From: Spirochaetia bacterium
GTDB taxonomy: Bacteria; Spirochaetota; Spirochaetia; SZUA-6; Bin103
NCBI GenBank assembly: GCA_965203905.1
Contig: CBDBDQ010000005.1
Coordinates: forward strand, 2,464,001 to 2,528,000
Direction of reading: 5' to 3'
Length of the DNA stretch: 64,000 bases
Part shown: positions 1-64,000 of the stretch, one piece after another
Layout: each line of letters starts with the position of its first letter
How positions within the stretch are numbered: position 1 is the first letter of the stretch
Translations under genes and position numbers: made by a program
The notes under the pieces: model-generated
Database searches by the model: none
What the model saw: the letters and a program-made list of their open reading frames with translations, nothing else
What the model was told of the DNA's origin: nothing

Positions 1-174
1 GACATGACCCGTTCCATGCCCGAGCAGGCGCGCAGCGCGGTGCTGGAGATGATCCCCCTGAAGCGCACCGGCACCGCGATGGATGTGGCGGAGCTGATCT
101 GCTTCCTGTGCGGTGAGCGAGCTTCGTACATTACCGGGCAGGTCATTCAGGTCGACGGCGGCCTGGCGATCTGA
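1..174 (+). CDS. fabG: 3-oxoacyl-ACP reductase (SDR), 3' end only, truncated by window start
   Basis: Frame 1 reads DMTRSMPEQARSAVLEMIPLKRTGTAMDVAELICFLCGERASYITGQVIQVDGGLAI*, a typical FabG C-terminus; lies directly upstream of fabF. Confidence 0.85.
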   Translation, partial: DMTRSMPEQARSAVLEMIPLKRTGTAMDVAELICFLCGERASYITGQVIQVDGGLAI

Positions 175-245
175 GGAGACGGGGTACCGATGGTTGACGT
201 GCGATGCCTCGAAGCGATGGCTGAGGGGCGCTGGAGGAGAAGCCT

Positions 246-1493
246 ATGAGCAGGCGAGTGGTCATCACCGGCCTCGGTACGGTGAATCCGCTGGGCAAGG
301 ACACCGGCACATTCTGGCAACGGGTGCAGGCGGGGGAGTCCGGCATCGGCCCGGTGACCAGGTTCGATGCCAGTGATTTTTCCAGCCGGATAGCGGGCGA
401 GATCCCCGACTTCAGCGACCGCCACGTGCTGGAGTCGCGCGAGTCGCGGCGCATGGACCTGTTCTCGCGGTTTGCCATCGTCGCCGCGATGGAGGCGCTG
501 GGCGACGCCGGGATCGATCCGGACGGACTGGACCCGGACCGGATCGGGGTGTTGTTGGGGGTCGGCTTCGGCGGCATGGACACCCTGGAACTGGAGTTCA
601 AGCACCTGTTCGCGCGCGGACCCAAGGGCGTGCATCCGCTCCTGGTGCCGAAGATGATCAGCAACATCGCCGCCGGACACATCGCCATTCGCATCCGCGC
701 CTACGGTCCCTCCTACACCGTGGTGTCGGCGTGCGCGTCCGCCACCGACGCCATCGGCGAGTCGTATCGCTGGATCAAGGACGGCGCCACCGACATCATG
801 CTCAGCGGCGGCACCGAGGCCCCGGTGTCGTCCCTGGCTCTGGCCGGATTCTGCGTGCTGCAGGCGGTGAGCACCAAGTTCAACGACGATCCGGCACGAG
901 CCAGCCGGCCGTTCGACGGCGCTCGCGACGGCTTCGTGCTGGGCGAAGGCGCCGGGATTCTGGTATTGGAGGAGCTGGAGCACGCCCGCCGCCGCGGAGC
1001 GCCGATCTACGCGGAGCTGTCAGGATACGGCGCCACCTGCGACGCCAACCACCTGACGGCGCCCCATCCCAGGGGGCTGGGTGCCGTTACGGCCATGCGC
1101 ATGGCCCTGACCACCGGCGGCGTGCCGGCGGACGACGTCGATTACATCAACGCGCACGGCACCTCCACGCAGCTCAACGACGCCACCGAGACTGCGGCCA
1201 TCAAGCAGGTGTTCGGGGACCATGCCACCGAGCTCAAGGTGTCCTCCACCAAGTCGCAGGTGGGCCACCTGCTCGGCGCCGCCGGCGCGGTGGAGGCGGT
1301 TGCCACCGTACTCGCCATCCGCGACCAGTACTTTCCGCCCACCATCAACCACGAGCAGCCGGACCCCGCCTGCGACCTGGACTACGTCCCCAACGCGGGA
1401 CGTCCCGGAGCCATCAAGGCGGCGCTCTCCAACTCGTTCGGATTCGGCGGCCACAACGCCGTGCTGGCATTCCGCCGCTTCCAGGAGGACTGA
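246..1493 (+). CDS. fabF: beta-ketoacyl-ACP synthase II
   Basis: RRVVITGLG start, SACAS catalytic Cys, YINAHGTST, GHLLGAAG, SNSFGFGGHN; RBS GGAGGAG. Confidence 0.97.
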   Translation: MSRRVVITGLGTVNPLGKDTGTFWQRVQAGESGIGPVTRFDASDFSSRIAGEIPDFSDRHVLESRESRRMDLFSRFAIVAAMEALGDAGIDPDGLDPDRIGVLLGVGFGGMDTLELEFKHLFARGPKGVHPLLVPKMISNIAAGHIAIRIRAYGPSYTVVSACASATDAIGESYRWIKDGATDIMLSGGTEAPVSSLALAGFCVLQAVSTKFNDDPARASRPFDGARDGFVLGEGAGILVLEELEHARRRGAPIYAELSGYGATCDANHLTAPHPRGLGAVTAMRMALTTGGVPADDVDYINAHGTSTQLNDATETAAIKQVFGDHATELKVSSTKSQVGHLLGAAGAVEAVATVLAIRDQYFPPTINHEQPDPACDLDYVPNAGRPGAIKAALSNSFGFGGHNAVLAFRRFQED

Positions 1494-1583
1494 CGGGGCA
1501 CGCCCGCACGCACCTGTCGTGACCCCCGAGCCGGCGGCGGCTGCCCGCCGACCGGCCGTGCCTGCTGTTCTACACCTGCGACC

Positions 1584-1979
1584 CTACCGATCCGCTTGCG
1601 CTGGCAGGCGTTCGCCGCATTCGTGGCACAGACCGTACAGGGTGATCTCGTGGCCCTCCGTGACGAAGCCGTTCGGGGCCAGTTGCTCGATTCCCGTGGG
1701 GCAGTCCTTCACCTCCCACAGCGCGTTGCAGCTCCGGCACAGGAAGTGGTGGTGGTGCGGCTTCCCGGCGCGTTCGTAGCGCGCCGGCTCACCGGGAACC
1801 TCCACCGGCCGCAGCCAGCCCGCCTCCACCAGGTCGCGGATGGCGCGGTACACGGTGGCGATGCCGATGCGCGGCAGCCGCGTGCGCGCCCCCTGGTACA
1901 GTTCCGCCGGGCTCAACGGCCGGTCAGCGGCCTCTACGACGGCGCGGATCGCACTGCGCTGCCGGGTAACTCGTTCCAT
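1584..1979 (-). CDS. Fur-family transcriptional regulator
   Basis: TRQR, GIATVYR helix, HHHHFLCRSC and terminal CxxC. Confidence 0.92.
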   Translation of the reverse strand: MERVTRQRSAIRAVVEAADRPLSPAELYQGARTRLPRIGIATVYRAIRDLVEAGWLRPVEVPGEPARYERAGKPHHHHFLCRSCNALWEVKDCPTGIEQLAPNGFVTEGHEITLYGLCHECGERLPAQADR

Positions 1980-2036
1980 GGGTCTGGCGCAAGGGTAGCA
2001 TGACAGGCCGCTGCGCGGGGGCAGCCGGTCCGGGGC

Positions 2037-2879
2037 CTACCCCTCGACCGACTCCTTGATCGCGGCCCGGTCGGCGGCAGCCCACTCGGCCCAGCGTGTT
2101 TCGTCGTCGGTCAGGAACCCCGAGTTGCAGCGTGGTTGCAGTTGCAGGTCCTCGCCGAGGAGCCGCATCTGGCGGTGATCGTTGCGCGCCCTGGCCCGCT
2201 CCAGCAGCTCCTGGGTACGTGGTCCGCGGTGCGTGTCCGTGTGCTTCAGCCAACTGAGGTTGTAGAAGATGCTGAAGAAGTAGCGGACGTTGCCGGAAGT
2301 GTTGGGGGTGCCGGAGTGGATCAGGTCGCCGTGGGTCACGCACAGGTCGCCGGCCGTCAGGCGCAGCACCGTCTCCTCCGGATGCGGAAGGTTGCGCCGC
2401 TCCTCCGGGATGGTGAGTCCGCGCCGATGCGACCCCTCGATCACGCGCAGCGGCCCGTACTCGTCGCTCAGGTCCTGCAGGTAGGCGATGGCGTTGATGG
2501 CGTTGGGACGCTGGTAGGCGGACCCGCGCGGCACCTGGCCCCAGCGGTCGCGGTGCCAACCCGACACCTTGCCGTCGGCCTCGGCCTCCGGCACCGAGCG
2601 GAAGCCGGCGAGGGTGAGATTGTCGAGTTGCACGAACGGACCCATCACCAGTTCCGCGAAGTCGAGCAGGGCGGGGTGCGAGACCGCCGGCCAGAACAGC
2701 CTGGGGGCGTACTCGAGGGTATTGCGCAACCACCACTCGCCGTACTCGGCATGCATTTCGTCGAGCTTGTCACGCCACGCGGCCATCTGCCGCTCGCCGT
2801 AGAACTGCGGAAACACGGTGTAGCCACGTTCCTTGTAGAGGGCGACGTGGTCCGCGTACTCCCCGTAGTCGACCGCCAT
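2037..2879 (-). CDS. phytanoyl-CoA dioxygenase (PhyH)-family Fe(II)/2-oxoglutarate dioxygenase
   Basis: WHRD...GPLRVIEGSH...LIHSGTPNTS..R, i.e. the HxD...H facial triad plus the 2OG-binding Arg. Confidence 0.88.
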   Translation of the reverse strand: MAVDYGEYADHVALYKERGYTVFPQFYGERQMAAWRDKLDEMHAEYGEWWLRNTLEYAPRLFWPAVSHPALLDFAELVMGPFVQLDNLTLAGFRSVPEAEADGKVSGWHRDRWGQVPRGSAYQRPNAINAIAYLQDLSDEYGPLRVIEGSHRRGLTIPEERRNLPHPEETVLRLTAGDLCVTHGDLIHSGTPNTSGNVRYFFSIFYNLSWLKHTDTHRGPRTQELLERARARNDHRQMRLLGEDLQLQPRCNSGFLTDDETRWAEWAAADRAAIKESVEG

Positions 2880-2918
2880 TGATCTGCTCCTTGATTCGAG
2901 CGCTGAGATGCCGACGCC

Positions 2919-4802
2919 CTATTTCACCGTCGTGTCGGCGCCATCCTCGGTGCTGGCGACACTGGCGCTGACCTCCGTGACACCGCCGTCCTCGGCACTG
3001 TCACCGTTGCCGCTGCCGTCCGTGACTGCGCCGTCCCCGGTGCTGCCACCGTTGCCGCTGCGGTCCGTGCCTGCCCCATCCTTGGCCCCACCGTCCCGCG
3101 TGACGTCGAGCGCTTGCGTCAGGCCGCGGACGCTCGACGGGTCGAGTCCGAGTTCGCTGAGCAGCGTATCGAGCAGGGGCGCCTGCGCGCGATACCGCAG
3201 CGCGCTGTTGACGATCTGGTCGGCGAGATTGCCGCCGCCATCCACAGCCCCGGAAGCGGCGCCGTTGCCGGCCAGGCCGTCGACCTGGAATATCTTGATG
3301 CCGTCGATCCGCTCCATTGGCTTCACGCTCTGGCGGATGATGTCGGGCAGGTGTTCAATCAGTGCCATGCGTACCTGCATGGAGATCTGCTCGTCGGAAA
3401 GCAGATTGTCAGCCTCGTGTGCTCTGCGCTTGCCTTCGGCGTCCACCGCGTACCTGCGCTCCGCCGCGTTCGCCTGCAGGACCTCTGCGTCGGCGATGCC
3501 CTGAGCCCCGATCCGCTGCTTGTCGGCTTCCGCTTGCGCGGTCGTGCGTACGGCCTCCGCTCTGTCGAGCGCGGCACGTTTTTCCGCTTCGGCGGCCACC
3601 TCGATGGCAATGGCTTCCCTCTCCGCGGCCTTGCGGGCATCGACCAGCTCTACCTGCTTGGTGCGCTCGGCGACCTCCACATCGCGCGCCGTGCCCACCC
3701 GTTCTTCCTCACGCACCGCCGAGCTGCGCGCCTGGTTCGCCGCGCTCTCGGCCTCGGATTGCGCCTTCGACCGTTCGGCGACCGCGATGGTGCGGTCCTG
3801 GTCGGCAAGTTCGATGGTCTTCCTCTGTTCGATCCGTGACGTCTCGACCAGTCGATCGCGTTCGATCTCGCGGTTGCTCACCGCCTGTTGCCTGGCGATG
3901 CGTTGTTCCTCCACGGTACGTTCGGCGTCGATATTGGCGATCTCCACCTGCCGCTTGGCCTGAATCTCGGCTTCCTGAGCGTCGCGGTTCTTGGATGCCT
4001 CCTCGATGGCAATTTCGGCGCTCTGGTCCGCCTTGCGGATCGCGATCTCTCGTTCCTGGGCGAGCTGCGCATATTGCTGGTCGCGCTCGATGTCGAGTTT
4101 CAGGCGTTCGGCGCCCAGGTTCTTCTTGCGCACCTCCACCTCGGTGTCCTGTTCGATCTCGTTGCGCGTCTTGCGGCGGGACTCGATGGCCTCGGTCAAG
4201 CGCGTGAGGCCCTCTGCGTCGAAGGCGTTCTTGGGGTTGAAGTGCTCCACGCTCGTCTGATCGAGGCCGGTGAGCGACACCGACTCCAGCTCGAGACCGT
4301 TCTTGAGCAGATCCTCGGACACCACCTGTTGCACCTTCTGCACGAAGTCGACCCGTTTCTCGTGCAGTTCCTCCATTGCCATCTCGGCGGCCACGGCGCG
4401 TAGCGCATCGACGAACTTGCCCTCCACCAGCACCTTGAGCTGATCCGGCTTGGTGGTCTTCAGGCCGAGAGTCTGCGCCGCGTTGGCGATCGATTCGGCA
4501 GTGGGTTTGGCGCGTACGTAGAACTCCGCGGTAACGTCGACGCGCATGCGGTCATGGGTGATCAGCGCCTGCTCGTTGGCACGTCTCACCTCCAGCCGCA
4601 GCGTGTTCATGTTCACGGGAATCACCTCATGCAGAATCGGCAGCACCAGGGCCCCGCCGTTGATGATCACCTTCTGACCGCCCATTCCGGTGCGCACGAA
4701 GGACACCTCTTTGGAGGCACGCCGGTACAGGCGGGCCGTAATCAGGCCGAGGGCCAGCAACGCCACTACGACGATGCCGACGAGAATCAGTATGTCGGTC
4801 AT
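2919..4802 (-). CDS. flotillin/SPFH-domain inner membrane protein (YqiK-like)
   Basis: N-terminal TM helix, VRTGMGG..V, SPFH domain, FNPKNAFDAEG, long AE/KR coiled coil, VKPMERIDGIKI. Confidence 0.93.
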   Translation of the reverse strand: MTDILILVGIVVVALLALGLITARLYRRASKEVSFVRTGMGGQKVIINGGALVLPILHEVIPVNMNTLRLEVRRANEQALITHDRMRVDVTAEFYVRAKPTAESIANAAQTLGLKTTKPDQLKVLVEGKFVDALRAVAAEMAMEELHEKRVDFVQKVQQVVSEDLLKNGLELESVSLTGLDQTSVEHFNPKNAFDAEGLTRLTEAIESRRKTRNEIEQDTEVEVRKKNLGAERLKLDIERDQQYAQLAQEREIAIRKADQSAEIAIEEASKNRDAQEAEIQAKRQVEIANIDAERTVEEQRIARQQAVSNREIERDRLVETSRIEQRKTIELADQDRTIAVAERSKAQSEAESAANQARSSAVREEERVGTARDVEVAERTKQVELVDARKAAEREAIAIEVAAEAEKRAALDRAEAVRTTAQAEADKQRIGAQGIADAEVLQANAAERRYAVDAEGKRRAHEADNLLSDEQISMQVRMALIEHLPDIIRQSVKPMERIDGIKIFQVDGLAGNGAASGAVDGGGNLADQIVNSALRYRAQAPLLDTLLSELGLDPSSVRGLTQALDVTRDGGAKDGAGTDRSGNGGSTGDGAVTDGSGNGDSAEDGGVTEVSASVASTEDGADTTVK

Positions 4803-4815
4803 GACTTCTTCTCCT

Positions 4816-5490
4816 TCAGGTAGAGTCTTCGATCAGCTCCCGTGCAAGGTCGATCACGGCGAAACGACTGTTCAGCCGGCGGATGATCAGCACCTCCTTG
4901 GGCGCCGAGAACGAGGCCTGCGGGTCATCGGGCTCGACCATGACGTAGTGGGTGTGGCCGTGTACGTCGCGCAGCCTGGCCTCAGCGGGTTCGCCGTGGC
5001 GTGCCGTGCCCAAGGTGATGGTGGCAACCGAGCCGATGAAGGAGTCCGCCGTTACGGCGTCGGTCTCGTCCATCGGGACGATGCGGGCGATCACGCCGCC
5101 CGCCGCGCGTAACGCCGGCAGGGAACCCGCGAGCACCACGGGCACGGCGATCGCCGGGGACAGGTACCAGCCAAGGGCGCCCATGGCCAGGCGCTGCAGC
5201 AGCAATCCGCCGAGGCCGAAGATCGTCAGGAACGCAACGAGCAGCATCAGCACCGGAACCTGCCCCACCCGCAGCCACGCCAGCGCCTTCGCGAACGGGG
5301 TGACCATGGCTTCGCTCGCGTCGAGCTCGAGGTTTGCGTCCACGTCGGTGTTCGGCAGGAGGGTCTGCAGGTGTTCGGAGACGCTCGCGCCGAGCACCGC
5401 CCCCGCCCCTTCCACCGCGGCGACCAGCAGCATCACCCCGAGTGCCGCCGTGAAGGCGACATTGCCGGCGTGCAGCACGGCTTCGACCAT
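4816..5490 (-). CDS. YqiJ/NfeD-like membrane protein with C-terminal OB fold
   Basis: Start moved to ATG 5490 (MVEAVL); WLRVGQVPVLMLL; ITLGTARHGEPAEARLRDVHGHTHYVMVEPD; paired with the flotillin. Confidence 0.88.
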   Translation of the reverse strand: MVEAVLHAGNVAFTAALGVMLLVAAVEGAGAVLGASVSEHLQTLLPNTDVDANLELDASEAMVTPFAKALAWLRVGQVPVLMLLVAFLTIFGLGGLLLQRLAMGALGWYLSPAIAVPVVLAGSLPALRAAGGVIARIVPMDETDAVTADSFIGSVATITLGTARHGEPAEARLRDVHGHTHYVMVEPDDPQASFSAPKEVLIIRRLNSRFAVIDLARELIEDST

Positions 5491-5820
5491 CACGCGGTCG
5501 CGTAAGCGGCGGCCGGCCGCCGGGCGCGGCGGTAGCGGCGCCCGCGAGTCGGCCCGTTCTCCGGCGCTGCATCCGGCCAATCGTTGTCCGCGTGGCTTGC
5601 AAGCGGTGCAACGGGTGTCACTGGCGTGTTCGCCAACACGATGTGTCCTCCGGCTGGTGGCATCCGCCTACCGGCGAGTGCGTACCGCTGCGGTTGTATA
5701 CCCGCGACCTCGCGATGTCAACTTTGCCTTCGGCGCAGCGCTGCTCGGCTCCGGGCGGGCCTCCACCGAGCTGTTGTGGCGGTGCGGCCGATTGGGTAAG
5801 GTCGCGCCACCGTGGGAGAC

Positions 5821-7494
5821 GTGAGCGACACGCTGGTCCGCCTCGTGCGCGAGGCGGTGCAACAGGAGGTGGAGGTGCCGCTGTCCAGACCACCGGACAG
5901 CGCCATGGGCGACTACGCGGTGCCCTGCTTCCGGCTGGCCCGCGAGGTGGGCACGCCCCCGGTGCCGCTGGCGCAACAGATCCGCGACCACCTCCGGCAG
6001 CGCGACCTGGCGGCGTTGGGCATCGCCGGGGTCGAGGCACACGGACCCTACCTGAACGTATTTCTGGCCAAGGGCGACCTGGCGGAGCGGGTGATCGGCG
6101 AAATCCTCGAGGCGGGCGCCGGCTACGGAGCACGTGGCACCGGACTCGGCAAGCGTGCGCTGGTGGAACACACCAGCATAAATCCCAACGCGCCGCCGCA
6201 CCTGGGCCGCGCCCGCAACGCCTGGATCGGCGACACCCTGGTACGCCTGCTGCGCTTCGAGGGGTACGCCCTGGAGGCACGCTTCTTCGTCAACGACGTG
6301 GGCCGCCAGATCGCGCTGCTGGTCCTCGGGGTCGGCGACCGCCGTCCCGACTTCCACGAGTTGTTGGAGATCTACGTTGCAACCAACCGGCGCCTGGAGC
6401 AGGACGCGGGGCTGGAACGCGAAGTGAACCTGCTGCTGGAACGGCTGGAGAGCGGCGACCCGGAGCCCCGCGCCGCCTTTCGGCGCGTGGTCGAGATCTC
6501 CGTGCACGGCATGCGCGAGCTGTTCGGTGACGCGGGCGTGCGCTACGACCGCTTCGACTACGAGTCGGACTACCTGACGCCGGAGCGCCACCGGCAGATC
6601 GTGGACGAGCTACGGGCCACCGGCAAGCTGTTCGAGGACGAGCACGGCCGGCTGGTGCTCGACCTGGAGGGCTTCAGGCTGCCCTCACGCAACCCGGTGC
6701 TGGTGATCACCCGCGGCAACAAGACCTCGCTCTACGTGCTGCGCGACATCGCCTACACCCTGGACAAGATGGCCGCCGCCTCCGATCTCAACCTGGTGGT
6801 GCTGGGCGAAGACCAGAAACTGTATCACCGGCAACTCCAGGCAGCCCTCAAGCTGCTGGGATCGGCTGCCCCCGACCCGGTGCATTACAGCTTCGTGCTG
6901 TTGGGCAAGGGCTCGATGTCCACCCGCCAGGGCAACCTCGTGCTGTTGGAAGAGTTCGTTGCCGAGGCCAAGCGCAAGGCCAGCGCCGAGTTGGGCGCGC
7001 GCGGCCATGCGGACGACCCCGCGGTGGCGCGGGCGGTGGCGTACAGCGCGCTGAAGTATTCGTTCCTGAAGGTCGCCAACGACAAGCAGGTGCTGTTCGA
7101 CTGGGACAAGGCCATGGCCTTCGAGGGAGAGAGCGGCCCCTACCTGCTCTACAGCCACGCCCGCATCTGCTCCATTCTGCGCAAGTACGGCAAGCCGCTC
7201 CCCGCCACCGCGGAGTTCGCCGTGCTGGAGGCCGGCGAGGAATCGGAGTTGCTGAAGCTGCTGGCGGAGTTGCCGGATCAGGTCGCGCGCGCGCTGCGGG
7301 TGCGCAGCCCGCACGTGATCGCCGGGTACACCTTTGCCGTGGCGCGGCAGTGCTCCACCTTCTATCATGCCTGCCCGATCCTGCAGGCGGCCTCTCCGTT
7401 GCGCGAGGCGCGGTTGCTGCTGGCGGCGGCGACGCGTCAGGTGCTGGCCAACTGCCTCGGCCTGATGGGAATCGACGCGCTGGAGCAGATGTAG
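5821..7494 (+). CDS. argS: arginine--tRNA ligase
   Basis: VEHTSINPN..HLGRARN (HIGH), MSTRQG (KMSKS-like), GESGPYLLYSHARICSI, DALR domain; GTG start with GGAGA RBS. Confidence 0.96.
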   Translation: MSDTLVRLVREAVQQEVEVPLSRPPDSAMGDYAVPCFRLAREVGTPPVPLAQQIRDHLRQRDLAALGIAGVEAHGPYLNVFLAKGDLAERVIGEILEAGAGYGARGTGLGKRALVEHTSINPNAPPHLGRARNAWIGDTLVRLLRFEGYALEARFFVNDVGRQIALLVLGVGDRRPDFHELLEIYVATNRRLEQDAGLEREVNLLLERLESGDPEPRAAFRRVVEISVHGMRELFGDAGVRYDRFDYESDYLTPERHRQIVDELRATGKLFEDEHGRLVLDLEGFRLPSRNPVLVITRGNKTSLYVLRDIAYTLDKMAAASDLNLVVLGEDQKLYHRQLQAALKLLGSAAPDPVHYSFVLLGKGSMSTRQGNLVLLEEFVAEAKRKASAELGARGHADDPAVARAVAYSALKYSFLKVANDKQVLFDWDKAMAFEGESGPYLLYSHARICSILRKYGKPLPATAEFAVLEAGEESELLKLLAELPDQVARALRVRSPHVIAGYTFAVARQCSTFYHACPILQAASPLREARLLLAAATRQVLANCLGLMGIDALEQM

Positions 7495-7517
7495 GCGGAA
7501 CTGGTCGGCGAATTCGA

Positions 7518-7601
7518 TGCCGGCGCTCGGACTCGAACCGAGACGGTGTTGCCACCACCAGATTTTGAGTCTGGCATGTCTACCAATTTCATCACACCGG
7601 C
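7518..7601 (-). tRNA. tRNA-Leu(CAA), CCA not encoded
   Basis: Reverse complement GCCGGTGTGATGAAATTGGTAGACATGCCAGACTCAAAATCTGGTGGTGGCAACACCGTCTCGGTTCGAGTCCGAGCGCCGGCA folds as a cloverleaf with a long variable arm and anticodon CAA. Confidence 0.97.
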
Positions 7602-7616
7602 TTGGTAGGCCGTTCA

Positions 7617-7646
7617 ACACTAAGGATTCCTTGGGCCTCCTGTCAA
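7617..7646 (-). promoter_or_regulatory. candidate sigma70 promoter of tRNA-Leu
   Basis: Minus strand TTGACA-N18-TAGTGT, about 15 nt upstream of the tRNA 5' end. Confidence 0.55.
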
Positions 7647-7782
7647 TTGGTGGCAGGTCGATCAGGTCGATCGATGCAGCGATTCCCGATGAACGCCCGC
7701 TGGTAGCGCCCCTTGTCTGATAGGTGGAGATGGGCTGATAGGCTGAGATTGGCGTGAGTGCGGGCTCGTGTGCAATGCGGGA

Positions 7783-8295
7783 CTACCGGCTTGGCCTAAC
7801 GAGATGATCCAACCGATTGGAGACCTCGTGTTGAGGCAGGAAGACCGTGGCGTCGTCTTGCCAGGTCTTTAGCGCATGGATCAGCAGCGATCTGGCGCAG
7901 CCTCCGGCTGCGGCCAGTTCGTCGACGATCCAAAGCACACCGTGCACGCGCAGGCCGCTGTCGGTAGCGACCCTACGGAGCAGAGCGTCGCCGGTTAGCA
8001 GGATGCCGCACTGAGTGAGTGCCGTGACGATGCATAGGCTATCGTTGGCGGAAAGGGCGGGATGTCGCTGTTTGAGTGCGAGGGCTTGAGCGACTTCGTC
8101 TGGTGCCAAGTCGTGAGTGATCATCCCGGCATCGTCGAGCTGTCGCCACTGCCCATAGGAGAAATCAAGGATTTCGGACTCCCGCACAGGCAGCGGGACG
8201 ACGAACCGGTACGGCAGATTGCAGAGCACTTCCAGTAGACCTCCTTTGCGGAGGTCGATGAGGCAGGAAGCGTCGTTGACGACGACGCGCGTCAT
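7783..8295 (-). CDS. PIN-domain (VapC/DUF3368-like) putative ribonuclease
   Basis: VVVNDASCLIDL, ESE, LSAND, LLTGDALLR acidic PIN pattern; ATGA overlap with the upstream gene. Confidence 0.85.
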   Translation of the reverse strand: MTRVVVNDASCLIDLRKGGLLEVLCNLPYRFVVPLPVRESEILDFSYGQWRQLDDAGMITHDLAPDEVAQALALKQRHPALSANDSLCIVTALTQCGILLTGDALLRRVATDSGLRVHGVLWIVDELAAAGGCARSLLIHALKTWQDDATVFLPQHEVSNRLDHLVRPSR

Positions 8296-9371
8296 TCAGT
8301 CGTCGGACCGCTGATTTCTCGCTCGACGGAGTCGAGGGTCTGGTTGAGAAGCGCAGCGGCACGCACGGGCGAGATCAGCCCTTCGCCAACGGCGCGTGCG
8401 ACCAAGCGCTTGAAACGTCGGGGCTTTTCGAAGGCCGCGAACCCGTGGTCGGGGCGGATAGGTTCGGGTTCCGTCTTGCGCCAGGGGCGCGCGAAAGTCG
8501 CGAATGCCTGCTGGACGGTGGCAGGAGGCAGGACACCGACCTGCCCGAGGCGCATCAGCATGGTCGCCGCCGACACGCCGTAGGTGTGCTTGAGCCGGAT
8601 AGTCTCGTAGTAGGTAATGCGGCGACGGGCGGCACCGACTTCCCCCAGGAGACGCTGACGTGGAACGAGAAAGGCACCAGCGAAGCGATTCATCGCCGTC
8701 TCAAGCGTTATTGCCGGGTTGCCGGTGGAGCGGATGACCCTGTGTGCGAGCTCGTGGGCAAGGGTGAAGCGTTTGCGCTCGACATTGATCCGGTTCGAGA
8801 CGACGACCGCCTCGGCGACCGACCTGCCACCCCGGAGCACGTGGCACGCCAAGCCATTGATGCTCTCGGGAAGATCATCCACGACTACCTTGATGCCCTT
8901 GTCTTCAAGGAGTTCGCACAGGCTGGGAATGGGATCCATGCCAAGACTCCATGCGTCGCGGAGCTCGTCGGCTTTGTTGTCGATCTGTACTTCAGCCGCG
9001 ACGCTGTCGCAGCGGCGACCCTCGGCCCAATCGACGGTTGCCGGCATGTCGAGGATGTCCTCGATTGCCAGGTAACGCTCGAGGTTGTCTATCAAGATCG
9101 CCTCGGCCTTCGCCCGGTCGCGAGCAGAGGCTTTGGAATGCTTGCGAAACTCCAGCCCGTCGAGGGTCTCGACCTGCGCGCTCATAAGGAAGTCCAGTGA
9201 CACGTTGAGGGTCTTTCCGAGCGCGACCAGCACGGCCGACGAGGGCAGCATCTTGCCTGCCTCATATTTGCTGATGGCCTGAGCCGTGACCCTTGGGGTC
9301 ATCTGCTCTGCGAGTGACCGCATGGATAAACCGGCCCGTCTGCGGGCGAGCCGGAGTCGTTGTCCAAACAT
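8292..9371 (-). CDS. XRE-family HTH fused to ImmA/IrrE (DUF955) Zn metallopeptidase
   Basis: FGQRLRLARRRAGLS...ISKYEAGK HTH; ERKRFTLAHELAH (HExxH); ETAMNRFAGAFLVP. Confidence 0.93.
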   Translation of the reverse strand: MFGQRLRLARRRAGLSMRSLAEQMTPRVTAQAISKYEAGKMLPSSAVLVALGKTLNVSLDFLMSAQVETLDGLEFRKHSKASARDRAKAEAILIDNLERYLAIEDILDMPATVDWAEGRRCDSVAAEVQIDNKADELRDAWSLGMDPIPSLCELLEDKGIKVVVDDLPESINGLACHVLRGGRSVAEAVVVSNRINVERKRFTLAHELAHRVIRSTGNPAITLETAMNRFAGAFLVPRQRLLGEVGAARRRITYYETIRLKHTYGVSAATMLMRLGQVGVLPPATVQQAFATFARPWRKTEPEPIRPDHGFAAFEKPRRFKRLVARAVGEGLISPVRAAALLNQTLDSVEREISGPTTE

Positions 9372-9384
9372 GCGCTACCCTCCG

Positions 9385-9535
9385 TCATTCCCCTGAATGA
9401 TAACCTTACAGGATGGACGTTGAATAGATCGTTGCAAAGTAAGGACTTATGTTCGTATCGATCGCAGACGGAACGGGACACGCGAAGCTTGGTTGACAGA
9501 TCATTGAGATATAATGATATTGTAAACCTAAGGTT
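9385..9535. promoter_or_regulatory. divergent promoter/operator region
   Basis: AT-rich; TTGACA 9493-9498, TATAAT 9510-9515, TGaTATTGT 9515-9523; two TCATT-N6/7-AATGATA inverted repeats. Confidence 0.5.
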
Positions 9536-9620
9536 GATGCAACGCGCCAGCGCCGATAGCTGAGGCCTCGTATATGGACGTGGTGTGTCGGATAGGAGAC
9601 GAGAGTCGGAGGAGACTGGA

Positions 9621-9863
9621 GTGGTTACGTACGAATTCAAGGTGAACGGTGAGACGTTATTCTCAGATCAGCAGGCGGTGGACGCAGCGGTGCTGTTGCG
9701 AACCGCGTTCGCCGGCAAGGCTATTGGTGAGGATCCGGACAAGACCGGGTATGTGCTGAGGGTGCCCAACTCGGACGTGACGTTTGTGTCGGGGGAAGTG
9801 GTGGAACTCGACAAGTACAACGTATTTCGAGCGGTCCCGAAGAAGGGTGCACCGTTCGCATGA
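9621..9863 (+). CDS. small ubiquitin-like (multi-ubiquitin/beta-grasp) protein, about 80 aa (alternative start 9585)
   Basis: YEFKVNG...A..LL...YVL...GEVVELD...FRAVP fits the multi-ubiquitin domain pattern; GGAGGAG RBS before GTG 9621; first gene of the E2/JAB-E1 operon. Confidence 0.7.
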   Translation: MVTYEFKVNGETLFSDQQAVDAAVLLRTAFAGKAIGEDPDKTGYVLRVPNSDVTFVSGEVVELDKYNVFRAVPKKGAPFA

Positions 9864-10285
9864 GCAGGAACTCGGTGCGGATGGCCGCTGAACTCGTTGA
9901 ATTGGGCTATCGCCCAAGTCCGTTCACGGCGCCTCAGGAACAGGGCGGAGCCGATGGAGTCAGGTTCGAGTACCGGATCGAGAATGGCAGTCGCGAAAAA
10001 GACACCGTGACCTTGGCGGTGGCCGTCCACGAAGACGAAGGGGAGTGGCCCGAAGTGGCACCGCACTGGGTGTACCTGTCGCCGCCGGATGATGTTCTGG
10101 CGCAGCAGGTGAAGGGGGCGCAGCCACCGGGAGTTGTCGCGAAACACGAATGCGAGAACGGTCAGGTATGGATGGCGATCAGCGCCCCGCCGAGCGACTT
10201 TTGGGACCAAATCGACGCACAGGACGGCAAGAACATGAGGACCTATCTAAACAGCCACATCCGAAGAATCTGGAGCATGCGTTGA
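9860..10285 (+). CDS. prokaryotic E2/UBC-like protein
   Basis: FEYRI..G....V.LA...WPEVAPHWVYL.P (E2 YP..PP-like), W.AIS...FW, C-terminal helix YLNSHIRRIW; ATGA and TTGA overlaps with neighbours. Confidence 0.65.
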   Translation: MSRNSVRMAAELVELGYRPSPFTAPQEQGGADGVRFEYRIENGSREKDTVTLAVAVHEDEGEWPEVAPHWVYLSPPDDVLAQQVKGAQPPGVVAKHECENGQVWMAISAPPSDFWDQIDAQDGKNMRTYLNSHIRRIWSMR

Positions 10286-11781
10286 AGCATCGAGTTGTTC
10301 TGCGAGAAGTGCTCCATCGTCAACTCGCGGAGCACCTGCTTAGCCGTTTCCAGGACGGGGGACGCCAGGAGGAGGCTTGCTTGGCGCTGTGGCGGCGGGG
10401 GGACGGGTTCAACCGCTATACGGGGATTCTGTGCGAAGTCGTCCTGCCGGACGACGGTGATCGAGATCTGCACGGCAATGTCACGGTGCACGGAGGATAT
10501 TTGAACCGCGTTTTGGATCGCGCGCTCATGGCGAAGGCGGGGGTGGCGGTGCTTCACAGCCATCCTGGGCCTGGCTGGCAGGGGCTGAGCACCATGGACG
10601 ACGATACCGAGCGCAACATCATTGTGCCATTCATTCGAGAGACGGGGTTGCCGCTGCTCGGACTGACAATCGGCTCAGACGGTGTTTGGAGCGCTCGATT
10701 CTGGCAAGAGTCGCGACGTGGCCGCGTTGCGCCCGTGCAATGCACAGACGTGCGGCGGGTCGGGCCGCGCCACACTGGATCGGATTGGCCTCCTGACGGG
10801 CACCAACCGTACGCGCGCCGTCCAAGCTTGGTGCGGACAGTTGACAGTTGGGGGCTGGATGCGCAGGAAAGACTGGCTCGGACGCGCATCTGTGTGGTAG
10901 GCGCGGGGAGTGTCGGCTCGATCTTGCTCGAGTGCCTGGCGCGCACTGGTTTTGAGGAGATCACGATCATTGACCCTGACTCTGTCGAGGAAAGGAACCT
11001 GGATCGTCTGATCTACGCGGACCGACACTGCCTGGGTCTGCGTAAGGCGGAGGTGGCGGCGGCCTATGCGCGCAGGGTCGCCACCGCGCGCCGTCCAGTC
11101 ATTCGGCCCGTTCCATTGTCGATCCGCACAGAGAAAGCGTACCGGTTGGCGGCCGACGCCGACGTCATCGTCTGCTGTGTCGACAACGCGGAGGCGCGCG
11201 AGGTCTTGAATCACATCGCTTACGCGAACTGCCTTCCATTACTCGATGGCGGGGTTCTGGTGGAGTCGAGAGAGCGTCTACTGTCGGCGAAGTGGTCCGT
11301 TCATCTGGTTGGACCTGACATGCGTTGCCTGCGTTGCCGCGGTCAATACACAAGCAGTGATGCACGAGACGAGCGGTTGGGTATCAGGCGCGGTGGACGA
11401 TACGTCAACGATGGCGTTGAGGACGGTCCGGAGCCCGGCCAGAACACGATCTCTTTCTGCAACGTCGTGGCAGCCGAGGAGACAAGGATGCTTGTGCGTT
11501 ACTTGATCGGGGAGGATTGGTGGCACGACAGTGCCGCTACTGCCGGTCAGTGGTCGTTCGAACACCGGTTCGTAGAAGCAGAAACCGAGCCGTTTGAGCA
11601 TCCGGGCAGATGCGTCGAGAGCTGCGAGTTTGCACATATGCGCCTCGGACTCGGCGAGAGTGGGCGACCGAAGTACCCGTTCGCCGACGAGACATTAGAA
11701 GACTGGCGCAGGCGTGTGATGCGCTGGTACCGGCACGTTCGTATGAAGGTGGGCCGTGCGGTTGCAGGAGTATGCGCTTGA
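10282..11781 (+). CDS. JAB/MPN metallopeptidase - ThiF/E1 adenylyltransferase fusion (499 aa)
   Basis: TTG start overlapping the E2 stop, GGAG RBS; QEE...HSHPGPGWQGLSTMD (JAB); VVGAGSVGS, IIDPDSVEERNLDR, CCVDNAEAR, CLRC...CVESC (E1). Confidence 0.9.
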   Translation: MKHRVVLREVLHRQLAEHLLSRFQDGGRQEEACLALWRRGDGFNRYTGILCEVVLPDDGDRDLHGNVTVHGGYLNRVLDRALMAKAGVAVLHSHPGPGWQGLSTMDDDTERNIIVPFIRETGLPLLGLTIGSDGVWSARFWQESRRGRVAPVQCTDVRRVGPRHTGSDWPPDGHQPYARRPSLVRTVDSWGLDAQERLARTRICVVGAGSVGSILLECLARTGFEEITIIDPDSVEERNLDRLIYADRHCLGLRKAEVAAAYARRVATARRPVIRPVPLSIRTEKAYRLAADADVIVCCVDNAEAREVLNHIAYANCLPLLDGGVLVESRERLLSAKWSVHLVGPDMRCLRCRGQYTSSDARDERLGIRRGGRYVNDGVEDGPEPGQNTISFCNVVAAEETRMLVRYLIGEDWWHDSAATAGQWSFEHRFVEAETEPFEHPGRCVESCEFAHMRLGLGESGRPKYPFADETLEDWRRRVMRWYRHVRMKVGRAVAGVCA

Positions 11782-12089
11782 CCGTGTGCCATGCTGCGGC
11801 GCGCCGCAGCTGCGCGTTCGTAGCTGCGGAAGCAGCGCTCATCCGTGGCATCGGGGATGGACGGAGTTCTACCGGGTTTTCACGGAGAGTGACACAGCGC
11901 GATGCGCAGTCCGGTGGTGTCGGCGACGTCACCGCGGCCCTAAGGCGTACCTCAAGCGCATCCCAGCGCCGCCGTATGCGCTCGTCGAACAACCGGATCC
12001 GGCTCAGACTATGGTCTTGACCGCTTCGGACCAGAATAACTCTTATCAGAGAGACCGTGCGGGCAGCCGGCCGAACCTGGATCGGGGCG

Positions 12090-12782
12090 TCACTCCGGGC
12101 CGACGGTGGTGCCTGCATACGACGCGCCGTCGATGATGCGGTGCAGGTTGGTCAGGTCGCTGCCGGTGACCACCAGGGTCAGCCCCAACTCGCCGGCGCG
12201 CATGGTTGCGATCGGATCGAACGGCGCACTGTAGCCCGGCGACCAGCGTTCCCCCGTGAGGCCCTGCAACTCGACCCAGGAGAGGTGGTCGTATGCGCGC
12301 GCGTCAGGGTCGCCGCGCGGGTCGGCGCTGTAGACGTGGCCGACTTCCGACAGCTTCACCACGCGGTGCGCGCCCAGGCGCTCGGCAATGACCACGGCGT
12401 CGTAATCGTGGGAGAAGCCGGGCTTCCAGCCCGCCGCCACCAGCACCGGTGCCCGCAGCTCGGCGACCGTGGTGGGGTCGGTTACCACTTCGTCCGGAGC
12501 CAGGTCGGCGAACAGCCGCTTGATCAGCTCGGCGTTCAGCCGGGTCGCGGCGATGCCGATCCAGTCGGCCGCGGCGTCGTCGGCGGGCCGGGCCAGCGCG
12601 CGGTAGGCTGACTGGTAGCGCCGCGCCGGGTCGCCGCCTCCGCACACCACGACGAAGCGCCGGTCCGGGTGCGCGGCCACCTGGCTTCTCACCGCAGCGC
12701 AGAACTCTCCCACGAACTCGGTAGCCACGGCGCCGGGGGCAATGAGCGATCCACCGAGAGAGATGATCCAGACGCTCGGCAC
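12090..12782 (-). CDS. pyrH: UMP kinase, archaeal/spirochaete type
   Basis: IISLGGSLI, VVCGGG..AR.YQ, D.IGI.ATRLNA, GWKPGFSHDYDA, PFDPIA. Confidence 0.9.
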   Translation of the reverse strand: MPSVWIISLGGSLIAPGAVATEFVGEFCAAVRSQVAAHPDRRFVVVCGGGDPARRYQSAYRALARPADDAAADWIGIAATRLNAELIKRLFADLAPDEVVTDPTTVAELRAPVLVAAGWKPGFSHDYDAVVIAERLGAHRVVKLSEVGHVYSADPRGDPDARAYDHLSWVELQGLTGERWSPGYSAPFDPIATMRAGELGLTLVVTGSDLTNLHRIIDGASYAGTTVGPE

Positions 12783-12917
12783 GGCGCCACCATAACGGGC
12801 GTCGCGGCACCCGGCAACCGCCCGGCTGCCGCCGGCGCCGTGACCGGCCGGGCTTCGCGGCCGGCGGCCTCGAGCTGAGCTTGATGCTTTTGGCGCGGTT
12901 GTCTATACCAGGGCCAC

Positions 12918-13889
12918 ATGCAACGTGTGCTGGTGGCGGAGCCGATTGCCCCGGAAGGGGTGCAGGATCTCCGCAGCTATTCCGCGGTCGAGGTAGTGGA
13001 GCGCTACGGCTTGGCTCCCGACGAGCTGCGGCGTGCGGTCGCCTCGTGCGCAGCACTGCTGGTGCGCTCCCAGACCGCCGTCAATCGCGCCGTGATCGAG
13101 TCCGGGACCGAGCTGCGGGTGATCGGTCGTGCCGGGGCCGGCGTGGACAACATCGACGTGCCGGCGGCCACGGAACGCGGCGTGCTGGTGATGAACACGC
13201 CGGGCGCCAACGCCCAGGCCGCGGCCGAGCTTACCGTGGGCCTGATGTTCGCGGTGGCGCGCCGTATCGCCGCCGCTGACGCATCCGTCAAGGCCGGGCA
13301 CTGGGAGCGGTCCCGGTTCCGGGGCACCCAGCTACTGGGCAAGACCCTGGGCATCGTGGGGATCGGCAACGTGGGGCGGCTGGTGGCCCGCTCGGCGGGG
13401 GCGCTGGGCATGCACGTAATCGCCCACGATCCCTACGTGACGCCGGAGCTGGCGGCCGAGCACGGTGTCGTCCTGGTGTCGTTCGAGACCCTGCTGCAGG
13501 AGGCGGACTACATCAGCGTGCATACCCCTCTCACGGCCGGGTCACGGGGACTGATCGGCGCCGCCGAGATCGCGCGCATGAAGCGGGGCGTGTACCTGAT
13601 CAACTGCTCGCGCGGTGGGGTGATCGACGAAGCCGCGTTGCTCGCCGGGCTGGAGCAGGGTAGGGTAGCCGCGGCGGCACTGGACGTATACTCCCGCGAG
13701 CCCCCGCGAGATCTGGCAGTGGCGCGTCACCCGAGGGTGGTGGCGACGCCCCACATCGGTGCCCTGTCACTGGAGGCGCAACTCAACGTGGCGATCATGA
13801 TCGCAAACCAGATCGGACGCTTTCTGACCACCGGAGAAGTGGACTCGGCGGTGAATTCGGAGGCGGTCCGATCGCGGCCCACGGGCTGA
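12918..13889 (+). CDS. serA: D-3-phosphoglycerate dehydrogenase-like 2-hydroxyacid dehydrogenase (no ACT domain)
   Basis: IGRAGAGVDNID, GIVGIGNVG, INCSRGG, ALDVY..EP, TPHIGA. Confidence 0.8.
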   Translation: MQRVLVAEPIAPEGVQDLRSYSAVEVVERYGLAPDELRRAVASCAALLVRSQTAVNRAVIESGTELRVIGRAGAGVDNIDVPAATERGVLVMNTPGANAQAAAELTVGLMFAVARRIAAADASVKAGHWERSRFRGTQLLGKTLGIVGIGNVGRLVARSAGALGMHVIAHDPYVTPELAAEHGVVLVSFETLLQEADYISVHTPLTAGSRGLIGAAEIARMKRGVYLINCSRGGVIDEAALLAGLEQGRVAAAALDVYSREPPRDLAVARHPRVVATPHIGALSLEAQLNVAIMIANQIGRFLTTGEVDSAVNSEAVRSRPTG

Positions 13890-13979
13890 CCTTGCCGCCA
13901 CGTTCAGGGTGGTGCGAATCCTTGTTCCGGTGACGCACCGGAGCTATATTGGAGTCCGGCCAGCGCCGGGGTAGCAGCT

Positions 13980-14738
13980 ATGAGCATCGACATTACCGAC
14001 ATCCTCAGCGAGTGGGAGTTCGATCCTGACGACCAGTACCGCGTGGTGCCGGCGCGCGACGGGCGCGACGTGCTGCAGGTGCGGCAGCCCCTCGGCATCG
14101 AACAGTACGAATTGGACGGCAGGCCGGATGGCAGCACTCCCTTCGGCAAGGAGAGCATGCTCGATGAGATGACCGACCGGCTGTCCGCGTACCAGCATCG
14201 CCATGGCAACGATGCCGGGTTCAAGATCGACCGTGACGAATTCGCTCTGCTGCAGAACGAAGGCGTTCTCTACTACTATCGCTACTACATCCTGTTCCAG
14301 ATCGGGGACTACGAACGGACCTCGATGGACACCAATCACAACCTCAAGATCTGCGAGATCGTCGAGCGCTACGCGCACCACGACGACAAGAACGACATTC
14401 TCCAATTCCGTCCCTACATCCTGCGGATGAACGCCACGGCGCGGGCCATGGTGCTGCTCGGCGAGGGTCAGGGGTCGCAGGCATGCGCGGTCCTGGAGCG
14501 GGCGATCGAAGACGTCCGCCGGTTATCCGAGGTGGATACGCCGACGTTCCACTTCGAACGGGTACGCTCGTTGCAGTACCTGCGTGCCGCCCTCCGCGAA
14601 ATCAAGGCGAACAAGGTTCGCCCCCCGGTCGACCGGCTGCGTCTGGAGCTGCGCAAGGCGGTCAACAACGAGGAGTACGAGCGAGCCGCCCAACTGCGCG
14701 ACCGCATCCGTGACCTGACCAAGGCGGATGACGACTGA
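13980..14738 (+). CDS. conserved protein with C-terminal UvrB/UvrC (UVR) motif
   Basis: LRKAVNNEEYERAAQLRDRI at the C-terminus; G..Q.ELDGRPDG..P.G motif near the N-terminus. Confidence 0.8.
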   Translation: MSIDITDILSEWEFDPDDQYRVVPARDGRDVLQVRQPLGIEQYELDGRPDGSTPFGKESMLDEMTDRLSAYQHRHGNDAGFKIDRDEFALLQNEGVLYYYRYYILFQIGDYERTSMDTNHNLKICEIVERYAHHDDKNDILQFRPYILRMNATARAMVLLGEGQGSQACAVLERAIEDVRRLSEVDTPTFHFERVRSLQYLRAALREIKANKVRPPVDRLRLELRKAVNNEEYERAAQLRDRIRDLTKADDD

Positions 14739-14797
14739 TGTGGCGTCCCGCAGGTTAGCGGGCCGGCGCCGGCGCGGTCGCTGATCCGGGCGCGCCG

Positions 14798-15508
14798 ATG
14801 CTGAAGTGCGGCGGCTCCGGCCGGCAGCTCGGGTGCCGGCTGCCGGCGGTGGTCCTGCTGTGGCTTGCGGTCGCGGTGCCGGGAGCGCCACAGCAGGTAG
14901 TCACCGCGGAGAGCTTCTTCGAAGCGGTGTCCGCCACCTATGGCGGCATCGTCGACTACCAGGCCGACATTCGCATCACGCAGGGCGAGGTCGTAATGGA
15001 GGGCGCGCTCTCCTACAAACGTCCCAACCTGTTGCGCATCGACTTTACCAATCCGGAGGGCCAGGTCATCGTCAGCGACGGCTCGCTGTTGACGGTCTAC
15101 TACCCGCGGCTGGAGGTGATATTCGAGCAGCGCCTGCGGAACCGCGGGGGCGACAACGTCGCCGGCCTGGCGAGCCGCCAGGGACTCCACTTTCTGCAGA
15201 GCAACTACGCCATCGCCTACCTGGAGGAGCCCGACCCCGTGCCCCTGGATCCGGGCTCGGGCGAGCTGGTGGTCAAGCTCAAGCTCACCAGTCGGGCCGC
15301 CTCCGAGGGTTTTCGCCAGCTCGAGATCGCCGTCTCCCCCGGCAACTTGATTCGCCGCATCACCGGCATTTCCGTGGGCTTCGAAGAGCACCGCCTGGAT
15401 TTCTTCAACGTGCGCACCAATCAGAACATCCCCGACGGGCGCTTCGTCTACGATTCGCCGCCTTCCGCCAACGTCTACCGGGACTTTCTGTTCGAATCGG
15501 AGGAGTAG
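14798..15508 (+). CDS. lolA: LolA-like outer-membrane lipoprotein carrier
   Basis: Signal peptide; YKRPNLLRIDF..PEGQVIVSDGSLLTVY; NQNIPDGRF.Y..P. Confidence 0.8.
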   Translation: MLKCGGSGRQLGCRLPAVVLLWLAVAVPGAPQQVVTAESFFEAVSATYGGIVDYQADIRITQGEVVMEGALSYKRPNLLRIDFTNPEGQVIVSDGSLLTVYYPRLEVIFEQRLRNRGGDNVAGLASRQGLHFLQSNYAIAYLEEPDPVPLDPGSGELVVKLKLTSRAASEGFRQLEIAVSPGNLIRRITGISVGFEEHRLDFFNVRTNQNIPDGRFVYDSPPSANVYRDFLFESEE

Positions 15509-15510
15509 GA

Positions 15511-17667
15511 ATGGCCGCTGCCACTGCCTCCTCGGATCGCGGGGTGGACCTGGGTCGGCTCAACGACCGCCAGCGCCAAGCGGTGCAGCACGCCGGCTCG
15601 CCGCTGCTGATTCTAGCGGGAGCCGGTTCCGGCAAGACGCGCGTGATCACCACCAAGGTTGCACACCTCATCGCTACCGAGGCGGTGGCCGCGCGGCACA
15701 TTCTGGCCGTCACCTTCACCAACAAGGCCGCCGACGAGATGCGCTCCCGCGTGCACCGCCTGGTGGCCGACAGCGGTCGTGGCGATGCCGGCAAGCGGGT
15801 CATGGTGCGCACCTTCCACGCTTTCGGCGCCTGGTTGCTGCGGGTGTACGGCGAGCGCCTGGGGTTCGACCCGCAACGGCTCTCGATCTACGACGACGGC
15901 GACGCCCGCCAGGTTCTGCTGCGCCTGGTCGCCGCGGAGGATGACCAGTACCTCGCCAGCGACGTCCGCGACATGGCTGCCTGGATCACCACGGCCAAGA
16001 ACCGCGGGTTGCGACCGGATGCCGACCTCTCCTCGATGCGGCGTTCTCCATTTCCCATGGAGCGCATCTACGCGCGCTACCAGGCACGGCTGGCAGAGCT
16101 GAACGCGGCCGACTTCGGCGACCTGATTCTGCAGCCCCTGGCACTGCTGAGGCAGGACTCCGAGGTGCGTCAGCAGGTCCGCCACCGGTTCCGCGTGGTG
16201 CTCGTGGACGAGTTCCAGGATGCCAATCACGCCCAGTTCGAGCTGCTCCGGGCGCTGCACGAGCCACCCAACTACCTTTGCGTGGTAGGTGACGACGACC
16301 AGTCGATCTACCGCTTTCGCGGCGCCGACGTGGACGGTTTCCTGACCTTCCCCAAGCGCTTTGCCGGTACCGAGGTGGTGCGCCTGGAACAGAACTACCG
16401 CTCCACCGGCGCGATCCTGGACCTCGCTTCGGCGGTGGTGAGCAACAACCGCCGGCGCATGGGCAAGACGCTGTGGACGGAGCAGGACCAGGGCGACCTG
16501 CCCACCCTGGCGTATCTGCAGGACGCCGAGGAGGAAGCCCGCTACTGCGCCGAGCTGATTCGCCGCCGGCCGGCCGCCACCAGTGCGATCCTCTACCGCA
16601 TGAACTTCCAGTCGCGTACCTTCGAGACCTTGTTTCAGGCGCTCCACATCCCCTATCGGGTTGTGGGAACGGTGCGTTTCTACGAGCGCGAGGAGGTAAA
16701 GGATGCGCTGGCCTATCTGGGGCTGTGGTACAACCCGCGCGACGAAGTGGCGTTCCGGCGCGCGGTGAGCAAGCCGCGGCGCGGCATCGGCGAGAAGACC
16801 TCGAACCGCGTCGTGGCGCTGGCGGACGCCACGGAGGACGACCTGCTGGCCGCCACCGAGCGACTGGGCGCGACCACCCGCGGGCGTGCGGCAGCCGCGC
16901 TCACCGCCTTCGCGGAGCTGATGAGCGACCTGCAACGGATCGGCGCCGCGGCCAGCGTGGCGGAGCTGATGCGCGCGCTGCTCGACCGTTCCGGCCTCTA
17001 CGAGTGGGCGCTGGCCCAGGACCAGGCGGAGCGCACCACACGCGCCATGAACCTGGAGGAGCTGGTCAACGCCACCGCGGCGTATGGCAGCGGGCCGGCC
17101 GGCGTCGCCGCGTTTCTCCAGGATGCGCGCCTGGCCGGCGTCGGCGAGGAGGACGCGGCGGCGGACGGGAGCGCGGAGCCGGTGACCCTGATCACGGTTC
17201 ACAACACCAAGGGACTGGAGTTCGACCAGGTGATCGTCACCGGGCTGGAGGAGGGGATCTTTCCCGCCACCGAGCCGGGAGCCGCGCGCAGCGCCGTGTC
17301 GCAGGAAGACGAGGAGGAAGAGCGCCGGCTGTTCTACGTGGCCGCGACGCGGGCTCGCTACGCGCTCCATCTCACCTCGTGCGGGTGGCGCGCGGCGTTC
17401 GGGTTCGGCCGCGAACGGTACCCGAGCCGGTTTCTCAATGAGATTCCGCCGGAGTGCGTCCAGGTAACGGGCGCTGACGGCGACGGCGCCGCGGACGGAC
17501 TAAGCGTGGGTCAGTGGGTGGAGCACGTCGACTACGGCGTTGGCGAGGTTACTCGTTCCTGGACCCGGGAAGGCGAGGAACTCCTGCAGGTTCGCTTCGA
17601 ATCCGGCAAGACCGCAACGTTTATCGCCGCCTACGCGGACCTTGACCCCATTGCCGCCGATGAGTGA
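15511..17667 (+). CDS. uvrD: UvrD/PcrA ATP-dependent DNA helicase
   Basis: AGAGSGKT, TFTNKAA, VDEFQD, VGDDDQSIY.FRGA, LEQNYRS, TVHNTKGLEF, EERRLFYVA.TRA; start reset to ATG 15511. Confidence 0.95.
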   Translation: MAAATASSDRGVDLGRLNDRQRQAVQHAGSPLLILAGAGSGKTRVITTKVAHLIATEAVAARHILAVTFTNKAADEMRSRVHRLVADSGRGDAGKRVMVRTFHAFGAWLLRVYGERLGFDPQRLSIYDDGDARQVLLRLVAAEDDQYLASDVRDMAAWITTAKNRGLRPDADLSSMRRSPFPMERIYARYQARLAELNAADFGDLILQPLALLRQDSEVRQQVRHRFRVVLVDEFQDANHAQFELLRALHEPPNYLCVVGDDDQSIYRFRGADVDGFLTFPKRFAGTEVVRLEQNYRSTGAILDLASAVVSNNRRRMGKTLWTEQDQGDLPTLAYLQDAEEEARYCAELIRRRPAATSAILYRMNFQSRTFETLFQALHIPYRVVGTVRFYEREEVKDALAYLGLWYNPRDEVAFRRAVSKPRRGIGEKTSNRVVALADATEDDLLAATERLGATTRGRAAAALTAFAELMSDLQRIGAAASVAELMRALLDRSGLYEWALAQDQAERTTRAMNLEELVNATAAYGSGPAGVAAFLQDARLAGVGEEDAAADGSAEPVTLITVHNTKGLEFDQVIVTGLEEGIFPATEPGAARSAVSQEDEEEERRLFYVAATRARYALHLTSCGWRAAFGFGRERYPSRFLNEIPPECVQVTGADGDGAADGLSVGQWVEHVDYGVGEVTRSWTREGEELLQVRFESGKTATFIAAYADLDPIAADE

Positions 17668-18535
17668 AGCGGCGCTGCCGCCGGTGCGCCGCGCGCGCGG
17701 CTACCGGTTGTACACCGAGGACGGCCGGCGCCTGCTCGACCTGTACCTGGACGGCGGCGCGGCGTTGCTGGGACACCGGCCCGAGTTGGTGGGGCGCGCA
17801 CTGAAGAACGTGGCCGGGCGCGGTCTGCTCGGCAACTTGCCGAGCAGCTACCCGGACCGGCTGCGGCGCCGGCTGCGGCAGGCGCTTCCCGGCCACGCCT
17901 GGTTCGGCATCGCGGCGACGGCGGACGACGCTCTGGGGTTGTTGCGCGGCCGGCTCGGCGGCGCCCTGTCGCCACCGTTGCAGGTCGCCGACCCGTTGTC
18001 GGATCCGAACTGGCGCGCGGCGCGGATCGCATGGTGGCGACCGCTGTGCGACGAGCAGCCGGCCGGCGGCGAGTGGTTCGCGCACGGCCCGCCGGCGCTG
18101 CTGCATCGACTGCCGTTCGCCGTGGGCGCCGGGCCGGTCACGGTCAGCACCCGCGAGGGGGGCGCCGGGGCGAGCGCCGCCGCGCCCGACGTGTCACCGC
18201 TGTTGCTGGCCGGTGCTGCGGCCGCCCTCCGGCGCCTGCTGCGCACCGCAGCGGAGCGCAGTGCGGTAGCATCCGTCTGGCCGCCCGCCGCACCGGGCTG
18301 GCGCCGCAGCGGCGTCTACGTGATGGCGGATTATCCGCCGCACCGACACCAGGCCGTGCGCGCGGCCTTCCTGGACGCCGGCGTACTGCTCAATCCACGG
18401 TATCCGGGACCGAGCATTCTCCCCGGGACGGTGAGCCCGGGGGAGGCGGCGCTCTTGCGGCGGTTGTTCGCCACCCAGCCCGGCGGCGCTATTCGCGCTG
18501 CCCCAACAGGCGCACCAGGAACAGGAAGATGTTGA
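17660..18535 (+). CDS. degenerate class-III aminotransferase-like protein
   Basis: VRRARGYRLYTEDGRRLLDL...LGH is the class-III N-terminal motif; the rest is short and divergent. Confidence 0.6.
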   Translation: MSEAALPPVRRARGYRLYTEDGRRLLDLYLDGGAALLGHRPELVGRALKNVAGRGLLGNLPSSYPDRLRRRLRQALPGHAWFGIAATADDALGLLRGRLGGALSPPLQVADPLSDPNWRAARIAWWRPLCDEQPAGGEWFAHGPPALLHRLPFAVGAGPVTVSTREGGAGASAAAPDVSPLLLAGAAAALRRLLRTAAERSAVASVWPPAAPGWRRSGVYVMADYPPHRHQAVRAAFLDAGVLLNPRYPGPSILPGTVSPGEAALLRRLFATQPGGAIRAAPTGAPGTGRC

Positions 18536-19199
18536 TGAAGTCGATGTACAGCTTGAGGGCGCCGAGAATGGAGAAACGCACGAAGTCGTCCTCCGTCATG
18601 CGGTCCCCCGCTTCTTCGCTCCAGCGCTTGATGGCCTGGGTGTCGTAGGCGGTGAGGGCGACGAACACTCCGACGCCGATCAGCGACACCAGGTAGTCGA
18701 ACGCGGGGCTGCGCAGGAACATGTTGACCACCAGCGCGAGCAGGATCCCCCACACCGCCATGCCCGCGTAGTGCCCCACCGTGGTGAGGTCGCGCTTGGT
18801 GACGAAGCCCCATGCGCTGGTGCCCGCGAAGGTGCCGGCGGCCACCACGAACGCCAGCGCGATGCTCTGCTGGGTGAACAGCAGGAACAGCACCGACAGG
18901 GTGACTCCGTTCAACCCGGCGTACAGTACGAAGCTGCCGGTGGCGGCGGTCGGACTCAGCCGCGTGATGCGAGCGGCGAGGAACATCACCAGCAGCAGCT
19001 CGCCGATCACCAGGCCGTAGAATAACATCGGATTCCGCAGCAGGCCCTGGATCAGGGTCGGATTGCCGGCTACTCCGAGGGCGATCACGGCGGTGAGACC
19101 GAGGCCTCCGGTCATCCACAGGTATACGTTGCGCAGGATCCGGTTTTCCCGAACCGCAAGGATCTGATTCAGACTGAAATCTCGATTCGACATCTCCAC
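18489..19199 (-). CDS. Bax inhibitor-1/YccA family membrane protein
   Basis: VYLWM..GL..TA, about 7 TM helices, TAYDTQ.IK, GALKLYIDFINIFL. Confidence 0.93.
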   Translation of the reverse strand: MEMSNRDFSLNQILAVRENRILRNVYLWMTGGLGLTAVIALGVAGNPTLIQGLLRNPMLFYGLVIGELLLVMFLAARITRLSPTAATGSFVLYAGLNGVTLSVLFLLFTQQSIALAFVVAAGTFAGTSAWGFVTKRDLTTVGHYAGMAVWGILLALVVNMFLRSPAFDYLVSLIGVGVFVALTAYDTQAIKRWSEEAGDRMTEDDFVRFSILGALKLYIDFINIFLFLVRLLGQRE

Positions 19200-19324
19200 T
19201 CCTCATCCGCACCGGATGATAAGGTAAATGTGCAGCGCCGCCGTTGCGGCGTCAACCGCCGCCCGGCGCCGACCCGCCCGCGTCTTTCGCAACGCCGCGC
19301 CCCCGAGCGGAACTGCCACCCGCG

Positions 19325-19352
19325 TTGACAGTCCCGTCGCGGCGGGTATGGT
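19325..19352 (+). promoter_or_regulatory. candidate sigma70 promoter
   Basis: TTGACA-N16-TATGGT upstream of the 19430 ORF and rplM-rpsI. Confidence 0.45.
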
Positions 19353-19429
19353 AATGGCGCGAGCGATCCGGCCCGGCAGGGGTCCGGGCTGCTTGCGCCC
19401 CGAGTCGGGCCGTTTCCGGAGGAACAATC

Positions 19430-19693
19430 GTGGTAGCGCTGTTGATCGGGCTGGTTCTCATCCTGTTTGCCATCTATTCCGTGTTGGCGGTCCCCTGGTC
19501 GCCGGGGTGGTGGGACGAGGCGCTGGAGTTCCTGAAGGGCGGCATCCCGATCCTTGCGGTGTTCATCGGCCTGATATCGTTCTTTGTCGGCATTGCGGAC
19601 ATCAAGGACAGGATCGAGGCACAGCGCGAGGAGGAGGAGGAGCGGCGCGAGGCCGAGCAGGCCGCGAACCGGGAAGGAGACGACTCCGGTTGA
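19430..19693 (+). CDS. small two-TM hypothetical membrane protein
   Basis: Two hydrophobic segments and an acidic tail; GGAGG RBS. Confidence 0.8.
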   Translation: MVALLIGLVLILFAIYSVLAVPWSPGWWDEALEFLKGGIPILAVFIGLISFFVGIADIKDRIEAQREEEEERREAEQAANREGDDSG

Positions 19694-19753
19694 CAGCGGG
19701 CCGCAGCCTGCAATAACTTTGCCCGGTTCACGGCCAGCTCAGAGACTCTTTAC

Positions 19754-20191
19754 ATGGATCAATCCGACACTCAGTTTATCAATCCTCGCAATCTGACTCG
19801 CAAGTGGTACGTCATCGATGCCGGCGGCCGACCTTTGGGCCGGGTAGCGGCGCGTGTGGCCACGGTGCTGCGTGGCAAACATCGTCCCTACTACACCCCG
19901 CACCAGGAAGTGGGCGATCACGTGATCGTGATCAATGCCAGGCATGCGCTTCTGACCGGCAGGAAAGTCGAGCAGAAACAGTACTACCGCCATTCCGGCT
20001 ATCCCGGAGGACTCAAGACCGAGAGCTACGCCCACGCCGTGGCGCGCAAGCCGAGTTTCCCGATGGAGCAGGCGGTGCGCGGGATGCTGCCCAAGGGGCG
20101 CCTGGGCCGCAAGCTGTTCGGGAACGTCAAGATCTATTCCGACGCGTCACATCCGCATGCCGCGCAACAACCGGAGGAGCTCAGCCTATGA
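19754..20191 (+). CDS. rplM: 50S ribosomal protein L13
   Basis: KWYVIDA, LRGKH.P.YTPH, YYRHSGYPGGL, GMLPK, HPH.AQQP. Confidence 0.98.
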   Translation: MDQSDTQFINPRNLTRKWYVIDAGGRPLGRVAARVATVLRGKHRPYYTPHQEVGDHVIVINARHALLTGRKVEQKQYYRHSGYPGGLKTESYAHAVARKPSFPMEQAVRGMLPKGRLGRKLFGNVKIYSDASHPHAAQQPEELSL

Positions 20192-20586
20192 CGGCAGCAG
20201 TCAACCTGGCAGCCGGCACCGGGCGCCGCAAGACCGCGATCGCTCGCGTGTACCTGCGCACCGGCAGCGGCAAGATTCAGGTCAACGGCCACCAGCTTCG
20301 CGACTATTTTCGGGCCGACGACCTGGAACGCGAGGTGATCGAACCGCTCGACGTCACCGACAATCTGGCCGCCTACGACGTTCTGATACGGGTAACTGGC
20401 GGTGGTCCGCATGGCCAGGCCGGTGCCTGTCGCCACGGTCTGGCCCGGGCGCTGGTGAGTCACGACGAGAGCAATCGGCGGGCGTTGCGCGCCAACGGCA
20501 TGCTGACCCGCGACCGCCGCATGGTGGAGCGCAAGAAGTACGGCCAGCCCAAGGCACGCCGGCGCTTTCAGTTCTCCAAGCGTTAG
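20188..20586 (+). CDS. rpsI: 30S ribosomal protein S9
   Basis: GTGRRKTAIARV, GGG..GQAGA, LTRD.R.VERKK.G..KARRRFQFSKR. Confidence 0.98.
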   Translation: MTAAVNLAAGTGRRKTAIARVYLRTGSGKIQVNGHQLRDYFRADDLEREVIEPLDVTDNLAAYDVLIRVTGGGPHGQAGACRHGLARALVSHDESNRRALRANGMLTRDRRMVERKKYGQPKARRRFQFSKR

Positions 20587-20654
20587 GACGGGTTCGGTAC
20601 CGCAAACCGGGGGCGGTCCAAGAGCGGCGTCGGGCGGCGGTTTCGGGGCGCTAG

Positions 20655-21356
20655 TTGTCGGGCTTACCCGACGGAGTAAGGATTACACGAATCGATCCGG
20701 CGCGAGCCGGTTCCCGGGTACGGTGGGCGCGCCCTACCGACACCGTGGCAGTTCACACCGGCAGCGACGGGTCGGGTGAGGTCTGGTACCTCGCGGCGGA
20801 GTTGCGCACCGTGGCGGGGCTGCGTTCCGGGGATAGCGCCGATCGCGCGGCGCTTGCGGCCATGCAGCGGCGCTCCGAGGTGCTGCTGGCCGGAAGGCGG
20901 GGGCTGGCGCTGCTGGCGCGTAGCATGCACAGCCGGCGCGCACTGGCTCTCAAGCTGCGGCGCGCCGGCTTCGGCACGGCAGCGGTTACGCAGGCTCTGC
21001 AGCGTCTGGACGAACTCGGATATGTCGACGACATCGGCTTCGCACGTGTGTGGGTGCGCGGGCGCGTGGAACGTGGAGGTGACGGCCGCGCCCGGGTGTT
21101 GGCGGGGCTGTTGAGCCGCGGCGTTTCACGGCAGGACGCACAGGCTGCGGTTGCCGCGGAGTACCCGCTCGAACGCGAGGCCGAGGTCTGTCGAGAGCTG
21201 GCAGGACGCCTGGCCCAGCGGCTAACCCCCGGCGACCGTGGCCGCACGCGCCTCGCGCGCCAGCTTGCCCAGCGCGGCTTTCCCGACCACCAGATTCTGC
21301 AGGCGCTGCGGGACCTGGATCTTGCGGACGGGATGGCGGATGGGTTCGACGGCTGA
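20655..21356 (+). CDS. recX: regulatory protein RecX
   Basis: [14 protein letters not shown]...GF, L.ELGYVDD..FA..W, L..RGV, QLAQRGF; start uncertain. Confidence 0.8.
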
Positions 21357-21639
21357 CACCGCCGCGCCCGGTCGCCTGGAGGCGCGGGTGCGCGGGCGGG
21401 TACAGGGCGTCGGATTCCGCTATGCCACCGAGCGCCGGGCGCGGGCCCTGGGACTGACCGGTTACGTCCGCAACGAGGCGGACGGTTCCGTGCTGGTGGT
21501 GGCAGAGGGGCTCCCGGAGCGGCTCGGCCAATTGCTCGACTGGCTGCGCCGCGGTCCGCCCGGGGCACGGGTTGCGGCGGTACAGCACCGCCCGGCCGCC
21601 TTCCGCGGCGAGTTCCGCCGCTTCAGCGTCGCCTATTGA
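21340..21639 (+). CDS. acyP: acylphosphatase
   Basis: [30 protein letters not shown]. Confidence 0.93.
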
Positions 21640-21673
21640 GTCGCGAACCGGCTATCGGGACCGGCGCGCTCAC

Positions 21674-23020
<1,347 letters not shown>

Positions 23021-23085
23021 TCAACCGTATGGCGCACGATCGAGCGTCGAGCCGTGGCTGCTCAGTGAGGCATATGGACGCTACG

Positions 23086-24150
23086 CTATTGGGAACGGGT
23101 ACGAATGGCATCCAGAGCGCCCAGCAGTCGCGGGCGCAGGCGACCGTAGTAGCGCTGGCGCAGCAGCTCGGCATGGCGCAGGAGTCGATACGGCAGCGGG
23201 CGCACGGCGTAGTCCCAGCAACCCCAGAAATGAACGATGTCACCGCCGAAGCCGGTCTTGAACCGGTACAGCCCGAACCACGGGTGCTCGGGATCGGCCG
23301 CCGGCGGGATGCCGTACAGGTCGTAACTGCGGCAGCTCTGGGCCTGCGCCAGCTGCATCGCCTCCCACTGCAACGCGTAGTTGGCCATCGCTTCGCGCTG
23401 ACGCGGCGCTGAGGCCCCGTACAGGTAGCGCGCCATGCGGCCGCACACGCTGACGATGATGCCGCCGACCAGCTGGTCACGGTAGTGCGCCGACAGCAGA
23501 AACAGCTGCGGCGCGTCCACGGCAGCGGCAAGCTCGAACAGCGTCGCGAAGTATGCGCCACTGTGGGCCGTGATCCGATGGCGCTCGGCGGTGGAGCGGT
23601 AGAGGGAATACCAGCCGGCCAACGGTTCCCCCAGCGCCTGCGGTGCGCTGGCAACGGTGACCGTCACCCCGCGGCGCCGTGCCAGGCGGATGTTGTAGCG
23701 GGTCTTCGACTTCATTCGCGCCAGGAGCTGGTCCTCATCTCCCAGGAGGCGCACCAGCACGGTGCTGGTGGGCTGCACGTCCACCGGTGCCCGGTACAGT
23801 CGACCGGCGGCGCTCGGCGGTGGGGCCTCTTCCGCAACCGGCCACGGCAGATCGTAGCGCACTACCGTGGGACGCGCCTGCAAAGTGATCGCGGGGGCCA
23901 GATCTTCCAGCATGCGACCGGCGGCGGGCGCGGCGGGCGCGCGCGGCGGGCCCCCGGGAACGTAGACCAGGGGACCCAGCGGCGTGGAACGCGTCAAAGC
24001 CAGGAGCGTGCCACCGTCGCCGGCAGCGTTCCACTGCAGCGGCTGCGCTCGCCAGCCGAAACGTTCCTTGAAACGTCCCCAGAGGGCGCTCTGCAGCAAC
24101 TCGTCGCCCGGCTGCAAGTCGTCAAGTGCTATCGACGACGCTTCCGCCAT
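23086..24150 (-). CDS. FemAB/FemX-family peptidoglycan bridge aminoacyltransferase
   Basis: LLQS..WG.FK..FGW, MKSKTRYNIRLA, YLYGAS, YDLYGI, GLYRFKTGFGG. Confidence 0.9.
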   Translation of the reverse strand: MAEASSIALDDLQPGDELLQSALWGRFKERFGWRAQPLQWNAAGDGGTLLALTRSTPLGPLVYVPGGPPRAPAAPAAGRMLEDLAPAITLQARPTVVRYDLPWPVAEEAPPPSAAGRLYRAPVDVQPTSTVLVRLLGDEDQLLARMKSKTRYNIRLARRRGVTVTVASAPQALGEPLAGWYSLYRSTAERHRITAHSGAYFATLFELAAAVDAPQLFLLSAHYRDQLVGGIIVSVCGRMARYLYGASAPRQREAMANYALQWEAMQLAQAQSCRSYDLYGIPPAADPEHPWFGLYRFKTGFGGDIVHFWGCWDYAVRPLPYRLLRHAELLRQRYYGRLRPRLLGALDAIRTRSQ

Positions 24151-24221
24151 GCCGGCATCGTAGCGCGACCAGGCGGCACCTCGCCATGCCGGCGCGGCCC
24201 GCCGCCTGCCCGCGCCGGGCG

Positions 24222-25559
24222 CTAACGGCGCAGCGCGGCGATCAGACGCTCGGCATCCTCTACCGAGATCTTGCCCTCCTGCAGCAGGTTGAGCACGGTC
24301 TTGACCTCTTCGCCGCTGGCTTCCTGCCGCGCCTCGGCCCCGCTGTCGGCGTCCTCGCGCTCATCGTGCCAGCGCCGGCGGTGTTCGTGGCGGCGAGCGC
24401 CGGGAGCGCCGAACTTGAACGCGCGGCGCATCTCGCGCGACACTTCTTCGCCGAGACGGCCGAACTTCATGCCGAACTCCTTCATGTCGCGCATGAACCG
24501 AGGAAACTCCTCGCTGAAGTCGACATCGAACCAGATCCCCTCGTGCTCCGGGTCGTGGTGCGAGAACTCCTCCTCATGGTCACGGCGTCCAGTCTCGAAA
24601 TCGGTGTGCTTGGTCACTTCGATCCCTCCTCTCAGGTTGTTGATCAGGAGCAGCATCTGCGGCGTCCCGGAGCCGAACTGCAGCGTGGTCACGCCGCGTT
24701 CGCTGCGGGTGCGAGCGCTGCCGAGGTAGTTGCGCATCACCCCGAGGGTGCGCGCCTTGACCGTGGCGCTGACCTGCTCCGGCAGGGCCACGGTGATCGG
24801 TCCGTTGGCGGAATAGACGGCCAGGCGCGGCGTTCCGGCCGTGGGTCCGGCGTCGTCGGCCGCGGTGTCGGGCTCGGCGTTGGGCTCGGCGTCGGGCGCC
24901 AACTCCGCTGCGGCGTCCCGCTCCCGTGGCGGCAGGGGGGCGACCTGCAGGGCGATGCGGCCATTGGCGCAGCGCACGCTGCCGCCGCCGATGCGGCCGC
25001 GTGCCAGGCGCACCCGTCCGTTGGAAGTGGATACCTGCAGCCGCGGCGTCTCGATGTCGTCCAGGTTGACCGATCCATTGGCGGCAGACACTTCCAGCTG
25101 GGCGGCTACGCTGGCGCAGAGGTTGATCGCCCCGTTGGCCGCCGCGAGGCGCAGCGGTCCACGATGCCGGCGCACGTCGATCTTCCCGTTGCGGGTGCGC
25201 GCGTTGAGCTGGCCGGCCAGGTCGCGCACCTCCAATGCGCCATTGCGGCTGCGCAGGCGGAGCTGGGTGGTCGCGGGGACCCGCAGCCACAGCCTGCCTT
25301 TCTCCGGATCGTCCACGTGGCGTTCATCCAGGGTCGCCACCGGCGGCCCGCCCTCATCCGCCTCCCGCGTCCGGACCGCGAACCGCTCCGGTACGTGCCG
25401 CGGCGCCTCCCCGTGCTCGGGAACGAAGCGCGCCTCGGCGGTGTGGTCGTCGCTCGGCTCCACGGTGAGCGGCGTATTGCGCAGATTGACTTCGAGGCGG
25501 GGGACATCCGCCGCCACTGGCAATTCGATCGTCATACACTCCTCCATCTGGTCGATCAC
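24222..25559 (-). CDS. DUF4097-type beta-strand repeat protein with C-terminal SHOCT-like helix
   Basis: Repeated (S/T/A)xNGxI/V units; VLNLLQEGKISVEDAERLI.AL. Confidence 0.8.
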   Translation of the reverse strand: MIDQMEECMTIELPVAADVPRLEVNLRNTPLTVEPSDDHTAEARFVPEHGEAPRHVPERFAVRTREADEGGPPVATLDERHVDDPEKGRLWLRVPATTQLRLRSRNGALEVRDLAGQLNARTRNGKIDVRRHRGPLRLAAANGAINLCASVAAQLEVSAANGSVNLDDIETPRLQVSTSNGRVRLARGRIGGGSVRCANGRIALQVAPLPPRERDAAAELAPDAEPNAEPDTAADDAGPTAGTPRLAVYSANGPITVALPEQVSATVKARTLGVMRNYLGSARTRSERGVTTLQFGSGTPQMLLLINNLRGGIEVTKHTDFETGRRDHEEEFSHHDPEHEGIWFDVDFSEEFPRFMRDMKEFGMKFGRLGEEVSREMRRAFKFGAPGARRHEHRRRWHDEREDADSGAEARQEASGEEVKTVLNLLQEGKISVEDAERLIAALRR

Positions 25560-25990
25560 AGTTGGCGCAGGGCGTCGTCGACGGCGATGCGTCCGCTGCG
25601 TACGTCGTGCAACAGCGCCAGGCGCGCGCTCCGCGCCGGCGGATTTTCTGCCGGCGCTGCAATTTCCTCGTCCTCGTGCGGCTCGGGCGGCTCGGCATCG
25701 GCGCGCAAGCGTGCCTCCGCCAGGCGCGCATTCACGCTTGCCAGGCGCGCCTTGACCGTGGGATAGGAGATCCCCAAGCGCCGTTCCACGCTGCGGAAGT
25801 TCCCTTCCGCTTCCAGAAACACGTTGACGAAGTGCAGCAGCTCGTCAGGCAGGGCACACACCTCGCAACGGCGGAACGAACCGCGCAGCACCGTGCCGCA
25901 GCCGCGGCAACGGTATTCCTGCACCAACAGTTCATCCGCGCACAGCGGGCATGCGCCGAGGCTCTCCCGCACCTCCGATCTCGCTGGCAT
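25556..25990 (-). CDS. DUF2089-family Zn-ribbon/HTH regulator
   Basis: CPLC..L.V....C..CGT...G.F, F....GN...VER.LGISYPTVKARL, SHOCT-like end; start ATG 25990. Confidence 0.9.
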   Translation of the reverse strand: MPARSEVRESLGACPLCADELLVQEYRCRGCGTVLRGSFRRCEVCALPDELLHFVNVFLEAEGNFRSVERRLGISYPTVKARLASVNARLAEARLRADAEPPEPHEDEEIAAPAENPPARSARLALLHDVRSGRIAVDDALRQL

Positions 25991-26206
25991 GGGCTTCAAT
26001 GTCGTGCCTACCCTTTTATAAATCAAGATCGTAATTGAATTTTTTAAGGGATGGGCTCGCCGCGGCGGGTGCCGCCTGCGGCCCCGATTCTTGACTCCGC
26101 GGCTACGGCGCGCTACGTTCATGCAGATTGCAGCAGCCCAGGCACGCGGGCCGGCCCCAGTGGTGGGAAACGGCGCCGCCACGGCGCTGCGCAGTCAGGG
26201 GGATTC

Positions 26207-27193
26207 ATGGCAGAACGTGATGTGACGCAGGCGCGGATGGCGGGCAATTTCAGTCCGCGGGCGGTCGGTGTCGTAATCGGTGTCGTCGTCCTGTTCGCGA
26301 TCATCGTCTCGAGCGTGTTCGTGGTTGACCAGCGAGAGACCGCGGTGGTGCTCCGCTTCGGGCGCTTTACGCGGTTCGCCGACGAGGGTTTGCACTTCAA
26401 GCTGCCGTTCGGGATCGACCGCAACATCAACGTCGAAACCGAGCAGATCAAGAAACTGGAGTTCGGCTACCGCACCGAGCGCGCGGGCGTCCAGACCGTA
26501 TTCTCACCTCAGGACTTTCCCGAGGAGTCGGTCATGCTCACCGGCGATCTCAACATCGTCGACGTCGAGTGGTCGATCCAGTATCGCATCGTCAACCCGC
26601 GCGACTACCTGTTCAACGTGCTCGACCAGGAGAAGACGCTGCGCGACATCTCGCAGTCGGTGATCAACCAGCTGGTGGGCGACCGCGCGATTCTGGACGT
26701 AATCGGCACCGAGCGCGAGAACATCGAGTTCATCGGCCAGGAGCGGATGAACGAGATCTTCGCCTCCTACGGGCTGGGGATCAACGTCACCGCGCTCAAG
26801 CTGCAGAACATCGTGCCGCCCAAGGGCGCGGTGCAGAACGCGTTCGAGGACGTCAACAAGGCGATCCAGGACCGCAGCCGCTTCATAGAAGAGGGCAAGG
26901 AGGCGTTCAACCAGGCGATCCCGCGGGCGCGCGGGCAGGCGCTGCAGATCATCCAGGAGGCCGAGGGCTACCGTGAGGAGCGCATCAACCGCGCCCACGG
27001 TGACACGGCCCGCTTCCGCGCCGTATACGAGGAATATGAGCGCAACCCGAACGTGACCCGTTCGCGCCTCTACTTCGAGATGTTCGAGGACGTGTTCATG
27101 AACGCGGACGGCACCGACCTGATCGACCGCAACCTGGACAACTTCATCCCGCTCAAGAACCTGGTGCCCACCTTCCAAGGAGCCACGCAGTGA
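26207..27193 (+). CDS. hflK: FtsH modulator HflK
   Basis: N-terminal TM, GLHFKLPFGID, MLTGDLNIVDVEW, AFEDVNKA.QD, IPRARG; start ATG 26207. Confidence 0.95.
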   Translation: MAERDVTQARMAGNFSPRAVGVVIGVVVLFAIIVSSVFVVDQRETAVVLRFGRFTRFADEGLHFKLPFGIDRNINVETEQIKKLEFGYRTERAGVQTVFSPQDFPEESVMLTGDLNIVDVEWSIQYRIVNPRDYLFNVLDQEKTLRDISQSVINQLVGDRAILDVIGTERENIEFIGQERMNEIFASYGLGINVTALKLQNIVPPKGAVQNAFEDVNKAIQDRSRFIEEGKEAFNQAIPRARGQALQIIQEAEGYREERINRAHGDTARFRAVYEEYERNPNVTRSRLYFEMFEDVFMNADGTDLIDRNLDNFIPLKNLVPTFQGATQ

Positions 27194-28188
27194 AAAAAGG
27201 CGTTACCGTAGCCGTCGTCGTCCTGTTCCTGATCATCGTCTTCCTCATGCTGGGCCCGCTGTGGGTGCTGCAGGAGGGCGAGCAGGCGGTGCTGCTGCAG
27301 TTCGGCCGCATCGTGGCCTCGCATCAGGACGCCGGCCTCAAGCTCAAGACCCCGGTGATCGACCGCGTGGTCAAGTTCCCCAAGAAGATCCTGTCCTGGG
27401 ACGGCGCCGCACAGCGCATCCCCACCGAGGAGAACCAGTTCATCTGGGTGGACACCACCGCGCGCTGGCGCATCGAGGACCCGGCACGGTTCTACGAGTC
27501 GGTCACCACCATCGACCAGGCGGCGTCGCGCCTCGACGACATCATCGACTCCGAGGTGCGCAAGATCATCTCCCGCAACCCCCTCACCGAGGCGGTGCGC
27601 AACTCCGACGTGATCAACCAGATCGAACGCCGCAACGTGTTCGCCACGGCAGGCGCCGAAAACGAGATCGACGAAAGCGTTATCGGGGATACCTTCACCC
27701 AGATCACCTACCCGGGCATCCTCAAGGGTCGCACTGAACTGTCGGACGAGGTGCTCACCGAGGCGCGCAAGCTGATCCCGCAGTTCGGCATCGAGGTGAT
27801 CGACGTGGTGATCCGCCAGATCAAGTACTCGGACGACCTCACCGAGAGTGTCTACAACCGCATGATCGCCGACCGGCAGCAGATCGCGCAGGCGTTCCGC
27901 TCCGACGGCGAAGGTCAGAAGGCAGACTGGCTCGGGCGCCGCTCGCGCGAGTTGAACGTGATCCTGTCCGAGGCGCGGCGCCAGGCGGAAGAGATCAAGG
28001 GCGACGCCGATGCCCAGGCCGCCAACATCTACGCCGAGGCCTACAACCAGGACCCCGAGTTCTACGAGTTCTGGAAGGCGGTCGAAGCCTACCGGATGCT
28101 GATGCCGAAGTTCCGCAAGACCCTCACCACCGACGCCGAGTTCTTCAAGTACCTGTACAACCAGGAGGGACAGCTCAGCGGACCGTAG
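27190..28188 (+). CDS. hflC: FtsH modulator HflC
   Basis: EQAVLLQFG, GL..K.P, VY.RM...R, AYNQDPEFYEF; follows hflK. Confidence 0.95.
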   Translation: MKKGVTVAVVVLFLIIVFLMLGPLWVLQEGEQAVLLQFGRIVASHQDAGLKLKTPVIDRVVKFPKKILSWDGAAQRIPTEENQFIWVDTTARWRIEDPARFYESVTTIDQAASRLDDIIDSEVRKIISRNPLTEAVRNSDVINQIERRNVFATAGAENEIDESVIGDTFTQITYPGILKGRTELSDEVLTEARKLIPQFGIEVIDVVIRQIKYSDDLTESVYNRMIADRQQIAQAFRSDGEGQKADWLGRRSRELNVILSEARRQAEEIKGDADAQAANIYAEAYNQDPEFYEFWKAVEAYRMLMPKFRKTLTTDAEFFKYLYNQEGQLSGP

Positions 28189-28240
28189 GAGTAGGAGCCC
28201 TTCGGGTTACGACGGGGGAGCGCTTGGCGGCCGCCGGCCA

Positions 28241-29770
28241 ATGAACCCTCTCCCCCTGTCACGGCTGGCGGCGGCGATCGGGCCGGACACGGTGCGCGGC
28301 GGTGCGGACCGCGCCGTCACTCAGATCTGCTACGACAGCCGTCGCGCAGAGCCGGGTGCGCTGTTCGTGGCGCAGCCCGGCGTCCACGTGGACGGGCACC
28401 GGTTCATCGACGCCGCCGTGGCAGCCGGCAGCGTGGCCGTGGTGCACAGCCGCGAGTTGAGCCGTTACGCACCGGGCGTCACCTACCTGCGGGTGAGCGA
28501 CCCGGCCGCCGCCCTGTCGCGTGCCGCGGCCTGCTTCTACCGCCACCCGTCGCGGGAGTTGACCGTGGTCGGGGTCACCGGCACCAACGGCAAGAGCACC
28601 ACCGCATGGTGGATCTATCATCTGCTGCGCCACCTGCAGGTCCCCGTGGGGCTGATCTCCACGGTGGGCTGCGACTACGGTGCCGGTCTCGGCGCCAATC
28701 CCGAGCACGTGACGACTCCGTTGGCGGTCGAAACCCATGCCGCGCTACGCACCATGGTCGATGCCGGGCTGCAGGCGGCGGTGGTGGAGGCTTCCTCCTG
28801 GGGCCTGGCAGCCGGCAGCCAGCGGCTGGCGGACGTGTGCTTCGATGTCGGGGTGATCACCAACTTCAGCCACGACCATCTGGAGTTGCACGGCAGCGAG
28901 GCGGCCTACCTGGACGCAAAGCTCAACCTGTTCCGCGGATTGCGCGGTCGCCACGCCTTCGCAGTGGCGCCGCCGCAACTCGCTGAGCAGGTACGCGCCG
29001 TGGGCGCGATCCCGGTGCACGTATACGGCGGCGACCCGGATGCGCAGGACGCCGGGGCAGCCGCGGCCGGGGCCCACGAGCCGCACAGCGGCGGGCTGCC
29101 GCGCGGCGGCCTGCACTTCGTGCTGCACCTGAGCGGCGCCACGGCGCCTTGCACCCTAACGGCACCCGGTCCGTTCAATCTGGCCAACTGCCTGTCGGCG
29201 GTCTCGGTGGTGGCGCGCTGGCGCGGCCTGGGTGCCGCCGACCTGGTGGCGCCGATCGCGGCCTTGCGCCTGCCCCCCGGACACATGGAGGAGGTCGACT
29301 GCGGACAACCCTTCCGGGTGGTGGTCGACTATGCCCATACCCCGGAGGCGTTTCGCGTCGCGCTTTCCTATCTGGCGGGCCACGCCCGGCGCGCCGGGGG
29401 ACGCTTGATCGCCGTGTTCGGCTCCGCCGGGGAACGCGACGTGGACAAGCGCCCGCAGCAGGGTCGCATCGCCTGCCAATATGCCGACCTGGTAGTGCTG
29501 ACCGATGAGGACTGCCGGGGTGAGGACCCGTTGGCGATCCTGCAGCAGATAGCGGCGGGATGCAGCGGCCGTACCGTGGGCGTCGACCTGGTGCTGGAGG
29601 TGGAGCGGGAAGCGGCGATCACCTACGCCGTCGCCGCCGCGCGCCCACGCGACGTGGTGGTGCTGCTCGGCAAGGGACACGAGGCCAGCATCATTGGCCC
29701 CGGTGGGCCGCGGCCGTGGGATGAGCGAGCCGCCGCGGTAGCTGCGTTGCGCGACGCCGGCCACGGCTGA
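28241..29770 (+). CDS. murE: UDP-MurNAc-dipeptide--diamino acid ligase
   Basis: YDSR, GVTGTNGKST, VEASS, TNFSHDHL, VDYAHTP, FGSAGERD..KRP, GKGHE. Confidence 0.93.
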   Translation: MNPLPLSRLAAAIGPDTVRGGADRAVTQICYDSRRAEPGALFVAQPGVHVDGHRFIDAAVAAGSVAVVHSRELSRYAPGVTYLRVSDPAAALSRAAACFYRHPSRELTVVGVTGTNGKSTTAWWIYHLLRHLQVPVGLISTVGCDYGAGLGANPEHVTTPLAVETHAALRTMVDAGLQAAVVEASSWGLAAGSQRLADVCFDVGVITNFSHDHLELHGSEAAYLDAKLNLFRGLRGRHAFAVAPPQLAEQVRAVGAIPVHVYGGDPDAQDAGAAAAGAHEPHSGGLPRGGLHFVLHLSGATAPCTLTAPGPFNLANCLSAVSVVARWRGLGAADLVAPIAALRLPPGHMEEVDCGQPFRVVVDYAHTPEAFRVALSYLAGHARRAGGRLIAVFGSAGERDVDKRPQQGRIACQYADLVVLTDEDCRGEDPLAILQQIAAGCSGRTVGVDLVLEVEREAAITYAVAAARPRDVVVLLGKGHEASIIGPGGPRPWDERAAAVAALRDAGHG

Positions 29771-29795
29771 GGCCGGCGCCGCCCCCCGCTGACGT

Positions 29796-32366
29796 ATGCG
29801 ACGCCATCTCGCGCTGTGGTGCCTGGCGGGACTGCTCGGGAGTGTTCCGCTGCCGGCCCAGCAGCGCCCGGCCATTGCGGTGGACGCAACCAGTTCGCTG
29901 CCAGCGTTACCTGGCGGCCAGTTCGCCGCCAGCGTCGCCTGGCTGCTCGGAGAGTGGTACGGACGGTACGTGATCGGACATCCGGCGGTCGATTCCGCGG
30001 AGCGCCCGCCGTGGCGGCTGCGACTTGCCGTTGCCGCGGGAGCCCATGGCGTGAATTTGCACAGCGAGCTGGTCGCTCCGGACGGGAGCGCAACAACGCG
30101 CAGCGCCTGGCTGCCGCCGGGCTCGCTCGGCGCCCTCACCGCAACGGCAGCGGCCGACGGCTTCTGGCTATGGGCGCAAGCGCGGCGATTCCCCCACCTC
30201 GCGGCGCTGGCGCCGGCACCGGCGCGTGCCGCGCTGCTGCCCGCGCAAGCCGTGAGCCGGCTCGGCCGGCAGCCACCTGCGGCAGCCGCGGCGCGCGTTG
30301 CCGCGGGCGCCTCCGGCGGCATCCTGATGCTGCTGCCCGACGGTCCGCTGGCTCTGGGAAGCAGGTTCGAGATCACGCCGGACACCGTGCTGTGGCTCAG
30401 CTGGCGGGAACACGCGCCGCCCGGACCGTGGCGCGGACTCTACCCGCTGGCCGACGGCCGGGTCGTGCTGCAGCCGGCGGCGGGGCCTCCCCTGCTCGTG
30501 GATCCCTACCTGGAGGGAAGCAACGCCGCCGACCGCGGGCCCGAAACCGCGACCGCAGCACTGCTCACGGTCACGCCCAGCGGCGCGCAGGTGTTGCATC
30601 GTCCGGGGCTCCTGGAGGTGCTGCAGCCGGCGGGCAGCGGCAGCACTGCGACCACCCTGGAGGTGCCCGTCGGCAGCATCGCCGCCACCGCCGTTACCGG
30701 CGACCGGCGCGGCGCGGTTTGGGCGTTCGATCCCCGTGAGCGCCGCATTCGCGTGTTCGCCCCCGGTACCGGCGACCGGTCCGAGCTGCGCCAGCTCTAC
30801 GCGGTTACTCCACTGCTGCCGTGGGAGGAGCTCTCCGCCTTGCAGACGATCGCCCTGACCGCCGACGGCCACCTGCTGCTCGGGTCCCGGCGGGGAATCT
30901 GGAAGCTCGATTACCGCGGGCTGCCGCTGTGGTCCCTGGGCGTGCTGGGCACGCGACCGCGACAGCGGTTGCCGCAGGCGTTCACCGTAGTGCCCCTGGC
31001 GGATGCGACGGCGTTCCTGCTGCTCGACCGTTCCACCGGCGTGCTGCATCGCTTCGTGGAGCAGCCGCAGCAAGAGTCAGGAACCGGGCAGACTCCACTG
31101 CTGTTGCGTCCGGACAGCTCCCCCTCGCCACCGGGAGCGCTTCCCAGAGCCTTGACCGGCAGCGCTCTGCGCGCCGCCGAGCAGGCCTGGCAGCGGCACT
31201 ACCCCGAGGCCGCCCTCCGGCTGCTCGCCGCGGCGCGCCGCCACCTGAGCCGCTGGCGGGCCGCCGACCCGCTGGCGCGGGACGCCGACCGGCATGCCGC
31301 CGCCATCGAGGCGCTGGGCGAGTCGGTGGAGCGGGGTCTCTACGGAGAGCCCCTCTTCGCCCTGCAGGTCGCGCCGGACACGTATCACCCGGCGCTGCAA
31401 TCCCACTACCTGGAACATCCGTTCCGCCTCTCCCTGCACAACCGCAGCGATCGCCCGGTCCAGCCGGTGGTGGAGGTGGGCGTGGCCGGAACCACGCGCT
31501 CCGCCAGGCTGCACGCGCCAACCATCGCGGCTGGCGCCACGACCACGCTCCCGGCGCCGCTCCATGCGCCTGCCACGCACGGCGCCACCGACCTGGCGCG
31601 CGAGGTGTCGCTGTGGCTGCGTGCCGCTCCCGTCGAGGGGGCTCCGGCGGTGCTGGCGCACACGCCGCTCGTGCTGGAGGCGCGGCGCTGCGTCCCGGAA
31701 GGTGCGCCTCGGGCCAGTGCCGCCCACGCCGCGTTCCTGGGTTGGCACGCGGCTGCCGCGGACGCCACGCTGACCACCCTGGCGGCCATGCCGCTGGCGA
31801 CCCACGAGCTGGTGGACGCGCTGGCCCGGCTCGCGGAAGTACACGCTGCCGGAGCGCCATGCAGCCTGCAGCCCGTGGCCCACACGCTGGCTTCCGGATC
31901 CGGAACCGCCACCGACTGGACGCTGGCACTGGCGGCGCTGCTCGCCCGCCGCGGCGACCCGGCGCTGCTTCTGCTCAGCGCCGAGCATCCGGCCATGATA
32001 CTGATGCGGCCGGGCGGGCCGGCCGGCTCGCATCCTGCGGCCGGTGAGGCTCTGGACGAGGCTGCGCGCCGACTGCTCGACACCGCGCCGGCCGGGGCGA
32101 TGCTTCACTCCGGAGCGGAACCGGTCTGGGCGCTGTTGCCGTTACCCGGCGCGGCAGGCTCCGGCAGCGGATCTGCGTGGCGCAGCGCGGGGGCCCGGCG
32201 TGCTGCCGCGGTGCTGCAACCGGGGGCCGGTGCCTGGAGACTGATGCCGGTATCCGGTGTCCGCGGGCCCCGCGCCGGCGACCTCACCGGGGGGTGGCCA
32301 GCCGTGCTCCCGCTCGGCGCCGGAGCTCCGGTGGCGGCCGACGCCAGGTATCAGAATCGAAGGTGA
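29796..32366 (+). CDS. large exported hypothetical protein (propeller-like repeats, degenerate transglutaminase-like C-terminus)
   Basis: Signal peptide; repeats such as AVWAFDP..RRIRVF, IALTADGHLLLG, FLLLDRSTGVLHRF; LQP..TL..GSGTATDW..ALAALL. Confidence 0.55.
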   Translation: MRRHLALWCLAGLLGSVPLPAQQRPAIAVDATSSLPALPGGQFAASVAWLLGEWYGRYVIGHPAVDSAERPPWRLRLAVAAGAHGVNLHSELVAPDGSATTRSAWLPPGSLGALTATAAADGFWLWAQARRFPHLAALAPAPARAALLPAQAVSRLGRQPPAAAAARVAAGASGGILMLLPDGPLALGSRFEITPDTVLWLSWREHAPPGPWRGLYPLADGRVVLQPAAGPPLLVDPYLEGSNAADRGPETATAALLTVTPSGAQVLHRPGLLEVLQPAGSGSTATTLEVPVGSIAATAVTGDRRGAVWAFDPRERRIRVFAPGTGDRSELRQLYAVTPLLPWEELSALQTIALTADGHLLLGSRRGIWKLDYRGLPLWSLGVLGTRPRQRLPQAFTVVPLADATAFLLLDRSTGVLHRFVEQPQQESGTGQTPLLLRPDSSPSPPGALPRALTGSALRAAEQAWQRHYPEAALRLLAAARRHLSRWRAADPLARDADRHAAAIEALGESVERGLYGEPLFALQVAPDTYHPALQSHYLEHPFRLSLHNRSDRPVQPVVEVGVAGTTRSARLHAPTIAAGATTTLPAPLHAPATHGATDLAREVSLWLRAAPVEGAPAVLAHTPLVLEARRCVPEGAPRASAAHAAFLGWHAAAADATLTTLAAMPLATHELVDALARLAEVHAAGAPCSLQPVAHTLASGSGTATDWTLALAALLARRGDPALLLLSAEHPAMILMRPGGPAGSHPAAGEALDEAARRLLDTAPAGAMLHSGAEPVWALLPLPGAAGSGSGSAWRSAGARRAAAVLQPGAGAWRLMPVSGVRGPRAGDLTGGWPAVLPLGAGAPVAADARYQNRR

Positions 32367-32381
32367 CCTCGCACACACCCG

Positions 32382-33287
32382 TCACGGGCGCAATGGCAGC
32401 TTGAGCCGAAGTGCGTCCACGGCATAGCCGGCGCGCTGCAACAGCTCCTGTGCGCCCATGGTCGCGGCATCCAGTTCCACGCGCAGCGCGCCGACGCCGT
32501 GGTCTCGCGCCAGTTGCCCGAGTACCGCCAACAGTCGTCCGGCTAGACCGATGCCGCGGTAGGAGGAGAGCACCGCGAGCTGGACCAGCTCCCACTCTCC
32601 GGAGCGCGCGCCCGGCTGGTGCGGAAGCGCCGGTTCGCGTTCGCGCGCCCACGCCAGCCCCACCACCTCATCTTCCGGCGTCCGCGCCACCACGACATGC
32701 GACCCCGGCGTGTCCAGGGTGCGCAGCCGCTGCTTGATGCAGGTCGCCAACTCGGACGCCGGCACCTTACCCAGTTCCAGCAGTGCCTCGCGGTCCACGT
32801 AACCGGCCCCGGCAAGCTGGTGCGGCAACGCCGCGGCGACTACGAAATCGGAGACGGTGAGGTCCTCGGTTTCCTCCGGCTCGGGGCCCAGACGCTCCAG
32901 GCCGGCCGCTTCCCGTTCCTGGTTGTACCACTCGGCGACGACGCGGCGCATCTCGCGCTCCTTGAAGCGGTACCAACTGCGCTCCAGGTCGCGACTCTGC
33001 TTCAACGCATTCTTGAAGTTCCGGAACACGCCCCTGCCGGCGGACAGCGCGTCGCGCAACTGCTCCCGGTAGAAGCGGTTCGGTACCGTGGCCACAAACC
33101 CCTCCATGAGGTGGAAGCCGTCCGCGGGCTTCCAGCGCGGCGCCGGGACGTACTCGTCGCCTCGCTCGCGTCGCTCGTCGGTCACCACCTGGCCGGTGAC
33201 GCGGTGGACGAAGGAGCGCGAGCCCTGGTCTTCCATCGCGAAGATTATCTGGTCGTATACCTCCGGCGACAGCTCGAAGCGCATCAT
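32382..33287 (-). CDS. UPF0158 domain - GNAT acetyltransferase fusion
   Basis: P.W...DGF.LME.FV...L..AL..GRGVFRNFKNAL....W..FK; C-terminal LAV..SYRGIGLA..LL. Confidence 0.85.
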   Translation of the reverse strand: MMRFELSPEVYDQIIFAMEDQGSRSFVHRVTGQVVTDERRERGDEYVPAPRWKPADGFHLMEGFVATVPNRFYREQLRDALSAGRGVFRNFKNALKQSRDLERSWYRFKEREMRRVVAEWYNQEREAAGLERLGPEPEETEDLTVSDFVVAAALPHQLAGAGYVDREALLELGKVPASELATCIKQRLRTLDTPGSHVVVARTPEDEVVGLAWAREREPALPHQPGARSGEWELVQLAVLSSYRGIGLAGRLLAVLGQLARDHGVGALRVELDAATMGAQELLQRAGYAVDALRLKLPLRP

Positions 33288-33335
33288 TATGAAGGTACGG
33301 GACCGGCCGGGGCAGCGACAAGCTCGGTTCGGATC

Positions 33336-33575
33336 GGATGACTTGGTTGCGGTTCCGTGACTCCGTTACGCAGGACTCTCGCCCAGACCAGTTCGTTGCT
33401 CCCGCGATGACGCCGGTTGCGAGCCACCTTCGCGTAGCGTTCTTCTTGGCAAGTTCACGTCGCAGTCTCACCCCCCTGACTTCACCGTCGAACCTCGGTG
33501 GAGTGAAGTGGCAGCGTCTACGAAGAGCCGCATGCCTCCATACCGGCCTGGGATCTGCTGGCTGACGGGTGGATG
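33336..33575 (-). ncRNA. candidate structured non-coding RNA, family unassigned; ends approximate
   Basis: Nested complementary segments across a ~300-bp gap between genes; two stems need G-U pairs that exist only on the minus strand. Confidence 0.55.
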
Positions 33576-33586
33576 GTGCGTCCCGA

Positions 33587-35002
33587 TCAGGTGCCGCCGG
33601 CGTCCGCGATCAGCTCCGCAACCGCGCGCTTGAAGGCGCGGCCGCGCTCGAACTCGTGGGCGAACATGCCGAAGGAAGTGGCCCCCGGTGAGAACAGCAC
33701 CGTGCCGCCGTCCGGGGTCGCCGCGACCGCGTCCCGCAGCGCCGCGTCGAGTCGGCTGAAGGGACCGTGCACGGCTGCCGCCCCGGCCGCCACCGCGGCG
33801 CCAAGCTTGGCGGTGGCGGTGCCCGCCAGCAGCACCACCGCCGTCACCGGCTCCAGCGCCGCCGCCAACACGCTGAATTCGAGCTCCTTGTCGTTGCCGC
33901 CGGCGATCAGCGTCACCGGGGGTGGCACCGAGGCGACGGCGGCCGCCGTGGCGTGCGGCATGGTGGCCGCGGAGTCGTTCACGAAGCGTATGCCGCGCCA
34001 GTGCGCGACCGTCTCCAGACGGTGCTCGAGGCCGCCGAAGCCGGCCAGTGAACGCGCAATGCGCGGCGCTTGACCGCAGCCGACGAACGCCGCCACGCCG
34101 AGGGCGGCGGCCGCCAGGTTGATCAGGTTGTGGCGTCCCGGAAGCTTGCGCTGCGTCACCAGCGGTTGCCGCTCGCGGGCACCGAGCTGCAGCCACGCCC
34201 CGGTGCCGGCGAGCACCGCACCGCTCTGCTCCGCGGGCAGCGACCCCTCCGCGACGTGCCACTGCCGCGCCGCCAGCGGCTGCTCGATCCAGCGCGTGGT
34301 GCCGATGCCCAGGACGGCGTAGTCGGCGTCGCTCTGTCCCGCGAACAGCCGCAGCTTGTCCCGCGCATAGGCCCGCAGCGACGGGTAGCGATCCTGGTGA
34401 TCGGGCAGGATATTGGTCAACAGCGCCACGCGCGGCCGCAGCAGTGCCGGGTCGGGCAGGTCGCCGAGCTGCCAGGAGGAGAGCTCCAGCACCACCGGGG
34501 TGTGCGCGGGAAGGGCCGCAGCAAAGGAGAGCGGCGAGGTGGTGATGTTGCCGCCCAGACGTGCGGCCGGGTGCCACTGCCGCAGGCCGTGGTGCAGGGC
34601 GGCGGCGGTAGTGGACTTGCCCTTGCTGCCGGTTACGGCGAGAACCGGGATGGCCGGGTACAGGCGGCGGAACAGGGAGATGTCGGTCTCGATCGGGGTC
34701 CCGGCGTTGCGTGCCGCGTGCAGGAACGGCGAGTCGGCCGGCACCGCCGGGTTCTTGATCACCAGGTCGGTGTCGGTAAAGTCCGCCGTACGGTGGCTGC
34801 CGAGCACCACGCGCACCGAGTCGTCGAGCTGCTCAAGAGAGGTCTGCAGGGCCGCGCGCGGGCGCAGGTCGGTGACCGTCACCCGTGCGCCGTGGCGCAC
34901 CAGGAACTGCGCCGCCGCCAGCCCGCCGCCGTGGACCCCCAGTCCCATCACGGTGGCGCGCATGCCGCGCAACTCGGCCGCCGTCCCAAGGGGAGCAGTC
35001 AT
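33587..35002 (-). CDS. murD: UDP-MurNAc-L-Ala--D-glutamate ligase
   Basis: VMGLGVHGGG, KNPAVP, AVTGSKGKSTT, ELSSWQL, PDHQDRY, EHRLE, NDSAAT, SPGATSFGMF..EFERG. Confidence 0.95.
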   Translation of the reverse strand: MTAPLGTAAELRGMRATVMGLGVHGGGLAAAQFLVRHGARVTVTDLRPRAALQTSLEQLDDSVRVVLGSHRTADFTDTDLVIKNPAVPADSPFLHAARNAGTPIETDISLFRRLYPAIPVLAVTGSKGKSTTAAALHHGLRQWHPAARLGGNITTSPLSFAAALPAHTPVVLELSSWQLGDLPDPALLRPRVALLTNILPDHQDRYPSLRAYARDKLRLFAGQSDADYAVLGIGTTRWIEQPLAARQWHVAEGSLPAEQSGAVLAGTGAWLQLGARERQPLVTQRKLPGRHNLINLAAAALGVAAFVGCGQAPRIARSLAGFGGLEHRLETVAHWRGIRFVNDSAATMPHATAAAVASVPPPVTLIAGGNDKELEFSVLAAALEPVTAVVLLAGTATAKLGAAVAAGAAAVHGPFSRLDAALRDAVAATPDGGTVLFSPGATSFGMFAHEFERGRAFKRAVAELIADAGGT

Positions 35003-35012
35003 GGTGGGGCCC

Positions 35013-36434
35013 CTACCGTTCCGGCTCCTCGAGCTCCTGGAACTGGAAGATCACCCAGTCACCCTTGTCCTGGCGCAGGAACACGCGCTCGCTGGTGGGC
35101 TGCCCGCGCTGCAGCGTACCGCGTGCCCCGGCACCGTCCTCGCCGCCCGGCCGCCACATCGAATAGCTGACGCGGAACACCGGCTGCGGGGCTCCCTGCT
35201 CGGCGACGATCTCCAGGTCGGACGCGCCGTACAGCCCCACCCCGGCGGGCAGATCGGGCTTGCCGGCCGCCACCCACTCGGTGGCACTGACGATATTGCT
35301 GCGGCCCTCGTAGCCCTGGGTCACGCGGCTGATCACGAACAGGTTGACCGCCTCGTTGATCAGTCCCTTGCCGGCGTCACCGATGACGGCGTCTTCCATC
35401 GTCGTATGATCCAGCTGGCCCATGCTGGTGTAGAAGGTCTCCACCACCTGCCGGGGCGAGAATCCCCTGGTCGAGCGCGGCTTGAACTGGTTGGCGACGA
35501 TGGAGCCGAGGATCCCGCCCACCGCCGCCGCGATTACGGCAACCACGACGATGGTGCGCAGGTTGCGCTGCAGAAAGACGCGGCGGCGAAAGGTCTGCTC
35601 GTACTTCGTCTCCAGCTCCCGCGCCTGCTCCCGCAGCGCGCCGGCGGCGGTCGCGTCCACCGGCTGCGGTTCCGGCTCGTGGGTCACGCGTTCCAGGGTG
35701 GCCACCCACTCGTCCAGCGCCGGGCGCGGCTGCTGGCGCTCGGGCCGCAACGCACGTTCCATGAGCCGCGAGAATTCGGGGTCGGTCCCGGGCACGCGCA
35801 GCCGTGCCGGTACTACGTCGAGCCGGCGCATCTGGTTGCGCAGATCGTCCTCCCGCGCCGCCGGGAACGGGTAGACACCGGTAACGGCACGATAGCTGAG
35901 GATCGCCAGGGTCACGCCGAGCCGCTCGGCGGCGGCCAGATCGGGATGATTGAGCCGCGCGGCGGCCGCCAGCATGGCCGCGGGCGAATGGGTCTCGGTA
36001 AGCTGCTTGACCACCGCGGGAGGGAAGATGAGCACCCCGCCGTCGGCCAGGAGGTAGACGCCGTTGAGTTGCAGCGGCTGGTCGAACCCGTGCTCCCGCA
36101 CCAGCAGGTGCAGCGCGGCCGCCACCCGCGCCACCGCCGCCAGGGCCCCGGCACCGGGCCGTTCCAGGACCGCCGCCAGCAGCTCCCCGTCGACGCGCGG
36201 TCCGGTCACCAGCAGGTGGTCGCCGTGGCGCAGGTAGCCGCTGAAGCGCCAGTCTCCCACCTCGGTGCCGCGTACGATCCAGCCGCGCGCCTCCTGCAGC
36301 GCGCTGCGCTTGGCCAGGGAACTCAGCTTGTCGGAGGCCGGAAACCCCAGCAGCCGCTGGCCGCGATCCTCCACCTGCAGTGGGTTGAGCTCGTTGAGAG
36401 ATTGATCCTCCATGGGCAGCCTTGCCGGATGCAT
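35013..36434 (-). CDS. single-TM protein with degenerate Ser/Thr kinase-like cytoplasmic domain
   Basis: LGVTL....Y..VTG.YPF and P.R...P...PE...L..RAL resemble a PknB C-lobe; TM at IVVVAVIAAAVGGILGSIV. Confidence 0.6.
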   Translation of the reverse strand: MHPARLPMEDQSLNELNPLQVEDRGQRLLGFPASDKLSSLAKRSALQEARGWIVRGTEVGDWRFSGYLRHGDHLLVTGPRVDGELLAAVLERPGAGALAAVARVAAALHLLVREHGFDQPLQLNGVYLLADGGVLIFPPAVVKQLTETHSPAAMLAAAARLNHPDLAAAERLGVTLAILSYRAVTGVYPFPAAREDDLRNQMRRLDVVPARLRVPGTDPEFSRLMERALRPERQQPRPALDEWVATLERVTHEPEPQPVDATAAGALREQARELETKYEQTFRRRVFLQRNLRTIVVVAVIAAAVGGILGSIVANQFKPRSTRGFSPRQVVETFYTSMGQLDHTTMEDAVIGDAGKGLINEAVNLFVISRVTQGYEGRSNIVSATEWVAAGKPDLPAGVGLYGASDLEIVAEQGAPQPVFRVSYSMWRPGGEDGAGARGTLQRGQPTSERVFLRQDKGDWVIFQFQELEEPER

Positions 36435-36532
36435 TGATTATCGCAGTGCGGGACCCATGTTGACAATGGAACAATGGAAGACGCGGCGTGCGTCCGACGG
36501 TGCCGCGCAACGGCGGGTCCCATCCGGCCACC

Positions 36533-38026
36533 TCACCCCCGCTGCGCCAGCAGGCGTTGAATCCGCGCCTGGTCGAGCCGCACGAACAGATTGCGCGCGC
36601 GGGTGGGAATGACGCGTCCGGGGGCCGAGCCGGCGGCTGCACGGTCGCCGCTGCGCGGTCGCCGCAGGTACTTCACCTGGGTGTAGTACACGTCCGCCTG
36701 TCCGGCGCCGCGTGCCTTGCTGAAGTACAGGGCGAGGTTGGCCGCGTCGAGGAGCGTTTCCAGCGGCACCGACTTGGCCTGCAGATGACGCACGAACACG
36801 TGTGCCCCGGGATAGTCGCGGCAATGCAGCCAGTAGTCGTTGCCGCGTGCGGCCCGCAGCGTGGCGTCGTTCTGGCGCGCGCTACGCCCCACCAGCAGGG
36901 TGAACGAGCCACTGGTCAGCGTCAGCACGCCGCCGTTGCGGCTTGCGGCGGCAGGCGCGGGGGCGGGCGAGCCGGGTGCGCCCGCCTTGCGCTGGCTCCC
37001 GGCCGCGTGCGGCGCCGCCGGGCCGGGCTCGGCGCTGGGGCCGGCTCCGGCCGCCGCACCTGCCTGCAGCCGCGCCAGCTCCTGCTGCGCCTGCTGCAGC
37101 CGGCGCTCTACGGCCTGCTGCCGCCGCCGGGCCCGTTTGGCGCGTTCGAAGTAAGCTGCCGCATTCTCGGCCGGTGACAGGTTGGGGTCCAGCACAATGC
37201 GCACCTCGGCGCCGCTCTGATAGTCCTCGACCGCCACGCAGTCGGCCCGCGGTTCGATCCGTGTCAGGTTGGCCAGCAACAGGTTGCCCAGGCGCTGCAA
37301 TCGCTCCGCGTCCGCCGCGGCGCGGCGCTCCCGCTGCAGATGCTGCACGAGGCGCCGCGTGCGCCGTTCCGCTGCCGCGCGCTCGCGGGCTGCCAGCCGC
37401 TCCCCGCTGGCGGCGCGCTCCTGCTCCTCCAGCGCGGCGAAGTGACTCTCCACGCGTTCGTTGTAGGTGAGTTCCGTGCTCCCGAAGATCCGCGGTGCCG
37501 CCACCCGGCGCCGGTCATCCGCCCGCGGCTGCCGGCGCGCCAGCAGCTGCTGCAGGTCACGTTCGGGATGGTAGTCGCCGCCACTGACCTCGCCGCGCCG
37601 GGGGCGTCGGAACAGGGCATCGAGGATGCGGCCGCGGGGATCGGTGACGATGCAGTTCGCGGCATTCGCCCACAGCCGCATCCAGACCAGCAGTTCGCCC
37701 CCGCCGCAGGTCACCGCCAGCTTGATGATGCGTTCGGCTCCGAGCTGGCCGGCGGCGGCGACGCGGCCGCCACGCACGTGGGCGCGCATGAAGCTGACGA
37801 ATCTGGGTGCCGCGCCGAGCTGGCGCGGCCGCTGCGCCACGCGGTGCAGCCGGGTATGGCGGGCGCCGAACGAGACCAGCAGCCAGTAGCGCCGGTGCCG
37901 CGGCTGGTACAGCTCGAACACCAACTCGTGATGGGCCGGCTGGCGCACGTCCCGGACGAAGCTGCCGGCGAGCTCAAGCTCTGCCAACACGGCGTCGATC
38001 TCACGCCAGTTCAGACCGGAGCTCAC
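36533..38026 (-). CDS. rqcH: NFACT-family protein (RqcH/FbpA, ribosome quality control)
   Basis: N-terminal NFACT (ERI..L, N.I.TD...ILD), LDP.LS..ENA..YF..AKR, VGRSARQND, WLH.RDYPGAHV, YTQVKYL. Confidence 0.88.
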   Translation of the reverse strand: MSSGLNWREIDAVLAELELAGSFVRDVRQPAHHELVFELYQPRHRRYWLLVSFGARHTRLHRVAQRPRQLGAAPRFVSFMRAHVRGGRVAAAGQLGAERIIKLAVTCGGGELLVWMRLWANAANCIVTDPRGRILDALFRRPRRGEVSGGDYHPERDLQQLLARRQPRADDRRRVAAPRIFGSTELTYNERVESHFAALEEQERAASGERLAARERAAAERRTRRLVQHLQRERRAAADAERLQRLGNLLLANLTRIEPRADCVAVEDYQSGAEVRIVLDPNLSPAENAAAYFERAKRARRRQQAVERRLQQAQQELARLQAGAAAGAGPSAEPGPAAPHAAGSQRKAGAPGSPAPAPAAASRNGGVLTLTSGSFTLLVGRSARQNDATLRAARGNDYWLHCRDYPGAHVFVRHLQAKSVPLETLLDAANLALYFSKARGAGQADVYYTQVKYLRRPRSGDRAAAGSAPGRVIPTRARNLFVRLDQARIQRLLAQRG

Positions 38027-38068
38027 CGCCGCACGGCCGCCTGGGCCGGCCGCGCCGCCGGCGCCCGC

Positions 38069-38620
38069 TCAGGGTGCCGCGACCGCGTCCAGGAAGCAGC
38101 GTTCATCGGCCTCACTGAAAAAGATCAGGTGCACCCGGCGTGGCGTCCGGTGGGCGCCGAGGAACTCCTTGATCACTTCGTACGCCGCCTGTGCGGCCAG
38201 GGCGGGAGGGTAGCCGAACACGCCGGTGGAGATGGCCGGAAACGCCACCTCGGTCACCCGGTGCTCGGCCCCCAGCAGCAGGCTGTTGCGGTACGCGGCA
38301 CGCAGCAGCTCCGGTTCGCCGCGGTCGCCACCGTGCCACACCGGACCCACGGTGTGGATCACGTGGTCGGCGGGCAGGAGCCCGCCGTCGGTCATCACCG
38401 CCGCGCCGGTCGGCAGCCCCTGCGGGTAGCGGGAGCGGCGAATCTCGCGGCACTGCTCCAGGATCCGCGGGCCGCCGCGGCGATGTATGGCGCCGTCCAC
38501 TCCACCGCCGCCGAGCAGCGAGCTGTTGGCGGCGTTGACGATGGCGCACGGCGCCGTCCCGCGAAACTCGGTGATGTCGCCGCGCGCCACCACCAGGCGC
38601 CCATCCGCAAACGTGCTCAT
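38069..38620 (-). CDS. macro-domain O-acetyl-ADP-ribose deacetylase (YmdB-like)
   Basis: GDIT, AIVNAANSSLLGGGGVDGAIH, VIHTVGP, AFPAISTGVFGYP; start ATG 38620. Confidence 0.93.
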   Translation of the reverse strand: MSTFADGRLVVARGDITEFRGTAPCAIVNAANSSLLGGGGVDGAIHRRGGPRILEQCREIRRSRYPQGLPTGAAVMTDGGLLPADHVIHTVGPVWHGGDRGEPELLRAAYRNSLLLGAEHRVTEVAFPAISTGVFGYPPALAAQAAYEVIKEFLGAHRTPRRVHLIFFSEADERCFLDAVAAP

Positions 38621-38773
38621 GGCTCGACAGTGTGACACGACCGCGGCATCCGCGCATCCGGCCAGCGGGTGATGCCCGTGGTCGACGCGTGAACGGAGCG
38701 TCCGAAAGGTAAACGAATGTAAAGAACGAACCACGACCCGCGCCCACTGTCGCGGGTTGCGCCGGGCTGAAGG

Positions 38774-40159
38774 ATGGCACTGATCTTGCTTCGTGCCTGC
38801 ATGCTGTCTTTCGCCGGACTCGCCCGACGCGCGGACCAGGACGGTCCGCTGCGACGCACCGCGACCCTGGTGGCGGTCGCCGGACTCCTGTTCGGCTGGC
38901 CGCCGGTCGCCGCCGGCCAAGCGCCGCTGACCGCCCCGGCCGTGACCACGCGCGTTGCGGTCGACGGTGACGGTGTGGCCCTGCAGGCGCGGCTGCTGCA
39001 GCAGGCCGAGTGGGGTCGGGGACTCGCCGTGCTGACTGCCGGTGATGCCCCCGACGCGCCGTTGGCGGTGGTGCTGGGGTTGGAGACCGGGGGCGCGGTC
39101 GCGGGACCGGTTGCCGCCACCGGTGCCTGGCGCGAGCTGGCCGCCGTGCACGGCCACGACGCCGGCAGCAGCGTATTTCATGAAGCGACCGGACTGCGCC
39201 TGCGCAGCGGCCTCGAACCGGGCACGCAGCGCGGCGTACAACTGCGGCCGACGCCGGGATTCGCGGTTGCCGGATTCCACCGCCTCGGCGCCGCCGGCAC
39301 GGCCCGCCAGCCGCCGACCATCGGGCTGGTGGCTTCCCCCGCTTCCGGATCGCCGCTGCAGGCGGAGGCGTATGCAGCGTTGCGCACGGAGGCGGCGCCG
39401 GAACGGCCGCCGGCCTGGGTGCTGGAGGCGGCGCCGTTTCCCGGCGGGGTCCTGGCACTGGCGGGAGTCCGGCTCGGGCTGAGCGGCCCCGGTGCGGGCC
39501 TGTGGGCAGGTGCCAATGTGTCGGCGGGCCCGCGCGTGCCGGCGGGCGGGTACGCGCGGGTGGCGGCCCGTGGTGACCTGGGGCTGGGGGAACTGAGGGC
39601 CGTGATCACGGTGGCCGGGCGCGGTTATCGCGACCTGACCGGTGCCGCCGCCGCCGCGCCGCTGGCCTGGGCATTGCAGTTCCGCGGTGCCGCGGGCACG
39701 GCCGCATGGAAGCTCAGGTACCGGGTGGACGCACGCGGCGAGGAGCTGACGCCGGCGTGGCCCGCGCCGCTTCGCGAGGAGCCGCCGCCGCGTGAGCTGG
39801 CACTTGCCGTTACGCCGGTGCTGTCGCTGGGCGAATGGACGCTCAGTGCGACCGGTCGGGTCGAGGTCGCTGCCACGGACCCGGCCTTCTCCGCCGCTGC
39901 CCGGCTGGCGGGCAAACCGGGCAGCCTGGCGGTGACCTGGCGCGGCGGCAGCCGCGGCCGCCTGCGGGTGCGCGGCGCCGTGACTGCTGCCGCCGTGACC
40001 GCGGAGGCCGCGCTGACCGCTGCCGGCGGCACGGTCAGCGCCGAACTGGGCCTCGGGCTGCGAACGTCCGAGTTTACCCTGCGGGCGGACCTTCGCAAGC
40101 TGGGCCTGGCGCCGCCGGTGGGGCCCGCTGCCAGCATCACGTTCACGGCTCCCGGCTGA
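38774..40159 (+). CDS. exported hypothetical protein, possibly outer-membrane beta-rich
   Basis: Signal-like N-terminus and alternating hydrophobic strands; fills the gap before cysS. Confidence 0.5.
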   Translation: MALILLRACMLSFAGLARRADQDGPLRRTATLVAVAGLLFGWPPVAAGQAPLTAPAVTTRVAVDGDGVALQARLLQQAEWGRGLAVLTAGDAPDAPLAVVLGLETGGAVAGPVAATGAWRELAAVHGHDAGSSVFHEATGLRLRSGLEPGTQRGVQLRPTPGFAVAGFHRLGAAGTARQPPTIGLVASPASGSPLQAEAYAALRTEAAPERPPAWVLEAAPFPGGVLALAGVRLGLSGPGAGLWAGANVSAGPRVPAGGYARVAARGDLGLGELRAVITVAGRGYRDLTGAAAAAPLAWALQFRGAAGTAAWKLRYRVDARGEELTPAWPAPLREEPPPRELALAVTPVLSLGEWTLSATGRVEVAATDPAFSAAARLAGKPGSLAVTWRGGSRGRLRVRGAVTAAAVTAEAALTAAGGTVSAELGLGLRTSEFTLRADLRKLGLAPPVGPAASITFTAPG

Positions 40160-40228
40160 CCCGCTCCGGTCGAGTTCCGCGTTGAAGTCGGGCCGGGCGG
40201 CGGTGTAGGGTGCGGGCGGAAATCCGGC

Positions 40229-41680
40229 ATGCCTACCCTGCGAATCTTCAACACCCTCGGCCGCGAGGTGCAGGAATTCGTGCCCCGTACGGAGGGCACC
40301 GTGCGGCTTTACTCGTGCGGTCCCACGGTCTACGACTATGCCACGATCGGCAACTTCCGCACCTTCATCTTCGTCGACGTGCTGCGCCGTACGCTGTCTG
40401 CCCTCGGCTACGAGGTGCGCCACATGATGAACATCACCGACGTCGGGCACCTCGCCAGCGACGCCGACGAGGGCGAGGACAAGATGGTGGCCGGCGCGCG
40501 CCGCGAGGGCACCACGGTATGGGAGACCGCGGCGTTCTACACCGAGCGGTTCTTCGCCGATGGCACCGCCCTCAACCTGCTCCGTCCGCACGTGGTGGCC
40601 AAGGCCACCGACCACATCCCCGACATGATCGCGCTGATCCGGCGTCTGGAGGAGCGCGGATTCACCTACGTGGCCGGCGGCAACGTGTTCTTCGACGTGG
40701 CCCGGTTTGCTCGCTACGGCGAGTTGGCGCTGCTTGACCGCCAGATGCTGCAGGCCGGAGCTCGTATCAGCGTGGACCAGTCGAAGCGCAATCCCGAGGA
40801 CTTCGGCCTCTGGTTCACCCGGTCGAAGTTCGAGAATCAGGCGATGATCTGGGACTCGCCCTGGGGGCGCGGCTATCCGGGCTGGCACATCGAGTGCAGC
40901 GCCATGGCGATGCGCTATCTGCAGCAGCAATTCGACATCCACTGCGGTGGCATCGACCTGATACCGGTGCACCACACCAACGAGATCGCCCAGGCCGAGG
41001 CGGCCCTGGGGATCGAGCCGCAATCCGCCGAGCGTTGGGTCAACTACTGGTGTCACGGCGAGTTCCTGATGGTGAACGGGGCCAAGATGTCCAAGTCGAA
41101 GGGCAACTGGGTGACCATCGGTCAGCTCCAGGAGCAGGGCTACGACGCCCTGGATTTCCGCTTCTTCGTACTCGGCGCCCATTACCGCGCGCATCAGAAC
41201 TTCACCCTGCGGGCACTGGCCGCGGCACGGAGCGCCAGGCTGGGTCTGATCGCCCGCGTCGCGGAGCTGGCGCGGCGGGCAGGCTGCGACCTCCGTGCAC
41301 TGGAACCCGCCGACGCCTGCCATCCGGCGGTGCGCGAGGCGCTGGGCCATGCGGCCACCGATCTGGCCATGCCGCGCGTATTGGCGAGCCTGTGGCAACT
41401 GGTCAAGGGTGACGAGGGCGATCCGGAGCAGTCGTTGCGGGCGGTGGCGGCGATCGACGGAATTCTGGGCCTGCGGCTGTTGCCGACGGCGGCGGCCTCC
41501 GGGAGTGCCGATGACGCCGATCCCGCAGTCGATGCCCTGGTGCGGGAGCGGGAGGCGGCACGCCGGCGCCGCGATTACGACCGCGCCGACGTGATCCGTG
41601 CGGAGCTGGCGCAGCGCGGAATCGAGTTGCGGGACACCCCGAGCGGCACGGTATGGAAGCGCTCCGGCGGCGCGGAGTAG
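40229..41680 (+). CDS. cysS: cysteine--tRNA ligase
   Basis: YSCGPTVY, NITDVGH, WDSPWG.GYPGWHIECS, HHTNE.AQ, KMSKS. Confidence 0.97.
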   Translation: MPTLRIFNTLGREVQEFVPRTEGTVRLYSCGPTVYDYATIGNFRTFIFVDVLRRTLSALGYEVRHMMNITDVGHLASDADEGEDKMVAGARREGTTVWETAAFYTERFFADGTALNLLRPHVVAKATDHIPDMIALIRRLEERGFTYVAGGNVFFDVARFARYGELALLDRQMLQAGARISVDQSKRNPEDFGLWFTRSKFENQAMIWDSPWGRGYPGWHIECSAMAMRYLQQQFDIHCGGIDLIPVHHTNEIAQAEAALGIEPQSAERWVNYWCHGEFLMVNGAKMSKSKGNWVTIGQLQEQGYDALDFRFFVLGAHYRAHQNFTLRALAAARSARLGLIARVAELARRAGCDLRALEPADACHPAVREALGHAATDLAMPRVLASLWQLVKGDEGDPEQSLRAVAAIDGILGLRLLPTAAASGSADDADPAVDALVREREAARRRRDYDRADVIRAELAQRGIELRDTPSGTVWKRSGGAE

Positions 41681-41713
41681 GCCGGGTGCGGTGGAGAATA
41701 TGTGTGGCGGGTC

Positions 41714-41742
41714 TGTAACCTATGCCCGCTAGAGTTGTTTTT
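41714..41742 (+). promoter_or_regulatory. candidate ECF-sigma autoregulatory promoter
   Basis: TGTAAC followed about 15-18 nt later by GTTGTT, upstream of the ECF sigma gene. Confidence 0.4.
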
Positions 41743-41789
41743 CTATGCGGCGACCGGAATGCCGGCCACAGCGACGGGATGGGGACGGG

Positions 41790-42302
41790 ATGAGGGAGTA
41801 CGATTTCGATCGTGTCTATCAGGAGCTGTTCCCGACCGTGTTTCGCGTGGCGTTTCGGATCGCCGGCGATCGTGGTTTAGCTGAGGATCTCGCCCACGAG
41901 GCGTTTCTGCGACTGATCAGGAGGGAAACGCCGTTGCCCGACATTGACCAGACCAGGTACTGGCTGTTGCGGGTGGTTCGGAACTTGTCGCTCAACCACG
42001 AAAAACGTCGCCAACGGGAACGCCGCGCAGTGGGCCGTCTCGAGGGTGACACCGAAACCTTTGCGTTGCCCGCCGACGCCGCCCTGATGAAGGCGGCTAC
42101 GCGGGACGCGGTTCAGGAGGCACTGAACGCACTTCCGCACAACATGCGCACCGCGCTGGTCCTGCGGGAGTTCGTCGGCATGAGCTACCGAGAAATAAGC
42201 TCGGTGCTGGGGATCAGCGAAAGCAACGTCAAGGTGCGGCTGCATCGCGCTCGCCAGCAACTCGCCAAACGGCTGTCCCCCGGGGTGCCTCATGTGCCCT
42301 GA
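41790..42302 (+). CDS. ECF (sigma-70 family) RNA polymerase sigma factor
   Basis: AEDL..EAF, WL.RV..NL..N, LP...R..L.LR....MSY.EI...LG.SE..VK.RL.RAR. Confidence 0.93.
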   Translation: MREYDFDRVYQELFPTVFRVAFRIAGDRGLAEDLAHEAFLRLIRRETPLPDIDQTRYWLLRVVRNLSLNHEKRRQRERRAVGRLEGDTETFALPADAALMKAATRDAVQEALNALPHNMRTALVLREFVGMSYREISSVLGISESNVKVRLHRARQQLAKRLSPGVPHVP

Positions 42303-42849
42303 GCGCGCACTGCTGTCGCCGTACGTCGACGGTGAACTGGATCTGCGCAAGGCGCAGCGGGTCGAGGCGCACGTAGCCGGATGCGACAGCTGTCGCCTGC
42401 GCCTGCGCGCCTACCAGCGGGTGAGCCACGCTCTTCTGGAGAGCCACGAGCCGGACGTACACGCCGCCGGGGACCGCGTATGGCGGCGTCTGGACCTGGC
42501 CCTGCAGGCGGCCCGTCGCCAGGCGTCGTTCTGGACCCGAGGGATACGCGTCACCGCACCGGTTGCGGTGGCGGCCATGGTGGGTGTCACGCTGTTGATC
42601 ACCAGCGTGGCGCTCTGGGCACGCATCAGCGATACCCGCAGCGGGCTGGCGAACCTCGACGCCGCGGGAGTGTCCCGTGCCAGCGCTCCGGCCGAGATCG
42701 AGCCGTGGCCGACGCAGGGTGCGATCGTCATTCAGTTGCCGGCCGAGTCGCAGTTTCTCCAGCTCGGCACCCCGGCGATCCTGCGGGAAGCGGAGCTGGC
42801 GCAGGTCGCCGGGCTGGAGTTGGCACCGGGAGACGCAGAGTCGCGATGA
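42292..42849 (+). CDS. zinc-finger (zf-HC2) anti-sigma factor with TM helix
   Basis: C....LS.Y.DGEL.......H...C..C followed by a TM segment. Confidence 0.88.
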   Translation: MCPERALLSPYVDGELDLRKAQRVEAHVAGCDSCRLRLRAYQRVSHALLESHEPDVHAAGDRVWRRLDLALQAARRQASFWTRGIRVTAPVAVAAMVGVTLLITSVALWARISDTRSGLANLDAAGVSRASAPAEIEPWPTQGAIVIQLPAESQFLQLGTPAILREAELAQVAGLELAPGDAESR

Positions 42850-43469
42850 GTCGGCACGGTCACTCCGTGACACGGAAGGCGATGAAATCCGATGCACTGA
42901 CATCGTCTGCTGGCCGACATTTTCGGGTCAGTGCTCTCCCGACACCCGCGGCTGTAGTCCTCCGCCTGCCGGTTACGGTACTGGCGGCGGTGACCCTGGT
43001 GGCGGTCGCGATAGCCGGCGCTGAATCGCAGCCTCCAGGCAGCATCGAGGACGCACTGCGCTCGGCGTTGGATGACAAACTGGAAATCAAGATCGGACTG
43101 TCGCTGACGCAAGCCGATCAGTACACCACCTGGAACACGCAGCAGTCCGAACTCACCATCTCCGGCCGTTCCGTGAACGTGGAGGTGACCGGCAGCAACA
43201 TCCGCATTCACGCCGTGTTCACCCCCTACCTTGACGACGCCGGCGATCTCGAACTGGTGGCTCAGGGGCAGGTGTGGCTGGACGATGGCCCCGCGGCGCC
43301 GGCCCGGTACGTTGCCACGTATCGTAGCGTGCCCCTCTCGTTGGGCGAAAAACTGCTCTTCTTCCCGCTTGGCATCTCCGGCGACGTGGTCGATGAGGTG
43401 ACGCTGAAGCTGGAGGTCGAGATCGTCCGGTACCAGCCCGCTGCCGGCACCAGGATGGCCGGTCGTTAG
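42846..43469 (+). CDS. exported hypothetical protein in the ECF operon (start uncertain)
   Basis: ATGA overlap with the anti-sigma gene; hydrophobic signal then a beta-rich domain (LTISGR.V, AQGQVW, FFPLG). Confidence 0.65.
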   Translation: MSRHGHSVTRKAMKSDALTSSAGRHFRVSALPTPAAVVLRLPVTVLAAVTLVAVAIAGAESQPPGSIEDALRSALDDKLEIKIGLSLTQADQYTTWNTQQSELTISGRSVNVEVTGSNIRIHAVFTPYLDDAGDLELVAQGQVWLDDGPAAPARYVATYRSVPLSLGEKLLFFPLGISGDVVDEVTLKLEVEIVRYQPAAGTRMAGR

Positions 43470-43634
43470 GAGTCTGTTCGATTGCGACAGACCACTGACG
43501 GCGCAGAAGGGCGACGCTCGGGGGGCACAGGCGAATGGTCGGCAGCGCCGAAGCGGGGCGCCGGCGCCGGTTCTCCGGCTCCAGTCTGACCGGCCGTCGC
43601 CAACGGCAGCCGCCGCTGACCTCCGCGGCCACCC

Positions 43635-45278
43635 ATGCGCATACCATCGCTGTCACCGCCGGCGCGCGCGCTGGTTCCCATCGTGGCGCTGGTCGTGCTG
43701 CTCGCCGTGCTGCTTGCCGGTTCGGCCGGCCGCCGTCCGGTGATCGACGCCGCCGACCCGCGCATCGGCCGGGGCGGCGACCCGCTGATCGTGACCGGCC
43801 GCAACTTCGGCGCCGAACGCAACGGGGGATACGTAGAAATCGCCGGCGTGACCCCGCGCAGCAACGCCTATCTGGAGTGGAGCGACAGCCGCATCAGCGT
43901 GCGCGTGCCGCGGGAGGTCAGGTCGGGATTCGTGCACGTCGTGGTGGGTGGCAACCGCAGCAACGGCGTCCTGTTCGCCAATCGCGACTTCCTGCCGGCG
44001 GTCGTGACCGGACCGGCCGCCGCCGGCCAGCCGCTGATCGCCGCGACCGACAAGTCGCGCGCCGCGGTCGGTGAGCTGGTCGTCATCAGTGGCAAGCACT
44101 TCGGTCTGCAGCGCGGCACCTCGGCGGTGCTGTTCACCTGGCTCGCCGGCGACCCGGTGCTTCCCGGCGTCGGAGAGCCCGGCGTCATCGCGGCCGACGA
44201 GTACGATCTGGACTACGAGAGCTGGTCGGACACCGAAATCCGGGTGCGCGTGCCCGATGGCGCCGCCACCGGCAACGTCGTGGTGCGCACCGACAAGGGT
44301 CTCAGCAATGAGGTGTTCTTCGAGGTCAGCTCCAACGTCGGGAGCAAACGTTATGCCGCGCGCCGAACCTATTCGGTACGGGTAGACTCGTCAGTCGCCA
44401 ACATTCGCGCGGTGCGCCCCAACGAGCTGTACCTGTGGGTGCCGCGCGTGTGGCAGTCGCCGGCGCAGCGCAACGTGCGCCTGGTGTACCGCGAGCCCGA
44501 ACCCCTGTACGACAACGTGGCAGGGGTCACGGTCTACCACTTCAGCGACCTGGTCCCCGGTGGGGTATACGACGTCACGCAACACTTCATCTTCGAACGC
44601 TACGCCATCGAGACGGTGGTTGCGAGCGGCCGGGTGGCGGAGTACGACACCGCGGCCCGTGCCTACCGCACCTTTACCGCGGCGGACGCGCTGGTTCCCG
44701 CGGACCACCAGCAGGTAACCGCGCTGGCGGAGCGCCTCAGCCGCGGCCGGAGCAATCCGTGGCAACGCGCCCGCGCCATCTACGATGGGGTGCTCGCGCG
44801 CCTGACCTATCGCGCGCAGGGGGCTTCCGATCCGGCCGCAGCGCTCAGCGAAGGCATCGGCAATGCATACGATTTCGCCCTGCTCTACACCGCTCTGCTG
44901 CGCGCTGCCGGTGTCCCCGCCCGCCCCATCGCGGGCTATGTCGTCGAGTCCCCCGAGCGCGTGCATGCCCACTTCTGGGCCGAGTTCTACCTGCATCGCT
45001 TCGGCTGGGTGCCGGTCGATCCCGCCCTCGGCGCCGGCGCTCCACTGGTGGGTCTCGAGAACGACCTCGATCCTGCGGAGTTCTACTTCGGCAATCTCGA
45101 CAATCGCCATCTGGCCCTCTCCAAGGGAGTGCTGGCCACCGGCAAGATCGACCCGGCCGGCAGGACGGTTCGGCGCTCCCACCTCGGCACGCTGCAGCTG
45201 CATCACGAGGAGGCGGTGGGCGGGCTCACTTCCTACAGCGCGCGCTGGAATGGAATATCGATCCTGGGCGTGTATTGA
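43635..45278 (+). CDS. IPT/TIG-domain protein with transglutaminase-like C-terminal domain
   Basis: Two IPT repeats (ITG.NFG, WSD..I...VP, SN...F); ALLRAAGVPAR, HFWAEFY, GWVPVDP. Confidence 0.88.
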   Translation: MRIPSLSPPARALVPIVALVVLLAVLLAGSAGRRPVIDAADPRIGRGGDPLIVTGRNFGAERNGGYVEIAGVTPRSNAYLEWSDSRISVRVPREVRSGFVHVVVGGNRSNGVLFANRDFLPAVVTGPAAAGQPLIAATDKSRAAVGELVVISGKHFGLQRGTSAVLFTWLAGDPVLPGVGEPGVIAADEYDLDYESWSDTEIRVRVPDGAATGNVVVRTDKGLSNEVFFEVSSNVGSKRYAARRTYSVRVDSSVANIRAVRPNELYLWVPRVWQSPAQRNVRLVYREPEPLYDNVAGVTVYHFSDLVPGGVYDVTQHFIFERYAIETVVASGRVAEYDTAARAYRTFTAADALVPADHQQVTALAERLSRGRSNPWQRARAIYDGVLARLTYRAQGASDPAAALSEGIGNAYDFALLYTALLRAAGVPARPIAGYVVESPERVHAHFWAEFYLHRFGWVPVDPALGAGAPLVGLENDLDPAEFYFGNLDNRHLALSKGVLATGKIDPAGRTVRRSHLGTLQLHHEEAVGGLTSYSARWNGISILGVY

Positions 45279-45437
45279 AGGTCGATCCGGGCGCCGCATC
45301 GCCGCCGCATCGCCGCATCCCGCCGCCTCGACAGGCGCGCGCGGGCGTGGCACGATCTGCCCGCCCATGGCGCATCGGAAACCATCGTCAGGCGGCACCG
45401 GCCGGGCATCGAATCCGGACGCCGACCGGTCCACGCA

Positions 45438-46376
45438 GTGACCGCGCCGGCGCGGTGGTCGACCACCGCTGCAACGTACCGTGATGGAGAGCCGCGGGGC
45501 GACGCCATTCGGGCCCTGGCGCTCGACCTCGACGGAACGCTGCTGACCAGCGACAAGAGGGTTTCCGCGGACTCCCGGGCAACGCTGCACGCGCTGCTGG
45601 CGCGCAACCTGAAGATCGTGGTGGTCACCGGCAAGGCGCCGCGGCTCAGTGCCCGCTGTCTGGCGCCTCTCGACCTGCCGATGGTGTGCCTCGATGGTGC
45701 GGTGCACGTGGCGGCAGGCGTCGAGCGGTGGGTGCCCGCCACCACCATCGCCACCTCGCTGGCCGAGGAGGTGCTGGCGGCCAGCGACGCGCCGTGCTAC
45801 GTGCTCGCCGCCGGCACCACGTTGGTACGCGGCGCAGTCGAGGAGGCGCAGTTCAGCGACTGGTCCGACCGCGTCTCACCGCTGACCTCGTCGCGGTCGC
45901 TGCGGTGCGTCACCCACATGGTGTTCCCACACCGTGACCGCGGGCTGCTGACCAGTCTGGCACGCCGGGTGCAACAGCTCGAGCGGCGGCTCGGTGGCGC
46001 CGAACTCGGCATCCACGTTACCGACGAGCCGTTCTTCGGCAACTACAGTCTGTTCATACGTCGTGCCGGCTGCACCAAGCTGCGTGGCATGCAGTCCCTG
46101 GCCCGGCGGCTGCGCTTCTCCCTCGGCGAGATCATGTTCATCGGTGACTGGGTGAACGACATCCCGCTGCTGCGCGAGGTGGGGTTCCCGGTGGCCATGC
46201 GCCACGCGCCGCCCCCGGTCAGCTCGTGCGCCCGTGCCATGACCCTGTTCGGCAACGACGAGGAAGGCGTAGGTCGTTTCCTGCGGGCCTACTTCGCCAT
46301 CGTTCCCGGCGCCGGTGTGTCCCGCACGAGAGCAGCGGAAGGGGCGCCGGCGGCCGCGTCACGCGGACGCTGCTGA
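45438..46376 (+). CDS. Cof-type HAD-superfamily hydrolase
   Basis: ALDLDGTLL, VVTGK, K..G, IGDWVNDIPL, NDEEGV. Confidence 0.88.
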   Translation: MTAPARWSTTAATYRDGEPRGDAIRALALDLDGTLLTSDKRVSADSRATLHALLARNLKIVVVTGKAPRLSARCLAPLDLPMVCLDGAVHVAAGVERWVPATTIATSLAEEVLAASDAPCYVLAAGTTLVRGAVEEAQFSDWSDRVSPLTSSRSLRCVTHMVFPHRDRGLLTSLARRVQQLERRLGGAELGIHVTDEPFFGNYSLFIRRAGCTKLRGMQSLARRLRFSLGEIMFIGDWVNDIPLLREVGFPVAMRHAPPPVSSCARAMTLFGNDEEGVGRFLRAYFAIVPGAGVSRTRAAEGAPAAASRGRC

Positions 46377-46438
46377 TTTGCCCGGCCCGGAGGAGCTTGC
46401 CCGATGACCGCTGCCGGCAGGCGGCGCGGCTCCGGGAA

Positions 46439-46510
46439 AGGCGCCGACCGGAATCGAACCGGTGTATAAAGGTTTTGCAGACCTCTCCCTTACCACTTGG
46501 GTACGGCGCC
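46439..46510 (-). tRNA. tRNA-Cys(GCA), CCA not encoded
   Basis: Reverse complement GGCGCCGTACCCAAGTGGTAAGGGAGAGGTCTGCAAAACCTTTATACACCGGTTCGATTCCGGTCGGCGCCT. Confidence 0.97.
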
Positions 46511-46552
46511 ACGGTTGCCCAGAAGTTAGAAAATGTCATAGGCTTTGTAAAG

Positions 46553-47020
46553 GTGCAGTACCCTCAAGAGCGCCGGCTGCCCTCCAACGCCGACCTGCAA
46601 GATCTGCTGGCCAAGGCGATGACGCGGCTCGAGAACTGGCGTCTCGAGCTGGAGAGGAATCCCAATCCGCGTATGGTGCACGCGCTGCGCAACATCCTCG
46701 GTCACATGGAGTCCATTGCCCGCGTCGCCGAAACCAAGGCGGCATTTTCCTACAAGCATCTTTCGCGGCAGATGTCGCTCCTCATCGCCGCGGTAGCCGA
46801 ACTCAACCTGGCCATCACCGAGGCGCTGGATGATGACGACGTCATCGACGCCCGCGAGGAACAACGCATCAATGCCAGTCTCAAGCGCGTGGTGGAGGCC
46901 GCCGTCGAGCTCATCCGCATCGTCCAGCACGGTTTCGTGCTGAGTCGGCGCTTCCTGGACGGTGTCGCTGACGTCCGGCCTGCGGTCGGTGCCGGCTCCA
47001 GCGCCGAGGAGAACCGGTGA
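46553..47020 (+). CDS. helical hypothetical protein; C-terminus resembles phage CII(CP76)/YmfL-type regulators
   Basis: Start must lie after the tRNA (GTG 46553 chosen); ITEALDDDDVIDAREEQRI; GTGA overlap with pdhA. Confidence 0.6.
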   Translation: MQYPQERRLPSNADLQDLLAKAMTRLENWRLELERNPNPRMVHALRNILGHMESIARVAETKAAFSYKHLSRQMSLLIAAVAELNLAITEALDDDDVIDAREEQRINASLKRVVEAAVELIRIVQHGFVLSRRFLDGVADVRPAVGAGSSAEENR

Positions 47021-48084
47021 GCGCGTTGCTGCAACTGCTGGCGCCGGACGGAGACGTCACGCCGGTCCCCGAGTACGCCGGTTACGAAATGACCGACGAG
47101 CAGCTCCAGGCGGCCTATCACTACATGGTCAACGCCCGCGCCGCGGACGAGTGGGCGTTCAGCCTCAACCGTCAGGGACGTCTCGGAACCTACCCACCGG
47201 CGACCGGCCAGGAGGCCAACGGTGTCGGCGCCATGATGGCGTTGCGTGAGGACGACTGGCTGGTGCCCACCTATCGCGAGCTGGGGGGCCTGCTGGTACG
47301 AGGCGTGCCGCTGAAGCAGTTCTACCTCTACTGGCTCGGCAACGAGCATGGCAGCGCCTACGAGCGGGAGCTGTATCACCTCACGCCCATCGTGCTGCCG
47401 ATCGGTTCGCAGCTCCCCCATGCGGTTGGGCTGGCGTTCGCCGAGCGCTATCAGGGCAGCGACCGCATCGCCATCGCCTTCGTCGGCGAGGGCGGTACTT
47501 CGGAAGGAGACTTCCACGAAGCGCTGAACTTCGCCGGGGTGTGGCAGGTGGGGACCATCTTCTTCGTGCAGAACAACCAGTACGCCATCTCGGTACACCG
47601 CGATCAGCAGACCGCCAGCGCTTCCATCGCCCAGAAGGCGACCGCCTACGGCTTCGAAGGAGTCCAGGTGGACGGCAACGACGTGACGGCGGTCTACGCG
47701 GCCACCGCGGCGGCCGCCGCCAAGGCGCGCTCCGGGGGCGGTCCCACCCTGATAGAGGGCCTGACCTATCGCATCGGGCCGCATACCACCTCGGACGACC
47801 CGAGCCGCTATCGTACCGTCGAGGAAGTCGCCAAGTGGAAGAATCGCGACCCTATCGTGCGGCTGCAGAAGCTGTTGCTGCGCAAGCGCCTGATGGACGA
47901 GGCGGAGCTGCAGAGCGTGGTCACCGCGGCGCGGGCGCGGGCGCGCAGTGAATTCGACGCCGTGGAGCAGTTCGAACGACCGTCCCTGGAAGACACCTTC
48001 CGCTACGTCTACGCCGACATGCCCGAGCTGTTTCAGCGGCAGCTGGCCGAACGCCGCCGGCGTCTGGAGCGGACCGGTACGTGA
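47017..48084 (+). CDS. pdhA: 2-oxoacid (pyruvate) dehydrogenase E1 alpha
   Basis: LNRQGR.G.Y, GQEA, GEGGTSEGDFHEALNFA...NNQYAIS TPP motif, HTTSDDP..YR. Confidence 0.9.
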   Translation: MSALLQLLAPDGDVTPVPEYAGYEMTDEQLQAAYHYMVNARAADEWAFSLNRQGRLGTYPPATGQEANGVGAMMALREDDWLVPTYRELGGLLVRGVPLKQFYLYWLGNEHGSAYERELYHLTPIVLPIGSQLPHAVGLAFAERYQGSDRIAIAFVGEGGTSEGDFHEALNFAGVWQVGTIFFVQNNQYAISVHRDQQTASASIAQKATAYGFEGVQVDGNDVTAVYAATAAAAAKARSGGGPTLIEGLTYRIGPHTTSDDPSRYRTVEEVAKWKNRDPIVRLQKLLLRKRLMDEAELQSVVTAARARARSEFDAVEQFERPSLEDTFRYVYADMPELFQRQLAERRRRLERTGT

Positions 48085-49058
48085 AGTCGGCAAGTCTCCT
48101 CGCCGCCATCAACACCGCATTGGCGGAGGCCTTGGAGGAGGACGACTCGGTGGTCGTCTACGGCGAAGACATAGGGGTCAACGGCGGGGTGTTCCAGGTC
48201 ACCGCGGGGTTGCAGGAGCGGTTCGGGGTGCGCCGCTGCTTCGATTCGCCGCTGGCGGAGAGCGCCCTGGTCGGCACCGCGGTGGGCATGGCGATGGCCG
48301 GGCTCAAGCCGGTGGTGGAGATTCAGTTCAGCGGCTTCGCCTGGCCGGCGTTCAACCAGATCGTGTGCCACGCGGCGCGCACCCGAAATCGCAGCCGCGG
48401 CACCCTCACCCTGCCGCTGGTGATCCGCATGCCGTACGGCGGCAACCTCAAGGCCCTGGAGCACCACGTCGAGAGCATGGAGGCCACGTTCGCCCATGTC
48501 CCCGGTCTCAAGGTGGTGATCCCCTCCACTCCGCATGACGCCAAGGGGCTGCTTCTGGGGGCGATTCGGGATCCCGACCCGGTGATCTACATGGAGCCCA
48601 AGCGCTCCTACCATTCACCCCAGCAGGAGATCCCGGAGTCACCGTACAGCCTGCCGCTGGGCCGGGCGCGGGTGGAACAGCGAGGGGAAGCGGTCACCCT
48701 GATCGCCTACGGGGCGATGATGCGCGAGGCTCGTGCTGCCGCCGCCCACCTGCGGGGGCGTGGCGTCGCGGTGGAGCTGATCGATCTGCGTACCATCTAT
48801 CCGTACGACTGCGATGCAGTGCTGAGTTCGGTGCGGAAGACGGGCCGCGTCGTGGTGGTGCATGAGGGTCCGCGTTCGTTCGGGGTGGCGGCGGAGCTGA
48901 TCGCGCTGGTCACGGAGGAGTTGTTCATGTATCTGGAGGCGCCGCCACGACGAGTGACCGGCAGCGATGCCGTGATTCCGCTCCCGGCGGCGGAACACTA
49001 CTACTTCGTCACCGCCGAGCATATCGTGGACGCGGTTCAGGAGACCGTGGAGTTTTAG
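48081..49058 (+). CDS. pdhB: 2-oxoacid (pyruvate) dehydrogenase E1 beta
   Basis: GEDIG..GGVF.VT.GL, D.PLAE, EIQF, PGLKVV.PS.P.DAKGLL, IDLRTI.P. Confidence 0.9.
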   Translation: MKSASLLAAINTALAEALEEDDSVVVYGEDIGVNGGVFQVTAGLQERFGVRRCFDSPLAESALVGTAVGMAMAGLKPVVEIQFSGFAWPAFNQIVCHAARTRNRSRGTLTLPLVIRMPYGGNLKALEHHVESMEATFAHVPGLKVVIPSTPHDAKGLLLGAIRDPDPVIYMEPKRSYHSPQQEIPESPYSLPLGRARVEQRGEAVTLIAYGAMMREARAAAAHLRGRGVAVELIDLRTIYPYDCDAVLSSVRKTGRVVVVHEGPRSFGVAAELIALVTEELFMYLEAPPRRVTGSDAVIPLPAAEHYYFVTAEHIVDAVQETVEF

Positions 49059-49061
49059 GCT

Positions 49062-50513
49062 ATGAGTTTCGAGTTCAAGTTCCCGGATATCGGCGAGGGA
49101 CTCACCGAGGGGAAGATCCTGGAGTTGAAGGTGAGCCCGGGAGCCGCGGTGAGTGCCGGAGACATCCTGGCGATCGTGGAGACCGACAAGGTGGTGGCGG
49201 ATATCGCATCGCCCAAGAGCGGGGTGGTGGTGAGGTTCGGCGCCGCGGTTGGCGAGCGCATCAGCGTGGGAGCGACGCTGGCCTATATCGACGTGGCCGA
49301 CGGCACCGCCGCCAGCGACGGCAACGGCTTCGCCGTGGCCGGCGGCCGCCTGGCCGCGGGATCCGAAGAGGCGGACGGCAGCGATGCCAGCCATCAGCAT
49401 CAGGCGCTGGTCGGGACCCTCGATGCCGCGCCCAGCATCCTGCCGCCGAGCGACGAGACCGACTCCGCCGATCCCGCTGGGGACGATGGCGGAGCCACCC
49501 CGGAGCCCGCGGCCGATGGCGAGCGAACCAGCGCGGACCCAGGTGCCGGCGAACCGGAACCTGCCGCCGCGGCGCCCACCGACGAGCCGCTGGTCACGCC
49601 GGCGGCTCGCCGCCGGGCACGTGACCTGAACCTCGACCTGCAGCAGGTGCGGCCGAGCCGGGAGGGAAGCCGTATCCTGCGCAGCGACGTGGAGCGCGCG
49701 GCCGACGACCGTGAGGTGGTTGCGCAGTCCCGGTCCGGTACCGTGCAGCCGCCGGTCTCGCAGACCGGCTCCGACTTCGCCTTCCCGCTGATCGACGATC
49801 CGCTGGTCACTCCCGCGCACCTGCCGCTCGGTCAGACGGTGGAGCTCACCATCCTGCGCAAGACCATCGCCCATACCATGGAGACCAGCCGCAAGATTCC
49901 CACGGCCACCATCTTCGACGTGGGCGTGGTCGAGGACCTGGTGGAACTGCGTGCCAAGGTGAACGCCGGGCGCGATGTACGGGTGAGCTTCCAACCCTTC
50001 TTCATGAAGGCGCTGGCCACCGCGCTGCGCCGGTATCCGGTGCTCAATGCCCACTTCAACCCGGTTTCGGAGGAGCTCACGGTGTTCAAGGACATCAACA
50101 TCGGGGTGGCGGTGAACACCGAGGCCGGGCTGATGGTACCGGTGATCCACAACGTGGAGAACAAGACCATTCGTCAGATCGACACTGCGATGAAGGACAT
50201 GGTGGAACGTGCCAAGGGGCGCCAGATCAGGATCGAGGATCTGCGCGGCGGCACCTTCAGCCTGACCAACTTCGGTCCCTTCGGAGGCTTGTACGCGTCT
50301 CCCATGATCTATCCGCCGCAAGTGGCGATCATCGGTGCGGGACGCATCCACCAGGCGCCGATGGTGGTCGACGGCGCGGTACGGCCGGCGTGGGTGTTGC
50401 CGGTCTCGTTGGCCTTCGACCACCGCGTCGTGGATGGCGTTCCGGCCGCGGAGTTCTCCGCCTACTTCCTGGAACTGCTGCGCATCCCACAGGAACTGTT
50501 CGTGTCCATGTGA
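49062..50513 (+). CDS. pdhC: dihydrolipoamide acyltransferase E2
   Basis: Lipoyl domain VETDKV, peripheral subunit-binding domain TPAARR.A, catalytic DHRVVDG. Confidence 0.9.
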   Translation: MSFEFKFPDIGEGLTEGKILELKVSPGAAVSAGDILAIVETDKVVADIASPKSGVVVRFGAAVGERISVGATLAYIDVADGTAASDGNGFAVAGGRLAAGSEEADGSDASHQHQALVGTLDAAPSILPPSDETDSADPAGDDGGATPEPAADGERTSADPGAGEPEPAAAAPTDEPLVTPAARRRARDLNLDLQQVRPSREGSRILRSDVERAADDREVVAQSRSGTVQPPVSQTGSDFAFPLIDDPLVTPAHLPLGQTVELTILRKTIAHTMETSRKIPTATIFDVGVVEDLVELRAKVNAGRDVRVSFQPFFMKALATALRRYPVLNAHFNPVSEELTVFKDINIGVAVNTEAGLMVPVIHNVENKTIRQIDTAMKDMVERAKGRQIRIEDLRGGTFSLTNFGPFGGLYASPMIYPPQVAIIGAGRIHQAPMVVDGAVRPAWVLPVSLAFDHRVVDGVPAAEFSAYFLELLRIPQELFVSM

Positions 50514-51382
50514 CGGCAGTCGGAAGGGAGTTCCGCCACCCGCAACGGTGGCCGCGGCGGCGGCCACCGCTGGTCTCGCCATGGCCGGAGGCGCCGCAGT
50601 ACCACCTGTCGCGGACCGCATCGACCATGGACGATGCCCGTCTGCTGGTGCGCTGCGCACCCGTCTCCGGTGCCCTGATCACGGCCGATTACCAGACCCG
50701 CGGCCGTGGCCGCACCCCGCAACGGCGCTGGGTGAGTGCGCCGGGCCGCAACCTGCTGTTCAATCTGCTGCTGCACGCGGCCGCCGTGGGCGACGTACCG
50801 CAACGGCTCCCACTGCTGTGCGGCCTGGCGGTCGCCCGCGCCGTGGAAGCGAGCAGCGGCGTGCCCTGTCAGGTCAAGTGGCCCAACGACGTGCTGATGC
50901 ACGACTGCAAGGTTGCCGGGTGCCTCTGCGAGCGGCTGGGCGACTGGTACAGCGTCGGCGCGGGGGTGACCTGCAACCAGCGAGCCGGTCTGCCGCCGGG
51001 CACTGCCGTGGACTTGCCGGCGTCGTCGGTGTGGCTGGCCAGCGGCCGCCGGGTGCGGCGCTGGCCGCTGCTGGAGGCGATCCTCGCCGATTTGCACCGC
51101 CTGCTGGCCGACCCGGACTGGGCGGCGCTGGTGGATCGGCGCCTGTTCGCGCGCGGCCGCTGGGTGCAGCTCCGCGGGGCCGGGCGCGGCATGCCGCGCA
51201 CAGCGCGGGTGGCTCGCGTGGCGGCGACCGGGGGCCTGGTGGTGCACGATGCCTCCGGCGCCGAGTACACCTGTTTCTCGGGCAGCGTGCGACCGCTGGG
51301 AGTCGGTCGGACTGACGCGTCAGCGGCGGGTCCGACAGGACTCGGTACGGGAGCCGAGCCTGGGCCGAAAGCGCCGCCGTGA
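50510..51382 (+). CDS. birA: biotin--protein ligase (no HTH)
   Basis: STMD.AR, QT.GRGR, KWPNDV, KVAG.L.E; GTGA overlap with pdhC. Confidence 0.85.
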   Translation: MTAVGREFRHPQRWPRRRPPLVSPWPEAPQYHLSRTASTMDDARLLVRCAPVSGALITADYQTRGRGRTPQRRWVSAPGRNLLFNLLLHAAAVGDVPQRLPLLCGLAVARAVEASSGVPCQVKWPNDVLMHDCKVAGCLCERLGDWYSVGAGVTCNQRAGLPPGTAVDLPASSVWLASGRRVRRWPLLEAILADLHRLLADPDWAALVDRRLFARGRWVQLRGAGRGMPRTARVARVAATGGLVVHDASGAEYTCFSGSVRPLGVGRTDASAAGPTGLGTGAEPGPKAPP

Positions 51383-51467
51383 GGCGGCGCCTTCGAGGCG
51401 CTCGGCGGGGGCCATCCGGCGGGTTCCGGGGGCCCGGAAAGTGTTGCTTTTGCCGCCGGGGTGTTAG

Positions 51468-53165
<1,698 letters not shown>

Positions 53166-53189
53166 GGTCAACCAGGCATCTCGTTTACG

Positions 53190-53231
53190 AAAGGGCGCGC
53201 CCAGTCTTGCCGGAGTGGGGGCGCCCTTTTT
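53190..53231 (+). terminator. intrinsic terminator after groL
   Basis: AAAGGGCGC...GCGCCCTTTTT hairpin with a T-run. Confidence 0.75.
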
Positions 53232-53239
53232 GCTGAACG

Positions 53240-53548
53240 GTGAAGCGCGCTGATTATCTGTTCGTCATCGGTTACGATGGCGACAAGGCCGTGGTCCACG
53301 GTCAACAGCGCCGTCGCTACGGCAAGTTGACGACTCACCAGCTACTGGATCAAGGCCTCTACAAGGCGGCCTTTTGCTCCGCCGACTACGCGCTGCAGAC
53401 CGGCGCTGCCGGAGCGGCCGAGGAGTTGGAGACGGTGCGCGCGACCATGGAGCAGATCACCGGCCGGCCGCACGCGGTCGAAGACCTCCGCAAGCTGTTC
53501 GGCGTGTTCGGCGTGCCGGCCGAGATCAAACGAGTTATCGTTGCCTGA
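53240..53548 (+). CDS. hypothetical protein
   Basis: Well-formed 102-aa ORF with genome-typical codon use (YLFVIGYDG, LFGVF). Confidence 0.7.
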   Translation: MKRADYLFVIGYDGDKAVVHGQQRRRYGKLTTHQLLDQGLYKAAFCSADYALQTGAAGAAEELETVRATMEQITGRPHAVEDLRKLFGVFGVPAEIKRVIVA

Positions 53549-53679
53549 GCGCGTGTGGATGATGCTGAGGGGACGATTGGTTTGACCGTACGCCCGGCGC
53601 GTGGTAGGTTCCATGCTCCCGCGGCGTATCGTGGGCCGAGCCTCGGGCGTTGTGGGAACTCGGCAAAGGAACAATTCTC

Positions 53680-54051
53680 ATGAACAACACCGTTATGGAC
53701 ACGTTCTCCCTGTTGCAGGCCGGCTTTGGCGATGGTGCGGCGGGCGGCCAACTCGCCACCATGCTCGTTACCTTTGGTCTGATCATCATGATCTTCTACT
53801 TTCTGGTGATACGGCCTCAGAACCGGCGCCAGAAAGAGACCCGGCAGATGCTGTCGCGACTCAAGAAGGGCGACAAGGTACAGACCTCCGGCGGCATTCG
53901 CGGGGTGGTGACCGCGGTCAAGGAAGACGCGGTAACGGTCAAGGTGGACGACGCCACCAAGATCGAGTTCGCCAAAGCCTCGATCACCAGCCTGCTGGAG
54001 CAGCGTCAGGGAGAGTCGCGTCCGGCCGCGCAGGACAAGGAGCAGTCCTGA
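53680..54051 (+). CDS. yajC: preprotein translocase subunit YajC
   Basis: IFYFLVIRPQ, LKKGD.V.T.GGI.G.V; AAAGGA RBS. Confidence 0.95.
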   Translation: MNNTVMDTFSLLQAGFGDGAAGGQLATMLVTFGLIIMIFYFLVIRPQNRRQKETRQMLSRLKKGDKVQTSGGIRGVVTAVKEDAVTVKVDDATKIEFAKASITSLLEQRQGESRPAAQDKEQS

Positions 54052-54081
54052 CGAGCCCCGCCGGGGGCCGCACGACACCTC

Positions 54082-55842
54082 ATGACCAAACGCCTACGCT
54101 TGATCCTCATCCTCGCCTTCGTCGGGGTATCGGTCTGGTTCCTCTACCCCACGGTGCGCTGGTACCTGCTGTTGACCGGCGACCAGCGGCGTGAAGCCAA
54201 TGCCTCGCGCGATCAGATACGGGTGTTGGCGCGGCAACGTGCCGATGCCGACTTGCAGCAGCTCCTCGCGCTGGCGCGGAGCGATACTTCCAAGCCGCTT
54301 CCCGACGAGCTTGACTATCTGATTCGAGCCGCCCGCGACCGGCTGCGTCTGGAGCGTCGCGACATCCCGCGGAACTGGAACATCGCGGCCGTGGTCAAGG
54401 CGTTCCCCAGCGAGGGCGAGACCTTCGTCGCCATGGAGGACCACCATCGGAATGAGTTGCTGGAGCTGAAGGACCTGCGTTCGCGCAGCATTCAGCTCGG
54501 GCTCGATCTCAGTGGCGGCATGTACGTGGTCATCGAGCCGGACCTCGAGAGCCTCAGCGAACAGAGCGGGATTGCCCTCAACGCGCAGGAGGAGGAGGGA
54601 GCCCTGCGGCGGGCCCTGGAGGTACTCAACAACCGCATCGACCAGTTCGGCGTCACCGAACCCCAGATCCGGCGCCGGGGCGAGAGTCAGATCGTGGTGG
54701 AGATGCCGGGCGCGCCGGACCCGGAACGGATGCGCAGCTTCATCCTCGGCAAGGGGCGGTTGAATTTCCATATCGTGGATACCGAAGGATTGGCGCGGTT
54801 CCGCGCCTATCAGGCGGCCAATCCGGGGAGTTTTCTCGGTCCGGACGGCCAGCCGCGCGACGATACGATCCTTACCGCCGGGACCGTGCTGCGCGGGCGC
54901 TACGAGAAGGATGCCTACGGGGTGGATCAGCTCCTCGGCTACACCGTGATCAACGAGCAGATCGGACTGGAGGGCACCTACATCCAGCAGGCGCAGGTGA
55001 GCCGCGACCCGATCACCCAGCAGCCGACGGTGATCTTCAGCCTTACCGGCGAGGGAGGCGACATCTTCTTCAAGCTCACCAGCGAGAACGTCGGCAACGT
55101 CATGGCGGTGGTGCTGGATGACAAGGTAAAGGCGGCGGCGACGATTTCGGAGCCGATTCGCAACCAGGTCAGGGTTACCGGGTTCACCCAGAGCGAGGCG
55201 CAGGACCTGGCGCTGGTGCTGGAGACCGGCGCATTGCCCGTACCCCTGGAGATTCTCAGCCAGCAGGCGGTAGGGGCGTCGCTGGGCGAGGATGCCATCC
55301 GCACCGGGCTCAACGCCATCGCGCTGGGCATGGCCGCGGTGCTGGTGTTCATGCTGGCCTACTACAAGCTGGCCGGGTTGATCGCCGATCTGGCACTGCT
55401 GCTCAACCTGTTCTTCCTGGTCTCGGTGCTGAGCGTATTCAACTTCACGCTGACGCTGCCGAGCATCGCCGGGGTGATTCTGACCGTCGGCATGGCGGTG
55501 GATGCCAACGTCATCATCTTCGAGCGCATCAAGGAGGAGTACCGGCTTGGCAAGTCGGCCTCGGCGGCGGTCACGTCCGGTTTCGGCAAGGCATTCTGGA
55601 CCGTCATGGATGCCAACATTACCACCTTCATTGCCGCCATCGCCCTGTCCCAGCTCGGTAGCGGGCCGATTCAGGGATTCGCCGTGACCCTCTCGGTCGG
55701 GGTGGTGTCCTCCATGTTTACCGCGCTCGTGGTGTCGCGGCTGATCTTCGAGTTCCTCACCGACACGCTGCAGGTGCAGCGACTCAGCATCGACTGGCAG
55801 CGACGCCCGCGGTTGGCGGCCTCCGAATCGGAGGCCCGGTGA
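54082..55842 (+). CDS. secD: protein translocase subunit SecD
   Basis: LGLDLSGG, NRIDQFGV.EP, GALP.PL, VG.SLG, GMAVDANV.IFERI.EE, DANITT. Confidence 0.96.
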   Translation: MTKRLRLILILAFVGVSVWFLYPTVRWYLLLTGDQRREANASRDQIRVLARQRADADLQQLLALARSDTSKPLPDELDYLIRAARDRLRLERRDIPRNWNIAAVVKAFPSEGETFVAMEDHHRNELLELKDLRSRSIQLGLDLSGGMYVVIEPDLESLSEQSGIALNAQEEEGALRRALEVLNNRIDQFGVTEPQIRRRGESQIVVEMPGAPDPERMRSFILGKGRLNFHIVDTEGLARFRAYQAANPGSFLGPDGQPRDDTILTAGTVLRGRYEKDAYGVDQLLGYTVINEQIGLEGTYIQQAQVSRDPITQQPTVIFSLTGEGGDIFFKLTSENVGNVMAVVLDDKVKAAATISEPIRNQVRVTGFTQSEAQDLALVLETGALPVPLEILSQQAVGASLGEDAIRTGLNAIALGMAAVLVFMLAYYKLAGLIADLALLLNLFFLVSVLSVFNFTLTLPSIAGVILTVGMAVDANVIIFERIKEEYRLGKSASAAVTSGFGKAFWTVMDANITTFIAAIALSQLGSGPIQGFAVTLSVGVVSSMFTALVVSRLIFEFLTDTLQVQRLSIDWQRRPRLAASESEAR

Positions 55843-57281
55843 TGAAGCGCGTCATCCCGTTTACCAACCTGCGCCTGCCCATGGCGGTGTTGTCGGCTCT
55901 GCTGATCATCGGCGGCGCCGTGGGAACCACGCTCCGCGGCGGCGTCAACCTGAGCGTCGATCTCAGCGGCGGAGTGTCGCAGCAGTTCCAGATCGCACCG
56001 GTCGCGCTGCAGATCAGCGATGCCGGCGCGGCGCTGGAGCCGGAGCTCACGCCGCCGGATCCGCTGCTGGGGCGCCCCGGTTTTCTCACCGTCCAGTGGC
56101 TCCAGGACGGCACCCTGCGGCGGCGCGTGCTGGACTTCGAGGCGTACCCCACCATCGGAGCGATCGCCGAGGAGCTGACCACCATCGCCGGCGTGGAAGT
56201 GGAGCTGGCGGCACCGGCGAACACGGCGGCGGAACAGCTGCAACCACCGGGATTCCGCGAGGCTGGCGCGACGCTCGTGCTCGGCTATCTGGACCCCGCA
56301 CAGGAGGGAACGGCTTCGATCGCCGCGGTGCGCACCGCGCTGGCCCCCCTGGAACGCTTCTCACTGCAGGCCACGGGAGCACCGAACGAGCAACGCTACC
56401 TCGTGCGCTCCGACCTGGTCGACGGTGCCGAAGGCGAGGTGGCCGACCAGCGGGCTACCGAAGAACGCATCTTCGGTCTGCTGGCCGACGCGTTCGGTGC
56501 CGAGCAGGTGACCATCCAACAGACCGACTTCGTCGGCCCCAGTTTCTCCCGCCTGCTCGGTGAGCAGGCGGTGTGGCTGATCGTGGTCGCATTCGCCCTG
56601 ATCTTTGTCTATATCCTGTTCCGGTTTCGTGCCGCCTTCGCGGTGGGGGCGCTGCTCGCACTGGTTCACGACATCGCCATCATGCTGGGAGTGCTCGGGA
56701 CGCTGCAGCTCGAGATCAGCACCGCGACCATCGCCGCGGTGCTGACCATCGTGGGCTACTCGCTCAACGACACGATCGTCATTTTCGATCGTATCCGGGA
56801 GAACGAGACCCTGATGCGCGACTCCGACTTCGAGCTGGTGATCAACACCAGCATCACCCAGTCTCTGAGCCGCACGGTGATCACCTCGCTCACGACAATG
56901 CTGGCGGTGCTGGCGATCTACATCTTTTCCACCTCCTCCATCAAGACGTTCGCGTTGAGCCTGATGATCGGCGTGGTGGTCGGAACCTATTCCTCCATGT
57001 TCGTGGCTGCACCCACGGTGCTGATATGGCGCCTGGTGCGAACCCGGCGCAGCACCCGTGCGGCTGCCGCCGCGCCCGGCGTGGCCCCGGCACAACCGGT
57101 GGTGGCGCGCGCCGGAAGCAGCCCGGTAAAGGGTACGGCCACGGTTACTCCCGCATCCGCCGCGCCCACCCCGGAAACCGCCGCGCCTTCATCGGAAGCG
57201 GCCGCACAGGCCCCCGCGGAGACGGTGGCGGTCACCCGCAGTCAACCGCGGCGGCAGACCCGCCGCCGGCGGCGCGGGTGA
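55839..57281 (+). CDS. secF: protein translocase subunit SecF
   Basis: D.SGG, VGP, AL.HD, GYSLNDTIV.FDRIREN, SRT..TS, GTYSS. Confidence 0.95.
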   Translation: MMKRVIPFTNLRLPMAVLSALLIIGGAVGTTLRGGVNLSVDLSGGVSQQFQIAPVALQISDAGAALEPELTPPDPLLGRPGFLTVQWLQDGTLRRRVLDFEAYPTIGAIAEELTTIAGVEVELAAPANTAAEQLQPPGFREAGATLVLGYLDPAQEGTASIAAVRTALAPLERFSLQATGAPNEQRYLVRSDLVDGAEGEVADQRATEERIFGLLADAFGAEQVTIQQTDFVGPSFSRLLGEQAVWLIVVAFALIFVYILFRFRAAFAVGALLALVHDIAIMLGVLGTLQLEISTATIAAVLTIVGYSLNDTIVIFDRIRENETLMRDSDFELVINTSITQSLSRTVITSLTTMLAVLAIYIFSTSSIKTFALSLMIGVVVGTYSSMFVAAPTVLIWRLVRTRRSTRAAAAAPGVAPAQPVVARAGSSPVKGTATVTPASAAPTPETAAPSSEAAAQAPAETVAVTRSQPRRQTRRRRRG

Positions 57282-57297
57282 GCAGTTGGGACGAAGG

Positions 57298-64000: not shown

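Follow-up and report, generated by a model that had tools for sequence, protein, structure and literature searches.

The window, a stretch of 64,000 nucleotides from a Spirochaetia bacterium, contains at positions 7783-11781 five genes, together about 4 kb, arranged as two divergent operons with translational coupling. All five open reading frames lie where the original prediction had placed them. On the plus strand, genes for a ubiquitin-like protein (Ubl, 9621-9863), an E2-like protein (9860-10285) and a fusion of a JAB peptidase with an E1 adenylation domain (JAB-E1, 10282-11781) follow each other, with an ATGA overlap between the Ubl stop and the E2 start (9860-9863) and a TTGA overlap between the E2 stop and the JAB-E1 start (10282-10285). 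On the minus strand, the gene for an XRE-HTH protein with an M78 peptidase domain (XRE-M78, 8292-9371) is joined to that of a PIN protein (7783-8295) by an ATGA overlap at 8292-8295. GC content is 0.50 in the divergent region (9372-9620), 0.61 in the cassette and 0.68 in the flanks. Since 16 of 23 related loci hold the same genes, likewise ordered and spaced, the grouping is more than chance, and the earlier reading of the five genes as one module was borne out.

Judged from the sequence, the small plus-strand gene most likely starts with the GTG at 9621, which lies downstream of GGAGGAG and yields a product of 80 amino acids. The gene was present in 16 of the 18 loci from the genome scan, with its start at the identical position throughout (ATG in 14, GTG in two). 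The AF2 model of Ubl (pLDDT 83.5) is a single beta-grasp domain with the C-terminus KKGAPFA. Its top Foldseek match was the bacterial multi-ubiquitin protein 8u38 (3.1e-4, TMq 0.67), and the other best matches included 9d5b and BubA (9ea8_B), in agreement with the beta-grasp-like protein of about 80 residues that had been proposed. Gly76 and the APFA tail were invariant in 16/16 sequences. At the sequence level, no significant match was found between Ubl and BubA.

The middle protein (141 aa) had been called E2-like, and its AF2 model (pLDDT 91.9) indeed has a UBC fold. BubB was the nearest structure in two comparisons: chain 9eav_D was the top VIA-align match among 48,161 chains (Z 8.4, rmsd 3.9, 118 aligned residues) and chain 9eae_C was recovered in the second (Z 8.5). 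Here too, no significant sequence match to BubB was seen, and hhalign against canonical BubB gave a probability of 3%. Residues P64, P68, H69, S108, W115 and H133 were invariant in all 41 sequences, and Ser108 is the candidate catalytic residue; Cys99, the only cysteine of the protein, is not conserved and is Gly in two of 16 close homologs. Some E2 relatives are Ubl-E2 fusions with weak matches to Multi_ubiq and Prok-E2_E.

The third protein consists of a JAB/JAMM peptidase domain (residues ~1-165, 10282-10776, plus strand), delimited by alignment to the BubCD peptidase domain, and an E1 adenylation domain (residues ~185-499, 10834-11781, plus strand). TTG 10282 as its start is backed by 499-aa homologs that are conserved over their full length. 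The database gene call P0033 (395 aa) begins downstream of this TTG and loses the JAB site. JAB-E1 matched Citrobacter BubCD with an E value of 1.5e-22 over both domains (profile E 2.2e-26), and BubCD was its best PDB match. In 20/20 aligned homologs the JAB residues E30/E31, H92-S-H94 and D106 were invariant, S103 nearly so, as were the E1 motifs G207AGSVG212 and C349xxC352. The E1 crossover loop carries Tyr374, the candidate catalytic residue, invariant in 20/20 and 13/13 sequences; no conserved Cys was found in this loop among the aligned homologs, and Cys393 is Ser in distant relatives.

The JAB-E1 homology and the Ubl and E2 structural models support the assignment of the three proteins as a Bub-like conjugation set, as had been predicted. 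They share with Type I Bub (6E.1; Citrobacter BubAB/BubA+BubB, BubCD, BubE) a Ubl in which a short tail follows a conserved Gly, invariant Tyr and Ser residues in the E1 crossover loop and in E2, respectively, and the lack of a conserved catalytic Cys. Some Type I Bub operons in the available part of the Bub catalogue (Table S1) likewise have distinct genes for Ubl and E2. For Bub conjugation a Tyr/Ser oxyester route has been shown (10.1101/2024.11.21.623953), and the conserved residues Tyr374 and Ser108 fit such cysteine-free chemistry. However, the cassette departs from the canonical Bub operon. DUF6527/BubE, the catalogue's defining criterion for Bub operons, was not found in the host genome or beside any relative examined, and the description of the system as complete was not supported in this respect. 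None of the cassette proteins matched the Pfam 6E families Multi_ubiq, Prok-E2_E or Prok-JAB, whereas the canonical Bub operon of genome G041 scored 73.5, 96.7 and 34.2 bits, respectively. In addition, E2 carries Ser-x-Pro-Pro instead of the canonical Ser-x-His and, in a low-confidence alignment, the invariant His69 at the canonical Asp position; the E1 retains a CxxC/Cx3C zinc site, and the unit includes a PIN gene.

Models of the ThiF/MoeB type also recognize the E1 half: Pfam ThiF gave 1.4e-35, while the NCBIfam scores, 77.5 bits for ThiF and 67.4 bits for MoeB, fell far short of the cut-offs of 275 and 266. The CxxC pair that binds Zn in MoeB/ThiF is retained as well. Both would be expected if the operon served a sulfur-carrier or cofactor pathway (ThiS/MoaD with ThiF/MoeB) or another housekeeping adenylation rather than protein conjugation. 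We regard this as highly improbable: the operon encodes an E2 with a UBC fold alongside a JAB peptidase, the nearest relatives in structure and sequence are Bub proteins, and the cassette is an accessory insertion that congeners lack. The neighborhoods of JAB-ThiF homologs, proposed earlier as a check, were defense or mobile contexts and not cofactor clusters. No thiamine or molybdopterin gene adjoined the 18 close loci, and among the 12 distant loci the sole case was in L040, where a gene for a molybdopterin-binding oxidoreductase lies at a distance of about 1 kb.

The minus-strand operon encodes a putative repressor/antitoxin and a putative toxin. XRE-M78 (359 aa) has an XRE-HTH domain (Pfam HTH_3, 2e-10) and an IrrE/ImmA-type zinc peptidase domain (Peptidase_M78, 1.3e-13), with an HExxH motif (H206-E-L-A-H210) invariant among aligned homologs. 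It matched PADLOC RmrA models over its full length (4.7e-44), capP with 1.2e-10 and capH with 1.5e-6; the NCBIfam spr1629 repressor/antitoxin model was matched at 2.5e-23, under its cut-off. The partner (170 aa) is a putative PIN nuclease, DUF3368-like, on the combined basis of a Pfam PIN score of 23.1 bits (marginally under the cut-off of 23.6), a match to the PADLOC candidate family PDC-S70 (1.6e-6), placement among PIN/DUF3368 clusters in the Atlas at 0.96 (a language-model likeness) and the acidic residues D8, E41, D85, D103 and D125, invariant in 12/12 sequences. A complex of the two proteins was predicted with an ipSAE of 0.85 (best control 0.01), a value attained by 116 of 157 solved complexes and two of 215 mismatched pairs. 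Prediction runs shared at least 98% of contacts, with partner pLDDT of at least 90. Built on shallow alignments of 12 rows, the prediction supports binding; the interface on PIN (residues 9-13, 39-44, 82-87 and 102-105) adjoins the catalytic acids. The original prediction had considered the PIN protein as a possible substrate or effector. The RmrA match and the predicted complex point to PIN as, in the first place, a toxin held by XRE-M78.

The divergent region between the operons includes a stretch specific to the window (~9394-9480) and, further downstream, a sigma-70-like promoter facing the Ubl operon (TTGACA-17-GATATT, 9493-9521, plus strand). This was the sole promoter-like site in 7400-12200, where 0.9 are expected by chance, and 15 of the 16 loci in the alignment have TTGACA at the corresponding position. 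Operator-like half-sites, GGTTGACA (9491-9498), TGTAAACC (9521-9528) and GGTTGATG (9532-9539), lie around and partly over it. Across the aligned loci, the promoter is surrounded by recurring GGTTGAC / GT(C/A)AACC half-sites in inverted orientation. XRE-M78 is the presumptive binder of the GGTTGAC half-sites.

The cassette moves as a unit. The 23 close loci, 16 of them with the five-gene set intact, belong to many phyla, and nucleotide similarity of 66-82% between loci ends at the cassette edges. Cassette-bearing MAGs were assigned to Binatia, Thermodesulfobacteriota, Alpha- and Gammaproteobacteria, Acidobacteria and Bryobacterales, while 40 relatives of the host genome held no copy above 41% identity. 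The corresponding site is empty in eight of ten same-genus genomes, indicating horizontal acquisition. The left landmark is a tRNA-Leu(CAA) gene (7518-7601, minus strand; ARAGORN), which in these eight genomes is separated from the right-flank gene by 37-242 bp. Alignment to the empty site of congener G003 delimited about 4.4 kb of inserted DNA (7668-12050, both ends approximate). Location at a tRNA gene, relatives in mobile and defense contexts and an upstream regulator of the HTH and M78 type are further features in common with Type I Bub. Defense-type neighbors (OLD/UvrD pairs, AAA_21, methylases, DruA, Schlafen) occur in ten of the 18 genome loci and transposase or integrase genes near eight.

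We consider it probable that the cassette combines a conjugation operon of the Bub kind and the XRE-M78/PIN operon around a shared regulatory region under a common switch. A mechanistic link between the operons need not exist: PIN is broken in four of the 23 close loci with Ubl, E2 and JAB-E1 intact, and most distant relatives of E2 and JAB-E1 (29-42% identity) are paired with different genes. The two could thus be independent, co-travelling systems, a RosmerTA-like pair and a Bub-like operon that share only the intergenic region, with the pair serving in defense or as an addiction module that stabilizes the island. The predicted XRE-M78:PIN complex is self-sufficient, and RosmerTA is described, in the accessible portion of its report, as consisting of two genes, for a Zn-peptidase antitoxin and for a toxin whose function is not known (10.1101/2022.05.11.491447). 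However, we think independence unlikely, as the triad never stands beside a different regulator in close loci (>55% identity), the transferred block keeps its edges and spacing across several phyla, and the promoter and half-sites, both conserved, are directed toward the Ubl operon from a position right beside the XRE-M78 start. Moreover, regulators of the CapH+CapP kind accompany 31% of Bub operons according to the available text (10.1101/2024.11.21.623953).

The strict co-inheritance of the five genes, in a block without any further gene that might encode a target or effector, could also mean that the conjugation machinery acts on the cassette's own products, with Ubl attached to XRE-M78 or PIN, or one of these processed by JAB/E1. 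Conjugation itself would then arm or disarm the toxin, as a ubiquitin-like switch on a toxin-antitoxin pair. The same partly available source offers precedents in kind: Cap2/Cap3 target their operon's own enzyme (Discussion), and BubA was joined in vitro to BubB's only lysine (10.1101/2024.11.21.623953). We hold this to be quite improbable, since the triad survives where PIN is broken and distant triads lack PIN.

For the preferred common switch we infer the following course. The conjugation operon would belong to a clade that is sister to Type I Bub and lacks the BubE protease. By analogy with BubA, JAB would trim the Ubl tail, most likely after Gly76, or the natural Ala80 end may be used untrimmed. 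E1 would then adenylate the Ubl C-terminus and load it as an oxyester onto Tyr374, from where it would pass to Ser108 of E2 and finally to target lysines. XRE-M78, a fused regulator of the RosmerTA RmrA or CapH+CapP kind, may have two tasks, repressing the Ubl operon at the palindromic half-sites overlapping the promoter and binding the PIN toxin such that its active site is covered. A trigger, by analogy DNA damage, ssDNA or a phage product, would activate the M78 peptidase, and loss of the repressor/antitoxin through destruction would then lift the repression of the conjugation operon and release PIN. The predicted inducibility by damage or phage is suggested only by the regulator's family. 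The overall role may be phage defense or a stress response. Defense is an extrapolation, because in the available part of the Bub report no Bub operon so far protects E. coli against phage and targets are unknown (10.1101/2024.11.21.623953). The cassette offers a testable handle on a bacterial ubiquitin-like tagging pathway, here coupled to a regulator that apparently restrains a toxic nuclease as well.

Bil (BilABCD) and type II CBASS Cap2/Cap3 likewise tie bacterial E1/E2/JAB conjugation to immunity. In Bil, however, the JAB protein is separate and the E1 has two adenylation domains and a catalytic-Cys domain, and Cap2 is an E2-E1 fusion acting on the cyclase; the cassette contains neither of these architectures nor a cyclase gene. 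CapH and CapP (CBASS, Bub and other operons) also place an HTH repressor and an M78 protease upstream of an immune operon, whereas in XRE-M78 both are fused in one polypeptide with an extra C-terminal region and the regulator gene is followed by a toxin gene. As in RosmerTA (RmrT/RmrA), translational coupling links the regulator to a small protein, the putative toxin, that it is predicted to bind, but this toxin is PIN/DUF3368-like with no match to any RmrT model, and the pair is joined to a conjugation operon. In VapKSC, as far as the available text describes it, CapK/CapS-like proteins, of a regulator family that elsewhere lies upstream of Bub operons, have been recruited as the antitoxin system of a VapC PIN toxin, which they control by binding directly near its active site (PMC13373217). 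Their kinase/STAS regulator contrasts with the HTH/M78 peptidase found here, and VapKSC stands alone, whereas the cassette unites regulator, toxin and Bub-like operon.

The region 7783-11781 is made up of two divergent operons. The minus-strand operon consists of two genes, encoding a protein of 359 aa which joins an XRE-type HTH domain to an M78 peptidase (XRE-M78, 8292-9371) and a PIN-like protein of 170 aa (7783-8295) whose start codon is joined to the preceding stop by an ATGA overlap. The plus-strand operon, from which XRE-M78 diverges, comprises three genes: Ubl (80 aa, 9621-9863, GTG start at 9621), an E2-like protein (141 aa, 9860-10285) overlapping the preceding Ubl gene by ATGA, and a JAB-E1 fusion of 499 aa (10282-11781) whose TTG start at 10282 forms a TTGA overlap with the E2 gene. 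The original prediction had described such a five-gene, two-operon set with junctions at 9860 and 10282, and the reading frames as well as both overlaps were recovered. Pfam matches within the cassette were confined to HTH_3, Peptidase_M78 and ThiF, with PIN just below threshold, and scans with Pfam, NCBIfam and PADLOC models gave no match for Ubl, E2 or the N-terminal third of JAB-E1. In the database, the host JAB-E1 is called too short (P0033, 395 aa): its start lies some 104 codons past the conserved TTG (window 10282-10593), and the JAB active-site residues are left out.

The best solved relative of JAB-E1 is Citrobacter BubCD, which was found by phmmer with an E-value of 1.5e-22 across both domains (query residues 3-328 against BubCD 7-315) and by a profile of 20 homologs with an E-value of 2.2e-26. 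In the alignment of close homologs, the JAB residues E30/E31, H92-x-H94 and D106 and the adenylation residues GAGSVG, R242, K255 and D301 are invariant, and so is the CxxC...Cx3C zinc site of E1 in 20 close homologs. Together with the homology to BubCD, this bears out the proposed fusion of a JAB domain (HSH..S..D) with a ThiF domain. A total of 807 JAB-E1 homologs was found at E<=1e-3 among 8000 candidates scored; the best 120 share 63-100% identity and are mostly about 499 aa long. A JAB/JAMM peptidase fused to a single-domain, BubCD-homologous E1 is a feature of Type I Bub (6E.1) that the cassette shares. In contrast, the E1 of Bil contains an inactive and an active adenylation domain followed by a catalytic-Cys domain and works with a separate JAB protein, whereas the cassette E1 has one adenylation domain fused to JAB and, in distant relatives, no conserved cysteine in or after the crossover loop. 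We also considered activation of a sulfur carrier in the manner of ThiF or MoeB; JAB-ThiF homologs in sulfur-transfer or cofactor clusters had been named in the original prediction as a refuting outcome. This reading is disfavoured, as the NCBIfam scores are far under the cut-offs (ThiF 77.5 bits versus 275, MoeB 67.4 versus 266) and no cofactor-biosynthesis neighbours were found at the 18 close and 12 distant loci.

According to the Bub study, Bub pathways have been shown biochemically to conjugate Ubl via tyrosine and serine oxyesters, the Ubl being handed from a tyrosine in the E1 crossover loop to a serine of E2 without the use of cysteines (10.1101/2024.11.21.623953). Conservation in the cassette proteins points to the same cysteine-free chemistry, with an invariant tyrosine in the E1 crossover loop and an invariant E2 serine. 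Tyr374 of E1 is invariant in 20/20 close homologs and in 13/13 members of a set that includes relatives at 33-42% identity; Tyr356 is not invariant. There is no cysteine between C352 and C393, and Cys393 is replaced by serine in most distant relatives. As the profile alignment pairs Y356-T357 of the window protein with Y349-T350 of BubCD, Y374 would lie about where the catalytic Y370 of BubCD sits. From these alignments we infer that E1 Y374 and E2 S108 are candidate catalytic residues.

The middle protein of the plus-strand operon had been proposed to be E2-like, and its predicted structure (pLDDT 91.9, 141 aa) supports a UBC fold. In an exhaustive VIA-align comparison with 48,161 chains, BubB was the top match (9eav_D, Z 8.4, rmsd 3.9, 118 residues), followed by eukaryotic E2/UEV proteins (Z 5-7.8) and Cap2 (5.8), and a second VIA-align look at Foldseek's 1000 best again yielded BubB (9eae_C, Z 8.5), a Z of about 8 being middling by the program's own note. 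We tentatively relate the protein to BubB because BubB ranks first, the remaining list consists of E2/UEV proteins and the partner gene encodes a BubCD homolog. Foldseek itself returned only weak UEV/E2 matches (best E 0.059), a sequence search of the E2 profile against PDB chains gave nothing meaningful, and Pfam Prok-E2_E did not match the window E2; weak matches to this model (2-4e-3, below cut-off) occurred in 2 of the 20 E2 relatives scanned. When 1.84 billion representatives were searched with the E2 profile, 104 proteins were obtained at E<=1e-3. Among them are E2s that stand alone (about 125-133 aa) and fusions of Ubl with E2 (201-286 aa), and two of the fusions give weak Multi_ubiq matches. 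The profile also matched some 40 very long proteins (485-5112 aa; e.g. P0131, P0135, P0137 and P0142) in 4-16 short stretches each, probably through a compositional or repeat motif.

Ser108 of E2 is invariant in 41/41 sequences down to 24% identity, as are P64, P68, H69, W115 and H133, and the sole cysteine, Cys99, is glycine in 2/16 close homologs. The surroundings of the serine differ from those in Type I Bub, where the E2 has Ser-x-His and a nearby Asp (S333/H335/D299), whereas the cassette E2 reads S108-A-P-P without a histidine at +2. The canonical BubB of G041, a genome which also carries a copy of the cassette (L009), contains WSRHY. When a broad E2 alignment was compared with this BubB by hhalign (probability 3%, E 0.015), S108 was paired with the serine of WSRHY and H69 with the aspartate of PLD, a low-confidence pairing that serves as a lead only.

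The small protein, claimed to be beta-grasp-like and about 80 aa long, is modeled by AlphaFold with a beta-grasp fold (pLDDT 83.5), and its best Foldseek match is the multi-ubiquitin protein 8u38 (3.1e-4, TMq 0.67), followed by 9d5b, BubA 9ea8_B (3.9e-3), 9cd2 and 9d5a. Pfam Multi_ubiq did not match its sequence, and a search of the Ubl profile against PDB chains found nothing meaningful. The C-terminus reads KKG-APFA, in which G76 and the tail are invariant (16/16). In the fold of its model and in its conserved glycine near the C-terminus, the cassette Ubl resembles multi-ubiquitin proteins and BubA, a feature shared with Type I Bub. Relatives in which Ubl and E2 are fused have G-x-TPV at the junction, the canonical split Bub Ubl ends in QQG-RE, and in the Bub study BubCD cuts directly after the conserved glycine (10.1101/2024.11.21.623953). 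Taken together with the invariance of G76, these analogies argue that trimming after G76 by JAB would be the likeliest route of Ubl maturation. Use of the terminal alanine as the natural end is a possible alternative to trimming at G76: in several distant relatives the C-terminus reads ...TPTQVA or ...TPVA, with no glycine at the equivalent position.

By its parts list and predicted chemistry, Type I Bub is the closest known system to the cassette. One gene of Type I operons, that for the serine protease BubE (DUF6527/PF20137), is not part of the cassette. A PF20137 profile search of the whole host genome (98.7% complete) gave no match, whereas the control search found one in Caulobacter, and the domain was likewise not found in 109 ORFs flanking the 18 close loci (E<=1e-5) or in 77 ORFs flanking 12 distant loci (E<=1e-3). 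The description of the system as complete is therefore not supported. As BubE was not found, the Ser-x-His motif is absent and the Pfam models of the family are missed, we regard the cassette as a sister variant of Type I Bub rather than a member, a compact form that does without the BubE protease and is accompanied by genes for a putative regulator/antitoxin and a PIN-like nuclease. The Bub catalogue was built from operons containing DUF6527, and all Bub operons are said to have bubE (10.1101/2024.11.21.623953). Our findings show that at least one Bub-like clade escapes a catalogue built in this way. We had considered that the splitting of Ubl and E2 into two genes might itself be new, but Type I operons with separate genes for both already appear in the part of Table S1 of that paper which was covered (10.1101/2024.11.21.623953). 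In the literature searched, including that part of Table S1, we found no account of a PIN gene attached to an operon of the Bub-like type.

Besides its cassette copy, G041 contains a canonical operon of Type I Bub (L071, G041:C1:3730500-3742500), which strongly matches Multi_ubiq (73.5 bits), Prok-E2_E (96.7), Prok-JAB plus ThiF, and DUF6527, and which is followed by an AAA_21 ATPase gene. A second DUF6527 locus of this genome (L070, G041:C1:221000-232500) adjoins genes for a ThiF protein, an M78 peptidase and an HsdM methylase.

The sequence of XRE-M78 matched 14 PADLOC models of RmrA, the HTH plus Zn-peptidase antitoxin of RosmerTA (best 4.7e-44 over residues 4-307), and its HExxH motif is invariant. 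RosmerTA is described as pairing a Zn-peptidase antitoxin with a toxin to which no function is assigned (10.1101/2022.05.11.491447). Weaker matches were obtained with capP (1.2e-10) and capH (1.5e-6); CapH and CapP are a separate HTH repressor and M78 protease with ssDNA-activated cleavage, whereas in the cassette both domains are fused in one protein. XRE-M78 also matched the NCBIfam spr1629 repressor/antitoxin model under its cut-off, and a sequence search against the PDB returned HTH domains only (E 5e-3 to 8e-3). The 170-aa partner reached 23.1 bits with Pfam PIN against a cut-off of 23.6, was matched in PADLOC by PDC-S70 models only and fell into PIN/DUF3368 clusters of the Atlas (0.96); a search of its profile against the PDB gave no PIN match. 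Its acidic residues D8, E41, D85, D103 and D125 are invariant. On this sequence evidence, the minus-strand pair is classed as RosmerTA-like with a putative PIN toxin. For a regulator family associated with Bub that at the same time restrains a PIN toxin, the nearest precedent is VapKSC (PMC13373217).

Complex prediction with alignments of 12 rows for each protein gave an ipSAE of 0.85 for XRE-M78 with PIN in three runs (best control 0.01), and the runs agreed in at least 98% of contacts with a partner pLDDT of at least 90. Of 157 solved complexes, 116 attain an ipSAE of 0.85, as do 2 of 215 mismatched pairs, counts that hold only roughly for author-made alignments, and we take the model as support for binding. 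In the predicted interface, XRE-M78 contacts PIN residues 9-13, 34-44, 61-87 and 102-105 through its HTH region (41-66) and its C-terminal helix (329-355), such that XRE-M78 is predicted to cover the catalytic acids of PIN.

The only sigma-70-like site detected in 7400-12200 is TTGACA-17-GATATT at 9493-9521, which lies on the plus strand and faces the Ubl gene; 0.9 such sites are expected by chance, so that the scan alone proves nothing. When 16 intergenic regions that are otherwise divergent were aligned, TTGACA coincided in 15 of them. Inverted half-sites, GGTTGAC and GT(C/A)AACC, flank the promoter upstream of the -35 and just past the -10 element. This arrangement would look like the operator of a dimeric HTH repressor, and we infer from it that XRE-M78 may bind the half-sites. 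In the window copy, the XRE-M78 start is separated from the promoter core by an additional stretch of about 95 bases (9394-9480), which 15 other loci do not have.

A functional link between the two operons could consist in action of the Bub-like cascade on the neighbouring toxin-antitoxin pair, with conjugation of Ubl to XRE-M78 or PIN, or processing by JAB/E1, arming or resetting PIN. We consider this unlikely. If the link were true, the cassette would be the first system of the Bub type for which target and effector can be named, and a toxin-antitoxin pair switched in a ubiquitin-like manner would have spread among unrelated bacteria as a 4-kb plug-in. The Bub study reports no phage protection by any Bub operon so far and leaves targets, effect and role open (10.1101/2024.11.21.623953). 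For the cassette, a defence role, a trigger and targets are hypothetical. The cassette is a convenient test object, as PIN offers a read-out for toxicity and phage assays, the predicted catalytic residues are few, and the putative operator and promoter are confined to about 50 bp.

With one genome scanned per species, 18 loci at 71-82% identity were detected, whose record titles name Binatia, Thermodesulfobacteriota, Alpha- and Gammaproteobacteria, Acidobacteria and Bryobacterales, and a metagenome scan added 5 close loci. In 40 genomes related to the host at the level of genus, family or order, the best other match was 41% identical. Nucleotide similarity to the window (66-82%) spans 7800-9389 and 9577-11782 and ends there, and the GC content is 0.61 inside the cassette compared with 0.68 outside. 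The distance from the tRNA-Leu side to the right-flank gene is 37-242 bp in 8 of 10 congeners versus about 4.47 kb in the window, and alignment with the empty site of a congener (G003) places the insertion at about 7668-12050. Direct repeats resembling att sites were not found at the insertion ends. In the congener G010 (C1:3528202-3541620) the flanks are about 11.8 kb apart, indicating a different insertion at the same tRNA-Leu site, and in G009 they are separated by about 0.8 Mb. In viral contigs, the JAB-E1 alignment found two remote ThiF-like loci at 29-30% identity and the PIN alignment none, and these searches gave no sign of a phage-carried cassette. Three sequencing runs, all from one study, contain the window DNA, and no RNA run is listed. 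The titles of the 23 close loci include Binatia, Ca. Multivorans, Immundisolibacterales and Thalassobaculaceae. Several such lineages are common in marine host-associated microbiomes, and a shared habitat would explain the spread of the cassette across phyla.

All five genes are intact in 16/23 close loci (XRE-M78, Ubl and E2 in 21 each, JAB-E1 in 20, PIN in 16), and their transfer between phyla in intact form argues that no further gene is needed for the unit to work in many hosts. Damage affects PIN most often: it is broken in four loci (L004, L008, L013 and L015, the last with PIN truncated, JAB-E1 partial and neither Ubl nor E2) and absent from the decayed copies L007 and L018; L011 is cut by a contig end, and the PIN stops in L022 and L025 are natural ends, so that both genes were counted as not broken. 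This pattern is in keeping with a toxin that can be lost without harm, and also with independence of the two operons. In L004, an IS-type transposase gene (DUF772 plus DDE_Tnp_1, 2266-3591) adjoins PIN (3622-4110), the last 18 or so residues of which are replaced, and a C-terminal PIN fragment lies 1.4 kb further on. In L008, codon 25 of PIN is TGA, where most copies have Cys.

Defence-type neighbours were present at 10 of the 18 genome loci, namely AAA_15/OLD-TOPRIM plus UvrD helicases, AAA_21, DNA methylases (including the Eco57I/MmeI type), DruA, and Schlafen/AlbA_2 plus HNH, and transposases or integrases lie beside 8 of them. A distant clade of E2 plus JAB-E1 (29-42% identity) likewise resides among defence and mobile genes and has other partner genes, which at 12 distant loci instead include DUF2971-like proteins and AAA_21 ATPases. 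By analogy, conservation of the conjugation core together with exchange of its partner genes would be the pattern of modular defence systems. XRE-M78 proteins occur at the distant loci L040 and L045 and a weak PIN at L037. A convergent gene for a protein of 338-398 aa overlaps the end of the E1 gene in L028 (3904-4932, minus), L036 (7810-9006, minus), L040 (7711-8727, minus) and L029 (7792-8175, minus). These convergent proteins are mutually 26-41% identical, have no Pfam match and fall into DUF2971 clusters of the ESM Atlas (0.96; TM 0.72). Another distant subclade, represented by L033 (7814-9082) and L038 (7790-9088), has a Ubl of about 154 aa with two beta-grasp domains; here, an AAA_21/AAA_15 ATPase gene lies directly downstream of JAB-E1 on the same plus strand and matches PADLOC NsnB at about 1e-38.

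Follow-up and report, generated by a model that had tools for sequence, protein, structure and literature searches.

The window analysed here, a stretch of 64,000 nucleotides from a Spirochaetia bacterium, contains a three-gene, translationally coupled operon whose putative modifier is an 80-aa ubiquitin-like protein (Ubl), followed by an E2-like protein and a JAB-E1 fusion. The operon appears to be a relative of the Type I Bub systems that belongs to a distinct clade without BubE, with Ubl and E2 unfused. With moderate confidence, we read it as a Bub-related conjugation operon lacking BubE in which Ala80, the last residue of the Ubl, is the reactive C-terminus. The tail of this protein is a conserved (small)-Pro-hydrophobic-Ala-COOH motif, and its reactive end is most likely Ala80 and not a glycine.

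Results and discussion

The Ubl gene and its product

The Ubl reading frame comprises 80 codons, closing with TTC GCA TGA at 9863 (Table 1), and its translation is MVTYEFKVNG...FRAVPKKGAPFA, with the C-terminus ...KKGAPFA. The first-pass annotation had described a Ubl that ends in Ala, with GAPFA before the stop codon and without GG or a terminal Gly, and the translation confirms this; the final Gly, Gly76, is the fifth residue from the C-terminus. GGAGGAG precedes the GTG start codon at 9621. A mechanical ORF of 92 aa, opening at the GTG at 9585, was judged an unlikely start for the Ubl because a length of exactly 80 aa and a start at the equivalent Met are shared by 116 of the 120 listed homologs.

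The AlphaFold2 model of the Ubl supports a beta-grasp fold (mean pLDDT 80.8), and its best Foldseek matches were the bacterial multi-ubiquitin proteins 8u38, 9cd2 and 9d5b together with BubA of Citrobacter (9ea8_B). The Ubl was detected by no Pfam family at E ≤ 0.1 and by none of the NCBIfam and PADLOC HMMs, and a PDB sequence search with the Ubl profile returned chance-level rows only. Pfam PF14452 (Multiubiquitin) detects many of the actinobacterial Ubls described below, but its HMM does not match that of the window. The two Ubl groups are nevertheless homologous (hhalign E 9e-6, probability 83%), and from this match, the multi-ubiquitin-like fold and the PF14452 miss, we regard the window Ubl as a divergent relative of PF14452.

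Table 1. Features of the Ubl locus (positions in the window; aa, amino acids).
Feature	Position	Strand	Basis and remarks
tRNA-Leu (anticodon CAA)	7518..7601	-	ARAGORN; left edge of lower-GC island
PIN-like protein, 170 aa	7783..8295	-	Pfam PIN E 1.2e-4, just below cut-off; PADLOC PDC-S70 E 1.6e-6
HTH (XRE) + M78/ImmA-IrrE metallopeptidase fusion, 359 aa	8292..9371	-	Pfam HTH_3 E 2e-10, Peptidase_M78 E 1.3e-13
Divergent intergenic region	9372..9620	.	GC 0.53; holds GGAGGAG 9607-9613
Ubiquitin-like beta-grasp protein (Ubl), 80 aa	9621..9863	+	GTG start, GAPFA-stop; ORF, homologs, fold model
Tail codons Gly76-Ala77-Pro78-Phe79-Ala80	9846..9860	+	Includes Ala80, proposed as the reactive C-terminus
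E2-like (UBC-fold) protein, 141 aa	9860..10285	+	Candidate catalytic Ser108 with His69; AlphaFold2 and VIA-align
JAB/JAMM peptidase (about residues 1-165) + ThiF-type E1 (about 185-499)	10282..11781	+	TTG start; Pfam ThiF, BubCD match

Conservation of the C-terminal tail

Close homologs of the Ubl number 217 at E ≤ 0.01, and a C-terminal GAPFA closes every one of the 120 that were listed (best 120 of 217). When the window was compared with 16 loci of other genomes, the five tail residues were identical in all 17 sequences, while the codons differed synonymously (GGT, GGG, GGC or GGA for Gly; GCA or GCG for Ala77; CCG, CCA or CCC for Pro; TTC or TTT for Phe). Judging from these sequences, the tail appears to be under selection at the protein level. 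Eight relatives (P0123, P0124, P0146, P0155, P0159, P0162, P0169 and P0172) continue past GAPF[A/S/T] with extensions of 2-8 residues that are unrelated to one another. Because these variable extensions begin directly after position 80 (A, S or T), conservation ends there and not after Gly76. Five of the eight close with D-V or D-A, for which we offer no explanation.

Gly76 is invariant within the GAPFA clade, in its 56-60% relatives and in all eight extension forms. None of the homolog sequences fetched ends at the Gly76 position. More distant relatives are without an equivalent of Gly76 yet end in Ala (P0147, ...KGPTPVA; P0153, ...NQSTPVA), and wider relatives that keep the hydrophobic-Ala end have Cys, Ile, Pro, Ser, Ala or Gln where the window protein has Gly76. 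The alignment of homolog C-termini, which the first-pass annotation had proposed, thus shows that the terminal hydrophobic-Ala is conserved far more widely than Gly76. The outcome that the annotation had named as a refutation, homologs with a terminal Gly throughout, is clearly not what was observed.

The JAB-E1 fusion

The same annotation had placed an E1/ThiF enzyme fused to a JAB peptidase in this operon, and this is borne out by both sequence searches. Pfam ThiF (PF00899) matches the product of the third gene with E 1.7e-35 (122.8 bits versus a cut-off of 28.1), and the best PDB sequence match, BubCD of Citrobacter (9ea4; phmmer E 1.5e-22), covers residues 3-328 and both domains. The Pfam JAB models gave no match to the N-terminal part. 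The JAMM residues E30, H92, H94 and D106 align to E28, H91, H93 and D104 of BubCD; all four are invariant across 15 JAB-E1 sequences, and S103 is nearly so. The E1 motifs G207-G212, N239-R242 and D301 are likewise invariant in the 15 sequences. In the E1 crossover loop, Tyr374 is conserved in 15 of 15, and no Cys occurs between C352 and N388; this Tyr aligns with a Tyr of the actinobacterial proteins and falls close to that of a Bub E1 from Bradyrhizobium. The E1 domain is also matched by the PADLOC Cap2 (E1-E2) models (E 1.7e-15).

The E2-like protein

No Pfam, NCBIfam or PADLOC match was found for the E2-like protein, a PDB sequence search with it gave chance-level rows only, and Foldseek with its AlphaFold2 model (mean pLDDT 85.3) returned nothing at E ≤ 0.001. 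The predicted structure has the fold of the UBC/E2 superfamily: its top VIA-align match is BubB of Citrobacter (9eav_D; Z 8.1, rmsd 3.8, 117 aligned), and the top 50 are mostly E2, UEV, Atg3/Atg10 or Cap2 E2-domain chains, with Z of 4-7.9, a value under 8 being one that by itself may reflect a common arrangement. The UBC catalytic Cys after an HPN-like motif is absent from the protein, and its sole Cys, Cys98, is Gly in two of the 17 homologs. Ser108 is invariant in all 17. In a weak hhalign match to an "E2/UBC family protein" of Rhizobium (E 0.0019, probability 15%), Ser108 pairs with the Ser of a WSRH motif, Pro110 lies at the position of BubB His335 and His69 at that of Asp299. BubB uses Ser, His (S-x-H) and Asp, whereas by this weak alignment the window protein has Ser108, Pro110 and His69. 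A MAFFT pairing of the actinobacterial H-S-R motif with KHEC of the window was set aside for the profile alignment of Ser108 with WSRH; both pairings are uncertain.

Gene coupling and surroundings of the operon

The stop codon of the Ubl gene overlaps the ATG of the E2-like gene (ATGA, 9860-9863), and the window shares an overlap of ATGA or GTGA with all 16 of the loci that hold both genes. The TTG start of JAB-E1 similarly overlaps the E2-like stop (TTGA), and this start/stop overlap is also conserved, as TTGA or GTGA. A Ubl-E2 fusion made by frameshift or read-through, considered on the precedent of the Type I Bub fusion, was rejected because the coupling is of the ordinary ATGA/GTGA kind in 17 of 17 and because the Ubl and E2 genes lie 10-47 nt apart in two actinobacterial loci. 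An exhaustive search of representatives without a length filter found no genuine Ubl-E2 fusion, the sole fused form, P0134, being a frameshifted copy. Gene overlap as the cause of the terminal Ala was rejected too, since some actinobacterial Ubl genes stand apart from their E2 genes, yet the Ubls end in Ala.

The operon is situated in an island of lower GC content (about 0.61 over 7400-11800, versus 0.66-0.73 in the flanks) that has spread horizontally across phyla. We found no terminator-like site, and no att-like direct repeats around the island; the only repeats were two-copy families, 17-27 nt in length and 70-82% identical. The gene next downstream of JAB-E1 encodes an amino-acid kinase on the opposite strand. 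Divergent from the Ubl operon is the gene of an HTH-M78 fusion, present in 17 of 18 related loci and matched in PADLOC by RmrA (E 4.7e-44), capP (E 1.2e-10) and capH (E 1.5e-6). The CapH/CapP regulators consist of an HTH repressor and an M78 metallopeptidase beside a defence operon, whereas the window carries both domains fused and RmrA matches better; the fusion is a likely repressor or sensor. The end of its gene is overlapped by the start of the PIN-like gene, a homolog of which was found in 15 of the 18 loci, two of the three misses being at contig ends. The intergenic region contains one sigma-70-like site (9493-9521), a chance-level result, as shuffled sequences average 0.8. One weak palindrome was also seen in this region.

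Genes for rhodanese or sulfurtransferase and biosynthetic neighbours are absent, as is a CD-NTase gene from the cassette. A genome-wide search for DUF6527/BubE (PF20137) gave no matches in this genome (98.71% complete, 7.9% contamination), and a match was obtained in the control genomes.

An actinobacterial sister clade ending in Val-Ala

Operons on actinobacterial plasmids (records of Nocardioides, Rhodococcus, Mycobacteroides, Mycobacterium avium, Clavibacter and Pseudarthrobacter) share with the window the gene order and a hydrophobic-Ala end of the Ubl. Their annotation reads, in order, ImmA/IrrE or HigA-like regulator, "multiubiquitin domain-containing protein", hypothetical protein (E2-like) and ThiF, and they are apparently uncharacterised. 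No DUF6527 was found among their annotated neighbours. Their JAB-E1 proteins are about 35% identical to that of the window over 75-91% of the length. All eight actinobacterial Ubls adjoining JAB-E1 homologs end in Val-Ala, and four of the eight have no Gly in the last seven residues. Among the best 120 of 934 database matches to these Ubls, 110 end in VA and 28 are without Gly within the last seven residues; the exceptions to the VA end in this set are three that end in VE or VQ and seven three-domain forms that end in ATGKS.

The actinobacterial Ubls differ from the window Ubl in having Val-Ala in place of Phe-Ala and one or two beta-grasp domains. Their E2-like partners are shorter (109-125 aa) and, unlike the window protein, have an H-S-R motif, and share with it a WP..PPHW motif (hhalign E 4.2e-6). 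A quick tree was built from 29 JAB-E1 proteins; it has long branches and no real root. The two Ala-ending groups (15 + 8) came together in it as a single clade (SH-aLRT 97), and the five Gly-type Bub proteins fell outside.

Predicted contact of the tail with the JAB domain

Complex prediction of the Ubl with JAB-E1 gave a score of 0.73, while the best of three controls gave 0.00. Among solved complexes 116 of 157 attain the mark passed by this score, versus 2 of 215 mismatched pairs; these counts hold only roughly here, since the alignments were our own and an ATP was modelled along; JAMM-ubiquitin complexes have already been solved, and the pass may come from likeness to them. At least 95% of the contacts are common to the runs, with a partner pLDDT of at least 84. 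The modelled Ubl docks on the JAB domain, not on the E1, with residues 75-80 in a groove. In the model, Phe79 contacts the zinc ligands H92 and D106, and the lowest-error pairs listed name Phe79, not Ala80, whereas Gly76-Pro78 pair with residues 67-69. The prediction places residues 79-80, not Gly76, at the zinc centre of JAB.

Comparison with known systems

The window operon shares with Type I Bub (6E.1) a JAB domain fused N-terminally to a ThiF-type E1 in the same order (BubCD), a crossover-loop Tyr without a loop Cys, a UBC-fold E2 that is closest to BubB, a multi-ubiquitin-type beta-grasp modifier, an HTH + ImmA/CapP-type regulator nearby and a location in an island beside a tRNA gene. It differs in that Type I Bub encodes a Ubl-E2 fusion (BubAB) that is released by JAB, whereas the Ubl and E2 of the window are separate genes, as they also are in DUF6527-containing operons of Bradyrhizobium and Rhizobium. 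According to Ye, Gong, Chambers and Corbett (10.1101/2024.11.21.623953), "all Bub operons possess bubE", the gene of a DUF6527 serine protease. BubE is present in every operon of Type I Bub but absent both beside the window operon and from the genome. Furthermore, the Ubl of Type I Bub has a conserved C-terminal Gly that is cleaved and adenylated, the JAB of BubCD cutting BubAB after the conserved Gly229 according to the same report (10.1101/2024.11.21.623953), whereas the window Ubl ends in Phe-Ala and its Gly76 is internal. In the five canonical Bub Ubls examined (Citrobacter, ...RLTPKDVNNG/EESP; Robbsia; Pseudosulfitobacter; Rhizobium; Bradyrhizobium), 6-8 residues separate the core of the last strand from this Gly. 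In the window Ubl, the corresponding tail has eight residues to Ala80 and four to Gly76; its length therefore fits canonical Bub only when counted to Ala80, which supports Ala80 as the reactive end.

A further claim of the first-pass annotation, that CD-NTases of CBASS can be conjugated through Ala, holds for the Enterobacter cloacae CD-NTase that ends in ...GRFA: residues 370-381 of this CD-NTase end in ...TGRFA and were crystallised AMP-linked in the E1 site of Cap2, and the JAB Cap3 cleaves exactly after the last residue (10.1101/2022.03.31.486616). Type II CBASS shares with our reading an E1-type enzyme that adenylates a non-Gly end, ...TGRFA-COOH compared with ...KGAPFA-COOH here. The conjugated protein of CBASS, however, is a nucleotidyltransferase with a disordered tail and not a beta-grasp protein, and it has a fused E2-E1 that works with Cys, whereas in the window the E2 is separate, JAB is fused to E1 and there is no CD-NTase. 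The likeness goes no further than the E1 domain and the ...FA-COOH terminus.

Type II Bil (BilABCD) has a beta-grasp modifier whose encoded last residue can also be Ala, and a JAB in the operon. Gly97 of BilA is universally conserved, unlike the later residues, and Ala98 must come off before conjugation, which it otherwise blocks (10.1101/2023.09.26.559546). Type II Bil conserves the Gly and not what follows, whereas the window family conserves the Ala and the residues preceding it. Full-text literature searches for an Ala-terminal Ubl led to the removable Ala98 of BilA, the Bub papers and Iyer et al. 2006, and a tail like GAPFA is described in none of these; the supplementary Bub operon lists (Table S1) might include members.

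Readings of the tail

If Ala80 is the reactive end, the beta-grasp domain would be bound by the E1 domain and the carboxylate of Ala80 adenylated. The modifier would then be handed via the crossover-loop Tyr374 and E2 Ser108, as oxyesters, as in Bub, and attached to an amine of the target. The fused JAB would read the same tail with Ala80 at P1, so that it would trim the extended relatives, and it may remove conjugates. The operon may be regulated by its divergent neighbour and could have a role in phage defence or stress.

The first-pass annotation had left two alternatives, a JAB cut at KKG/APFA or activation of a non-glycine terminus. The latter is now the better supported, because the terminal hydrophobic-Ala outlasts Gly76 among the homologs, because the extensions start after position 80, and because of the complex model and the tail length; the former is disfavoured. 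Several points speak against Ala80. The invariant Gly76 of the close clade could equally mark a cleavage site whose P1'-P4' residues are conserved, and the characterised beta-grasp modifiers named in the compared literature all use Gly (BubA Gly229, BilA Gly97). Further counterpoints are the modelled docking on the JAB and not on the E1, the position of Gly76 just one residue closer to the fold than in ubiquitin, the few actinobacterial Ubls with ends other than VA, the D-V or D-A ends among the extension forms, the weak profile alignment behind the E2 active-site mapping and the quick, unrooted tree.

The Ubl could be a pro-protein, an unlikely reading in our estimate: JAB would cut between Gly76 and Ala77 and remove APFA, and Gly76 would be adenylated as in Type I Bub as well as Type II Bil, the conserved APFA being a prime-side recognition element or a remnant of a former Ubl-E2 linker. 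The invariance of Gly76 in the 120 listed close homologs and all eight extension forms agrees with this, as do the intact and invariant JAB active site, the BubCD cut after a conserved Gly and the removable Ala98 of BilA. The last strand of the Ubl model ends at residue 73 by DSSP, so that Gly76 stands three residues beyond it. This is near the value for ubiquitin, whose Gly76 is four residues past the last strand, one further from the fold. Against a cut at Gly76, however, are the variety of residues at this position in wider hydrophobic-Ala relatives, the lack of any homolog ending at Gly, the four-residue tail, shorter than in all five canonical Bub Ubls, and the complex model, in which residues 79-80 and not 76-77 would be at the zinc ligands.

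It is also rather improbable that the Ubl is a beta-grasp protein that is not conjugated at all, its tail being a docking peptide that plugs JAB (or E1) and regulates the enzymes, or the protein being an adaptor or sensor. The JAB groove is the only confident predicted interface, the E2-like protein is without the canonical Cys and without the Ser-x-His of BubB, and Iyer et al. (2006) note beta-grasp families of prokaryotes in which a terminal Gly is not conserved. However, the E1 motifs, crossover Tyr and E2 fold are all kept among proteins of different phyla with 70-80% identity, something difficult to account for if nothing is catalysed, and a strictly conserved free C-terminal residue, with extensions right after it, carries the hallmarks of an activated terminus. 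In addition, the homologous Type I Bub system conjugates its Ubl (10.1101/2024.11.21.623953).

A sulfur carrier in the style of ThiS/MoaD, with the acyl-adenylate turned into a thiocarboxylate, is very improbable: ThiF/MoeB models match the E1 domain, but all far below their cut-offs, the sulfurtransferase and biosynthetic neighbours are missing, the partners are an E2-like protein and JAB with a defence-type regulator in an island, and among solved structures BubCD, not ThiF, comes closest. That the ending arose by chance, or by mutation, truncation or misassembly of a Gly-ending gene, is next to impossible, as the same ending closes all 120 listed homologs and recurs at 16 independent genome loci, and nothing was found in its favour.

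Implications

The preferred reading of Ala80 may extend beyond the window. We give an even chance to the proposal that a whole clade of bacterial Ubls, consisting of the GAPFA group, found in MAGs from many phyla, and the Val-Ala group of actinobacterial plasmids, with hundreds of database members, is activated and conjugated via the C-terminal Ala of a Pro/Gly-hydrophobic-Ala-COOH tail. If so, E1, JAB and a Cys-less E2 would be co-adapted to an Ala tail without BubE, in effect a third type of Bub. It would be the first family of beta-grasp modifiers to abandon the terminal Gly, and it would have converged on the ...FA terminus of some CBASS CD-NTases. A BubE-less type would thereby be added to the catalogue of Bub-like systems, which bears on the separate roles of BubE and the fused JAB, and prokaryotic Ubl searches that filter on a terminal Gly would miss such families. 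Trypsin should leave a GAPFA remnant (+443.22 Da) on the targets, easing their discovery.

A terminal Gly is regarded as a near-universal need of ubiquitin-type modifiers, their E1 enzymes and their proteases. Gly-type Bub and its Ala-type relatives would together form a comparison set for how the pockets of E1 and JAB read the last residue. If the Phe-Ala/Val-Ala family works as proposed, the requirement for Gly would be a habit of lineages and not a chemical necessity.

Gene organization and probable spread of the cassette

The gene for the ubiquitin-like protein (Ubl) is preceded at 8 nt by GGAGGAG and ends ...GTC CCG AAG AAG GGT GCA CCG TTC GCA TGA (...VPKKGAPFA-stop); the first-pass annotation, which described a protein ending in Ala with its last Gly five residues from the end, was thus correct, that Gly being residue 76. 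The junctions between the Ubl and E2-like genes (ATGA/GTGA) and between the E2-like gene and that of the JAB peptidase/ThiF-type E1 fusion (JAB-E1; TTGA/GTGA) are found again in related loci, which suggests translational coupling of the three genes. The GC content is near 0.61 over about 7400-11800 versus 0.66-0.73 in the flanks, and neither an integrase nor att repeats were found within this block.

Coordinates of features in the window and of selected loci in other genomes
Feature	Coordinates	Strand	Remarks
tRNA-Leu(CAA)	7518-7601	-	Beyond PIN-like gene
PIN-like protein	7783-8295	-	Upstream of, divergent from Ubl operon
HTH plus M78/ImmA-IrrE protein (HTH-M78)	8292-9371	-	359 aa; upstream of, divergent from Ubl operon
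PIN-like/HTH-M78 pair	7783-9371	-	
Ubl	9621-9863	+	80-codon frame, GTG start
E2-like	9860-10285	+	141 codons; ATG overlapped by Ubl TGA
JAB-E1	10282-11781	+	499 codons; TTG start overlapping E2-like stop
L013, truncated remnant	4682-7176		Lacks Ubl gene, E2-like gene and first 107 residues of JAB-E1
L016, truncated remnant	6001-6865		C-terminal part of E1 only, frameshifted
L021, Bradyrhizobium plasmid	5310-6914		Canonical Bub operon; Ubl and E2 genes separate
L029, Halorussus plasmid	1598-4126		Archaeal; similar trio

A genome scan with JAB-E1 gave 18 loci, in MAGs labelled Binatia, Acidobacteriota, Thermodesulfobacteriota, Alpha- and Gammaproteobacteria and others. The Ubl, E2-like and JAB-E1 genes stand in the same order in 16 of them (66-87% amino-acid identity), with the HTH-M78 gene in 17 and the PIN-like gene in 15. 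The proteins of this five-gene cassette are 66-87% identical across MAGs of differently labelled phyla, a similarity that, with the position of the window copy in a lower-GC block next to tRNA-Leu, suggests recent horizontal spread. Because L013 and L016 hold remnants only, the cassette decays in some genomes. In the metagenomic protein P0134 (203 aa), the Ubl gene is frameshifted close to its end and runs into the E2-like frame; this is more likely a damaged gene or a sequencing error than a natural fusion of the BubAB type.

The HTH-M78 protein matches the spr1629-like repressor/antitoxin family of NCBIfam (E-value = 2.5e-23, below the cut-off). Next to its gene there is always a second, small and toxin-like one: PIN-like in the window, and RelE/ParE or hypothetical on Rhodococcus and Clavibacter plasmids (L023, L032, L024 and L022), where the 358-aa HTH-M78 protein is annotated as 'HigA family antitoxin'. 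A toxin-antitoxin-like module may therefore double as the operon switch.

Identity of the three proteins

The Ubl model has a beta-grasp fold (AlphaFold2, mean pLDDT 80.8), with a last strand at 68-73 and a 7-residue tail; its best Foldseek matches are the bacterial multi-ubiquitin proteins 8u38 (E-value = 5.2e-4), 9cd2 and 9d5b, along with Citrobacter BubA 155-229 (9ea8_B), all ranking above ubiquitin itself. The 499-aa protein contains a ThiF domain (Pfam E-value = 1.7e-35), and among solved structures its closest match by sequence is Citrobacter BubCD (E-value = 1.5e-22, covering the JAB at the N-terminus as well as the E1 domain), whose E28/H91/H93/D104 align to E30/H92/H94/D106. The JAB zinc-site residues and E1 nucleotide motifs are invariant or nearly so in 15 sequences. 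The crossover loop lacks Cys and carries an invariant Tyr374, which aligns to a Tyr of the actinobacterial relatives and lies near that of a Bradyrhizobium Bub E1.

For the 141-aa E2-like protein we could find no sequence match in Pfam or PDB. Its model (pLDDT 85.3) is nearest to Citrobacter BubB (VIA Z 8.1, rmsd 3.8, 117 aligned), and dozens of UBC/UEV/Atg3/Cap2-E2 chains rank next in VIA. The sole Cys, C98, is replaced by Gly in two of 17 homologs, and His69, Asp77 and Ser108 are invariant in the homolog alignment. A weak profile alignment (E-value = 0.0019, probability 15%) with a Rhizobium 'E2/UBC family protein' sets Ser108 opposite the Ser of WSRH and His69 opposite the Asp of APDMFY, which are the catalytic Ser333 and Asp299 of BubB according to the Citrobacter sequence and 10.1101/2024.11.21.623953.

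Conservation of the alanine ending

A word-index search with the Ubl found 217 homologs at E <= 0.01. Among the best 120 of these, all end in GAPFA and 116 have exactly 80 aa; the alignment of homolog C-termini proposed in the first-pass annotation gives Ala as the conserved end, with none of these 120 ending in Gly. The tail residues are identical in the window and 16 loci (17/17) although the codons for Gly, Ala77, Pro and Phe differ synonymously, so selection acts on the protein tail. A sequence error or private mutation is excluded by these two sets of sequences.

Eight more distant Ubl relatives (about 40-60% identity), from 14 sequences examined out of 33 representatives found, contain GAPF[A/S/T] followed by mutually unrelated extensions (AA, SI, QESRPNV, IDLIDV, MGLLDV, KGSDHFDA, KENSSDV and KKSDLDA). 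Such a pattern is typical of a pro-modifier, here with its boundary after position 80. Five of the eight (P0155, P0159, P0162, P0169 and P0172) end in Asp-Val or Asp-Ala, and these tails may be more than disposable pro-peptides. The di-domain form P0154 has KGAPFA on its last domain only, and P0147 (...KGPTPVA) and P0153 (...NQSTPVA) keep Pro-Val-Ala while the Gly register is lost.

Actinobacterial plasmids carry JAB-E1 homologs (about 35% identity) in the same gene order. All eight of their Ubls end in Val-Ala (RTCAPVA, HIGGVA, QAGPVA, QSAQVA, RVGGVA, QRADVA, HVGGVA and QSAPVA), four without Gly in the last seven residues. Two of these loci have gaps of 10 and 47 nt between the Ubl and E2 genes, so gene overlap does not account for the terminal Ala. 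A profile of the eight matched 934 proteins; among the best 120, 110 end in VA, seven three-domain proteins in ATGKS and three in VE or VQ (P0264, P0277 and P0284, ...AGPVQ or ...AGPVE); in 28, the final seven residues contain no Gly. The GAPFA-ending (FA) and Val-Ala-ending (VA) Ubls are homologous (hhalign E-value = 9e-6, probability 83%). A quickly built tree of 29 JAB-E1 proteins, which is small, long-branched and without a true root, unites 15 FA and eight VA members in one clade (SH-aLRT 97) and leaves five Gly-type Bub sequences outside it. The trio of L029, with no DUF6527 annotated nearby, has a 90-aa Ubl ending ...FFRIVPKGSGRS, a 163-aa middle protein with a PHW motif and a 588-aa JAB-E1, whose long branch falls between the groups of Gly type and of Ala type.

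Which residue is reactive

In five plasmid-read canonical Bub Ubls, 6-8 residues separate the last-strand core from Gly; the window Ubl has eight to Ala80 and four to Gly76, and the VA clade seven.

Tails of canonical Bub Ubls
Source	Residues to Gly	Following
Citrobacter	...RLTPKDVNNG	EESP
Robbsia	...RLMQRNVDNG	EAPL
Pseudosulfitobacter	...FFTVIEQTTAG	DASS
Rhizobium	...FFTGKKTTTEG	stop
Bradyrhizobium	...FFAVPPATFG	HGNH

The first-pass annotation had looked to a complex model for the residue reaching the ATP site of the E1. Full-length JAB-E1 with ATP and Ubl scored 0.73 (best control 0.00), a mark met by 116 of 157 solved complexes and two of 215 mismatched pairs, counts that are only rough here. 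Between runs, at least 95% of contacts recur (partner pLDDT >= 84). The Ubl is placed on the JAB, with residues 75-80 in a groove, Gly76-Pro78 paired with residues 67-69, and Phe79 contacting H92 and D106, both zinc ligands, as well as residue 32. Such a geometry would be expected with the metal facing the bond that follows Ala80 and not the Gly76-Ala77 bond, and the model supports Ubl-JAB binding; its pass may be driven by likeness to solved JAMM-ubiquitin complexes.

There is also a precedent from Type II CBASS: 10.1101/2022.03.31.486616 describes a crystal structure with the tail ...KTGRFA of the E. cloacae CD-NTase joined to AMP in the E1 site of Cap2, and the Cap3 cut falls exactly behind the final CD-NTase residue. 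An E1/JAB pair can thus handle Phe-Ala-COOH.

The conservation boundary, wider relatives, tail length, complex model and precedent all point to Ala80, which we hold, with some reserve, to be probably the reactive terminus. Of the two readings in the first-pass annotation, a non-glycine terminus is therefore the better supported, and trimming by the JAB to Gly76 is unlikely. By DSSP, Gly76 lies three residues beyond the last strand, near the four of ubiquitin's Gly76, and it is invariant in the close clade and all eight extension forms. The characterised beta-grasp modifiers in the cited papers all use Gly. Because of these points, the placement of the Ubl on the JAB and not on the E1, the VE/VQ ends and the Asp-Val or Asp-Ala extensions, Ala80 is not ranked higher. 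A non-conjugated docking or regulatory tail seems improbable too, and the remaining probability goes to minor options.

Relation to Bub operons and proposed mechanism

The window operon resembles bacterial ubiquitination-like (Bub) operons in its JAB-E1 fusion, crossover Tyr, BubB-like E2 fold, likely regulator type and island beside a tRNA. It differs from Type I Bub in its separate Ubl and E2 genes, in the absence of DUF6527 (BubE) near the operon and across the 98.7% complete genome, and in having no family-wide conserved Gly at the Ubl end or before following residues. With these three stated features lacking, it is a relative that falls outside the definition of Type I Bub, and it very probably works like Bub. 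In L021, a 'phosphotransferase' gene between the JAB-E1 and DUF6527 genes may relate to CapK/CapS kinase regulators, a paper on which reportedly mentions Bub operons.

According to Ye et al. on Bub (10.1101/2024.11.21.623953), the JAB cleavage site in BubAB follows the conserved Gly229, transfer proceeds via oxyesters on E1 Tyr370 and then on E2 Ser333, CapH+CapP regulators adjoin 31% of operons, islands at tRNA genes are common, and phage protection is reported as none so far. While the components, folds, homologies and conserved tail rest on data, the mechanism is inferred: the HTH-M78 protein (PADLOC RmrA/capP/capH-like) would repress the operon until a stress signal. The E1 domain would then adenylate Ala80, Tyr374 and subsequently E2-like Ser108 (possibly with His69) would carry the Ubl as oxyesters, and the Ubl would be joined to a target amine. 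Without BubE, the fused JAB would mature extended forms and may reverse conjugation.

Neither full-text literature searches nor the cited papers yielded a Ubl family in which a terminal Ala is conserved, although bioRxiv supplementary operon tables, which lie outside such searches, might list clade members; the only terminal Ala found was the removable Ala98 of BilA, in 10.1101/2023.09.26.559546. In short, the apparent novelty lies in a system related to Bub but lacking BubE, in the changed active-site pattern of its E2 and in a modifier that ends in Ala.
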